Shown here piece after piece: positions 1-64,000 of a stretch of 64,000 bases of DNA (the stretch's first letter is position 1; the number at the start of each line of letters is the position of its first letter). The DNA is taken from positions 20,820,086 through 20,884,085 of the forward strand of contig JAHRHZ010000274.1 in NCBI GenBank assembly GCA_024137785.1, given 5' to 3'. Source of the DNA: Ginglymostoma cirratum. Lineage: Eukaryota. Under the pieces are notes generated by a model, which worked only from the letters and a program-made list of their open reading frames with translations, ran no database searches and had not been told where the DNA came from. Both the position numbers and the translations under genes were made by a program.

Positions 1-589
1 GCCCCTTGATTACATTTTATTTTTATTGCTCTGGTTCATTCCGTGCCATGCTTGTGTGTTCAATGTAAACTCATAAAAGAGAAGTCTGTTACTTTACAAA
101 GGGATATCACAACTTCAGCATTATTCATAATCGGTGTTTTAAGAAGAAAATGAAACACATGCAGGGCAGAATTGTAACCTGTGAGGTGCTGGGTTGGCTG
201 CAAAATCAAGAGGAAAGGCAGTACACTGTGTTCCCTTTGCTTTCCTAAATGTTCAAATCAAGTCATGGGCAGACAAAGCTGAGGATGGCCTTGTCACTTG
301 GAGGCCAGTGAAACCCTTAACTCAACTCACTCCCAGTGGTATGCAATTGGTGGCTTGGGAAGGAGGCCTATGCCAAATGGGGAGCCTGGCCCATTGCAGG
401 CTTTTGGAGTTGCTGCAGTACCAGCAGTAGACTCTTTTTCCATTGCATTGCTGGAACTAATGAGCTGCTGGCCCTCTAATTGGCCTATAGCTCTTGAGGG
501 CAAGGTCTTCTCCCTTAAAGGTACAGATGCCCCAACAACAGGCCGTTAACTGTCTGATTGACATTTAATCACATCGGGGTTTCCATGTT

Positions 590-720
590 TCAAAAAGAGA
601 CATATTGAACTGAAAATGCTTTCTGTGTTCCTCTCTCCACAGAAGCTGCTGTGTTTCTCCAGCACTTTCTGTTTTTATTTCAGATTTCTAACAGCTGTAG
701 AATTTTGCTTTTATTTGGGG
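590..720 (+). mobile_element. Old Penelope pLTR remnant
   Basis: ctctctccacagaagctgctg...tttctccagcactttctgtttttatttcagatttc, the same family as 19060, 28525 and 59000. Confidence 0.55.
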
Positions 721-3070
721 TGTGGGATTCTATTAACAGTTACAATAGGGTTGCTCACTACTTTCTGCCAAGTGGAGCAAGCCACCATTGTGGTTATTAA
801 ATTCAGCCCAGGATTTGCACGGAATCTCATCATCATAAATGCAAATGCAGATTTTGGAAGCTATTCCCTCTCTGCCCAATCCAAACTTAACTTCTCTCAT
901 CACTGCATCTAACTACATTTTGAGTGAGTCCGGATTTTTTGTTTTACAATCTAGTCGATTGATCCAGGTTTTATTCATTGCTTGCACAAACTATATCGCT
1001 ATATTAGTCCTGAGCTTCTCTTTTACCAGTTTGTATGTACAGGATAAATTTCTGTTTTGGGTGACATGAATCAGTGCATATCAGGGCATCATCTTGACAT
1101 TACGCATGGTTAATGCTGCTTCAATATCATTGTCTGGACAATTATAAGTTTTCCATTGTGACTGTTTGTTCAAGCCTATGCATCTGATTGGGGTTCCTAT
1201 GCATGACAACAGTGATTTAGGGAGCAGTATTGTCGTGCTGGGATAATTATTTTGGGAGAAAATCCCAATTTTAATTGGTTTTGGAAAGTTCAAGCAGGAG
1301 AACAGGTGCAACCAAGAAGATGCTGTTTCATGAGATAGATGGAAGAAGGACCATCTCTGCTACCAAGGGGTATTCTTTCCAGGAGGAAGTACTGCCCCAA
1401 AGTAAATGTCTTCTCCAAAACTGATGCACTAGAAAATAGCAGACTCAAGGAGAAAGTGCTAGAATTTCCTTCTTAGGATCAAGATTTAATTACTCTTTTA
1501 AATGATCTAACGGTCTTACTTTTACAGTAACAGACTCACATCACTCTACATCCACTTGTTCAAAGGTCATTCATGCAATAATTAATTCACCCTTGTGACC
1601 TGGATCAGATTTACACTTTTTTTGCATTGAGAATCTGAGTTGACATTAGATACAGCAAGATCTGATTTGAATCATTAAGCCGCCTTTATAAAGAGTAAAA
1701 TGAAAGCACAAGGCAGTAAGTACAATCGGACTCACTTTGTTCAAGGAGTAGAACTAACCTCCACATAACAGAAATATAATGAGCATGCTTTGTGTGCTAT
1801 ATCAGTCGTCTTGCGTGACTTAGAGAATTCCTTGCAATCTAATTTTTAAACGTGCCTTTTTCCAGGGCCTTTCTGCTTCACCAACTTCTCTACTGACAAG
1901 GCTCAACTGGTGTTTAGGTTTCTGACATTCTGCTTTCTTCCTGGCTGTTCAGTCAGAAAAAGTTCAGAAACTCTCTGAAACAATGGATACGAAGTGCTTT
2001 GCTTAATATTTATAGTCTATAAAAAAAACTTCAAAGCTAGTACCCAAGGTGCCATCTAATGCATCTTTTCTTTAACTACTAACCATGCTTTTGAAACACA
2101 CTTTTAATGTGATTCTGTGATAAAATGATCAAAGGATTTCAAACTTTGACACTAAATGAACATCAAAGAGGTATTGATAATGGACTGAACTCTTAAGCTC
2201 CTCGAGAACTGGAGTTCAATTTTAGAGCTGGAGTCCAACTGTAAGAGTTGTATGTGTTGATAAACTAACTTATTTTCAGTTTGTTCACTGCTGTGTTTTT
2301 CTGTGTAGGCAAACATGGGAATTAGACTACTCAACATTGTACGTAGTCAGTTTGATGTCACAGTAGATCACAACATTAAATTGATCTAATTTGCCAAGAA
2401 AGTGACATTAATATGTGATAAAGGAGTATATTGTTAAAATAGGCTTAATAGATCCAAATTGTGTTCTTAAACAGTATTTAATGGTTGGCAACAGCAAACA
2501 TTCTGTCAATCCAGTAACCATTACTGTATATTAAATGTTGGGTACATTTTATGCTTGATTAGGACCCAGGTGCTTGATTTCTGCACAAAATGACTCTCCG
2601 GGCATGGCAATATTTTATTTGTGCCCTACCTTTCACAATAACAGATCCAGGAATTTTTGGCATTTTTCACAACCTTCCTTATTGCTGGTCCCAATGCAAT
2701 TCTAATTAAAATCTAAGTACAGGCAGCAGGCATAGGAGACACTTGCAGCAATATTGCATAAAACCTTTTCTTGGTGGCATCTTCCATTAGCTGAAAATGC
2801 AATGTGCAGGCCATGACAGAGCCTCCTGGTCAAACAGAGAGGCTTTGTATCATGCCCACAATTTCACAGCAAGCATTAGTGTCCATCTTCTATAATGCCT
2901 TCCCTGGATCCTGGCATTGTAATCTTCATTGTTTCCTTCATTTCACTGTCTTCTCTTTCTCCAAAGCTGTAGGAATATTGGGTGCATGAGGCACCTATGT
3001 ATCCCATCACTTAACTGTGTGAAGAAGTGAAATGAGAACATGCATATCCATGGGTTTTACACAAAGAACT

Positions 3071-3715
3071 TCTTATGGACCAGACCAAACCCCCAAAAAT
3101 ATATTAAGAGGATAGCCTAGACCCTAACTTTTTCTTATTTTAAAGGAAAGTGTAAGGCGCTGAGGTCCAGATGCAATTCGATTGGTCAAACTACTTGACA
3201 TATATCAAAACACACTTTTGTTTTGTACTACAGTTAAGACACAGACAAAATAAAATAAAAGAATTGGCTTAACCGTAATCACACTGAAATGCTTAAAATA
3301 ATATATATACTAACTACTGTACAACTAATTAACTGTTCTAATATAGCAATATTCCATAAACAAAACCTTGGCAAGGGCAAATTCATTACAACTGATTGTC
3401 TCACATGCAATTGTAGCAGGAGGAACAGAACCCCAGCTTTTAGCTCTAACAGGAAGAGAGTAAGAACTTCTATATCCAGCTTCATGATTCCAGCAACTGT
3501 TGCTGAAAGCTAAAACTAAAAATCCTGGATCTGTGGAAACTTGGTCCCACCCATTCAGGCTGCTTTTATTGTTCTAACTTAAAATTAAAACCAAGGCCTC
3601 ACAAGCTTTTTACTTTATTGGCTTTGGAGCAGGCTGCTTACCACCTCTGTCTCAACCATTCTTCATAAAAACCCAAAGGACAAAATACACCTCTTAAAGC
3701 CATAGTATTGTCAAA
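3071..3715 (-). mobile_element. Probable solo LTR
   Basis: About 645 bp with degenerate TG...CA termini (minus strand t[t]tgacaatac...ggtccataa[g]a), flanked by gaact/aaact, a near-perfect 5-bp TSD. Confidence 0.45.
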
Positions 3716-6419
3716 AAACTGATAAGCAGCAGAGAAATTTTCATCTCCTTTCATTGTCCACAAACTCCACCCAACCTACACTAGGTTTCTTCACTTCAAA
3801 CACACACACATGCTTTCAGTGACTTTACAAAATATATTTCTTATGTCTGTGATAGAAGCCGTCATCTTCTACCCTCTTCCTGTTAACTTTATGCTCTTAC
3901 ATATCACCTTTGACCTGCCCAACATCTCTTTGCCCTTCTATTTGTAATCCTTCAATCTCCCACAACACTCCCGGAGCCTAATTAGAAAGTCCACAACCTT
4001 CCTACCCCATCACACCCAGGATGCCAGGCCTTTTCCACTTCACTCCTACATGCCCCAACCACATCTTCAATCCAATCCATCTTCTATTGCTCAAATGGCC
4101 CCAACCATGCCTACATCGCACCCCTGCCTCATCCTTGCTGGTTCCACACCTCTTTGCAAGCTGCTATCTTCCTGCTCCCCTCCTTTGTGCTACAGAGTTT
4201 AACAAAGAAAACCACTGACTTCAGACAAAACTGCATGAAGTTAACTGTTACAGGCCACCTTTAAAGAAATCTGAATGTGATGTCATGTGATTCCTGTGTG
4301 CCATTGACCTAATTTCGGATGTGGAATTTAATTATAAAAGTTTTAATATGCTAAGTAGTTATGGCTTGCAAATACATTACAGGTAGGATTCTAGCAAAAG
4401 ACAGCTTGACCAGCCATTAACACACCACTGACACAGGGCTGAATGTAATTTTTTTTTGGCTGCATGTCAATTCCTTTGAGTTTCATGAATGGTTTCTCTC
4501 CACTAGGCCTAGCAAGATTTCTTGCCCTATTGCTCAAAGCTGCCTCATTAACTATCGCTGTGGCACCCCGTACATTCAAAGCTAGGCCGATTCACCAACT
4601 CACCATGCCCAAAAGAACTTGCCATTGCAATAATAGCCCAGAATACTCTGCACCATCTTTAGAACTCCATTGTGCACCCAAACTAGCAATGTCTGGAGTT
4701 GCCCTGCCCCATTCTGGACAGGGAGTAAGTGCGGCAAGTGCCCTGGAGCGTGCAATGACACCTTGTTGTTGGTGTTGAAGATGGCACTCTGGAAGAGCAA
4801 GCAGTGAGCTGATCCGCCAGAGACCTGCTAAGACTCTTGTGTCAGTAATTCTTGTCATCTAATTTCCTCACAAGGTGTGGTAGGATAGAAGGATGCATTT
4901 TAATGAGGCAAAATCTGCAATTAATGAGGTCGACAACTTTCAATAATCCCGTTTTAATAAGCCTTTTGCCGTTATCTTGGAAAAATCTCATCTTAAGGCT
5001 GTTTGGAAAATGCAGCTAGTTGCTCCTGACATTGAGAAAAGCCTCGCTGGACTTCTGATGTGACTCTCTCAGATTTCTCACCATAGCCCACATTGTTCAA
5101 GGCTCTATACCATTCCTCTCTTAATCTTTGCATCTTAACCCACTAATGGGAAACTGGAAGTTTGGATTCCGCCTCATTAAGCCATTTACCTGCATTTGCA
5201 GGCTCCATAAAAGTCTCCTGTCCCCACTGTCTTCTACCATTAAGTTCTGCCAATATACTTACCAAATCATAATTGTATACAACATTGCTCTTGACTTAGC
5301 AAACCAATCATAGATTATGTTAATGGAAGCTGCTATGGCAATATCAGACAGAAAGACTGAACAGCATGCAGGTGTTTGAAACACCAGGTCAATAGCATAC
5401 AAAACAACAACAGCTACATGCCACTATAAGATGGGGTAGGCACTCAATCATGAGTGTTTGGATGCATGCTTCTCTGCAAGTCCCTGGGTGCAGGCAACAG
5501 CTACAACTGATTTCAAACCAGGGTCAAAGTGACCAAACAAAAAGTAATAATCTGCAGAAGACACATATCAAATGTGTCACCTAGAAAGGGCAATCCCAAA
5601 TTACTTACTTCAACTGGGTGCTAATATTAGGGTTCAAAGCCAGCTGAATGGATCAAACTGCATATATGCACTGCTGTTTGGTTAACTGATACAGCAACAC
5701 CTGTTGCTACCCAAGTTAACTCTGAGGCATTCTAGTTCAGTGTTACTTAGTTTATTCACAGGAAGTTACACAATCAGGATCTTACATCAAATAGGACACT
5801 AGCTGCAGGTACTTTTATGTTTGAATACTAATGGACTCTAATAGCAGTTACCAAACTAAATACTTAATTAATACTGACCACCATACCCTCCCCATTCCAT
5901 ACTCCTTTATTGATTGGTGCCACAAACTATTATATGTTCAAATGATTATCATGTTCTAATAAAATCTTCAGGAATCTAATGAAAAACATTTGCATCCTGC
6001 ATATTTTGAAAAACGAAAAACAATACTTCTAAAGAAAGTGTATATTATTGACAAATCAGTTTCACAAGTACAAGATTAATGTCTCAAATGTAAAATCACC
6101 TTGAAAGAGGAATATTTTAAAAAGACTAGATGAGTTCTTTCTTTTTTTCTCATCCCAGCCCCATTCAATTGTAAGGAGAACAATCAGATTGCCTTACCCC
6201 TCAAGCGAGTTTACACTACTCAAATACTAACCCTGTTCTGTTCCAAAGCTCCTGTCTGATGGGGTGAGATTTTAATGGTGAAATTCCAGTCTACACTCTA
6301 TTCTGAGTTATCCAGTCATAGCCAAAGAATCAATTGCATTGACTTCTCTTCCTGCACAGTCGACAGAGTGACCTCTGATACCCTTTGAAAGTCTGTCCTT
6401 GGCTACTTAGCAGCTTGAT

Positions 6420-7250
6420 CAAAAGTACGCTAGGTTCCACGTGTATACTGATGACACTCAGCTCTATCTTATAACTCTCCTGGTCCCTCCACTTTCCCTT
6501 AACTTCTCACTCTGCTTCTCTGAGAGTGAGTACTGGGTGTACAGAAATTTCCTTCAACTGAATATTGGGAAGTCCAAAGACATTGACTCTGGTCCCCACC
6601 ACAAAAAATCTGATCTCCAGCAATCGATCCCAACTCCCTTCTGTTCCTGAACCAGATGGCTTTCAACTTTGCTGTTATATTTAACCGTGAAGTGAGGTTC
6701 CAACCACCATACCCACGGCTGCCTCAGTTCATGAGCTGCTCAAACCCAAGACACTGTTATCTCTAGATTTACCCATTTTATTGTACTTCTGACAGCCTTC
6801 CGTCTTCCATAAACTGAAGATCATCCAAAACTCTATAACCCATATCTAAACTCATACAATGTTCCTTTGTCTTATAATGGTACTCAGTAAAGCCACTCTG
6901 CAATATTAAAATTCTAATTTTTACTCAAGTCTTTCCACATCCTCATCCTGCCTACCTCTATAACTTCCTCCAGCTCTACGATCATTTAGACATTTGCATT
7001 CCTCTAATTCTTGCCTCCTAAGCATTTCTAATTTGAACTGCTTTACTATACATTGCTGTGCCTTCAGTTGCTGACACCTCAAGCTCTGGAATTCCCTTCC
7101 TAAACATCTTCACTTTTCTACTTTTTTTTTCTCCTTAATAAAACTTGTTGATCACTTGTTGTAATATTTCCTTAAATTGCTGATGTCATATTTTGATTAA
7201 AAATTCCCACGGCAAACTTTGCTACATTGAAGTGCTACTTAAGTGCAAAA
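6420..7250 (+). mobile_element. L2-type LINE 3' fragment
   Basis: ORF remnant YTDDTQLYL...FLQLNIGKSK (L2 RT YADDTQLY motif) followed by degenerate C-terminal and 3' UTR sequence. Confidence 0.75.
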
Positions 7251-10200
7251 AGCTGCTGTTCATGAAAACATAGATGCAAGAGTAACATTTCTATCACGAC
7301 AGCTTAATTGTTAAAATAAAGAATGATAAGAATACTCTCTATTCCCCCTTCCACTAAACGCTCCTAAAGTGCAACCATATGAGGTTTTCAAAACAAACGA
7401 GTAGGAATCAGAGTTGCACAGTATTCCACTTTTTTTTATTAAATCTGTTAAAAACTTGCTAATTAAAACATGATTTACAGATAATTGGTAGTCTTACTAC
7501 ATTTTCTACCAGCATGAACTATTTCTGAGGCCAAACGGGTTCTTACTATCCCACAGTTCCCTGTGCTCAGGATCTGAAATGTTACTTCTGACTGGACACA
7601 TCAATACGTCTGAAACATGATCGATATGTTCTGAATCAGTAACCTGATCTAGTACATGGAGTACCTGATGCAAAGCCAGCAGCTGCTCCTGCCATTTACT
7701 GCAGCAAAGCCACGTGATTTAGTGTTTAACAATCCACAGTAGTTATCAATTTTACAAATCCAAAATAAGCTGAGTAGAGATCTAGGCAAAGATCCTTCGA
7801 AAAAGAATGGCTGCGTGGAGCTTAAGTAACTTAAAACTTAAAGCATGAACCCAGTGCAGAAAATTAAAGAGAAAGACAGCAATTCATTTCATCTGTTATT
7901 GTTCGTGAATATAGCTCGAGTGAGAGCCAATAAATCTGAGAATATTCTGTGAATGCATTCAGCGACATAATCAAATATCGCAAATAATCAACACCTCTTT
8001 GCATGCAATATACCTGCAGTGCTTGGGTTTCCTTTAACTTCTACATAAATTATATCATTCACAGTTATAATTTACCGTGATTTGTCAAAAAAGAAATCAA
8101 TGGTCCAGAATTTACTGCCAGAATAACATTAAAGCTAATGGCACTCATCATTATTTATGTCCAAATGTGACAGCAAATTCAGCCAAAGGGCAGATACATG
8201 GGTAAACTTGAACACACAGAAGTTGCTGCCCAAGTTACACTGCTTCGTGGAAATAACATTTTACTGTCTGCCTCATCATCGAGGTGTACTATGGTGTTTA
8301 AGCAATGGATGGGAACTGAACTTGTGCCACAAAATTAAGTCTCGCCTATTTCAGTCTAAGTACACTCTTCATGATGTGATAATTTTTAGTTATTGTCAGT
8401 CAAACACGGGCAAAAAGAAATTAAGTTTATAGATGTGGAGTCTCATTCTCTCAGGTTTTAATTTTTGTTTGAGATTTTTGAAACCTTTGCTTTTCCTTTC
8501 GCTCTTCTCTCTTAATCCAAATTTTTATTTTCTCTTTTTGTATCTCAGTTAGCATTGAATTCACCCACTTTAACTTACACATGATTTCCCAGTCTTGCAC
8601 TGTTCATTTCTTACTTCTTCAATCTAATTGGTTAAGGAGACGTACAATCTTTTACTTTGTGCATTCAGATCTGAGTTAGCCCTGTTTGTCTCACTGAAAG
8701 CTCACACTTGCAGCAACTTGCCATACAAAATATTTAAAAACCAAAACATTCACAGGTAAGACAAATTATCTGCAGAACATTAAATGCTCTGCTGCAGCAA
8801 AAAATGAGCCAACATCTATTTAAAGTATTTAGACTAATTTTTTTTTTACAAAAAGCAATCTAGTCCTCCACATTTGGACCTTTGGGTTGTGAAAACTGAA
8901 CATGTTCAAGATTTCCATTCTGCTGAAAAATTGTCCCTTCATCTTTCCTAGGGTGGCTTCCAAAGCTCAAAATCCCCATGTATAAGAAATCATATCCTGG
9001 CACTTACCTTCACAAAGTACTTTGTACTGTATTTGACATAAAAATATCCTCTTACATCAGCAGATATAATTTGAATCTCATTTGAAATCAAGTCCATAAG
9101 TGTGAACACAACTTTAAAGCTAGCTCCTAACTATTTTTTAACATGCACCACATTTGTAACATTTCAGCTTTCGGATGTGTTGCTCGGTCCCTGGTGCCAA
9201 TTAAATATATATGTTTTGTAAACATATTCTTGCCTCAGCATTGTATCTCTGCCAACACATTCATGTTCTGTTTTTAAACGGAACACTGATTAGACTTTCC
9301 TATCCCTGAAGCAGCTCAGCCTGGCAACTAAGATGCTCTGTGTTAAGCCTTAACCATCTACACAAATCTTACATTTGTCTGTTTGAATATTTTATTGAAT
9401 TGCCCTAAAATTGCCAAGTGCAATCATTCACTTACACAAATTTCACTCATCAACTACCAAGTATAGTATTTAGGAACTTGGTGATGTCATTTAGACTGAG
9501 GTATATGGGTCAGCTCTGTTACTCCACAAAGAAAACCTCTGCTTAGCAAAATGGGCAACAGCACTGCAGATCTGACAGCTATGCCTTCCTGCCCAATGGT
9601 GGTTGCTTAACAGCAAGGAGCATGATCGCCAAAATTAGAACTAAGGTGCCTGGCAAGTTTTGGTTGATTTCAGCAGTTCAGTGGTACTGCCAGTGAACTA
9701 TCTACAGCTGTAGGATCAAGTCCCAGGATGGTGTGACACACAAATCCATTGCTCGAGTTGTGAATGAGTTATATAAGCTCTCACCAAATCTACTAGTGTG
9801 AAAGCTTATGGCAGGATCCCATACTGGGGAAGTTAAAACTGACATAGTTGGCTGGCCACTCTGCAAACACTGTGGATTCCAGAGACAAGGCTATCCTCAT
9901 TTCCAAGCTGTGGGAGGTTGCAGGAAAATTAGCTGATCCTGCAAAGGAAGTATTAAAAAGAAAAGAGTGAGCGAATTTAAGATTAGAATATAACAAAATT
10001 GAAACATACCCTCAACTCCAGAACCTGCCAGGTATTTGCCTCAGTCAAAATGTTTAACTTGCTTTGAGGAACTGCAGGTGCAGATTAACACTTCTTATTC
10101 TAGGATTGTGTCCAATCTTTTGCTCCAGCGAAAAGAAAGTTTAATTTGCCAATGCAATTTAACTCCTCTGGAAGCATTCCTCAGTCTAGAGATTAACTGT

Positions 10201-13200
10201 CATCCTGTGGCTGGCATGTTGGAACGAGCCAGTAATATTTGTGATATTCATTTTAATGGAGACTCAGTCACACACAAAGGGAAATTCATAAAATTAACTA
10301 TGGGATTGAAATGGTTCAAAACAAGTTTCAAAATTGCAACTCTTGTCACAAAATTACATCTCTGAAATGGGATAGCTGTATTTTCCCTATTTTGACCATA
10401 GTATAAATTAAACGTTTCTCCGAAGATGATTTTTTTTTATTTTGTAGAGTCAAGAGGAGGGAGAAATAAATGAATTAATAACAATGAATTTATGTTAGAC
10501 TGTTTTAGATGAAAGTGAGAAATATGGCTATTTCTTTGCAAACAAATATCAGAAAAATCAAAGTATTTTCTTTTGTGTCTTTTTAAACAACTGAAAAATG
10601 ATCTCAATAATCAATAAATATTGCTGGGTGAAGACATGATATTGCCTTTAGAATTCTGTAGTTTAAACAGAAGGGTATATGTCAAATACTGTGAGGACAG
10701 ACATCTAAAGAGGATAAAGTTAATCCCTTGAGTCCTTACCTATGACTCTTGTAAGTTGTACTTTACAACTAAATATTTTAGCTGTCTAATGATGTCAAAT
10801 TAGGAAGCTGTGCTTTCATATTCCAACTGCCAATTTGGTTCTAAACATTGTATTAGTGCATGTAAAGTCCAGTGTGAAGAAAACTACAACTGGATAACTA
10901 CTAACGTAGACTGTAAATTATCTGCAAGGACAGGCTAATTAAAATTATTAAGCTTTTGAATTGTGAGGAATAAAATGACCTGATTTTAAAAGTTTTGACA
11001 TCACTGAATTACCTGACTAACATAGACAAGAGGTAAACAACAAAAACTGACTCTAACAATATAAACTTAAAGCTAAGTTATAGCCACCTTAATGTCAAGA
11101 TAACTGATGTTTTTGAAACATAAATACTATCATGACATTAGTTAAAAGTTTTTCAAAGACAAATATTTTACTTGTACACTTTTTAGAAAACCATGGCTAT
11201 TGCATGCCCCTATATCATTTGTGAATATTCTGCTCATTTCCTTCCTACCTCTATGTAGCATATGGGACAAAGCATGCCAAAAACAAGACTCACTACTTTG
11301 TTTTGAACAATTCATTTTAAACTCTGAATAGTGTCAATTTAATTGATTTTTGTTTTCTTGAAACTAATCTACAAACAAATGCAACAATAAGATTTTCAGT
11401 TTGGGGCTATTATCTTAAATGGACCCCTAAGATTGAGGTTGAATAATGTATTGCTCTTAATATATTGGAAAATGCAAGTCCTGGAACTTTGACAGTTTCT
11501 GCAGCCACAAATTCTGCAGCCATCACAATTTGATCGGATGCAACAGCATTTCCAATCTGAAGATTCTGCTAGTGTAGCATTGCGAAAAAACGGCTGAGTT
11601 AAAGAAGACGTATGAGTATAGAACAGCTTGTGACAATCATTCATTAGTGGGCATAAAGAAGGCCTGTCTATACAGGTCAGCATGATGAAAATCTAGAAAA
11701 TGTTTAACATAAATGACTAATCCAAACTCAGCCTAACACTGATGCGTATCTTTTAGTTAGTTTACTCATCGTTTCGCAAGTAAACTTGAAATAGAGGGTG
11801 ACAAAAAAAACTGTCCAAGGAAAGGCTTCTGATTTTCATTTAGATAAAGATGCTGAAGGCAGGATGCTCAGTAACAGAGCATCTAACACTTTAACTCTGC
11901 TGCTGCTCTTGTGGGTTTGCACACTGCAAATCAGTCACTAATTTTGAGCATGAAGCCAGAGGACTGTCGATAAAAACAATCTGAAACCTTTGATGATACA
12001 CGAGTAAAGTTGCACAATGACAGCTAAGGCATATTGATGGTGAAGTCCTGTCAGTGGCAATGCACTGAAGGGAAACTCCAGCAACATTATTAAAATAGGT
12101 ATTGATTGATTGTCACTTACTAGCCAATGTTACACTATCATCACAATGCTACTGAAAGGAGAAAATGTGGCCAGCCTTCCTTTGAAATCAAATACTTTCC
12201 AAAATGTCACAGAAATTGATGAAATATATAAGCATTTCTACTGTACCCTATATGTGTTGAAGGGACTGAGAAAACTGATTTCCTGAAACACTGTGTAGGA
12301 GTAGAGACTCCTCTTTGATGCAGCTCAATTACATCATTCCTAATGAAATGACATGTTAATCACACACCAAGAACCAAACTCTTCCATTATGAAGATTTAA
12401 AAATAGATCAATTCTCCTTGAAGAGTTTGCTTTGTGCTGTTTTAAATTCAACGCAACAGAATTTAGTAATAAGATTTTGCAAAACAACTTTTGGATTATC
12501 AGGAGCTTCCTTGATTACGATTCACAACTGATGTGTTATGTAGATTCTCATTCAAAATGGCCTGTAGTTTCTGCTCCTATAAAGTCTTGTCATAACATTT
12601 TTCTAAAAATATTAATTCACCCTTAAGTGTTATTTTCAGAAACAAGCAGGGACTTTGTGGTTACATCTCTGCCACAGGAAGTGATGGGCTTGTGCCCAAT
12701 TCTAGACAAATGGAGACGAGAGTTCTGATTGCTGAGTACCGAACTGGCATCCTGAGCAATAGAACTGAAGTACTTACTCCCTATCATGACTCCAGCAGGC
12801 AGGAGACCAATGTTTCAGCCTCTAAATGCTCGGCAGACACCTAGTGAGCATTTATGACAAAAAGGGCATGCAGTGTTGGTATCACCGTCACAACACAGCT
12901 GTTTGCTCAATCAAGTTATCTATTTCTTATAAATGGGTGTCATTACAGAAGGATCCCAGAGTCTGATCTGCTAGATTCAAAAACAGTGGAAGCAACAGAC
13001 TACCTCATGTGCAATGAAGTGCTTAAAAGATGAGGGGGGATAATATTTCTGTCATTTCCTGGACCATTGCAATGCCTTCCCATATTGAAATGCTTCCTTC
13101 TCATTTCTTCTTTTATTCTAATGATAAAAAAAATGCATTGGCCTGGTTACGCATGCCCTCTCTCCCATCGCTATAATACCCTCTCTATCTTGTCAATTTA

Positions 13201-14943
13201 TAAATCTCTTTAGAAACATAGGAGTGTTATTTAGCCTTTACAACAGATACCTAAACTATTATTTTACACTTCCAAAATTTTCCCAATTCTAAATGATTAC
13301 TTGAAATGTAAAATCATCAAAGTTATATAGTTACAACTACAATAAATTATGCTAAACGTCTTGTAAAGGAATAAACTATCTTGCTACTGAATTGCAAAAC
13401 TCATTCACCTACATTGAAGTCCATTAGTAATCAGCATGTTTATTTTTTGTTACACTGTTGTCTACTCTGTACAGATCTTTAAATAATCCAAAAGCAAATA
13501 CAGACAAATCCTCAAACAAGATATGCCAAGGAACAGCCTGTTGCTAGCAAATGACTTGAAATGTGAGTCATTGCTAGTGAGATTTGTGAATTTCTACAGG
13601 GTCACACCTCAAATGAAAAATTCTTTAAGAACAATAGATAATACTTCTTAATCCCTTGCAATATGAAATCACAATATCCATTGCCTTTCCAATGAAGAGA
13701 AATGAAATAATACTGTGCAGGGAATGGCAAGAGAATATTACAATCTTTCCTATTTTATGTGGTGATCCAGCACAGCATTTATGCACTGCAATCTGAGTAA
13801 GAATACTCTTATTCAGCCTTGGTAGACTTCTTGTCCTCAGTATTGCTATTGAAAACATATTAGATTAGCAGTATGATACCAACAAGGTATGAATTTGGTT
13901 AGTCCAGAAGCATATGTAAACAAGGAGGTGTCCTTTCCAACTCAGATCAGAATGGAAAGTCATCTTGCAATGTAAATGGGGCTTTTGATAAGCTGATACG
14001 TGAACAAAATGAATGTTGTCTCTTTAACCTCTGAACTAGAAATGCACTTCACTTGCAGAACTGAGAAGCTCTTATTTGCATCCAGTTAAGTCGGTCCCTC
14101 AGGAATCAGGGAGGCTGATTGCACAAGAACATGAAGTTCCAGGAAAGCAAACCTTAATTTACACATTAAGAAAATCAAACTTTATGTTTCAACACTAGAT
14201 AAAGGCATTAAAATCATCATGCTATAAACTCCCACTGTCAATATTAGCAGATTTAATGCATCTCAACTCATGATAGTAGATATTGACTGGTTTATTTTAA
14301 ACGGGTTAACACTTTGGCTGAAACAGCAAAGGAATACACATTAACCTGCATATTACATTTTAGTTTACTTATATCAGTAAAACTCTTATGTTAAAGTGGG
14401 TTCCCTTAATTATGTAGCACATATGGTTTCATAGATCATTTGTAATCTAACAATTTTTGACAGTAATCTGGTTTAACAACTACGTAATTCTTCAAGTTAT
14501 GAGAATCTGTTAATTATGCCTTATATTTGTTCTCATAAGATTGTTTGCTCATCGGATTTTGAAAAATTACTTGACCAACTTTGACAGTTTAAAGATACAT
14601 TGTTGGGCTTGGATTAAAATAGTTTTAATTAACTGACTTGTAAAATTGAAAATGTAGCACCTAAGACAATATTTTATTATAAAAAGTAAGCATTTCTCAA
14701 TCAAGCTCTTCACAGTTTCAGATAATGTGCTTCCAAATGAATGACGTTTACTAAAACTTGGCAATGGACCCTTGTCAGTTTCACTTTGCCTGCAGTCCCA
14801 CAGGCCGAAAACAATATAATGTAGGTAATCACTTAGCGACAATCGTCTTTTTGAAAAAGCATAAAATCATTGCAAACCATTCACAGTTACAGTGGTGCTA
14901 TGGAGGATAAAAGGCACAAGTTAAACAGCTGATCATGATGTCA

Positions 14944-15501
<558 letters not shown>

Positions 15502-15984
15502 TCAGAAGTAGTGATTAATACATTTGGGCATCCTTCTCATACCTTATGTTCTTAGATTATAACAATAAAATTCCCAGGTCTCCCACATACTTGTCAGTTA
15601 TAACAGCAATAGGCTGTCACAAATATTTACATGTATTTTACAAATATATTTTCATGGGAATATATGGATTTTAAGTGAGAGGCTTTCTCACCCATCTTTT
15701 GTATTGATTCCAGCTATAAGACAAGTTGTTTTCTTATTAAACAAATCTTAACTAACTTTACATCTGAATATAGAAGCTATATGTTGTATGAACTTTAATC
15801 AGCTTTCCTCAGCTTTGATCTCTTTCAGAAATAGAACTTCTAATTTATAGGGACTTGCGGCCATTTTCCTAATGTTCGGTTTCTGTCACTTTTCAAAATT
15901 GTTGATTAACAGAATTGATAGAATACACTAGAACTGGAAACACATTTCCAGCCAAATATCCACATCCTCCACCCCACTGTAACA

Positions 15985-16315
15985 GCGTCTGTACTATTTC
16001 CAAAAATTCATCAACGCGCCTTCAACATCTCCGAAACCCATGAACCCTACCATGTAGAAGGACAAGGGCAGCAGATATGTGGGAACACCACCATTTACGT
16101 AATCCTCTCCAAGCTACACACCATCCTGACTTGGAACTATATCGTCGTTCCTTCACTGTCACTGGGTCAAAATCCGGGAACTTCCGCACCAACAGCAAAT
16201 GGATTGCAGTAGTTCATTAGAAAGCAGATCACCACCACTTTCACAACGATAGTTAGGGTTGGACATTAAATAGTGGCACAGCCAGCAAAGCCTACATTCC
16301 CTGAATGAATAAATA
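15985..16315 (+). mobile_element. 3' end fragment of the LINE family seen at 21870-24960
   Basis: agaaggacaagggcagcagatatgtgggaacaccacc...ccatcctgacttggaactatatcg matches 24820-24900 and 40915-40990. Confidence 0.7.
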
Positions 16316-17061
16316 AAGCTTGCTGACTCTCCAGCCCTCTTATAATAAACAATATTACCTCTAAAAGAAGTCTTGATACTGTTGGTCTCTTAAAGACAGT
16401 CTGCAGATGCATATTAAAGATACAGACTTCATCATTGATATGATGTAGTTATATTGTTTAGCAGGTTGAATGATCTGGACTGACGCAAGTATGCACCATG
16501 TCCACTTTGTGTCCTAATAAGACAGTAGAGTTCGATGCACAAATGCTTACACTCCCGATAAGTAAGCACTGTGCAATCTTTCAGTGTTGGTGAAAGGGGG
16601 ATCAGACAAAAAGGGGGAAGAATTAAACATTGGTAATGGGAGTTCTGACCTCTGATTTCAGAGGCAATGAGAGCTCTGTGTGTCACATTTCAGGAAAGAT
16701 CACCATGTTAATTGTTAACTATGCTCTTAACTCAGAGGCACAGGACCTGTTCAAGATATAAAAATCCCTGGAGACACAAGGCCCCTTCGCTGAGAGCTTT
16801 TAATCAATCTTAGGGCAACAGCTGTTCATTGTGCCTGTAATACACAGGATCACTGCAGGAGGAAGGTAAAGCAGGAGGTCATAGCAGGAGGGGAAAGCAA
16901 GGAGGAGATGAAAACATGGGGAGATGGGGAAAGCTGCAAATCAGAATCAGCAGTGTGGGTTGCCCTGCCTTTCTAATGCCAAGTTTCTCAAAGCAGCCTT
17001 TTGATTGTGAAAGTCCACCATATCCCCATTTCCCCCAACCACCATTCTCCCCCATAGCAGG

Positions 17062-18285
17062 CTAGCAATTTCAAAAGAACTTGCTTTACAGGCATCCACA
17101 CAGCGGCTCACCCTCCTGAACTGTAATTATGTTGTTAAATAAACACTAATTGCTAATTTAAGGGCATCATTGGGCGATAGAGTAGGAAGCATGTCCATGA
17201 GCCTTCTTGCTCTTGGCTTAACTGGGGCAGAGACTGGAAAGTAGTAGGGGCCACGCACTTTCCCTAATGTGGTCCTAGCACCAGGCTTGCCATAGGAAAG
17301 TGAATTAAATTCTGCTATAGCTCTTTAGAAACAACTAAAATTGACTGAGAAGTTTAAAACTGATATGCAATGAATTTCTTGGTCACTGAGAGGCCAAAGG
17401 TATCATGTCAACACTTATTTAAACCACTTCTTAAAATGCAATGCACCATCAGCCCAGTGATGTGATTTCTCAATTAAACTGCGGTATTTCCAAGCATACC
17501 AAAATCTGTGCGTAATTTTACTCATAATGAACAAAAAAAAACAGAAGTTCTACAGATGTATGTTTTTTCACAATTCACAGTTTTGGGTCGTGATTCAGTT
17601 GACAGTGAAGACATGGTCCTATTGCATTACCCAACCATAACCTTTTAGATAGTTAACATCCATGAAGGCTACACATGGTTTCCTCTTTTCTTAAGACCTA
17701 AGTCACTGAATGTATGACCACCAACAGTGGAGATGACGGAGTGGTGTTGTACCAAGTCTCAAGAGCGATACAGGTTCCTGTGGAGTTGTATGATTGAAGA
17801 AGTTTACAAAGTTGCCGAAGGAGTGGGGAACCATTAAAGAAAGACTGAGGGGCATAATTCAACAATGTATTGAGATGTGTACAATTTTAGTCAGTCCTTA
17901 ACTACACCCACATCAAGACGTGGTTTAAATAAGCGTTGACATGATAACTTTGGCCTTTCAGTGACCAAGAAATTCACTGCATATCAGTTTTAAACTTCTC
18001 AATCAATTTTAGTTGTTTCTAAAGAACTAGTGCAGAATTTAATTCACTTTCCTATGGCAAGCCTGGTGCTAGGACCACATTAGGGAAAGTGCATGGTCCC
18101 TACTACTTTCCAGTCTCTACCCTGGTTAGGCCTAGAGGAGGAAGGCTCATGGATATGCTTCCTACCCTATCGCCCAATGATGCCCTTGAATTGGCAATTA
18201 GTGCCTATTTAACAACATAATTACAGTTCAGGTAGGCGAGCCGCTGTGTGGACACCTGTAAAGCAAATTCTTTTGAAATTGCTAG
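17062..18285. repeat. Long inverted repeat: arms 17062-17432 and 17915-18285, ~480-bp spacer
   Basis: The right arm is the reverse complement of the left throughout, e.g. cactttccctaatgtggtcctagcaccaggcttgccataggaaagtgaattaaattctgc. Confidence 0.95.
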
Positions 18286-18789
18286 ATTACCTATGAAAAT
18301 ACAAAGAAAACCCTTGCTTTTATATAACACTTCTCAAGATCAACAGACCTCTAAAGCAAATTTACTGTCAATTAAGCCACCTTTTGGATATAGCCAATGT
18401 TGTAATGTACGAAACATAGCTATTCATCCTTTTTAATTCTCAATTAGAAAATTCCTCTGGCCAATTTTTAAACACTGGCTTTATTTGTTGATGACACATT
18501 CTAAATTCTAGTAAAATACCAGATAAACAAACAACATTTACACTACACTTTTACGCTCCAAATTGTTCTGGATTATCTATTTTTGTCAATAACAATGACC
18601 AGATTAACAGATTATGATCAACACTCAAATGTACATTACTAATATAAAATAGGGGTGATGTAATAATTTTATCATTTCTCGCATTTATAGCTTGAGGATT
18701 TTGCCTTCATGACAGTGGTTAAATATAAAAATATTAATTATTCAGTAATAAAGGGGCAAATGTAAGACTCTGCCCCGGAATGCATGAAG

Positions 18790-19700
18790 CATTCAAAAGC
18801 AAATGGATGAACTAATAGCACAATCGGAAATAAATAATACAGTATGGCCAGGACACAGGCCTCAGAATTATATAGATTGGGACCTGAATATTGAAGGGTA
18901 GGGACATGTAGGAAGGACAGGATGCTAGGAAAACATAAAGAGGTGGCTATATTAATTAATTATGACATTGGCACAATATAGAAGTAATTCGTGGAAGTGA
19001 TGTACGGGCCCCCAAAAAAGTAGCACATGGCAGGGTGGAGCAACAGAAGAAGTAATGGGAAATAAAAACTGAGAAGTGCTGGAGAAACTCAACAGGTCAA
19101 CAGCATCTGTAGTGAGAGTAACAGGTCTGAGGAAAAGCCATACTGGACTTGATACATTAACTCTATTTCTCTCCTTCAGGCACTACCATTATTCAAAAAG
19201 GGAGGCATGCAGGAAGCTGGAAACTAGAGTCCATTTATTTAACAACTGCTGTAGGAAGAATTTTAAAGTTTTATAGCAGGGCATTTCCGGAGTCAACATG
19301 ATTTTGTGAAGTAATATATGCTGTGGATAAAGGAGAATCCATAGATGTACCACGCAGATTTCCAGAAGGCATTCCATAAAGTGCCGTATCAAAGGTCATT
19401 GCAGAAAATAGTAGCTCATGATACAAGGGGAAACATATTGACATGGATAAAACATTGGGTAACTAACAGAAAACAGGTCACCCACTTATAAAACTTTTTG
19501 GAACTCACTTCCTCCCAAAAGTAGTGGAGAGTATTTTAAGCTTTTTAAGATAGAGTTTGATTCTACATAAACAATTGGTTGAACGATTATCATTGATCGG
19601 CAAGGTTGTGTAGAAATCAGGTCAGCCATGATCTTACTGAATGGCGGAGCAGGCCTGTAGGGTCAAGTGGCCTACTTTTGCTCCTAATTCATATGTTCAT
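18790..19700 (+). mobile_element. Fragmented CR1 LINE with an old Penelope pLTR pair inserted at ~19060-19180
   Basis: CR1 remnants (DFQKAFxKVP-like gatttccagaaggcattccataaagtgccg) and CR1 3' tail tcagccatgatcttactgaatggcggagcagg. Confidence 0.65.
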
Positions 19701-22700
19701 ATTGAAGATGCAGTTATTGTGTTCATTAGTATCAATATGAAGTGTGTTTCATAAAATGAAAGTGGAAATAAAATTGACGAGTTGGGTCTGCACTCTGAAT
19801 CTAGTTTCCCCAGAAACAGGAGACAGAAACTACCTTGGATAGATCATTTCACATTGCCGCTGCTACAGACCAGGCAAAGACAGATTTTGAGAAATATGTA
19901 CGATGTGACTTTACAAACACTTTTTTCCATTTTTTGATGTTATGAATCAACAGTATTTTGGTCCATTCTCTTATGGTAATCTGAGGAGCAGGACTTTGTA
20001 TATCAATTTAAATTTACATGCACTAAGCTCCAATGTTGGTGAGCTCATAACAAAGGGCAGGCAGTAAATGTAAGATGGGATTGTAGCCTTGACAATTGCA
20101 TTCCAGAGTTACTATTCTGCTCAGCAGCAATATTATAACCTTGACCTAAATAATCAGAAAAATGCTGCTGTTACTGCTGCTTCTTGCTTAACTCTTCACG
20201 ATGTGAGCCAGCCAAAATTACAGCATGGAATTTCCCTGATTTACAATGCTACAGATCGAAATCCAATACTCACAGGAGCTGTTGCATGGACATGTTGAGC
20301 ACCTGGGCCAACTTGATTTCAAAATTCCATGGCAATTTCAGCTTGTTGAGTTCACAGCAAGTCCATGCTATCACATTTGTGATATCTACTGTGGTGTGAA
20401 CTTCTACTGTGCCCTTCTGCGTGCATTAATGTCATTGCTCTTTTAATACAAAATATACCTTTAGCATCTTGCAAAATGACACTTTGATATGAAAGGCCTC
20501 TGCACAAATGGATTGCATCTTATAGCTACCATGGCTTAACTGTTTAGTGAGAAGGTTGAAAATATATTACTATATCTATTAGAATTGTGATCTTCTGTAC
20601 AATAGGTGAAGAAATCAAAAATGCATTCAGCAGTCATGTTGGTGAATACAGAATACAAGATCAACACAGGGATTTTTCCAAAATGAATAGCGGACCAAAC
20701 CTGTATTTTCTTTGAGGCTGTCTTTCTATCTGGTCTATTAGTTTGGTGATCCCATTTCCTGGTTAAAACTAAACTGTTGCTGGATCTTTTTATTTTAATC
20801 CACTATTGTTTCCAGCTCCTTCAAATTATAACGATAGCTGGAGGTGAGGAGTGGGATTCTGGCCCCCTTTGATTCCAATTACTCCCATCAAGCTGCCCTC
20901 AATTACGAGGTACATTAATTCAAAGACTGAGTGCGGAAATTGCCACCTCACAGCAACTCCTCCAAATCGCTTTAGGATAGCTCGGAATTCAATACCAACA
21001 CAGAAAGAGTGACTGTCAGTCAGTCACTGTCATCATGTAATTATCATACTATTAATAGGACTTTTAGCAAGTGTTTCCCAACTAAATTGGTTACAGTCAA
21101 ATATACTAACGACGGGATGATTATCAAACAGGACATCAGTAAAAGTAGGATGGGTCCTCCACGAAAAAGTCTAAGAGTCTGTTTCAGTATACTGAGGATC
21201 AGGAATACACAGTAAATAAATACATGCACATTCCTATATTCGTATCGTGTTGAACAGCAGCGAGGCCTCTCTACACTGTAGCCACAATAATCAGCACAGT
21301 GTGGGTGGAGCTTCAGTACATAAAACTGCATTGTCAACTTGTAATCTGCTGATTTGAGCTCTTCCCACAGAACAGCAACCATAGTCAAAGATAATGTTTC
21401 TCAGCATTCCTGGTGTCATTCCTTTGTTTAAAATGGATGGCAAGTTTCCCAACCTGAAAGTTTAACACTGTCCTAAAGTTCACTCAGGACCTAATTGTTT
21501 TCACACACTATCCTGGTTAATTACAAAGACAAATGATGTCACGACGAGTTTATACGGGTCTCACCAAAAATAGAATCCAATACAACGAAAAAAACAAAGT
21601 CATTTCAGCAACAGAAGGATCTCGTCCTACAATCAGACTCACACCAATCATCTGAGCTAATATTAGTCTTACTGAATACGGAGGTCTGTAGAAGAATTGT
21701 CCAGGCAGATGGCACATTCCCACCCACATACACTCCAATAACAGACAAAAAAAAGCTCACCACTCAGTTTTGTAATGGATCATTTAGTCAACAATCAATA
21801 AACGATTAAGTAAAGCACTGAAGATTGCCTATTCTCAAGCATATCTAGTACTGTATAGAACACAATGGCTGGAGAAGAGGTGGTGTGGTGGTAATATCAC
21901 TTGGCTAGTAAACCAGAATTCTAGGCCAATGCTCTGGGAGCATGCATTTGAATTGCACCATGGCAGATGGTGAAATCTACATTCAATAAAATCTGGAAAC
22001 AAAGAAGCTGGCCTAATGGTGATCCTGTAACTATTGCTGATTGTGATAAAAACCCGTCTGGTTCGTTCATGTCCTTTAGGGATTCTTATCTGGTCTGGAC
22101 TACATGTGACTGCAGAACCACAATAATGTGTCTGACTCTTAACTGCCTCTGAAGTGCTCTGAAAAGCCACCTAGTTGCATCAAACTGCTATAAAATATGA
22201 TTAAAAGAAATGGGCACTGATGTAGGCACTAGAATCAACAATGACACACACAGCCCTGTTGACCCTGTGAAGTCTTCCTCACCAACATCTGGGGACTGTT
22301 TCCAAGATTGGGAGAGGAGTCATACAAAATGCATCAAGCAATAGCCTGACACAGTCCTACTCATACTATCATACATTACATACAATCAGCATCCCAGGGT
22401 ATATCCTATCCCAACAGCAGCACAACGCCTGCGATGACAATACAGGGGTATACATTCAGGAAGAAGTTGTCCAGAATGTCCTCAAGACTGACGTTGCACT
22501 ACGTGATATCAGTTCCAACAGGGCGAGGAAACCTTCAGATGATTACCACCATATCCCCACACCTCAGATGATGAATCAGCTTTCATCATGCTGAACACAA
22601 TCGGTGAAAGCAGTATGTACACTGAGTAAAGAAAATCAAAATCTGTTACCAAGAATGACTCAGTACACTACTACTGAGTGGTGTCCTAGACTGGGTCTGT

Positions 22701-23480
22701 CAGAAGCATTAAAGGAGTGAACGAGGGGAAAAAAATCTGCTTGACTTTGTCTTTACCAATCTACCTATCACAGATATTTCTGTCTAGAGTATGATGGTAG
22801 GAATGACTACTGCACAGTCCCTGTGGAGATAAAGTCCTATCTTTACAGTCATGATACCCTTCTTCATGTAGTTTGGCACTATCTCTGTACTAAATGGGAC
22901 AGACTACAAACAAATCTAGCAAATCAAAAACTGAGCATCCATAAGACACTGGGCCATCAGCAATGGCAGAACTGTACTCAATCAAAATCTGTGACAACAT
23001 AGCCTCACATATCCCCCTCTATAACATTACCATCATGCTGAGAGATCAACTGGCACAAGATGAGCACCAGGCTTACCTACAAATGAAACGTCCACCCGGC
23101 AAAGCTACAAGAAAGGAATACTAACATGCAGACAGGGCAAAGCAATTCCACAACCAACAGATCAGATTTAAGCTCTGCTGACTTGCCACATCAGTCATGA
23201 ATGGTGGTAGACAATTAAACAACAAGAGGTACAGGTTTCACAAAAATGCAAAAGACTAGGCTGAAACATTTGCAGCATCTTGAACTGCAAGTGCGAAGTG
23301 GATGCTTCATTTCCTAGAGATCCTCAGCATCAAAGATGCCAGTTTTCATCCAAGTTTATTCACTCTGCATGAGAGCAAACAACAGCAGAAAGCAGTAGGC
23401 ACGGCAAAAGATATGGGACCTGACAACATTCCAGCAATACTCTTGACGTGATTCCAGAACTAGCCATGCACCCAAGCCAA

Positions 23481-23704
23481 AGATAGTAGGAACTGCAGAT
23501 GCCGGAGAATCTGAGATCACAAGGTGGAGATAAAGTCCTATCTTTACAGTCAAGATACCCTTCTTCATGTAGTTTGGCACTATCTCTGTACTAGACTGAA
23601 AAAAATTTTTCTGAAGAAGGGTCTAGGCGCGAAACGTCAGCCTTCCTGCTCCTCTGATGCTGCTTGACCTGCTGTGTTCATCCAGCTCGACACCTTGTTA
23701 TCTC
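23481..23704. mobile_element. Penelope-like inverted pLTR insertion nested in a LINE, with ~16-bp TSD and internal 70-bp templated segment
   Basis: Flanked by catgcacccaagccaa (23465-23480) and catgtacccaagccaa (23704-23719). Left arm agatagtaggaactgcagatgccggagaatc, right arm ctgaagaagggtctagg...ccttgttatctc. Confidence 0.8.
23611..23638 (+). ncRNA. Hammerhead ribozyme motif with one mismatch in stem II
   Basis: CTGAAGA-A-GGGTCTAGGCGC-GAAA-CGTC. Confidence 0.55.
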
Positions 23705-26700
23705 ATGTACCCAAGCCAAGCTGTTCTGGTACAGCCACAACACTGGCATCTACCTGACAATGTAGAAAATTGCATAGGTATGTCCTGTGTGCAAAAAGCA
23801 GGGCAAATCTAACCTGGCCAATTAACATCCTATCAACTACTCATAATCATCAGCAAAGTAATTGAAACAGCCATCGACAATGCCATCAAGTGGCACTTGT
23901 AAAGGAATAACTTAATCATTGATGCTCAGTTTGGGTTCCACCACAGCCACTCAGTCCTGACTTCATTGCGGCCTTGGTTCAGACATGGAGAAAAGAGCTG
24001 AATTCCAGAGGTGTTTTCAGAGTGACTGACCTTGATAGCAAGGCAGCATTTAATATAGTATGGAATCAAGATATCTGAACAAAACTAGAGTCAATGAGAA
24101 TCTGGGGAAAAGACGCTCCACTGGTCAGTGTCATTCCTGGTACAAAGGGAGATGTCAATGGCTTTTGGAGGTCAGTCATCTCAGTTCTAGGACATCTTCA
24201 CAAATATTTCTCAGGGTAGCATCCTGGGCCCAATCATCATCAGCTGCTTCATCAATGACTTTCCCTCCAACATAAGGTCAGAAGTGGGAAGGTTCGTTCA
24301 TGACTGCATAATGTTCAGCACTATTCATAACTCTTAGATACTCTGTTGAAATATAGCAAGACCTGGACAACATCCGGGTTTGGGCTTGTAAGTGGCGAGT
24401 AACATGTCAGCTACTCAAATGCCAGGCAATGACCATCTCGAGGAAGAGACAATCTGTATATTGTCCCTTGATATTCAAAGGCAATACCAACCTTCTGGAG
24501 GTTACTATTGACTAGAAACTAGACTAAACTAGCCACATAAATACAGTGATTTCAAGAGGAGGGCAGAAATTAGGAATCCTGTTGCAAGTAGCTCCACTTC
24601 TGACTGTCCACCATCTATAAGGCACATGTCAGGAGTATGATGGAGTGCTCTCCACATGTGTGGATGAGTGCAGCTCCAACAACATTCAAGAAACTTGACA
24701 CTTCATTTCCACCACCAATGCTCAGTAGCAGCAACGTGTACCATTTAAAACATGCATTGCAGAAATTCATCAAAACTCCTCAGATTGCATATTTCAGAGC
24801 TATGACCACTACCATCTCAAAGAACAAGGGCAGAAGATACATGGGAACATGACCAAGTTCCCTTCCAAGCAACTTACCATCCCAACATGGAATTATGTCG
24901 CTCCCAAAACCCTCCCTAACAGCATGTGGTTACCTACACCAAATGGACTGCAACAGCTATCTTGCATTATGGGTGGCCAGGCCAAGTGCAGCCATCAGGT
25001 GATGAGGGCAAGGATAATTGTAACAGATTTCACAGTTGTAAGTTATTCATCATTTTTAGTTAGGTGTTCCCTTATTATTTGATACTGTGACTTTATTTAT
25101 AGGTAATTCACAAAACTTGGGCAAATTTGAGGAGGCGGTTGCAGAAGGACAAGAGGTTGGCAGACATAAAAGGAGTGGCATTAAAGAACCAACACTGGCA
25201 AGAGGACGAAAATGCAGTGCAACAAGCTTACATATGCAGTTTCCATTATTGTGGACACAGGAATTTATAATAGAGGAAAACATTGGCACAAAAGTATGAT
25301 AAAGATCTAACAGGATGTAACATTTTGTAGACAGGAAATATACACAGATGCAAGATTATTAATATATTGAAGCTATGCAAATTACATTGTAGAAACAGTC
25401 ACTGCAAGGGAATTAAATATGAATGAATAAACTAAACCTTTCAGTATTGATAAATCGATAGTTACGTTTGTAACTAAGAAAAACTGTTACCTGCAAGGTT
25501 GTAACTCCTACCATATGATTTATTAAACATTCGCACTAAACTGTTTTCTTTTAAAAAAAAAAGGAAACATGATAAAGGAAATAAAAGCTATCAAGTTGAA
25601 CTCCTGCAGATGCCAAGACAGTCAATGACTGTTCGTGAAGAAATTCCTTAACATTAAAATTGTTATCCAGAGTAGCATTAGAACATCTACTGAATTTTCT
25701 TGCATCTCAAACCCAACAACTAGACTGGAGGCTTTTGAGAAAAATGTCTACTCTACTCCAATTCTTGGAATTCTACAAGTCACGAGTATACAAGCATCTT
25801 CTATGTTCCTATCTTTCACCGCTTTGACATAACACTTCAGTTGACAAATATTTCATGAGTGCTGTTAATTTTTGAACAATCACTGTGTCCAATAAAATAA
25901 TTAACTGAGGCTTACGTTGGGCTGATGTAATGCTATTTCAGCCTAACTGGATCTTCCACTATGAATAAATAATTGAAATGAATATAGAAGCTTCCCTACT
26001 TTAAAAAAATCATAAACTGAAAAATAACTTGCTTGTCATTTTTTTTGTCCCCTTTCCTGATTTCACGTCATCTTCAGTTCAGAAACGGTCCTTTGGGTCC
26101 TGCTGTGAGGAGATATCTAAAATGTTCTCTAATAACTCTCTTGATGTTTGCTTTCTCTTTTTAAGAAACCAGGTAGTGTGGCAGAGAACCCTTGGCCAAC
26201 ACCTAGGTACAGGTGATCCAAAGTGGTTAAGACAAAGCATTACAGACTGCCACCACAATAGCATGTTGTCTTTCTTTTCCACAAAGAACAAGGTAGCTGT
26301 AATTTGTAATGGATAAATGTAAGTATTTGATGCTACCATGGTTAAAAACAAACATCAACAGGAGAGTAAAATTATTCCAGGTCAATAGGACAAGGAGGAA
26401 ACTCAAGGTGAACTTTGAAAATTGAACACTTGAGCAATTAGCTATTCTACTAGACGAATAGTTCTTATTCCAGCTAGACAACAAGAACCAACGCACATAC
26501 TGCAGAATTGTTAGCCACGGCGAAGACTCGGGATATATTAATAAGTCACTAAGAATTTACACAATTCTTAATGAAGGGAAGATTCCTGCATGGCAATAGT
26601 TGCCTCTTGGAGATAATAAACAATAATTTAATCATAAACTAAAGCTTAAACATAAAAATTATCAATTTTCCCTGCACCCAATATCAATCACTCTCAAATC

Positions 26701-26734
26701 CTTCAGATCAGTCCAGCATAAAGAATTTAAAGAA

Positions 26735-27470
26735 AAGCATATGATCTAAATGGTGAAAGGTTGCAGAGCTCTGAAATGCAGAGCAATATGGACGTCACTG
26801 TGCGTGAATTGAAGAAGATTAGTATCCAAGTACAGCAAGTAATCGGGACAACTAACAGAATGTTATGCTTTATTGTGAGAGAATTGAATGCAAGAGTAGT
26901 GAAGTTGTGCTTCAGTTATACAGGGCATTCATGAGATTGCATCTGGAATATGGTGTACAGTACAGGTAACTATACTTATGGAAGAATGTTAATATGTTGG
27001 AAGGAGTTCACAGAATGTTTCCAAAACCGACGCCTGGAATGAGTGGATTGCCTTATTAGAAAAGACTCTGGAATATCCAAGAGTCAGGGATGACTTAATT
27101 GAAACATGTGAGATCCTGAGGAGACTTGACTGGGTGGTTGTAGAAAGGATGTTTCCTCTTGTGGCAGAATCTAGAACTAGGGGTCATAGTTTAAAAATAA
27201 GGGGTCCCATCTGAAACAGGGATATGGATTTTACTTTTATCTCAAGTGTGTGATAAATCTTTGGAATCTCCTTCCTCAAAAAGCAGTGGATGCCAAATCT
27301 TTAAATATTTTTAAGGTAGTGGTAGCTAATTATTGATTACCAAGGGGAATGAAGATTATCAGGGGATAGGCAGAAATGTAAAGGTGAAGTTAAGATCAGA
27401 TCAGCCATGATCTTATTGAATGGAGGAAGAAGCTTGAAGGTCTGATTGGCCTATTCTTGTTTGTACATAT
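26735..27470 (+). mobile_element. CR1 LINE 3' fragment
   Basis: Degenerate C-terminal ORF2 (LEYxVQ, LEGVxRxF, RxDLIET-like) and tail agatcagatcagccatgatcttattgaatgg. Confidence 0.8.
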
Positions 27471-28524
27471 GTATCACTCTTAAAAAAAACCCTGAGGAAA
27501 TATCACATTCTTGCTGAGCTTCAGAGAAAGTTTCCTTAATATTTTACCATTCCTTACAACTTGGTTGCTTCAATGTCACAGGAGCTTTGTCATAATGGAA
27601 AGAGACTTTGAGAGCTATTCCAACTCCATCTAATAATTTTACAACTCCATTAAATTCCTCAAAAGCCCAAAGCAGCTAAAGAATCCTCAAACATGTTTAG
27701 GGATCATGGCTGGCACAAAGAATGCCACTAGGACCTGATACATTATAAGGGCAGAACAGAAACAGCTCAAAATGAACCATCCCAGGAAAGGAAAAGAAAA
27801 CGCATTTTCATCTTGCTGCACTAAGTCTACCTCTTAATATTATGAATGTATTTTTATGCCTATGCTTTGATTTTTGCCTTCACATCTATCTTCCTGTTTT
27901 AACTAGTCCCAGTTGGCAATTTGCACAACTTGATTTTTATCAAAAAGCTGCCTCTTGATTTACCATCAGATTACTCCAGGTACCTTTTACACTGAATATT
28001 ATTAAGAGAAATTGGGTATTCCTACTCTTAAATCTTTGATTAACTCACTTAACCTGGAACTAAAAACAATGGACCATTACAGTACTCTGAATATGTTTCC
28101 CTGATCAATGTACAACTTCCTTATGTCTGAATCTGTAAAACTGACCAAATGTTCATGAGGAAAGTCTTGGTTTCTTATTTTACTCTGAATTAACATTATT
28201 AGGGCCATCTAAAACTCTCCAAGTCAAAGTAAACTCTTCTCCATGTTAATTATACATATTTTAATGTGGCTCGTTTGTTGCCTTAATTACAGCATTCTCA
28301 GTACATACAACATTCCTTGTTCTTTTTTGAATTGCTGCAGAAGCTTTACCTACATTGGTTACACAAATTTGAAACAGCTTCAACCGACAATTATTTACTT
28401 TTGACTCTGTTTCTTTTTTCCATTATTATTCAGAAGGTTTTCCGTTACCACATGTTTAAATAGCACCTCTGATAATATAACAACTAACTGCCAAAATGTT
28501 CCTTTGCAATGTATATTTTTATTA

Positions 28525-28695
28525 AAATAGAAAATATTGGAGAAAGAGCACGTAGGGCAGCATCAACGGAGAGAGACAGATGGTGCCCTACTTGCTGAGT
28601 TTGTCCAGCATTTTCTCTTTTTATTTCAGATTTCTGTTTCCACACCGTAAGGAGTCAATGATTTCTAGCATCCATACTATCTTGCTTTTATATTT
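28525..28695. mobile_element. Old Penelope pLTR inverted pair
   Basis: aaatagaaaatattggaga...gcagcatc against gatggtgcc...ttgctgagtttgtccagcattttctctttttatttcagatt. Confidence 0.55.
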
Positions 28696-28809
28696 TTACT
28701 ATTTGATTTTTATTAGCCTCTTGTGCAATTGAATTTTGCATTTCTCTCGATTGCATTTGTTGCCCTTTTGTTTTACAGACTGAAATGTGGCTTGATCAGA
28801 AAGAGGCAG

Positions 28810-29090
28810 GGTCACATCGATATCTCGTAGCTCCTACACCTTCACGGGACCATGCCTTACCGCCAACGTCCCGATCTTGTCCATCGCCATCCGCTGGGGA
28901 TATCCCGTCCCACCGGCAGGGCAGGCCGGCTCAGAGGGAAGGTAAAGACGAGAGGGGTTTAAAAAAAAAACAGGAATGAAATGGAGCGACGGTGAAGGAA
29001 GGAGTTACGAGTCGGGGTGGTGTGTGTTTGGAGGCACCGAGGGTGTAGTTTAGGCCGGCTGACCACGATCGCGTTGTAGTCAAGGCTATT
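28810..29090 (-). promoter_or_regulatory. Small intronic CpG-rich patch, putative alternative promoter
   Basis: About 280 bp with many CpGs in AT-rich surroundings, not resembling the local repeat families, and containing the candidate exon 28861-28890. Confidence 0.5.
28861..28890 (-). CDS. Candidate alternative first coding exon of the NFI gene (MAMDKIGTLA)
   Basis: Minus strand ATG GCG ATG GAC AAG ATC GGG ACG TTG GCG|gtaagg: strong phase-0 donor, in frame with exon 2, inside an isolated CpG-rich patch. The second ATG has a good Kozak context (GCGATGG). Confidence 0.55.
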
Positions 29091-29408
29091 ATACTTTCCA
29101 GTAAAACCCCCAGAATTAGTACGTACTGTTAAAATCTAAATGGCCGTCATGACCCCTTTGTGGATGACAGTATGAATACTGAGTCAGTCGCAGAGAATTT
29201 CGAATGTTCTATTCTGCTCAGACAAAACAAAAATCAAATGTGTGGCAGGGAGGGAAAATCAGATGAGAGAAGTAACAAAGCATAATTATAAATAGCATGT
29301 AGACTCCAGACAGAAACGTGCTTTCGCTCCACTAAGTTGTTCATTTTGTAGAAAAGAAGGGAGCGCCACGGTTTGGAAACGTTTCAGTGGAGCTACTCGT
29401 GGATACTG

Positions 29409-29706
29409 TCATAGAATCCCTATAGTGTGGAAACAGGCCCTTCGCCCCAACAAGTCCACACCGACCCTCAACGCATCCCACCTAGATCCGTTCCCCCTTT
29501 TTGACATATCCCTGGGCACTATGGGCAATTTAGCATAACCAATCCACCTAGCCTGCACATTTTTGGACTGTGGGAGGAAACCGGAGCATCCAGACGAAAC
29601 GACGGGGAGAATGTGCATACTCTACACAGACAGTCGCCCTAGGGTAGAATCGAATTCGAGTCTCTGGCACTGTGACCCAGCAGTGCTAACCACTGGGCCA
29701 CTCTGC
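29409..29706 (-). mobile_element. tRNA-derived SINE (HE1/V-SINE type)
   Basis: Reverse strand has A box TGGCCCAGTGG and B-box-like AATTCGATTCT. Body and tail match the copies at 38073 and 44946. Confidence 0.88.
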
Positions 29707-30169
29707 GTATTAGGAAAACGAATATTATTTATGAGAGCAATGGGACTTAGCGTTAAAGATGATAGCCTGCTGAGCCATGTAACACCCCTAAGATTCACTT
29801 ATTTGGTGGGAATTTGAGCAACATCGTCTTGACATCATACATCATCCAGAGTGAAATCTGTGGCCTCCAGGCCAGAAATTTCCACATTTAATTCAGGAAA
29901 TGTGGGCGAAATCCCATTCTCCAATGAAATGAAAGCTATTTTTGGCTCAATCACTAATTATGTTAGGACTGCATGCCAGGATTCAAGTCATATCCACATG
30001 TGATTTTACCAGGGAACTCAGTAAAGTCTTAGCTGTCATTACTTCAAAATAGTGGTGAGAACTACAAGGTAATTCCAATATTTATAAGCGGAGTATTATA
30101 TGCATCGGATGCATACATGTAATTTACAGCTCAACAGGTAAACTGGGAAAATGCTTGATACGTTTCTAC

Positions 30170-30850
30170 AGAATTCTAGAAATTATTGTGTAAATAAAAA
30201 ATTGTATCATTTGGAGCTATCAACATGGATCTGCAAGCATAGAACATGCCTTACAAACTTAGTTTAATTTTTTGATAACAATGAATGAGGGTGATCAGTA
30301 TTTTGTCTGGATTTCAAAAAGTGGTATTTCTCAAGACTCATTACTTGAGGTTAGAAAAAGGGTCAGAACCATCAAATGCTTAAAACAGATTGAGAACTGA
30401 TTTGAAAACAAAAGTGAAAAACAACTGCAAAGCTGCCCTGGACTCTTGCCGTTCAACATATTTTTGAATGACCCAGAATGGGGTTTCTGTAGTTTTGCTG
30501 ATGATACACAGTGTTCTGAGAGGGTAGGATCATAAAATAACTATCTTCAATTAGACTTGTGCCAATTGCACAGATGAGCAAATATGTGGTAAATGTACTA
30601 AAATTTGGATAAAAGTAGATCCATGCAAAAAGGAACAGTATCATAAATGATTAGATGGCATGACAAGGTCACCACTAGTAGAGGCAGGAAAACAGTCTAA
30701 ATTAAATGAGACCAGGTTTTACTGATATGATACGAATCAACACTGAGATAATTTCTGGTATGTGGCATGCAGTTTTGATTGCACTCCCTTGAAGATATTA
30801 ATACATTAGAAAAGATTCAAAGAACAGTGACGAGAATGATCTTACAGGAA
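30170..30850 (+). mobile_element. Highly decayed CR1-like RT remnant
   Basis: ctggatttcaaaaag (LDFKK), tttgctgatgataca (FADDT), ttagaaaagattcaaagaa (LEKIQR). Confidence 0.5.
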
Positions 30851-33589
30851 AATAAGATCAAACAATGGATGTTACAGATAAAATGGAAGTGAACATATAT
30901 TGAACAACAAACACAAGACTGAAAGAGGGAAATGCAAAATCTCCTAGAAGTTGCTGATTCAGGACCATGCTGTATCTATAAAACAAAAACTGGCTTCCAT
31001 CACTTTTTCTCATACATGTTCTAATAAACCTCTGTTAAAAGAAAGCCTATTGCCACCCTTCATTCTTCTGGTGATCTTAAATTTGCAGCCTTGTGTTTAT
31101 GACTCACCTTAGAAATATTTAACCACATTGGTGGGGTTTTTTTCCAGGAAATTTGTGAGAGGAACAAAATGTCCCAGAAGCAGGGGATTAATAGGTGATG
31201 CTGAATAAAGAATAGTTAGAACAGATGGAATAGTTACATGTGGACTTTAGATGAGAAGGTTACAGTGCTCTGATGAGATTTAAAAATAAACATTGTGCGT
31301 GTTTATTCAAAAACCATTTTTAAACACAGTTTCTACCCATAATTTTGCAGAACCTTGGCAAACAGTGGAAAATGCTATCCTCTTATAACAAATGTAGCAG
31401 TCTAGTAGAAAAGAAGCAGTTGGCAGCCATTTTTCTTGGCTGTAGATTTTACATTTCTGTTGGTGAATGTGACCCATATTATACACTGGGTACTTTTCTT
31501 AGCAGTAAAGTAGACCCATGAATAAATACACAGAACCACTATAAGAACAGCTCTATTCACCAAATTAGCAACTATAATTAGTTACAGCATGGCATCAGCT
31601 GAGCTCACTGAACAAGTCACTGACTTCTCTTTTGGTGACAGCATAATGTGGAGAGATGTAACAGGAAGGGAGGAAATGAAGTGAGGTAATATTGCTGTGA
31701 TAACAACTTCTACTACTCCCAGCAGTGCATACATCAGCTTGGCACCAAGAGCAGAAGTAATTCATCTCATGTGTATAATTTAAAAACATGCTTAATTTTT
31801 TTAAATTCAAAATGTATGTCAAAGGAACATGTATGAAAGAGCAGTTGTTTACATTATAGGAAATCCCACTCATGATGCCAAGCTCATCACCCACTCATAC
31901 CTGTGGTGGCTGTGGGTTGTGAGGTTTGATCTCACTCAGTGGAGTAGTTTTCATAAACCACTGCTCATTATTAAATTGTATGAAGCTTCTTTTTCTTGCT
32001 AATGACAGCTGTAAACAGTATTGAAAGGAAATATAATTAAAATGTAGAAATGATTTGAAGTGTAACTAAATTACATTTTAACCATACCTGGATACTGAAG
32101 ACAGTAGTGATTAAACATGCGTAGTTATGAGAAATGCACAAAGAATGTACTGGCAAATTCTGATCCTCATCTTTCTCAGCAGCAGTGTAGAATTTCTTAA
32201 CAATTCGTTAGAAGAAGAATGTTAAAACAAACTGACCTGCGTCATTAAAATGCGAGGCTTGTAACATTAGGCAAACAATTAGAGAATGATGAATAGGATA
32301 ATACATTCTAGAATCAATTAAACTGAAGCAAAATCAGGTTGGAATTACTTTTACTCTGCTCAGAAGCAACAGCTTTTATAGTTCTGTTTTAAGCTATTAA
32401 AGTCATAGAACTATTAAACTGGGCTTAAGAAAAAATTGTTTGCAATTTTATGCAAAAATACCTGATACTCCCTTCAACAGAACCCGAATCCTGATCACGC
32501 AGAGTAAGTTCCAAGTGAAATTGCCACAATCAAACTGATCTTCTTTCCCCCTCGACATTTTACGTAACAATACATTGCATTTTAGTTTTATTGTTGCCTG
32601 ACTGTGAAATATACCTAGGACATGCATATGGCAGAGACATTAGCTCAATGTCACCTGTGCAGTGCCAAATGTTAGCAACGTCGAATATGCTCCATCAGCA
32701 TTTTTCTCATGGTGACAAATGAACTATATTTAACATAATTGTTTTATTGCTAATAAAAAGTGAATTTATTGAATGGGCAATGTGCAGACAATACGTTACA
32801 TGTGATAATGGAGTTCTGTAGTTTTAGCTTACATTAATACAGGATGATGAGATTGCTTGTTAACGAACACATTTACCCGGTATTTTTTTTCAGAAGTTAG
32901 CTCCATGGTGATCATATTTTACTCCCAGGAACAGTATTCTGCCTCATGCTAGTAGTGTGTTTCTTTCTGTGGGACCACACTGTCAAGGAAATACCAGCTC
33001 AGTCAATGTCCCAATGGAACAATCTAACATCAGAACATTGGGTTCCTGGAATTTTGACTCAAGATTATTTGATCTATTTTCAATCAAGTTTGCTCAGTTT
33101 TACAAGCACTAATTACCTAACCCCACAAAGCCTTGTTTATTCCAAGAATTGGCGAACAAGTTACAGTATTCAATAACTCAGTTCGGGTCAGGAACCAGAA
33201 CAATATTGAAGACACGCAACTATGTTACAAATGGGTTCGTGGAGTCCAACAGCACAGGTACATCTCTGGGCAATGGAAGACATACAACAATTCTGAGCGA
33301 TTTAAAATATGCCAGTATTGTAGTCTGTTTCAAACAATTAGTTTTCACTTCAGGGTCTGTCTGATCAGATTTAAGCTGGCCTTCATCCTATAATAATTCA
33401 TCAAGATATCTGCTGTAGTTGCATCTTACTAAAGAGAAAATTTCTTGCATTTTTATCCATACTGAGAAACCTGGTAGTTCAGAGCTTCTTTCTGGCAATA
33501 CATTCAATAATAAATAGCACTATGTGAAATAGAGCAAGCAGTTCGCCCTGCATCGTAGACAATATTTCTCTCGCAAGTATTACTATCAA

Positions 33590-33925
33590 AAAAATAGAAA
33601 ATGCTGGAATACTCAGCAGATTTTAGACCATTTGTGAAGAGATAAACAAAGTTCGTATCTCAAGTCTCCTTTTGTCGGAATCGGAAAGAATTTGAGATGT
33701 AACATGTTTTAAATAAATACAGAGCCAGATAAAGGAGAAGAGAGAAGGGAAAAGAACAAAAGGGAAGATATGTAAAAGGTGGAGAAAGGTGTAGAGTTAC
33801 ATCTTAACCCTTTTCCAGTTCAGATGAGAGGCAATTGTCCTGAAACATTAGTTCTGCTTCTTCCTCCATCTGCTGAATATTTTCAGCAGTATTTTGTTCT
33901 TGCGTCAGATTTCCAGCAGTGACTG
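33590..33925. mobile_element. Old Penelope pLTR inverted pair, inside a probable Deu-type SINE remnant (~33500-34070)
   Basis: aaatagaaaatgctggaatactcagcaga against tctgctgaatattttcagcagtattttgtt. Decayed hammerhead-like cagatga...ctgaaacatt at ~33821. Confidence 0.55.
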
Positions 33926-36900
33926 CTGTTTGTTGGACATTATCATCTGCAAATTGGCAGCCATATTTGTCTACATAACAATAGTAATTGCGGTTTTAAA
34001 ATAATCCAGTGGTTATAAAGCATTTTGGGACATCTCAACATCTAGGCTGTACACAAATGTAAATTCTTGCATGAAATAGAAATATTTGAGTCTAGCATAT
34101 CTTAATGGTAAAACCATATTTAAAAAGATTTTAATGAATGGAGGACATTCAGAAAAATAAACCAAGAATGGCTCTCAAATATAAAACTTAGAAATTAAAA
34201 TAACAGACTTACATGATCAAGCTTGTTTTTGAAAGAGAAGAAACATTAAGTTTGTACTGTGTGGAATGCTTTCATTATTAACAGCGTAATAATGCATAAT
34301 GGATACATTAAATATTTTGCTATAAATAACAAACAGCAGAAGTCTTGCCCCACAGCATTTAACAATGCTGAAAGAGAAAGATTTGATTAATTTGGCACAC
34401 CTTAGTCAATCAGTCTTTTACCCCTTTCTTCCTGTTTTGTCTTCAAGGGGAAAGGAGTTAACTCATGCAATGTTGCAGTTCATCCTCAAAATTTTACTTT
34501 GCCCATAAACTTAGAGAGCCAGTACTGCCAGAAGGGTTTGAGAATGGCACTAAAGAGCATGAGAAAAGATACAATAGCTTGATCAACCCCCATGCATGCA
34601 TTGTATTTACATGGCTATTTTACAACAGATTTCATTAAACAGAGACCAAGCATAAAATCCCTTACTCAATTTTCTTCACCCCACACCACACATGTCTAAG
34701 CAAAACATAATGCATCCAATGCCTGAAATGAACTAACTCAACAAGCATCAGGGATTTCCTGATCAAGACAGCTCAATTTACAAAGTGAAACCTGCTGATG
34801 AAGGTGGAAGCCTTACATAAGAAATGTAATTGAAATTTTGTTCGTGGAAATAGAAGACGTAAGTTAAAAAGCCTCAACTGAGATTTGAGACTTTGATTCT
34901 CTATACAACAATAGATAAAATGGGTGGAATAAATACCTATTAAAAGGAGCTGCTGGCAAAATTGGTTAACCTGTTAGGAAAGAAAAATGTACGGCAAGTA
35001 ATTTATTGGGAGGTACTGCCAACTTTATGAAATACAATCATTCCGGTGTTCGTACTGTGATTTCTCATGACACTGAAAATCCATAGGCTATCATTCCAAT
35101 CACTTAATTAAAATAATGCCAGAAGAAATCTGAAACACTAGGGGTACATTACAGGTACCAGTTATCAAAAGAGGTCAGAAATTACACCACACTTTCTCCA
35201 TAGAGCAAAACATATTCACAACGCGATGCGTCAGACTAATCCATCAAACCATTTCTTCTGAATGGACTCACCATTTTCTGACATTACATCAGATGTTTCC
35301 TACTGTTTGGATTTTAAGATTGAACTTTTCCACTAAACAGAACATTCAGCAGTTCTTACTATCCAGATGTTAATGTTTCTTTTACGGTATGGATGTGATG
35401 CTATCTCGAACAGGATGGTCTGTCTATCGACTGGGTGGGACATTTCCAGTGTACATTTCCTCCTCTATCACTGATCACACCAAAGTTTCGTTAAGCCAAC
35501 CTCAATGCTGAAACTGGGTGTGTCCTTCGTGTGTTGCCAGTTATATTTTTGCAGATGATTTTGTTGTGGCCTCCTGAAAGAAAATCTCCCCTTCCAATTG
35601 AAGAGAAAAATTCTGATCTCTTGCTTTCATGTAATGGATTGACCATGAATTGTTAACTTCTTTGTAATTTAGATTTTGAAGATGCAGTTACTAATGCTGT
35701 CTTAACGCATGAAAATGTATTTCATTAATTTTTAGAGTTTGGGAAGTACAAGAAATGAATTTAACGAACAGGTCTTAAGCATAACAATAACATATTTATT
35801 CTAGCATCAACAAAACAAGCCATTAACAAGACAATTAACACCTTATGGAAAGATGTAACATTGGAATTTAAGATGAATGATGCATCAATTAATTATTTGT
35901 TGAAATATTCATTAAGGAGGATAACACTGACATGCTAACTAATTGAACTGTAGTATAATGAAAAGCCAAAAGGTTTTTCAAAATTAATGTGGAGGAATAA
36001 CTTAGTAAAGTGGGTTAAGGAAACTGAAAATTAACTAATTAACTGACTCGAGGGAATTATACTTCAAATAAAAATTAGCAAAGTAGTTTGTGGACACTCA
36101 CTATGGTCATTTAAGATAGATTGCTGGCTGCTGCCATTCTGGAGGAATTAAAGTTAGCAAATGCACATCTATTCATAGAAGGAGAGTGAAATCTATACCT
36201 GTCAACTATCAAAGCATTAGTCCAACATCAATACTAAAGTACTGAAAATTATTGTAAGAAATGGGTTGTACAAATTCATAGGTACTAATAACTTATGAAG
36301 ACACTGCCAATGTGGATTTAGAGAAGGTAAATCATACATGACAAACTTTCTCAATCTGTTTAAGGGCATCATGAATGTGGTTGAATTCCCCCAAATTTGT
36401 CTAAACATTGTCCCTTAGCAACATCATCCATAGAGCAAGTTTCATTATAAAAACACAAATATCTACAACAGACCCCTTAAACCACTGTACTTTTCACCAT
36501 GATCACTCATGTCTACCTTCTCAATGTTACCTGCTCCATCTCACAATCATTGACTGATACCTTTTTCATTTCTGTATTCAATTACTCCAAAGCCCTCTTC
36601 ACTGTTCAAAAATATTCTCCATTACTCCAAAGCACCCATTACTAGACTCCCATTCTACTCCCTTCATAAAACTCTGCCACTTATGTGTGGTCCTACATCA
36701 AGACACACTTGTTCTCCACTCTCTTTCTTCCCAAATTTCAGTCTTCTCTAAAATCTTACAGTTCTTATCTATAGGTTGCCACACACATCTGCCTCACTTT
36801 ACCTTAGAAAACTTTTTCAGTCCTCTGATTCCTCTCCGGTGCAATGGCACAGTGACTCTAAAATTCTCTTCCCTTCCACTGGCCCTTCCTCACTCTCATC

Positions 36901-38072
36901 TTTTTATCCCATCATCCTTAGTCCTATGTCGCTGAATTCCTTCCTCTAATCCTCTACACCACCTTTATAAAACCTTTCAAAATCCAACTCCTTAACAGGG
37001 CTTTAAATTAACCCTCCTCTCAATTTCAGTTCAGCATCTATTTTCTGGAAATAGTTTGGGGATGTTTAGTTCATTAAAAAAGTAAAGCAAATTCAAGGTG
37101 TTGATTTTGTATTTTGTATTTTTTGTTTCAGATGTTGTTTGACAAATTCTCACAGGAAGGATGTCATGAGAATCCAGGGATAACAAGCAACAAAGCATAT
37201 GTGATATTAAAAATGGAAACAGTATTTTTTAGAGATACAGCAGCAGATATGCAAAGGTACTGAGCCACGGAAGCCCCTGGCAAATTGATTTAAGTATTAA
37301 ATGTCATACATAAAGTGAACACTGAACATGTTTCATAGTAAGGCAAGTATGACAAGAGACTATAATGGAATAATACAAACATAAATCTTAGCCAGATATT
37401 AAAAAAAACATGGATTTATTCATTGGATAAAATCCTAAGTAAAGGACAATTGTATATTCCCTTTATTTTATACTTAGCTACTTAATAATAATTCTTTTGA
37501 AGTTTTAGAACATAAGTATTAAAGGAAAAACAATGCCTAATGGAATACGATAATACTACTTTTAACAAGGTTATGCAAGCTCACCATAGACTACTGACAA
37601 ATTCAACATTAATTTTCTCTGCCTTGGTACATTTAGAAATGACTTGTGTTAAACACCAAAAGGAAACACAGTAAATATAGTGCTTTATACTTTTTGTACC
37701 TATTTGCACACTACTCATTTTTGAGTTACTGCAGAAACCACAGTCCTTCAGAATTGGCAAACAAGTTGATCTAAAAAGTGTCAACATAAAAACAATGATA
37801 CAGTAATAACCATTTGTTGCAGGTTTACAATTAGTCTGTATTTTACACCCATCAGACTAGATTTTGTATCAGATGTTCTCACTTGTCGCAGCCAGTTTTA
37901 AATTTATCTCCATGGAAAAGAAAGTTGGGGGATAATGAAAAATCAGACTAATGACTAACTATCAGCCTGTTTCACACTCGGCATTGATCAACTTTACCCA
38001 CATATGCTCACAAAATGACTACTATACCACATAATCTTTAAAGATTAAAGATATCTACAGTGTTTCCTTTTA

Positions 38073-38410
38073 GTGGCACGGTGGCTCAGTGGTTAGCACT
38101 GCTGCCTCACAGCACTAGGGACCCGGGTTTGATCTGCCCTCAGGTGATTGTCTGTTGGAGTTTGCACATTCTCCCATTGTCTGCGTGGGTTTCCTCCAGG
38201 CGCTCCAATTTCCACCCACAATACAAAGACACGCAGGCCAGGTGGATTAGCCATGCTAAATTCCCCATTGCGTTCAGGGATGTGTAGATCAGTTGTGTTA
38301 GCCATGGGAAAATGCAGGGTGACAGGGAAAGGGTCTGGGTGGGATGCTCTTCGGAGGGCTGGTATGGACTTGTTGGGCCGAAGGGCCTGTTTTCATGCAA
38401 AGATTCTATA
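38073..38410 (+). mobile_element. tRNA-derived SINE (HE1/V-SINE type)
   Basis: gtggcacggtggctcagtggttagcactgctgcctcacagc...gggtttgat...ggagtttgcacattctcc...gggccgaagggcctgttt tail. Confidence 0.9.
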
Positions 38411-38421
38411 CTTCATGAGTA

Positions 38422-38564
38422 GAGATAAAAGGTACTGCAGATGCTGGAGAATCCGAGATAACAGGCTGGATGAACACAGCAGGTCAAGCAGCATCATAGG
38501 AGCAGGAAAACTTGACGTTTCGGGCCTAAACCCTTCATCAGAAATCTGATGAAGATTTATCTCT
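38422..38564 (-). mobile_element. Penelope-like element pseudo-LTR (young copy) with fold-back junction
   Basis: gagataaaaggtactgcagatgctggagaatcc...cttgacgtttcgggcctaaacccttcatcaga, near-identical to 41665-41728 and to the reverse complement of 42129-42221. Followed by the hairpin cttcatcaga-aa-tctgatgaag. Confidence 0.75.
38514..38541 (-). ncRNA. Minimal type I hammerhead ribozyme motif (Penelope type)
   Basis: Minus strand CTGATGA-A-GGGT[TTAG]GCCC-GAAA-CGTC: complete catalytic core, 4-bp stem II, very short palindromic helix III, GUC cleavage triplet. Confidence 0.7.
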
Positions 38565-40719
38565 GATAAATGAAGGAGTTAGTTATCTGTAATATCAGTA
38601 TTCCCTTCTAAATTATTTGGTATGAGTTTGTCTCCTTATAATTTTTATGTGGAATGGTATCCACAATAAAGATATTGTGAAAGCCCTTGTTACCTTTTAG
38701 CACTGCATGCTACAGTGTACACAAGATGCATCAAGTCTGAACTACTTGCACAAAAGAGACACAAGAACAAGATTAGAAAACTTCAGTTATTCAGAATGTG
38801 CATATTGTTGTCAACTAAATCTACACTGTGGAATATTATTTCTCGCAGTTTGAAAGAACATTTTTGCTCTCCAAGGTGCAGGAAAAATGGAGTTACATAA
38901 GTAAAATGTTGTGCATCACCGATTAGTTTTAAATGACGAAGTTAAATTTTGTGGAAGTGCATGCATCAGAAAGGGAACCCTGCAGATTAACAAGGGAAAA
39001 TGAATGCCTTATAGCATCTAAAATGGACTCATTGTTAGATGAGGATAAAGACTTATCAATTAGTCGATGCTACTTTTGGAATTATTGTCACTCAATCTAT
39101 ATTCATAAATGTGATTCATTAAAAAATATTCAATTGACAGCATTACTTTTAATATAATCCTGTCCTGTTCAGGCAGTACAAAAGTATCTTTCTGGTATGA
39201 AGCTGGAATTTGAGATTGTACTTTCTTCATGATGAGGGAGTAATGGAACAACACATTACATTTCTCCTGATATTAATCTAAAGTAATCACTTCACCTGGT
39301 TAGGTCATTTTGATTTCTCCCAATTATGGCAACATTTAGTTTGATGATTATCGGCAGCTGCTTATGTTTTTAACAACTTTCATTTCTATGGTTTGCCCTT
39401 ATCCATAACGTGGTTGGAATCTTCCAAAAAAAAGTGAGTAAGTCCAAAAGTAGAAGAGTTTGGAGGAGGGAAACCCACCATCTACAAAGATGGCACAGCC
39501 CACTAAACCTCCAGCAGACAGCTGGGCTTTCTACCAGAATTAAGGAAATGCCAGTTGCCAAGAGTTGGCAGCCAGTTCAGAGGTCAGCTACTCCAGCAGT
39601 CCCATGGCAAAGCAATGGCTGCGCTAAAATCGCTCCTTCATACAGACTCCCAGCGATGATGATGTTTGGGGTTGAGGTGGTGGGGGATGGAGGGGATAGA
39701 AGATTGTTTCTAGTGTTCAGGATTATGGGGAAAATGGGATATGGGGATTGTAAGCAAGGGCAAATGGTGATTTTCAGTGGCCACCCACCTGCCCCAGGTT
39801 TAGTCCTTCAGTTGTGCAAATATCAAGGGCACTGTTTCCAATTGATAACCTGCCCACACTGGTTTAGCTGTCGAGTAGGCCAACTCTTTGTTGTAGAGTC
39901 TAGAGCTGAAATAACTATAGTCCAGAAGAGATGTGGCCCAGGCAGTCATTATGTTCACTTTCTACCTCCAGTTCTGGAAGATTTCTTCCAATTGCGTTAT
40001 CCAGTGTTGAAAACTTGGGGCATGTACTGTAAAATAGCCATCAGAAATGACATTTCAATTCCCTAGTGTATCCAGGGGATCCTTTGATAGTGGGAGACTG
40101 GCAAAATTGCAAAAGAATTTCAACTGGCAGCGACATTTATACTTTATGAAGAAATTGGAATACTATTAGTAAATGCACGCAAATATCCGTATATGTGAGA
40201 GTTTCTACTGTGTTACGAATTATTTTCCGAACTAAGTACAAAATATTACAGGAAACAGTACACTAACATCAAGTCAAATCAAAAATGTACTGCATGAATG
40301 TCTGTATTTAGTGTTAGTTAACTGATTATTAAAGCAGGCAAATAGCCTGCATAATGGCCGTAAGGCTAAGTTATTTTAGTTTTGACAGACAAGAACTCCT
40401 GGCAAGGAAAGGTTTCTTTTTAAAATGACTGTCGCTTTGCTAAAGTTTGGCACCGAGACAGAAGTATGACTCCAAAAATATAAATCCTGCTGAGACACTG
40501 ACTTTGGTGATTACAATTTGGACAGGGTTCAGGACCAGAAGACTTCAGCAATCTTCCACCAGAGCAACGAAGAAAGAAACTTCAGCAAAAAATTGATGAA
40601 ATTAACAAAGAAATCCAGAAAGAATCTGATCAAAAGTAAGTGTGATGCTTCACATAATACAGAATTTCTTTGCAGTTGCGTTGACTGTCCACTATATACA
40701 AGGCATAAGTCGGAAGTGT

Positions 40720-41130
40720 GATGGCATACGCTCAGCTTGTCTGGATGAGTATTGATGCTTGACACCATCAAGGTCAAAATAGCCCACTTGATTGATACCA
40801 CATCCACAAACATCCACTCCCTCTACCACTGACTCCAGTAGCAGCAGTATTTACCATCTACAGGATGCATTGTAGAAATTCAGCACCTTCAAAGCTCGAG
40901 ATCATTACCATCTAGAAAGACAAGGGCAGCAGATAAATGGGAACACGTCTACCTACTAGTCCTCCTTTGAGCCACTCATCACCCTGGCCTTCCTTCATTG
41001 TCACTAGGTAAAAATCCTGGAATTCTGTCCCTAATGGTATTTTGGAACTACCTGCAGCATACAGACTGCAACAGTTCAAGAAGACAATTCACACCACCTT
41101 CTCAAGAACAAATAGAGATGGGTAATAAAT
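40720..41130 (+). mobile_element. LINE 3' fragment (same family as 21870-24960)
   Basis: cttgacaccatcaagg...tagcagcagtatttaccatctacaggatgcattg...aagacaagggcagcagata. Confidence 0.7.
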
Positions 41131-41139
41131 CACAATTGT

Positions 41140-41664
41140 TTTAGCATAGGAGGAGGCCATTCAGCCCATTGTGCCTGTCTGGTTCTGTCACTTAGTGCCA
41201 GTCTCCCACCTTTTCCCTAAATCCCTGCACACCATTTCTATCCAAATAATCATCCAGAACCCTTGATTGTCTTTATTGAACTTGCCTGTATCACATTTCC
41301 AAGCAGTGCATTCCATACCCTAACTACTTGTTGTGTGAAAAAAATTTTCTTATATCACCCCTGCTTTGTTTGCATGTCACTTTAAATCAATGTCCTCTCA
41401 TTCTTCTTCCTTTTATGAGCAGGAATAGCTGTCCTATCCAGCCTGCTCATGATTTAAAAAAACTCCACTAAATCTTCTGTCAGCTGCCTTTTCTCCAAGT
41501 ACGACACTCCCAACTTCTTTAATCTACCCTCAGATCTGAAATTTCTCATTCCTAAAACCATCCTTGTACATTGCTTCTGCACTGTCTCCAAAGCATTCAC
41601 ATTTTTCCTATAATGGGGTGGCCACAACTGTACACAGCACTCCAGCTGAAGTCTAACAGGTATA
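41140..41664 (-). mobile_element. CR1 LINE 3' fragment, truncated by the Penelope insertion
   Basis: Starts with the reverse tail ataggaggaggccattcagcccatt and ends ...aactgtacacagcactccagctga (LECCVQLW on the minus strand). Confidence 0.75.
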
Positions 41665-41728
41665 AGAGATAAAAGGTACTACAGATGCTGGAGAATCCGA
41701 AATAACAAGGTGTGGGGCTGGATGAACA

Positions 41729-42128
41729 NNNNNNNNNNNNNNNNNNNNNNNNNNNNNNNNNNNNNNNNNNNNNNNNNNNNNNNNNNNNNNNNNNNNNNNN
41801 NNNNNNNNNNNNNNNNNNNNNNNNNNNNNNNNNNNNNNNNNNNNNNNNNNNNNNNNNNNNNNNNNNNNNNNNNNNNNNNNNNNNNNNNNNNNNNNNNNNN
41901 NNNNNNNNNNNNNNNNNNNNNNNNNNNNNNNNNNNNNNNNNNNNNNNNNNNNNNNNNNNNNNNNNNNNNNNNNNNNNNNNNNNNNNNNNNNNNNNNNNNN
42001 NNNNNNNNNNNNNNNNNNNNNNNNNNNNNNNNNNNNNNNNNNNNNNNNNNNNNNNNNNNNNNNNNNNNNNNNNNNNNNNNNNNNNNNNNNNNNNNNNNNN
42101 NNNNNNNNNNNNNNNNNNNNNNNNNNNN
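41729..42128. other. Assembly gap (400 N)
   Basis: Run of N. Confidence 1.
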
Positions 42129-42155
42129 TGATGAAGGGTTTAGGCCCGAAACGTC
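42129..42155 (+). ncRNA. Hammerhead ribozyme motif (first C lost in the gap)
   Basis: (C)TGATGA-A-GGGTTTAGGCCC-GAAA-CGTC, identical to the motif at 38514-38541. Confidence 0.65.
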
Positions 42156-44945
42156 AAGTTTTCCTGCTCCTATGATGCTGCTTGACCTGCTGTGTTCATC
42201 CAGCCCCATGCTTGTTATCTCATACTTCATGAGTATCTGTTTTGGAAATGTGCTAAAAATGGTAAAAGAGATATGTCTGTGGGATGTTTGACTATAAAAT
42301 TAAATCTGATTTTACAACAAAGAATTAATAGCAATATCACACATATAACATTTTCTCTGTAATTTCTGTATTAATTATTTGCATATCTGCTGCCATCTTT
42401 CATTGCTAGGGCGGTTGATTAACTGTTTGTCAGAGTTACAGTCCCAAACCTCTGCTTCCTGTCCAGCATCCTTAATGATTTATCATCTTTAGGAATATAT
42501 TAATCCATATAATAATTTGGGTGCCCACTTATTTAATGACTCATCCAACATGCTGTTTGAAAACCCATGTCTTATCTTTCTGATTGTTGTGTTTCTTTTG
42601 GTTGTGATTATTGTATAGAGTGTAATTTCTGTAGTTATTCTTATGACACATATATTGAATGTTTTCCATGCCAAAGAGCCACAATGAAAACTCCCTGCAT
42701 CTTAGTCATTAATAATGTTAAGCTGGTAGAGTGTTGACACTAGTTATCATAACTTGAAGTGAGATTTGGACTTAGTAGGATGATTTCCATCTCAAGTCAG
42801 AAAGTGAAGTGTTTCAGCCTCATTGCAGGCAGCTGTAGGAAGTGAGGGCTGCAATAAAGTCTCTAAATGTAGATAACCAGTGGGGTACATGCATCCAGAC
42901 TGAGAGGGCACTGGTCCAGCTGCTCAGAGGTAGGTTTGTGTCCCACACCTCCCTGCACCATCATAAAAAGGTTGGTCAGGTTATCTAGCCTTGACTGCAG
43001 ACAACTTAATAGGATATTCTAAATATGAAAACCATGAGGAAAGTAACGGCAGTCACCTCAGCTATTCTTCCTTAGTAAATGGTTCAAGAATCTTATACGA
43101 GACTCACATTAGGACCTCCTGCTGAGACACAATCAAATCAGTGGGGAACGCTTAAATTTTATTATTATAAATGAATTATTAAAACATATTCAGAAATAAG
43201 TAGAGACTGAATAATATGCAATATGCCTGTCCACCTATTTGAACTCTTTCTTTATTGGATTTCAGCTTTCTCTTCAATATTTGGTCTAGCACAGTAGAAT
43301 TCCACTGACTCCAGTTCCTAGGCTGACTCTGAATGTAGCCACTGTACCATTCACAGTCTCACTACTACCTGCCTACCATTAAAACCATAGTCCAAACTCC
43401 ACAGATCAGAATCAACAGTACAGGTATTCCACCAGCAATAAACATATTGCCTGAGAATTCTGCATTCCTACAAATGCAGTAACATTCTGGAATATAATAC
43501 CAGCCTGTTTAGTACAAATAGGATTCACTACTACATATTTAACTCAAAACATTACATATTATTTAATATGCTGACTCAAAGGAGATTTTGATTGATTCCT
43601 GTATTGATTTCTCTGTGGATATTTAGATTTCCCAGCAATTGGCTGGTGAGTAGAATATTAAAATCAAGGTCATTACCTGACAAACAGCAAAAAACATTGT
43701 AACTTCATAAAATGGAGTGTGCAGCCTAAGTCCCAAAGTATCAAAAATAAGTCTGTAATTTGTTAAAAAACAAAAATTTAGCACTGTTGCCTTCCTTTGT
43801 GCTGTCCGGCCTATTAAGGTCAGAAAGATTCAGTTGAGATAAGATTTCTTTTCCCTGATGGAAGAATATGCAGAAATTTCATCGGAACAAAGGTACTTGA
43901 GAAAGGACTTTTTTTTAAGCAACCTCTATCTATTTAGATGATAGGGGAACCATTTTGAATATACTAAAGCAATGCTACTGTCCTAACTTCCAGTAGAGCA
44001 CAACAAATCCTTATTCAGATTCCCTTAGAGAAATGTCTTCTTCACTCTGCATTTGCTTTGAGACACTTCTGTTTATCAAAGTGAAAGATATCACTGCCGG
44101 GCAACAGAATAGCTTTCACATTTTACATTTCAGTCACCTGGTGTCAACATTAAGTACTTTCAGTCAGCTATGGCACAACTAGAAACTCCACTGATGTCCG
44201 AGCATGTACATTATCTCTACCTTTGGGGGAACACTTCCAAAAACATGAGTGCAACATTACTGACTCCATTCACAGCATCCTCCAGCCTCCCTGATCATGT
44301 GTCCCAACAAATGCTAATTTTAGGGTAAGTTTATGCTTTGGATTGAACTGTCCAAATTAATTACAAATTGGATCTTTATAGCCAACAGCGGGCTCATTAG
44401 TCTGGAATAAATCCAAACAACTTGAAAAAGTGAAAAGTCAGCTTGCAATCCAGACCTCTAGCACAAAACATATCACTAATAAATTATTTAATTTTGCCTT
44501 TTGAAAGCAAGAACTAAGGAATCTAAGCTGGCGAGTTTATGCTTCCAATATATGATAAATCCTCTGTCGGCCTGAGCAATATTTAATCATCTTTCCAATC
44601 AATAATAAAATATTAGTTTGAAATTTATTACGTATTCTAACTATATTTTTTGTTTCTAGATTTATTTAAAACATAGTTCAAACTATACATTCTACAATCA
44701 AATTGCATGATACAAAGCAAAGTGAAGATGAGAAAATATCATTTAGTGCATTGAGGCCTGCCCTTTCCAGAGATCAGGTAAAATCTATCAAAATGTGGAT
44801 CCTACCCAATATACTTCATACCATCAGCAGAAATTTCACAAAAAAACCATAGCGTCTACCAAAGAAAATTAAGCCAAATTTTAGAATATTTAAATACCTC
44901 CACTTTGATTTTTTCAAGAGATGTGGAGGTTGCTGCTGACTCTAG

Positions 44946-45243
44946 GTTGGCACGGTGGCACAGTGGTTAGCACTGCTGCCTCATAGCACCAGGGACCCAG
45001 GTTCAATTCCAGCCTTTGGGTGACTATCTGTGTGGAGTTTGCATGTTTTCCCTGTGTCTGTGTGGGTTTCCTCCCACAGTCCAAAGATGTGTGGGTTAGG
45101 TGGATTGGCTGTGCTAAATTGCCTGTAGTGTTCAGGGAGGTGTAGATTAGGTGGGTTATAGGGGGATGGGTCTGGGTGGGATGCTCTGAGGTTCAATGGG
45201 GACTTGTTGGGCCGAATGGCCTGTTTCCACACTGTAGGGATTC
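44946..45243 (+). mobile_element. tRNA-derived SINE (HE1/V-SINE type)
   Basis: A box TGGCACAGTGG, B box GGTTCAATTCC, conserved central domain, LINE-like tail ggcctgtttccacactgtagggattct. Confidence 0.9.
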
Positions 45244-45254
45244 TTTTTTAAAGA

Positions 45255-45560
45255 AGTCTGATGTCACCCAGGCTTGTGGTCCTTGAACTGTGTGGCTTGC
45301 TAGACCATTTCAGGGGACAGTTCAGAGTCAACTACATTGTAGGACAGATGTGATGAAAATGGCTGATTTCCCTCCACAAAGGACATTCATGAACCAGATG
45401 GGTTTTTATAACAATTAATGATCATTATCATAACAACCATTCCTGAGACTAGCTTTGTACTAACTGAAGTTAAACCAGCTTTCGTGGTGAAACCCATATC
45501 TACAAAGCACTAGATTGCACTCTCTGGATTTCTAGTCTGGTGATATTACCATCAAGTCGC
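45255..45560 (-). mobile_element. SINE-like element related to the 5' head at 21870-22170
   Basis: aaggacattcatgaaccagatgggttttt and ctagtctggtgatattacca are reverse complements of motifs at 21890-22080. Confidence 0.55.
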
Positions 45561-46119
45561 TATCTTTCTTGGCCCCTCACACCCCTCCCCAATACAATGT
45601 ACATCATGCAGGCCAGAATGCAAAAGATCCATCATATCCCATGGTGCATTTGATGATCCAAATCTATATTCATCTGAATACTTCCAATATCTTTTCTAAC
45701 CATATTGTATAATTATTTCCAGTATGCTTTTCCAATGTGAGGGAAATCCAGACTGACTGGATCTTTATCGGGGCTTAAATTCATTAATGACCTGAACTAT
45801 GTGCAATCAATGCAGACCTCAGGAGTTCCTTGAAGAACTGTTAGTTCATTTACTTCAACATGAGAAAATAATTGTGGCTGGGCAGTTTAAGCTCTGCCTA
45901 AACAAATTTTGCAAATGAATCCATCTAAAAAGTAAGACCATGACAAATTTATCAGTGGCCTTGGTATATGTGGAAAATTGGGAATGGAACCTGAGGTCTT
46001 TCCACTGTTAAATTTTCCACAGTTGTTTGTTTTACATCTGCAAAATGAAGTAATTATTTGGAATATAGGCCCCATTCATTTTACAGCCATTATCTTCAGG
46101 CTACGCACCTAAACATTAA

Positions 46120-46655
46120 GTCATAGAACAGTAACATAGAATTCACTGACTCAAAAGGTGGTCATTCAGTCCATTAAAACCTATATCAACTCTTTGTTAA
46201 TGCTATCCAATGAATCCCTCTCTCTCTCCCACTCATTGCTGATAACCATGCAATTTTCCCTCCAAATATTTATATGAATCTCTGTTGAAACATTGCCATT
46301 TGAAACTGCTTCTATTATCCTTTCAGATAATATATTCTAGATAATAACAATGTAAAAAATGTTTCCACAGGTCAGCCCTGGTCCTTGTGCTAATTAATTT
46401 AAACCTGCGCCCTCTGGTTTCCCACCCCTCTGCCAACAGCTCCTGTATATTCACGCCATCAAAATTTCCCAGGGTTTTGAATGCCTCAATCATTTTCTGC
46501 CCTTAGCCCTCTCTGCTCTATGAAGAACAGCTTTAGGTTCTCCACATGACTGTAGCCCCTCATTCTTAGTAGCATTCTAGTAAATCTCATCTGTGCTAAC
46601 TCTCAGGCTTTGAAAGTATTTCTAAAGTATGGTGCCCATAATTTAGCAAAAACGC
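46120..46655 (-). mobile_element. Degraded CR1 3' fragment
   Basis: Reverse CR1 tail (catagaa...ggtggtcattcagtccatt) and body similar to 41140-41664. Confidence 0.6.
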
Positions 46656-46682
46656 AGCTGCAATAAATTACTACATTAAGAA

Positions 46683-47170
46683 GTAGGGAGACGAAATGCA
46701 GATTCCATGATGCCTTTGTGGGAACACCTGCATTTAGTCTGCAAGCTTGACCCTGAGCTTCCAGTTGCCTGCCATTATAACTCTCTGTTCCATTCTCATT
46801 CTGCACTCAACCTCCTACACTGTTCCAATCAGTCCAATATAAGCTGATGGAACATTACTTCATCTTGCCATTAGGCACTTTACAGTCTTCCTCACTCAAT
46901 ACTGAGTTCAGCAATTTCAGATCATAGTCTCTGCCCTCATTTTTTAAAGTTAGTGTGTATTTCTATTTTTGTTTAGGTGCTATTGACAATGAGTCTGCTT
47001 TACCCATTTACACCTTCTCTGGATGCATTTTTTTAATCCTTTACTTAAACCTGTTGGCATGCACCATCATTCCTATAATCACTTCATTTCTTCTGCCTTG
47101 TATCCTATCACAAAACTTTGCTTTTGTTCAATGGGCCTTTGTCCTACTATTGTTCTTGCTTAAAACCTGT
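46683..47170 (+). mobile_element. Penelope-like element body remnant (GIY-YIG endonuclease C-terminus and 3' region)
   Basis: Degenerate translation GETKCR...EHL.LVCKLDPELPVACHYN...KLMEHYFILPLGTLQSSSLNTEFSNFR, typical of PLE GIY-YIG ends. Confidence 0.7.
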
Positions 47171-50100
47171 TACAGTCAAGCTGAGGTGCTCAACTCAGTT
47201 GGAATTTACAGCTGCCCATTTTTCAGGTACAAAATGGGATGGTTGAGAGTTGAATTTGGCCTCTACAATGTTTAAGTGAAACCAGCTGCCCCAAGGAGAG
47301 AAAAGAACTCCAGAAATTCTGTTTCTCTTATAGCTAAAATAATCCATTGAAAGTAGCTTTTCAGAAGATGACAAGTACAGTAAATTTATCCAAGGTACAT
47401 GCATAAAACTATTAAACCATTAACATGCAATATGGTTTTAATTGTAACTGCTGTTATTGCTTAGTGTTACTTGACGAACTGCCTTTTTATTTTTTGTGAG
47501 TTGTTATGGAAGGAATGGACTTTCTTTCACTTTGATCTCTACTGTCAGCATCAAGCATTTGTAGTTTAAGATATAGTACCTCCAGCAACAAAAGGTTCTC
47601 TCTAGTCTGGCCCGATATTTGTCTGGAGTCCAACCTAAGAAGTTACGGCTGCACCATATCAAACTCTTTCTCTGTGAAAGCCATTTCTGCAAAACTTTAA
47701 AGGCACTTTAAGAAAAATTCACATCTTATCAAAAACATGAATGTATTTATATTATGGCCTTAAATCCACTAGGAACTGCTTTGAGACTGCAGACGTACAG
47801 TAGAGATAATGACAGTCACATTATTCAACGTAAGTTCATTTCTACAAATTATTTGTCTAATTTTGAATAAAATCAGTGAATTCACGTTTCCAATGCTCCA
47901 GGTAACTGCTGGAATGTGGAACTTTATGGCATATAATTTAAACATCTTTAAGAAGACAAACTGATTCTGAGAAGCAAGCCTGCCTCAAATGACTAAAGGA
48001 AGTTGTTTCAGAGATGACTGTATTTGCCTTGCTGATTGGGCTGACTGTCAGGACTTGACAGCTGCTTGTCTATTTGATTGGTGCAAGTTTCTAAAATAGT
48101 AGATTGAACTTTTTCACCCTCCAGGAATACACCAGATTATTTCCGGAGCACATAATTTTAAATCTGTTTAGTTTAATGGATACATTTTGTAAACACCTCT
48201 CCCCTCCACCTGACTCACAGGCACAAGATCTATTTTCTCCAGTAGTTTGTGTAGAGTGGCAACCGTGGTAGTCTACATATCTTCCACGTTGAATGCCCGT
48301 AATCAGTAGATAAAAGTAATGAATCAGTCTAAACAGATTCATAATTAGGTTTCCCAAGTTAAAAATGTAATATATGAAGCTGCTGTGCTATTTAATTAAA
48401 AATTCTTAATTAGAAACAAGTAAACACATTGTTTTCTTTTTGAACTAATCAATGTATGCATAACACAATCTTCCACTATCGTAATCAATGAATATGAATA
48501 TATCACTGGGTAATTTACATCCCATGCTACATTACTGATATAGCAAGATGTCAGAAACTGTAGCCACACAACATCTGCATTATTTTTGTTTCTTTGTTTT
48601 TAAGAACTGTTGAAATAACATTGTAGATAACACCTATTTTAACGTAAACACCATGTGCACAACAACTGACAAACTAATATTGGAAGAATATGTCAAACCA
48701 CATTAAATTTATGGTATCAAACTCTTGCCTCCTACAAAAAAAAGCAACTGCAAAGAAATGTTTAAAAACCCAGGATGTTTGTGAATCCTAATTTTTTACC
48801 TCTCACCCAGTGGTGGCCTCCCTAAATTATAGCACACAAACACCCACAAGCCACAGGCCTCAACTTCACTGTTTCACAGTATTTTTCATGCCTTCACACT
48901 ATAACTGCAATTAATACTACAGACCTGACTAAAGATAGTTTCTGAGATCAATATGTTTTGAAATTATATACGTACGAACACTGTTTCCTATTTCACATTT
49001 GTCAATTTTTCAAGGCTTGGTGGTCCACTAGCCGTCAGTTTCTTTAAAGTTACCAAATGAAACAGGGACATTAGCAATAATATACATTTACAAGGTCTGC
49101 CAATCTATTTTCTGGTAAAATAATGGAAATTTACAGAAATTGAAGGATGACTAACAGTATGCCAGAGAAGACGAAGGAGCGAGTCAAAGACGAATGACTA
49201 GAACAACAACAAAGATGCAAAGCAAGGAAGAAAAAGGAAAGAAAGTTTTGACATAAATAAGGAAATTCTAGTAAGTGATGGTATCCTAAATGAAAGACAA
49301 AAAAGTGACAAAGGAAATACTGAAAGGAAAGGAACACTGTAAGACTAAGTACATTAAGTATAAAGCCAAATGAGCATTCAGGTTCCAAATTATAATGTAT
49401 ACATTATGCCAAACCCTTTCACTTTCGTTTTTCTTAAGACACATATGAAATGTCTTCTTGTTCTATTTGGGAAGTTCCCTTTGTCTGTTATTATTAAAGA
49501 ATGTTTATAATGCTTCTAGACCATGAAACTATTTAAATAATTAATAGGACAATAATGCAGCTTTGTTATCCGATACAGACTGTCTGGACTGATTAGCTAC
49601 ACTTGAACTGCTTTCAGATTACTGCAAGCTGCTCTCCCTCTTCAAACAGATTTCACATATTTGATCCTTAGAAAATAAAACATAGATAAACAAATAACAC
49701 GTATGACATTCTTACAGATCACTCTTTTCACATCTGTTGTTCCTGCCATAACTGGAGTTTTTATTTACCAACCATTCTTTCTATTTCCTTCTAAGTCTAT
49801 TCCTCGGAGTATAAATTTGGATAGCTGAAGAAAGGGGAAACTGAATTTTCAAAGTTTTCTTTTCAGGTGAAATTTACAACCTTACAGAATTTATTAAACA
49901 ACTCTTCGAGAATAAAGAAACTAAAATTTCTGGTCAGGAGCTGGTGAACTTACAGTATTCTTATGGATCAAATCACCACCATATCTTGCCTCTATTACAT
50001 AAAACAACCTTTCCCAACAGGTAATATTCTTACCAGAACAAAAACTTAGTTAGCACCACTTTCTGAGTAAGTACATGGAGAAGGGCTCCCTTCATAGACA

Positions 50101-50399
50101 ACAGAGAAAAACTATATCTCAAACATTTAAACAGTCAAAGTTATGCCTGTACTAAAAAATAATGATTAAACAACCTACGCGAAATCGAATCAATTTCAGT
50201 GGAAACCGAGTTTAGAGCACCCAGGAACTTTAACTTGTAGGATTCCCAAAAAAAACACTAAACGTGCGCTCCTCATTTGACACCTGCTAAAATACCAAAC
50301 GTCTTGCTCAAATCGCCCCCACACCACTACTCACCAATTCCAAATTCTCATACCTATCACACTTCAAAATATCTATTTGACAACCTGGAGGCAACGAGA

Positions 50400-51560
50400 A
50401 CACTTGAAAGTTGACGGCAACAAATATGTGCACCTTTCAGTAATATAAATGTGGGGAGGGGTGGGCAAGAGGGAGAAACAACGAGAGAAAAAAAGTCCTC
50501 TCCGCTCTGCAGAAGACCTTCTTATTTCTAAGAAGCCACAGAAACATTTTCTTTTTGTCAAACTTCGTAGCGGCGGATGGAACAGTCCTGCACAGAACTG
50601 GGCGAAGTTGGAAGGAGGCAAAGCTGCGCTTTCCATTGGATTTTCGCACACAACAGGGAGAAAAAAAAACAAACTGAGCGTCGGAGTTGGATTTTTTTTC
50701 TGTGTGTCAAGATGGATTGCGTTGGCAGGAGGTGCCTGGGGAGGGCCAGGGGAGAAAAAGGACTAACCCGGGGAGCACGGAAAGCATGCTGCAGAAATTA
50801 TCCCGCCATTTTTAACAGTAACCGCGTCCCGAGGAAAATACAATGCGGTGAATGTGGGCGAAATGCGGGGGAGGGAGGGAAAAGCCGTCCACTGGCAGCG
50901 GCAGTAACCGACCTGATCACTAAATCACCTCAGAGATGGACATTACCTGAGTCAGGCAGAGCGGAGAATACATCATGACGACCTGGAGTTAAAGTCGCAG
51001 ATCATCCAAAAGTTACTGGATCATCGTGACATCTCGCCTCACAGCGACTAAATCCCACCCCCAAACACAATTAATAATTATATATATAATAGAGAGAGGG
51101 AGGGCAGTGGGCACTTAGCACGGACTATCTGAAGGAAAGCTGCTCTGGAAACTGGGCTTCATCTGTCAAACGGTGAGAAAGGGGGGGGGGGGGAGAATAA
51201 AGGAGAGCGAACCAGGAATGACGCGACTGTCCTGACCAAGCCCCCAAAAACAAACGTCTGACTTCAGGGAATTTCTGCCATTAGACCCAAATTTCCGCAC
51301 CACTCTCAGCCCCGCTGTCAGCCAATGGACCGAGGCCACTGGGAGATCGCCGGCAATGTAAATAAGCCCAGCCACTTCCCTCCTCCCCTTCTCTTTTAAC
51401 TCTTCGCTGCTCACGATCGTTCGTCAAAACGCACTGGGGCAATAATAAAAAAAAGTTAGCGCCGCTTTAAGAGCCGCGCTTTAAAGGCAGGCTTGCCCCA
51501 GACGCAACGCAGCCCCTGCGTTCAAACAGACACAACGGTCCCTATCCTGGATTTTAAAAA
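50400..51560 (-). promoter_or_regulatory. CpG-rich proximal promoter, 5' UTR and start of intron 1 of the NFI gene
   Basis: Marked CpG/GC enrichment against the CpG-depleted intron. CCAAT box (agccaatgg, ~51320), forkhead-like TGTAAATA (~51357), G-run at 51181-51193. Surrounds coding exon 1. Confidence 0.75.
50947..50976 (-). CDS. NFIC: NFI coding exon 1 (MMYSPLCLTQ)
   Basis: Minus strand ATG ATG TAT TCT CCG CTC TGC CTG ACT CAG|gtaatg matches the conserved NFI N-terminus (M)MYSPxCLTQ. The phase-0 donor joins in frame to DEFHPF. Intron 1 is 15481-50946. Confidence 0.93.
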
Positions 51561-52919
51561 AAGTGGACTGCAATCTGGCTCCCTACTAACCTCCCATCTT
51601 TTTCACCCACTCATGGTGTTCTCAAGAAATCGCAATAAAGCTCAGGGGCAACATTACAAAGCAGGCATTCCTATACAGGAGCCGCCAATATAGCATCACT
51701 TCGTTTCTCTCTTTGTGGCACAGACTCCACTGCAATATTGCGATTACCCCGTATATTTTTGCTAAAAGAAATGTTGCTCGAATCCAATCTCTCAATTCCA
51801 CACCCCAGCCACCACTCCAACCACTACCACCACCCTACATCCCAAATCATGGCATCAGAAAGTGAAGTGAAATCTAGGAACACAGGCAGATCCCGACGTG
51901 GCCCCTCAACTTTATGATGAAGTTCATACATTGAATTAAGTCAACTGAAAGGTTCCAGTCGGCGTGCGCAGAACTGCAGAAGTCATGACAATGCACAGGA
52001 CTTTGTTGAAAGCTGGTGTACGTGACATGAGGAAATAGTCTACAAAGCAGGCCGACAAGACAACGATTGTTTCCCAGCAGAATGTAGGAGAATAAATAGC
52101 AAGACTTTGGTATGGATAATTGTAGAGTGATTGCAGGACTGTCATGATTTGTGTGTTTATGAATACTAGAAGCCATTGGGGAAACGGCATCCACAGTACA
52201 TGACTAAATTGACAATTTACTCTGCCAGATCGTGTGTTGCTTTTCACTAACTGACGTTAGCAGAACAACCCATTCTATGCGCCACTGGCCCGCTGCAATG
52301 TGTCCGAGTTAATCGGTCACACTCCTTCTCCCTCAATGCATGAGGGCAAGTCATTCTGACTGCATTGACGGCCAGAAACAAACGGAGGGCAAAAAAGTAC
52401 ATCTGCAGTATATTCAAATAGAACCTGGTCACTTAAGTATAAAATGCGTTATCTATAAAACTAGACCATCGAAATTTGCCAGATGCCATTGTGATGCCAA
52501 GCACATTCAGCTTTCCGTCGGACAGCACTTTAGTCTCCATAATGTTCCCCAGCTCAAGAATATGAGTCAAGTTTGCATGATTCTGCAGATGGATACATTT
52601 CAGAACACTGCAAGCTATTTCATACAATGTTTTACAGATTGCTTCATACAGTCTCTAAAATGCAAAGGAACTGGAAATCTGTCAAACTTTAGAGATCAAG
52701 CCATCTTTCACTTTTGCACATTTGCACTAACATTGCACTATCCTACAATCTGCTGCAGAAACCCTGCAATTGTTTAATTCTCAGCCATATTAAAGAAAGA
52801 AGGATTCCTAGACCTTAGGTATTTAACCTATATTTGTAGTCCGTACAATTTTTATTTCTGAGCGGTTACAGCGAATTTAAAGAGCCTATCCATTAGTTGG
52901 GCCTATATATATGGTAGAC

Positions 52920-52939
52920 AGAGAGAGAGAGAGAGAGAG
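52920..52939 (+). repeat. (AG)n microsatellite
   Basis: agagagagagagagagagag. Confidence 0.9.
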
Positions 52940-52949
52940 AATGTTAAAA

Positions 52950-54250
52950 ACAAAACTGGAACAGCGCTGCTTCATTCTCTGAACTTTCTGAATTTGGGCT
53001 GGGAAATCTATTTCCAAACGGCGAACGAAAGCCAACAAATCCATGGGCCGCAAAGCTATTCTTGCTTGCGCTTTCTTAAAGTATAGCGAACTTTTCACAT
53101 TGTGTGTTTAAAATAAACTGCAGAATGACCATTGTCGAGAAGACCGCAATCTCTCGCAAAAGGGGACCGTGCGCGTTTAACAGGCCAAGAAAGGGTAATG
53201 TCCCTTTAAAAGGGAGGTGGATTAGCAGTGTGTCCCAGCCTTGGTCGCAGCGTCGCGGTTCACGAGTCAAGTTCAAGCCGGCGGCTCTCCCGAGCTGCTC
53301 GGCCATTACCGCTATGATCACACACACTTGGCTCCCCGATTGAACTTGGACTCGAAATGTACGTCGCCAATGCACACGTATACAGATCACGCACAAATTC
53401 ATTTCAGCTGGCAAGCAAGCTGCTCACAGATGGGAAATCTGCCAAGCTCAGCGCTTTTGCTTTCTGTCTCTCTCTTCCCCCCTCCCGCCCCATCCCCTCC
53501 CCTTTAAACACCACAAAATCTTGGCACAAACCCGATCGCATAAGCAACAGAGAGAAGCACAGACAGACACCGGAACCAACACACAGCCCGAGCAAGACGG
53601 TGCATTAAAATATACGTACCATTGCCATGTGAAAGTACGTAATCAACTTGCACTCGAATTAGAAGCTTGTCTAACGTCTCATTTGCATTCCTTTGCAATT
53701 TTCCTGCTTCATCCGGAGGAATATCTGCCCTCGGTCTTGGCTCTGTGTTGTGTTGTGTGTGCGGGCTATTTTTTTCCCCTCTCGCTGTCTCTCCCTCTCG
53801 CTGCTTTCTAACACATCCGATGGAAAAGTGAAGGCAACCGGCGGATCCTGATTGCCCAGGAGAAAGATGGGGGAGGGCTGCCTTGGCCGCTTTAGTGATG
53901 AATTGATGGCGTAGTATAAAAATATTACAGAAGTAAAGGGAGCGAGCGAGGCGTGCTGTTTATTTCCGCAATGGCTTATTTGCATAAGGAAATCACATCA
54001 TTAACATAAGGTCTGAGCTTTTTGCACACATCCATCGCTATAAAGAGAATACTGTGTGCCTGGATTCTGCCAGGGTTATCAAGCCGTGTCTGTCCGCATC
54101 GCAATCTTTTGCTAAATTCGAGGTTCGAACGGCGTTTGCACAAATGCTGCCAATAATCTTAAAGCGGGGAACACGTGGTGCTGGACGGGAGCGATGTAGC
54201 CATTCTTTAAACCTTTTGGGGCAAGAGAGTTTATCACCACAGCAAAATAA
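52950..54250. promoter_or_regulatory. Second CpG-rich block, probable distal or alternative promoter
   Basis: Dense CpGs, no recognisable repeats, two octamer motifs ATTTGCAT (53681-53688, 53978-53985), candidate donor at 53619. Confidence 0.55.
53620..53628 (-). CDS. Candidate upstream alternative first exon ending in ATG (MAM or M, then DEFHPF)
   Basis: Minus strand ...tttcacATG GCA ATG|gtacgt, a phase-0 donor in the second CpG-rich block. NFI genes have known isoforms starting M-DEFHPF. Confidence 0.4.
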
Positions 54251-55115
54251 ATCAAGGTCACTCAAATAAATAGTGCCGATTTCCTAATGACTTCAGGACA
54301 AATATGTTGAAATACATATAGACATTTCTCAACTAAGTTAACTTTTTTCGAGTGATAACAAACGATTAGATTTCGATTCCCAAAAGCATCAAGGTGATCT
54401 GTGGAAATCAAAATTTGTATCGACTTTGTAACATCGGGACATTATTTTAAAACTGAAAAAAATAAACTCTAACATGTAGTCCAACCTATTTGTCTGGCCT
54501 CAAGAACATCTCTATTATTTATCAGGAAATCCGCTTTTGACATTGAAATCGCGACTGTCCGGAAAATAAGTGGGATCAATTGGGAATGAATTTTCCATTA
54601 CTTATTGTTCAACAATCTCGTTTGCAATTGTTTGGGTCGGGGGTTGGGGGCGCGGCCTGGGTGGTCGGCGGTGGGGAAGCTGCTTGGAAGTCCTTTTAAA
54701 ACACGAATATATCCCTAATTGCAGAAGAGAACATTCACTTAAAATAGCCTTATCACAGATGCCACTTCAATATCTACATCCAACTCCATACTTTTCCATA
54801 ACAGTAGGCCATTCAAGCCCTTCAGTCTGTAATTCAAATGAATTGCGGCTGAAATATACTTCAACTCTATTTACCATCGTCTATGTCATATCCATTAGTA
54901 TCCTTAGGCGATAAACTATTGCTTTCAGACCTGATATCCTTAATTGCCCCAGTAATTTTTCGTGGAAAAAGGTCTCAGATTTACTGATGTTCAGGCCATG
55001 TGTTCAACAGTGCTTCCTGATTTCGCCCTTCTAATTTTAAGATAATTTTGAGGAATCCCTTACCAAAGGGTATTGTTTGTCTACATCCATTTGCACATCT
55101 TTTTCATCCTTTATT

Positions 55116-57434
55116 AAATACTTCCGTTAGATCACTGCTTAACCATACACAGTACACGGCAAATTTTGGAGCAAGTCTGCCTCAGTAGCTTCCCCGGATC
55201 ATACAACAACACAATCCATTTCATTGTAAAATAAGTTATTGATAAAACATTAAGACACAAATGTCACACTTAAAAATGCAAGGACTGCCAAATGTAACAG
55301 ATAAGAATCGATGAGACGGAAATCGCGAGGAGCATCTGTGTAATCATGTGAAGTCCACAAAATTGAGAATAATAGAAAATAAATTCCTCTGCTTAGTGTC
55401 ATCGATTGACAGAACATTGCAATCCTTTATATACATTTCAGGAAACGTACCCAGGTTACAATGAATCTGAAGCTGAGTTTACGCATCAAAAGCGGCATTT
55501 TTTGTGGAACAGATGGCAGCTTGTTCCAGGCAAAGTTAAACCGATTGAAAAAATGCTGCTGCACCTGTTCCTAGCAAAGGTGGTATCTATATTGTAACTC
55601 CTCGAATACTGGACTATCATCAGCCACTGACGACCTTTAAATGATAGTAATTATCATTGACATACAGGGATAAACTGTTCTGTTACTGCTGTAACGCTCA
55701 CACCTGGTTGGTGAGATAAGCATTAACTCGGCCTTTAATTTTAAATTAAAAATGCAAATCTATTCTGGATTTGTACTTTTCAACAGAAAAAATCTGGCGA
55801 AAGTCAGATCCTTGCACTGCATTCTGTGTAGAACAGGCAAGAAATAAGGATTGAGATTAGTGGTCCCATCACAACTGGATCTTCTAACTGGTTCCAGTGT
55901 CTTTTAGTTAGGGAAATGCCCATTTCACTTCTCGGCTTTCTTACATTTATAAATGACACCCGATTAGTACTTTGATTTTGTTTTCTCACTCAGGCGATGT
56001 TTATTTATCATTCAATGCGCTAAGTATCAACTAATTTATTATTGCAGTGAATAGAATTGAACTAACGTAACGAAATTTTGAAACCCCAAAGCAATCCTTA
56101 ATTTCAACTTGCTGTTTTGGGGTAAATTGTATGATTCACTTTCCATGTGCGATACACAAAATCAAAACTCATGATTTCGAGGACAGTAAAACAAAACAGA
56201 ATCCCCACTTTCTCACTGAGAATAAAGTAACACTTAAAACTTGAGCAACAACTAACTAAGGGGGAAGTACAGCATCAAACAAAAATTACACTGCACCCGC
56301 AAAAAATGAGTACAAAGACGGAGGGGAATTACAACGAATTGATTTTCTGCATCCCTTGTCTATAGAACTGGGCTTTCCCCTGACACTACGTTATAAACAG
56401 TAAAGATAAAAAAGTTGTGAGATCTTTTGTAAGACTTTAATTTAAAAGACAAAAAAAACCCGGGTGACTTGGTAACTGCAAATACACCTGTGGGTTTCAC
56501 CGCACACACCTGGCCTTTACCAAGCGGATAATAAGCACCAAACATTTCCTCCGCCTTGGGGTTGATTTTCTTGCATCTTGTCCGCCATCAGTCTGTGCGT
56601 TGCAAAGCAGTTATTCCAGATTCCGGTCAAATATTAATGTCGTTATTGCTGCCATTTTTTTTCAAAAAAATATATACCTGCAGATATCTTTTACCGCAGT
56701 ATGCAGTACAAGTGGCGATTCTGTGCAACTGGATAAATAATCGCGTCTTGTTTCACAAACCCATCAACGTTGTGGTGACGCGCTTCAGTATGTGAATTTG
56801 AAATTTAAAAAAGTTGTGGGAATGTTTACATTTCATTTCTTCTTATGTTCACGCTTATGACATGAACTCGAAGAATAATTGGGACTATACATTTGTAATC
56901 TATCATCCTGGTAGGGATCCGAAAATCACAGGATGCTTCATACTGGGCACCTGTCATTTTTACCAGGTCGAAGATTCTAATTATTCAACCACATTGTTTC
57001 TGAATGAGAATGGCTTCAGTTCAGTTCATTTAGCGCATCTCGCATCCAGAGGAACCCAAAACATTGGAAACAATGTATATGATGCCTTTTTTTGCGATAT
57101 TTCTTCGATGATTTATGCAGGTTGAGATTCAGCTGGACTTTTCTACATTACATAATAAATCAGTGGAGTTCTTAAAAGCGGAGTAACTGATATTCAAAAC
57201 TATGCAAATAACACAATCGTTGCTTGCCACTATTATAATAAAAACATTCTGCTAGATCATAACGTTTCAAATACTTCGGTCAGATCACTGCTTAACCATA
57301 CACAGTACACAGCAAACTTTGGAGCAAGTCTGCCTCACTAGCTTCCCCGGATCATACAACAACACACTTCATTTCATTGTAAAATAAATTATTGATAAAA
57401 CATTAAGACACAAATGTCACACGTAAAAATGCAA
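55116..57434 (+). repeat. 166-bp direct duplication: 55116-55281 and 57269-57434
   Basis: agatcactgcttaaccatacacagtacac...cttccccggatcatacaacaacac...cattaagacacaaatgtcacac occurs twice, 2153 bp apart, with few mismatches. Confidence 0.95.
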
Positions 57435-58999
57435 CAGAAGGAGAGACTCAGGTGAATAAAAAGACATTGAGATTTGGGGTCAGCAAAATGCCTGGACTGC
57501 ATGCTGTCGTAAAGACTCATGAAGGGGTCGAATATTGGAGTTCAAAGAGAAAACTTAAGATAAACTTCGAAGTTCCGCAATGCCACATGATTTATGAGTT
57601 TGTCAAAGTGCGCACATTTGCGATTGTTTAACTCAGAACTATTTTAACAAATATTTGTAACTACCATTTTCTTCTAAAAAAACAGTGGCGGTGTGTTTGT
57701 GGGGGAACGGAGGGGTGCAGAGCGGCCCAGGTTTCCAGACAATGATTATACTACATGACTCCCTGGGGAGAAGCCAACATTGGGAAGCGGTAACGGGCAG
57801 AGGGAGGGACGAGTAAGTTTTGACAGTGTGCAGAATCCGGAAACACAATCCAAGTACTGTAAGTGCTACCAAATATTTCCAGTAAAACCTCAATAAATAT
57901 TTAAACAGCGCAACTCAAAAAATTAACTGAGGCTCGCTGCTTGGTTAGCATTCGCGAATGGAATGCACTTTATTAAAGTTTGTATTCTCCATCTCATTTT
58001 AGAACAATAGTCGATAAAGATTCTTTAACACGTCGCACCAAAGCTGCTGGTTATGAATATTTAATAAAACTATGGTCGCTGTATGAACACGATTACACTT
58101 TACATTATTGATAACTGTAAATTAGGGAACAGGAGTCAGAAAATGGAGTTTCGCGAATAGGTGAGAGCTAAAGAGCTGCGCAGATTTGAGGCTTCATTTC
58201 CCATGCAACTTTGAGGAAAGATCCAGATTTCTGCACATTTTAATTTTTCAAACAAGCAAACAATGCACTCTTCTATCGAAGATTAATGGGGAAAAACATG
58301 TCTTTTATATCGAACTGTAGAAATGTTCATTGATAATCAATAGATTTTTTTGGAATCTTAAGAAAATCGGGCAAAGACGAAGAGCGGAGGTTAAATGTCA
58401 GCCATGATCTCACTGAAAGGCACTGGGTTTGAGGGGCGCTATGATTTGCTCCGAGTTCCTGTTTTTACAACTACAGAGAGTAAAAACAAAATTCTGACCG
58501 TGAAATGGACCTCCGTGATTTTGCACTGTTCAGCATCAGTGCATTCATTTGAGCACAACACAGACACCAGTCCTTTCATTTGTGTGGCATCAGGTACACG
58601 ATTGACCAGCACCTGCTGTGTGTTAGTCACCATTGATGAGAGAGAGGGAAGTCTTATAGGGGAAACCTATACAGTAGCAGGCAGTGTTGTTGCGCACTGC
58701 CATGTGCAATGCAATATTATCAATATCACTTCAGTTCTAATCATGGGTATCATTGCAAAAATACCACCGTCTGCGCAATCCTGAATGATGGTGCAGTTTA
58801 AGAAATTTTCACGCAATGGGAACAAAGTTAGTACAACGCAGCAGTTACTGAATTTTAATCCAAACTCAATCTACACAAAAGACCCTAAAATCTCTAATGG
58901 GTGATAATAACACTTACTCTTAAATGGCTGTCTCACTGATAACCACTGCAAAACATCCCCTTCCAGAATTATAGCAAAATAGTGTGGATTCTTGAATTT

Positions 59000-59195
59000 G
59001 AAATAAAAACGGAATGCTGGAGACACTCAGTGGGTCTGGCAGCGTCTGTGGAGAGAGAGAGAGAGGGAGCTAAAGTTTTGGGTCGAGAATGACTTCTTCG
59101 ATTTCCGAGGAGGTCAGATTGGACTCAGTGTTGACTCTGTTTTTCCCTCCATAGATGCTGCTGCACCTGCTAAGTTTCTTCCAGGATTTTGTTTC
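59000..59195. mobile_element. Old Penelope pLTR inverted pair
   Basis: aaaacggaatgctggagacactcagtgggtctggcagcgtctgtggagaga against ttccctccatagatgctgctgcacctgctaagtttcttccaggattttgttt. Confidence 0.6.
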
Positions 59196-59314
59196 CTTCT
59201 CGATGTTTGTACAGCATTGAGAGACATTGACTGTTTAATCCACTTTTGACAACTGCGTTAAATGTCACCTTAAAACTGTAAATAGGACCCTCCACTTGTT
59301 CAGCACTTTATCAC

Positions 59315-59415
59315 AAACACAGGCAAACGGGACTGGTTTATGTTTGGGAAACCTAGTTGGCGTGGACGTGTTGGACCAAATATGTCTGTTTCCATTTTGT
59401 AAGGCTCTATGACAT
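59315..59415 (+). mobile_element. CR1/HER1-type LINE 3' tail
   Basis: gtggacgtgttggaccaaatatgtctgtttcc...ctctatgac resembles the tail shared with the HE1-type SINEs. Confidence 0.55.
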
Positions 59416-62400
59416 CTATACTGGGCTGGTACGACTCCATGTGGTGAAAAGGTGTTGCCAATGACTAAAAGTTGAGTTTGCGGAAGAATCGCCACCTAAA
59501 TAAGAAGAAAGTACTAAAGGGAATGGAAGCAAACACACTTTCTGACATAAAAAGGTCGGGGGGTGGCGGGGTTGGCAATCACTTTAAGTCTTACTTTCCA
59601 ATGTCTGATCATTATTCCTGCTGACACGGATGCCGAGGGATACAATGGTACCGACTTAATAACTCCCACCGTGAAATGAAACAAGTTCAAAAGGAATTGT
59701 TGCATTATCATCTCACGGCGAATTACCATAGTGAACGCCCTAAGAAACAATTCAAAGTAAATTTGATACCGTTTCTGACTGAAATTCAACTAGAATGAGT
59801 AGCTGGCATCCGCAGGTGACAGATGAAGAGAGAAGTTCAGATTCAAAGAGCTCTTACAACTGGCACTAGTTGAACAGTTCTCACTCCAAATTAATCTTTT
59901 AATTTGAAATGTATTCTACGTGTCTGTCTCTCCTATAATTCCAGCTGACAATGAATTTACGTCAAGCCAATATGATTCAAGTGCATAATTAATAAAATGC
60001 ATTAAGAGCTGTCTCATCCCTTCCTTTCATATTACAGTCGTGTAAGGAAGTACTGTAGCATTCGTGAGGCACAGCACGGACCATTGTATAGATTGATATC
60101 TCCACAGCCTGGGCAAATTTTATCTTGTATTGAAGACCTATCCAACATCAGAATCGCTACCCGGCCATTTTGAAGCTGTATCAACTGCAAGTATGCATGG
60201 GGACAACTTGAGATAGCCATCTACCTAATAGGAAACCCAACGTGGCACCAGGTAACTTTAATTTTCCTGTCTTCAACCACTTCCTTTCAGAACCAAGACA
60301 TATTAATGATAAATCTTAGCAGCAACACATGATGCCATAGCTGAGACTGAGAGCGCACATCATGTAATTTCATTGCAAAATCTGCTGGCTTTCTGATATA
60401 TTCTATTATTCAAAATTATTTTACAATATCACCAAAAAATTACACTGAAGACAGTTATATTTTTTTCCTATCTAGAGAGTAGCTGCAAACCTATGATCTG
60501 AACACTGCTCTGCAGAAGTTTTTGTACTACATTGAAATAACATGCTTACATCCCAGAGGGCTGGCAATGAATTACAAGCCATTGGCTTTGAACACACCAT
60601 TCAAGTTTGATTGCAGACTGTGTAGTTCTGTACCCTCACCAGCATCTCCATGGATTTTACAAATAATATTTATGAAGAATTTAATAAATCCTTGGAGAAA
60701 CCTCGTATTTTGTCCCCCTTCTTTTGTTAATACAGGCAAAAGCCTGAACAAGTAGAACACATAAGTGGATTGATGAATACATATTGTATTTTTTTCTGAT
60801 GTAAAATATACAGTTTATATAAAAGAAGTCTAATTATTGACAGCTTGGCAATGCACATCCATGTATTAACAAATGATGAGGTAAAGTTAGTGACTGTGAG
60901 TCAATTTCCACAATTAATCTCCCTTTCTCCTGATAAGTCCCTGATACATTTATCATACCAATGGATGTTAACTCTGGCTTACTTGTGGACATATTAAATT
61001 TTTAATTACAATTTGTGCTTTTTTTTAAAGAGAACATGCAGCCAAAAGATGTCTATGGACCTAAATTCAATAGTTATCTGGCAAAGTCATGAATGAACCC
61101 ATGGAAAGTCACACCTGTAAAATGTCAGGTAAGTTTCAAACGGCGAGAATTAAAACGAGGGGGTAATGAAGGGCAGTTTATCCCTGTCAGCAGAAATCCA
61201 TCTACTGGATATTATGTCCCAAACATGATTTTTTTTAATCCTTCCAGGAATATACAAAACAAGAAGGTCTTAAATCAAACTACAGATTCTAATCTGCACA
61301 TGTTTGTGGGCTAATATGCTAGTATGGACTAGTGTACCATGGAGGTCACAGGTTAAGGAAAGCCATACAGGCCTACACTGCATGGAAAGGAAAGACAATC
61401 TTATCACTCTGAGAAGGAAACAGGACAAAAGCCTGAGGCTACCTGCAGAGGGAAGAACCTTGAAATCAACTGCTTCACTATCAATGTCTGCATTACTGGT
61501 ATTATTCAAATTAACAGTCACAACATTCCACCATCTGCTCTTCATGAAACCCAAAGAGTGGTTCAGACACATTTTTAACAGTTGTTGCTTTACGCAATTC
61601 AAATTTCCAACTTGTGTGTATCAATTTTATTATCTTTTCTTACCTTTGATAGCTAATAAATGTGCCTTTGCTTCAACTTAAGAAAGCCAAGTTAATTAGT
61701 TTCCTTTTAAAACATAGACACATTCAGATTATGAAAATATATTCATGAGGGAAGGGATCCTTTTCTAAATTAAACTTGTGGTGACCAACCAATGGCAAGG
61801 TTGAATTAAGAACAGAAATTGTAATAAATTGGGGACCCTCACTCAGGCATTGATCATAGTCAATTAGCTCATTTTGAAGTTATTAGCCATAGACAAAACA
61901 AACAAATTAAAGTGGGAAAAGTGAATTGTTCCTTCGTAACCAATTTGTAAAAACTGTAATTAGGCTTTCTTAAGGTTTTACTACTAATAAATAGAAATGT
62001 CTGCATTTTCTGCCAATGCTTTTCTATGAAAAAGGAAAGTATTTAAAATTCTGTCCTTTGAACAGTTAAAAGAGTGAGGAAGGTACTCAGGATTAGAATT
62101 CTGCCTGAAAACCAGAAAACCCAAAATTTTAAAAGAGTTGGCCAATGGATTAAAATTGAGGACAATGAAATGTAACACTGGGGTGGTGGAAGTTAGAATT
62201 TCTACCAAAGGAAAGAGAAAGGCAGAGGAAAGTGACAGGAGAACAGGAAAGAGAGAAAGAAGAAAGAGCATGGACAAGAGAGAGAGTTTCAGGACAGGAA
62301 GTTTAAAATAAAAGCGGTCATCCTGAGGGCAGGACTCCTATTGTGTCCCTCGAGGAAATCACTGATTCTGGTTTATAGGCATAGGAAGCTTGGTTTGCTC

Positions 62401-63819
62401 ATTTAATCCCTGGGTTTGATGACATAGAGGTAGAAGCCTTCTTTATCACTTTTGAGCAGTTAGTATGGCAGTTAAAGTGGCCATTCCAATGTTACTATAA
62501 AAATTCAAGGAAATCTGACAAGCTTTGCTCCCACTTGGCTGAAGACAGTGCCGTTCACTGTGAGGCACCATAAAAGGCAATTTTAAGTCTGTACTAATTA
62601 GTGCTGGTGGTGTACAATTAGGCGTACAATTTTCAGGCAACAGTCTGACCAGATTGCCTGGAATTTGGAGGTCTTAAGCAGCTTGCTTTTGACCACTATG
62701 TATTGTTGATTAAAATGGAAGCCACTAACAAAGATCTCTGTGAAATAATTCTCCTTGAAGCATTTAAAAATTTCATGTGCTTCCCAATAAGAACACACCT
62801 AGAGGAACAGAGGAGAACAGAGAGTAGGCAGTCACACAATGAGTTAATTGTACAGGAAAAGACCTGTCCTTAGTTGTTTCCAACCAACAGGAAAGCATAG
62901 ACATAGAGAGTGTGATTAGAAATTCAGCGCCCACGGGGAGAAGAAATGCTGGCATACATTCTCAGAACAGAAAGATGGTGCTGAATTGAAAAGTGAGGCA
63001 AGAAACCTATGTTTTTTAACTGCTAAAAAGTAGGACATTTCCAGTGGGATATATCAGAGCCCATATATGCTGTGCAGAGAATGGGATTTATTCAGAGACT
63101 ACAGACCAGGCTACGACTCTAATATGTGGATACAAATGCCCTGCAAAAGTATTCCTTTGAGTACAGATGAAGAAAATCCCAGAGAGTTACAGCTATTAGT
63201 ATCTAGAGGAAGAGTGGCCACATTCCCCAGGGTGAAACAAGCAAGCCTGTAGTAATACTGAGGGATGTGAGGGCCAGTCAAAGTCTACTGCTGTGAAAAG
63301 GCATGACACTCCTATCAAATAATGCAGTGAAAGTGCTCATTATCAGTGTTCTTTTGGAATCCAGGTTGATGTCTGTCAGGTTAGATGATTCTTCAGATGA
63401 CTTTGGAACTCAATTTTTACACAGTGAGGTTGTGGGGGGTAAGGGGCAGTGGTGGGGGTTGCATATTGTTGCATGGGGAAATGGAATTCACAACCCCAGC
63501 TTGGTTTCCTTTTTCTTCTCTCGCCATCATTCTGCCTCACAGCTGAGTCACTGAGCCTCAAGAGGGCATGTTCGTTGAAGGATCAAGAGGTGCCATGTCG
63601 AGTGGATGGCAACTTCCTCCCGCCAGTTAGTGGTGTCAAAGCCTTTGTGTTTTAGGTAAACTTATACCTTTTCCTTTGGCTGTCCTTTGACCTTTGAGAG
63701 AAGTGAACTGCCAAGGGGGCTGATGTTCAGGCATCCAGATACAATAGATTGTCCAGCAAAGTAGATTCTTTAGGAGTAGGGCTTCAACGTTGATGGACAA
63801 AGCTTCATTGTTCTTGTTT

Positions 63820-63960
63820 AGCAAAGGGGTGGAACGTTATCAGGGGTAGATGGGAATGTAGATTTGAGGTTACAATCACATCAGCCATGATCTTATTGAA
63901 TGGTGGAAAAGGTTTGAGGGGCTGGATGGGCTCATCCTACTTCATGTTCCTATCCTTGTA
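63820..63960 (+). mobile_element. CR1 3' tail
   Basis: tcacatcagccatgatcttattgaatggtgga...gaggggctggatgggc, the same tail as at 19620 and 27400. Confidence 0.7.
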
Positions 63961-64000
63961 TGTCCATGGACAATAGCTGTTTAGTCTGGAAGATCCTCCC

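Follow-up and report, generated by a model that had tools for sequence, protein, structure and literature searches.

A young hairpin insertion of Penelope type in an NFI intron of Ginglymostoma cirratum and the host DNA assembled within it

An insertion in NFI intron 1

The window analysed here is a stretch of 64,000 nucleotides of Ginglymostoma cirratum DNA (GCA_024137785.1, contig JAHRHZ010000274.1, positions 20,820,086 to 20,884,085). It includes exons 1 (50947-50970, minus strand) and 2 (14941-15501, minus strand) of an NFI gene, and the structure described below (Table 1) lies between them, in intron 1, in agreement with the NFI intron named in the preliminary description. The NFI flanks are single-copy on both sides. 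Also found where they had been reported were both copies of a perfect 14-bp target-site duplication (TSD) bounding a 3.8-kb unit, a minus-sense pLTR with a putative hammerhead core, a second minus-sense pLTR end, a gap and an inverted plus-sense arm. The 14-mer of the outer TSD occurs only twice in the window, and none of 20,000 random 30x30-nt pairs reached a match of 14 nt.

Table 1. Positions of features within the window
Feature	Position	Strand	Remarks
TSD of hairpin element A, left copy, 14 bp	38408..38421	+	
Element A tailed pLTR arm	38422..38546	-	7-nt deletion at 38463/38464; family-majority allele at 38496
Minimal hammerhead motif (putative), tailed arm	38514-38541	-	Predicted cut between 38513 and 38514
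Tract identical to G000:C35, 3,232 nt	38497..41728	+	C35 minus strand, around 30,399,390-30,402,620; stops at gap edge
Crossover interval, 58 nt exactly common to arm A and donor element C	38497..38554	.	Contains palindromic hairpin centre
TSD of donor element C, one copy, 14 bp	38563..38576	+	Short inverted arm of C just before
Orphan coding exon, FNBP1/FNBP1L/TRIP10 (TOCA) family	40526..40635 (about)	+	First part of HR1 domain (HR1_TOCA); AG/GT bounds, boundaries inferred
Old LINE fragment (CR1-like in the preliminary description)	41125..41664	-	Interrupted by element B at the donor, where the LINE continues
TSD of donor element B, one copy, 14 bp	41648..41661	+	
Tail end of donor element B pLTR arm	41665..41728	-	Cut by gap
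Gap, 400 N	41729..42128	.	Placeholder length
Element A inverted pLTR arm, no tail	42129..42221	+	Same as left arm except deletion
TSD of hairpin element A, right copy, 14 bp	42222..42235	+	

The two outer arms, which we call element A, are identical at 86 of 86 positions, plus one 7-nt deletion. With inverted arms, a tail at one end and a TSD, element A has the features of an EN+ Penelope-like element (PLE). Its arms match both ends of a further locus, L055, whose interior hits PF01541 above cutoff, and GIY-YIG-bearing members of its family are present in the genome; the RT fragment gave no Pfam match. Read from the sequence, the tailed arm carries a core motif, stem II and a palindromic stem III, as expected of a minimal type I hammerhead (typed after the available part of PMC4209133). 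Stem II was present in two of three folds, and an Rfam scan of the whole window returned no hammerhead match and a single chance match.

Contigs of two runs begin exactly at 42222, and their 49 letters beyond this point do not lie on the arm, whilst a relative's contigs depart from the window exactly at 38563 and continue for 287 further letters. Both insertions seem to be missing from relatives. Together, the TSD and both outer arms represent one separate, young insertion of a Penelope-type hairpin into NFI intron 1, and the earlier view of the TSD as marking a single such insertion stands.

The interior and its copy on C35

Between the arms lies a tract without a single difference from C35 across 3,232 nt. 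C35 itself is assembled without a gap. There the tract sits between two complete Penelope insertions, B and C, each with its own 14-bp TSD; the second arm of C is almost deleted, and the sense arms of B and C flank the segment as direct repeats whose core motifs are intact. The subsequent exons of the FNBP1/TOCA-family gene lie in order on C35. The interior of the hairpin is native to C35. That the middle had come from another locus was already proposed, and genome search found the donor, with the CR1 continuing, on C35; the 100% copy, the donor TSD copies and the donor's short inverted arm had been missed.

The interior, about 3.1 kb, had been described as non-coding cargo with old LINE pieces and no RT ORF. 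The LINE pieces are there and no RT ORF was found in the segment, but it is not non-coding, because it contains the HR1_TOCA exon. An open frame of 230 aa at 39374-40066 has no Pfam match. The two direct pLTRs that had been described are likewise both present but are different copies, the arm at 38422 and that of donor B differing across 122 nt by one gap and 7 mismatches. The element A arm lacks the private allele of donor C (found in 1 of 161 copies examined) and has a tail that is absent from C. The family-majority allele, tail and deletion of the element A arms are found on neither donor arm.

Host-DNA fillers and the origin of the interior

Elsewhere in the genome, 13 of 44 loci examined are ungapped inverted-arm elements, bounded by TSDs (at least 11 of 13 nt), that hold 166-355 nt of non-Penelope filler; the search patterns reached only about 400 nt. 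Two of 15 candidates, L299 (element-derived) and L302 (a nested repeat), were dropped before counting. These 13 fillers overturned the result of an early survey, which had seen no foreign filler in 70 TSD-bounded pairs but favoured copies that were gapped or filled with element sequence. Donors that are 90-100% identical were identified for 12 loci (for L301, L303 and L313 from search matches alone), ten of them within 3.3 kb of the site and two, at 95% and 97% identity, on other scaffolds; for the remaining locus no donor was found. An Rfam scan of the L248 filler gave one chance match. In L271 the order is tailed arm, donor centre, donor inverted arm, donor TSD and 153 nt of donor flank (4 mismatches), the same order, and thus the same anatomy, as at the left junction of the window. 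A donor arm is involved only in L271 and the window. At the inversion junction this Penelope family does carry copies of host DNA, which are shorter and slightly diverged.

For the window itself, we consider it somewhat probable that the 3.2-kb interior was put between the element A arms by an assembly mis-join. An assembly error had been raised as a caveat and is still, by a small margin, the likelier reading, but suspicion falls on the ungapped left junction and not on the gap. The true insertion would be about 218 bp, the two contig ends overlapping by 8 nt at the palindrome centre. Synthesis of cDNA on element RNA would likely have been primed from both DNA ends of the nick, the two then meeting head to head. 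At the palindromic centre a short-read assembler may have taken the sole unique exit, donor element C, tracked C35 for 3.2 kb, halted in the next arm (B) and placed a placeholder gap.

The absence of differences counts for a mis-join, since about 57 would be expected in 3,232 nt at the mean divergence of nine aligned real captures (1.8%), or 47 if the divergence between the arms of sister elements (45/3,124) is taken instead. The tract starts within a repeat whose 48-nt core has 23,118 exact copies and ends inside the next such repeat, at the gap edge. The same 33-nt centre occurs at 72 other places, of which 55 reach an N gap within 40 nt and 6 more have a gap on the opposite side; among these places, the window's continuation past the centre was found only at C35. 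Among 124 pairs examined, the five other TSD-paired inverted arms of kb scale are all filled with Penelope sequence. The 400-N length is that of 70 of 86 distinct internal gaps, in a sample of loci enriched for hairpins, and is presumably a linked-read assembler convention of the kind that the gap lengths here resemble. The available part of PMC5411770 gives 10 and 100 N as such conventions. Inverted PLE structures often break short-read assemblies, according to the accessible text of PMC8557442, and gaps next to duplications are one mark of false duplication in that of bioRxiv 2021.04.09.438957; an identical copy adjoining a gap is what the window has.

Several observations weigh against a mis-join. 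The left junction is ungapped, and only 92 nt, a distance that one read can span, separates the private deletion of element A from C35-specific sequence. Real captures at the same junction exist in the genome, L271 among them, and identical arms in 21 of 39 sister elements indicate that very young copies are nothing rare. A second mis-join of this kind was not found: no second copy turned up for L112 or L202, no distant TSD partner lies within about 19 kb of either of two gapped mixed-arm elements, and ten hairpins without an adjacent TSD have none within about 4.7 kb. The same-species run X12 agrees letter for letter with the assembly in eight listed pieces, and it covers the segment's unique part 2.1 times as deeply as the flanks (8 versus 11 bins, rank test p 0.006), a ratio of contig depth, from a library of type not on record, that gives no copy number and may reflect a locus effect; in a relative's three runs the same comparison gives 0.88-0.99.

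A real and very recent templated capture of 3.2 kb from C35, at the junction of two cDNAs, is a credible though less probable explanation. The free cDNA end of arm A would have paired with the homologous arm of C (as DNA or read-through RNA) and been copied through the centre and TSD of C and 3.1 kb of host intron and exon to B, before the second cDNA annealed. The window would then hold the largest of a recurring class of host-DNA fillers at inversion junctions, and the 13 filler loci with their 12 donors, the parallel order in L271, the X12 depth ratio and the extension by PLE protein of both nicked strands from two start sites (PMC11167929) are consistent with this. Against it, zero differences would have a chance of about 2-4% at the ages seen (in a simple exponential model), the tract is about ten times longer than any capture found with search patterns reaching about 400 nt, and both its ends lie in repeats, one at the gap, as a mis-join requires.

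The retrozyme-like, ribozyme-delimited mobilisation originally put forward is very unlikely. In this model a B-to-C RNA from C35 would undergo cleavage at its two hammerheads, might then be joined to a 3' piece from an ordinary element RNA, and would enter the NFI intron by reverse transcription. The directly repeated sense arms of B and C, with their intact core motifs, and the predicted cut, which falls within the crossover interval, would suit it, but past the cut the arm sequence matches the type of neither B nor C, which calls for a third RNA; donor RNA cut by ribozymes is insufficient alone because the donor arms lack the allele, tail and deletion of A. Furthermore, PLE insertion in vitro was unaffected by hammerhead mutations, with no reads ending at the cut (PMC11167929), cleavage by minimal PLE hammerheads is poor (available part of PMC4209133), none of the 12 captures with donors requires a far-end hammerhead, and there are no tandem units. 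The readings in which the 3.1 kb is the NFI gene's own intron, rearranged between two insertions, or in which C35 is a haplotig of the region are the least probable of all and are refuted by the C35 match, the single-copy NFI flanks and the neighbouring exons in order on C35; the relative's contigs that leave the window at 38563 also speak against them.

Related systems and implications

The comparisons below refer to those parts of the cited sources that are accessible. The window resembles 5'-inverted EN+ Penelope insertions (PMC8557442) in its inverted pLTR arms, TSD, minimal hammerhead motif and a tail of 30-40 nt on one arm only, but in place of element sequence its interior holds a unique segment of host DNA whose donor can be traced. 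The trans-mobilisation of host DNA by PLEs in Adineta vaga (PMC3846280; PMC6431247) shows a pair of pLTRs in direct orientation plus an inverted one, with a TSD around about 3-4 kb of intron-bearing host gene DNA; a relative or allele has an empty site there, as relatives may have here. As assembled, the window has this arrangement of arms, TSD and host DNA, with no contig of the runs compared bridging either junction, but its donor is found exactly, its copy is 100% identical and adjoins a gap, and its TSD is of 14 bp and not 8 bp. On our reading of pLTRs as cis-acting, terminal repeats would derive from the donor, whereas the outer arms of the window are not the donor's and carry the majority allele and a tail.

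Templated insertions and twin-priming fillers of human L1 (bioRxiv 2024.08.27.596794; PMC11702581) also place non-element DNA at a junction of two cDNAs, often from a nearby source, as here. Those are typically <250 bp and drawn from within 15 bp of the site, whereas the PLE fillers are 166-355 nt long, come from 0.3-3.3 kb away or from other scaffolds and lie in germline hairpins. Non-LTR retrozymes (10.64898/2026.07.22.740005) share a type I hammerhead motif related to PLE pLTRs and the lack of an own protein, but are tandem units, whereas the window holds a single inverted-arm insertion with unique cargo; no run of at least two consecutive hammerhead units was found, its direct arms being different copies 3.2 kb apart. 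Short-read false duplications (bioRxiv 2021.04.09.438957) likewise pair an identical duplicate with an assembly gap, but the copy in the window is ectopic, with repeat arms at its bounds. Halved read depth and discordant read pairs are what define such duplications, and the X12 ratio leans in the opposite direction.

Publications already describe PLE cargo in general (PMC3846280) and templated insertions of L1; among the open-access papers searched, no report of host-DNA fillers at PLE inversion junctions was found. If the interior is a mis-join, a perfect TSD around cargo is no proof of transduction in a short-read assembly rich in hairpins. Should the 3.8-kb unit prove real, for which the case is tentative, Penelope hairpins would be capture devices: the end of a cDNA would switch, through pLTR homology, to any one of tens of thousands of resident arms and copy the host DNA lying between two such arms. 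A coding exon of the FNBP1 family would have moved into NFI intron 1 and, with the shorter captures, this would be an ongoing route of exon shuffling in a vertebrate germline. Either way, host-DNA fillers at the Penelope inversion junction form a real class that can be counted and whose donors can be traced, and these fillers bear on how two PLE cDNAs get joined.

Insertion site and outer arms of element A

The target-site duplication (TSD), three pLTR copies (arms) and 400-N gap of the preliminary description are all present where it placed them. The 14-mer TSD occurs twice in the window and none of 20,000 random flank pairs matched as well. The insertion site lies in NFI intron 1 (minus strand), with exon 2 identified by Pfam and exon 1 assigned by a motif; a genome search found both NFI flanks to be single-copy. 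The outer arms of A, a young Penelope hairpin, are identical to each other across 86 nt, except for a 7-nt deletion. Two other Penelope insertions, B and C, were compared with these arms. Compared with B, the left arm has 7 mismatches in 122 nt; it also lacks C's private allele (seen in one of 161 copies compared, 157 having the window's allele) and has a tail absent from C, whilst the right arm shows three mismatches in 29 nt plus one gap against the end of B that adjoins the gap. Because the outer arms match each other and differ from B and C, they and the TSD are a single independent insertion. The switch from A into sequence of scaffold C35 falls at the palindromic centre, within 58 common nt (38497-38554). 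Elsewhere in the window, a LINE contains a further inverted-arm element of A's family, older and more diverged; it has an apparent 13-bp TSD, and its arms are separated by ~80 nt that do not belong to them.

Locations of features (plain coordinates are window positions; G000 is the genome assembly)
Feature	Location	Strand	Description
A, left arm	38422-38546	-	
A, right arm	42129-42221	+	
A, TSD	38408-38421 / 42222-42235		
Segment	38497-41728		exact identity with C35
Older element	23481-23706		
Donor match	G000:C35:30399447-30402557	minus	
Element B	C35		345-bp hairpin, 14-bp TSD; old LINE resumes past B
Element C	C35		114 bp, second arm almost wholly deleted, 14-bp TSD
FNBP1/TOCA-family gene	G000:C35:30369001-30400606	minus	carries HR1 and SH3 exons; paralogues on C273, C86
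Older hairpins	L002 330-560, 4880-5110		
L271	G000:C55:9733153-9733424		ungapped hairpin, 13-bp TSD; donor G000:C56:15087220-15087443 (L278), 95%
L301	G000:C278:606370-606684		287-nt filler; donor C38:8270201-8270477, 97%
L248	G000:C250:4725742-4726241		ungapped hairpin, 15-bp TSD; 338-nt unique GC-rich filler
L245/L305	G000:C21:26068559-26069065		compound insertion
L264, L266, L267, L272, L275, L292, L294, L303, L313, L316			near-site fillers, 208-355 nt

The donor locus on C35

A genome search with 38560-41670 returned two full matches, the window and C35 (3,111 of 3,111 nt), with exact identity halting at the gap edge. C35 has no gap across 25 kb around the segment, which sits there between B and C. 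The donor with a continuing CR1 for which a BLAST check had been proposed exists, the old LINE resuming beyond B. The cargo had also been described as non-coding, but an exon within it matches FNBP1L (E 1.7e-11) and covers HR1_TOCA positions 3-36; positions 35-83 are encoded 3.6 kb further along C35 and an SH3 exon lies 31 kb along. The genome contains three paralogous loci in addition to the window copy. In a relative ~96% alike, contigs part from the window precisely at 38563, the position of C's TSD, with 287 further letters, and begin precisely at 42222, the position of A's TSD, with 49 further letters (in two of the three runs listed with such pieces), as empty sites would give. The exon's neighbours on C35, the single-copy NFI flanks and the relative's contig breaks at the TSDs together show that the segment is native to C35. 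Two older hairpins of related families, with hammerhead-like motifs, lie either side of the donor region.

Hairpins with fillers elsewhere in the genome

A mixed-arm pattern search yielded the ungapped hairpin L248, and strand matches to three patterns for non-canonical spacers of ~210-390 nt numbered 51, 22 and 33. We read 44 loci (43 from the spacer patterns plus L248), finding arm pairs in 36. Fifteen were ungapped and TSD-bounded and had, between the arms, 100 nt or more of DNA not belonging to the element (filler); 13 remained after two were dropped. The donor lies 0.3-3.3 kb from the site in 10 of the 13 (six inverted, four direct; 90-100% identical) and on another scaffold in two, at 95% and 97%; for one it is absent. 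Copies that are both diverged and ungapped cannot have arisen as assembly duplicates. The filler class is real. L271 opens with a tailed arm and continues with four pieces of the donor: its centre, its inverted arm, its TSD and then 153 nt from its flank. The arms of L248 disagree at one diagnostic site, and no second copy of its filler was found across the assembly. In L245/L305, a hairpin's own flank is repeated in inverted form directly after it, and a third arm comes next.

Origin of the window's segment

For the window itself the case is unproven and an artefact is more likely, with a mis-join during assembly the somewhat probable source of the 3.2-kb segment. The genome contains the arm core in 23,118 exact copies. 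The same 33-nt centre occurs at 72 other places, 55 of which reach a gap in 40 nt or less (25 of 30 and 30 of 42 in two sets, one element being counted on both strands), and only on C35 does the continuation match the window's. A gap of 400 N is the most frequent length in the loci sampled (70 of 86), often parting contig ends that overlap at a hairpin centre, and the five other kb-scale pairs of TSD-paired inverted arms are all filled with element sequence. Separately, L200, L204, L048 and L051 have 3,000- or 5,000-N gaps between TSD-paired arms; these could overstate the missing DNA, since in L200 and L204 the contig ends meet at the hairpin centre. The segment shows no differences from C35 in 3,232 nt, against ~47-57 for copies of typical age; a simple age model puts the probability of such identity at 2-4%.

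That perfect identity also tells against a real capture, in which a free cDNA end copied DNA before joining, a reading we hold possible but less likely. In its favour, ungapped TSD-bounded hairpins with traceable fillers exist in the same genome, L271 is a small-scale version of the window's left junction, and that junction is ungapped and short enough to fit one read. In the same-species run X12, segment depth is 2.1x that of the flanks (relatives, 0.88-0.99), for a run retrieved via this stretch, of unrecorded library type, and relative to the window's flanks rather than those of C35. Our weighting is a judgement, shaped on one side by the perfect identity and on the other by a real filler class together with the depth hint. 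Arrival by a ribozyme-cut route, as the preliminary description had proposed, is very improbable, as A's outer arms match neither B nor C; copying from a B-to-C RNA alone, hammerhead-cut or not, is excluded by A's independent arms and TSD and by the switch within 38497-38554. Nor does the unit qualify as a retrozyme: retrozymes consist of tandem units (10.64898/2026.07.22.740005), which it lacks.

In another Penelope-like element (PLE), both nicked strands are reported to be extended from two start sites, which set the tail, and the process does not require the hammerhead in vitro (PMC11167929). Two cDNAs meeting head to head would give a hairpin, and a filler may arise when a free cDNA end, before it is joined, copies DNA that is nearby or homologous. 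A search of the open-access literature turned up no paper describing fillers with a traced donor at the inversion junctions of PLEs. The filler class is a variation on already known behaviour.
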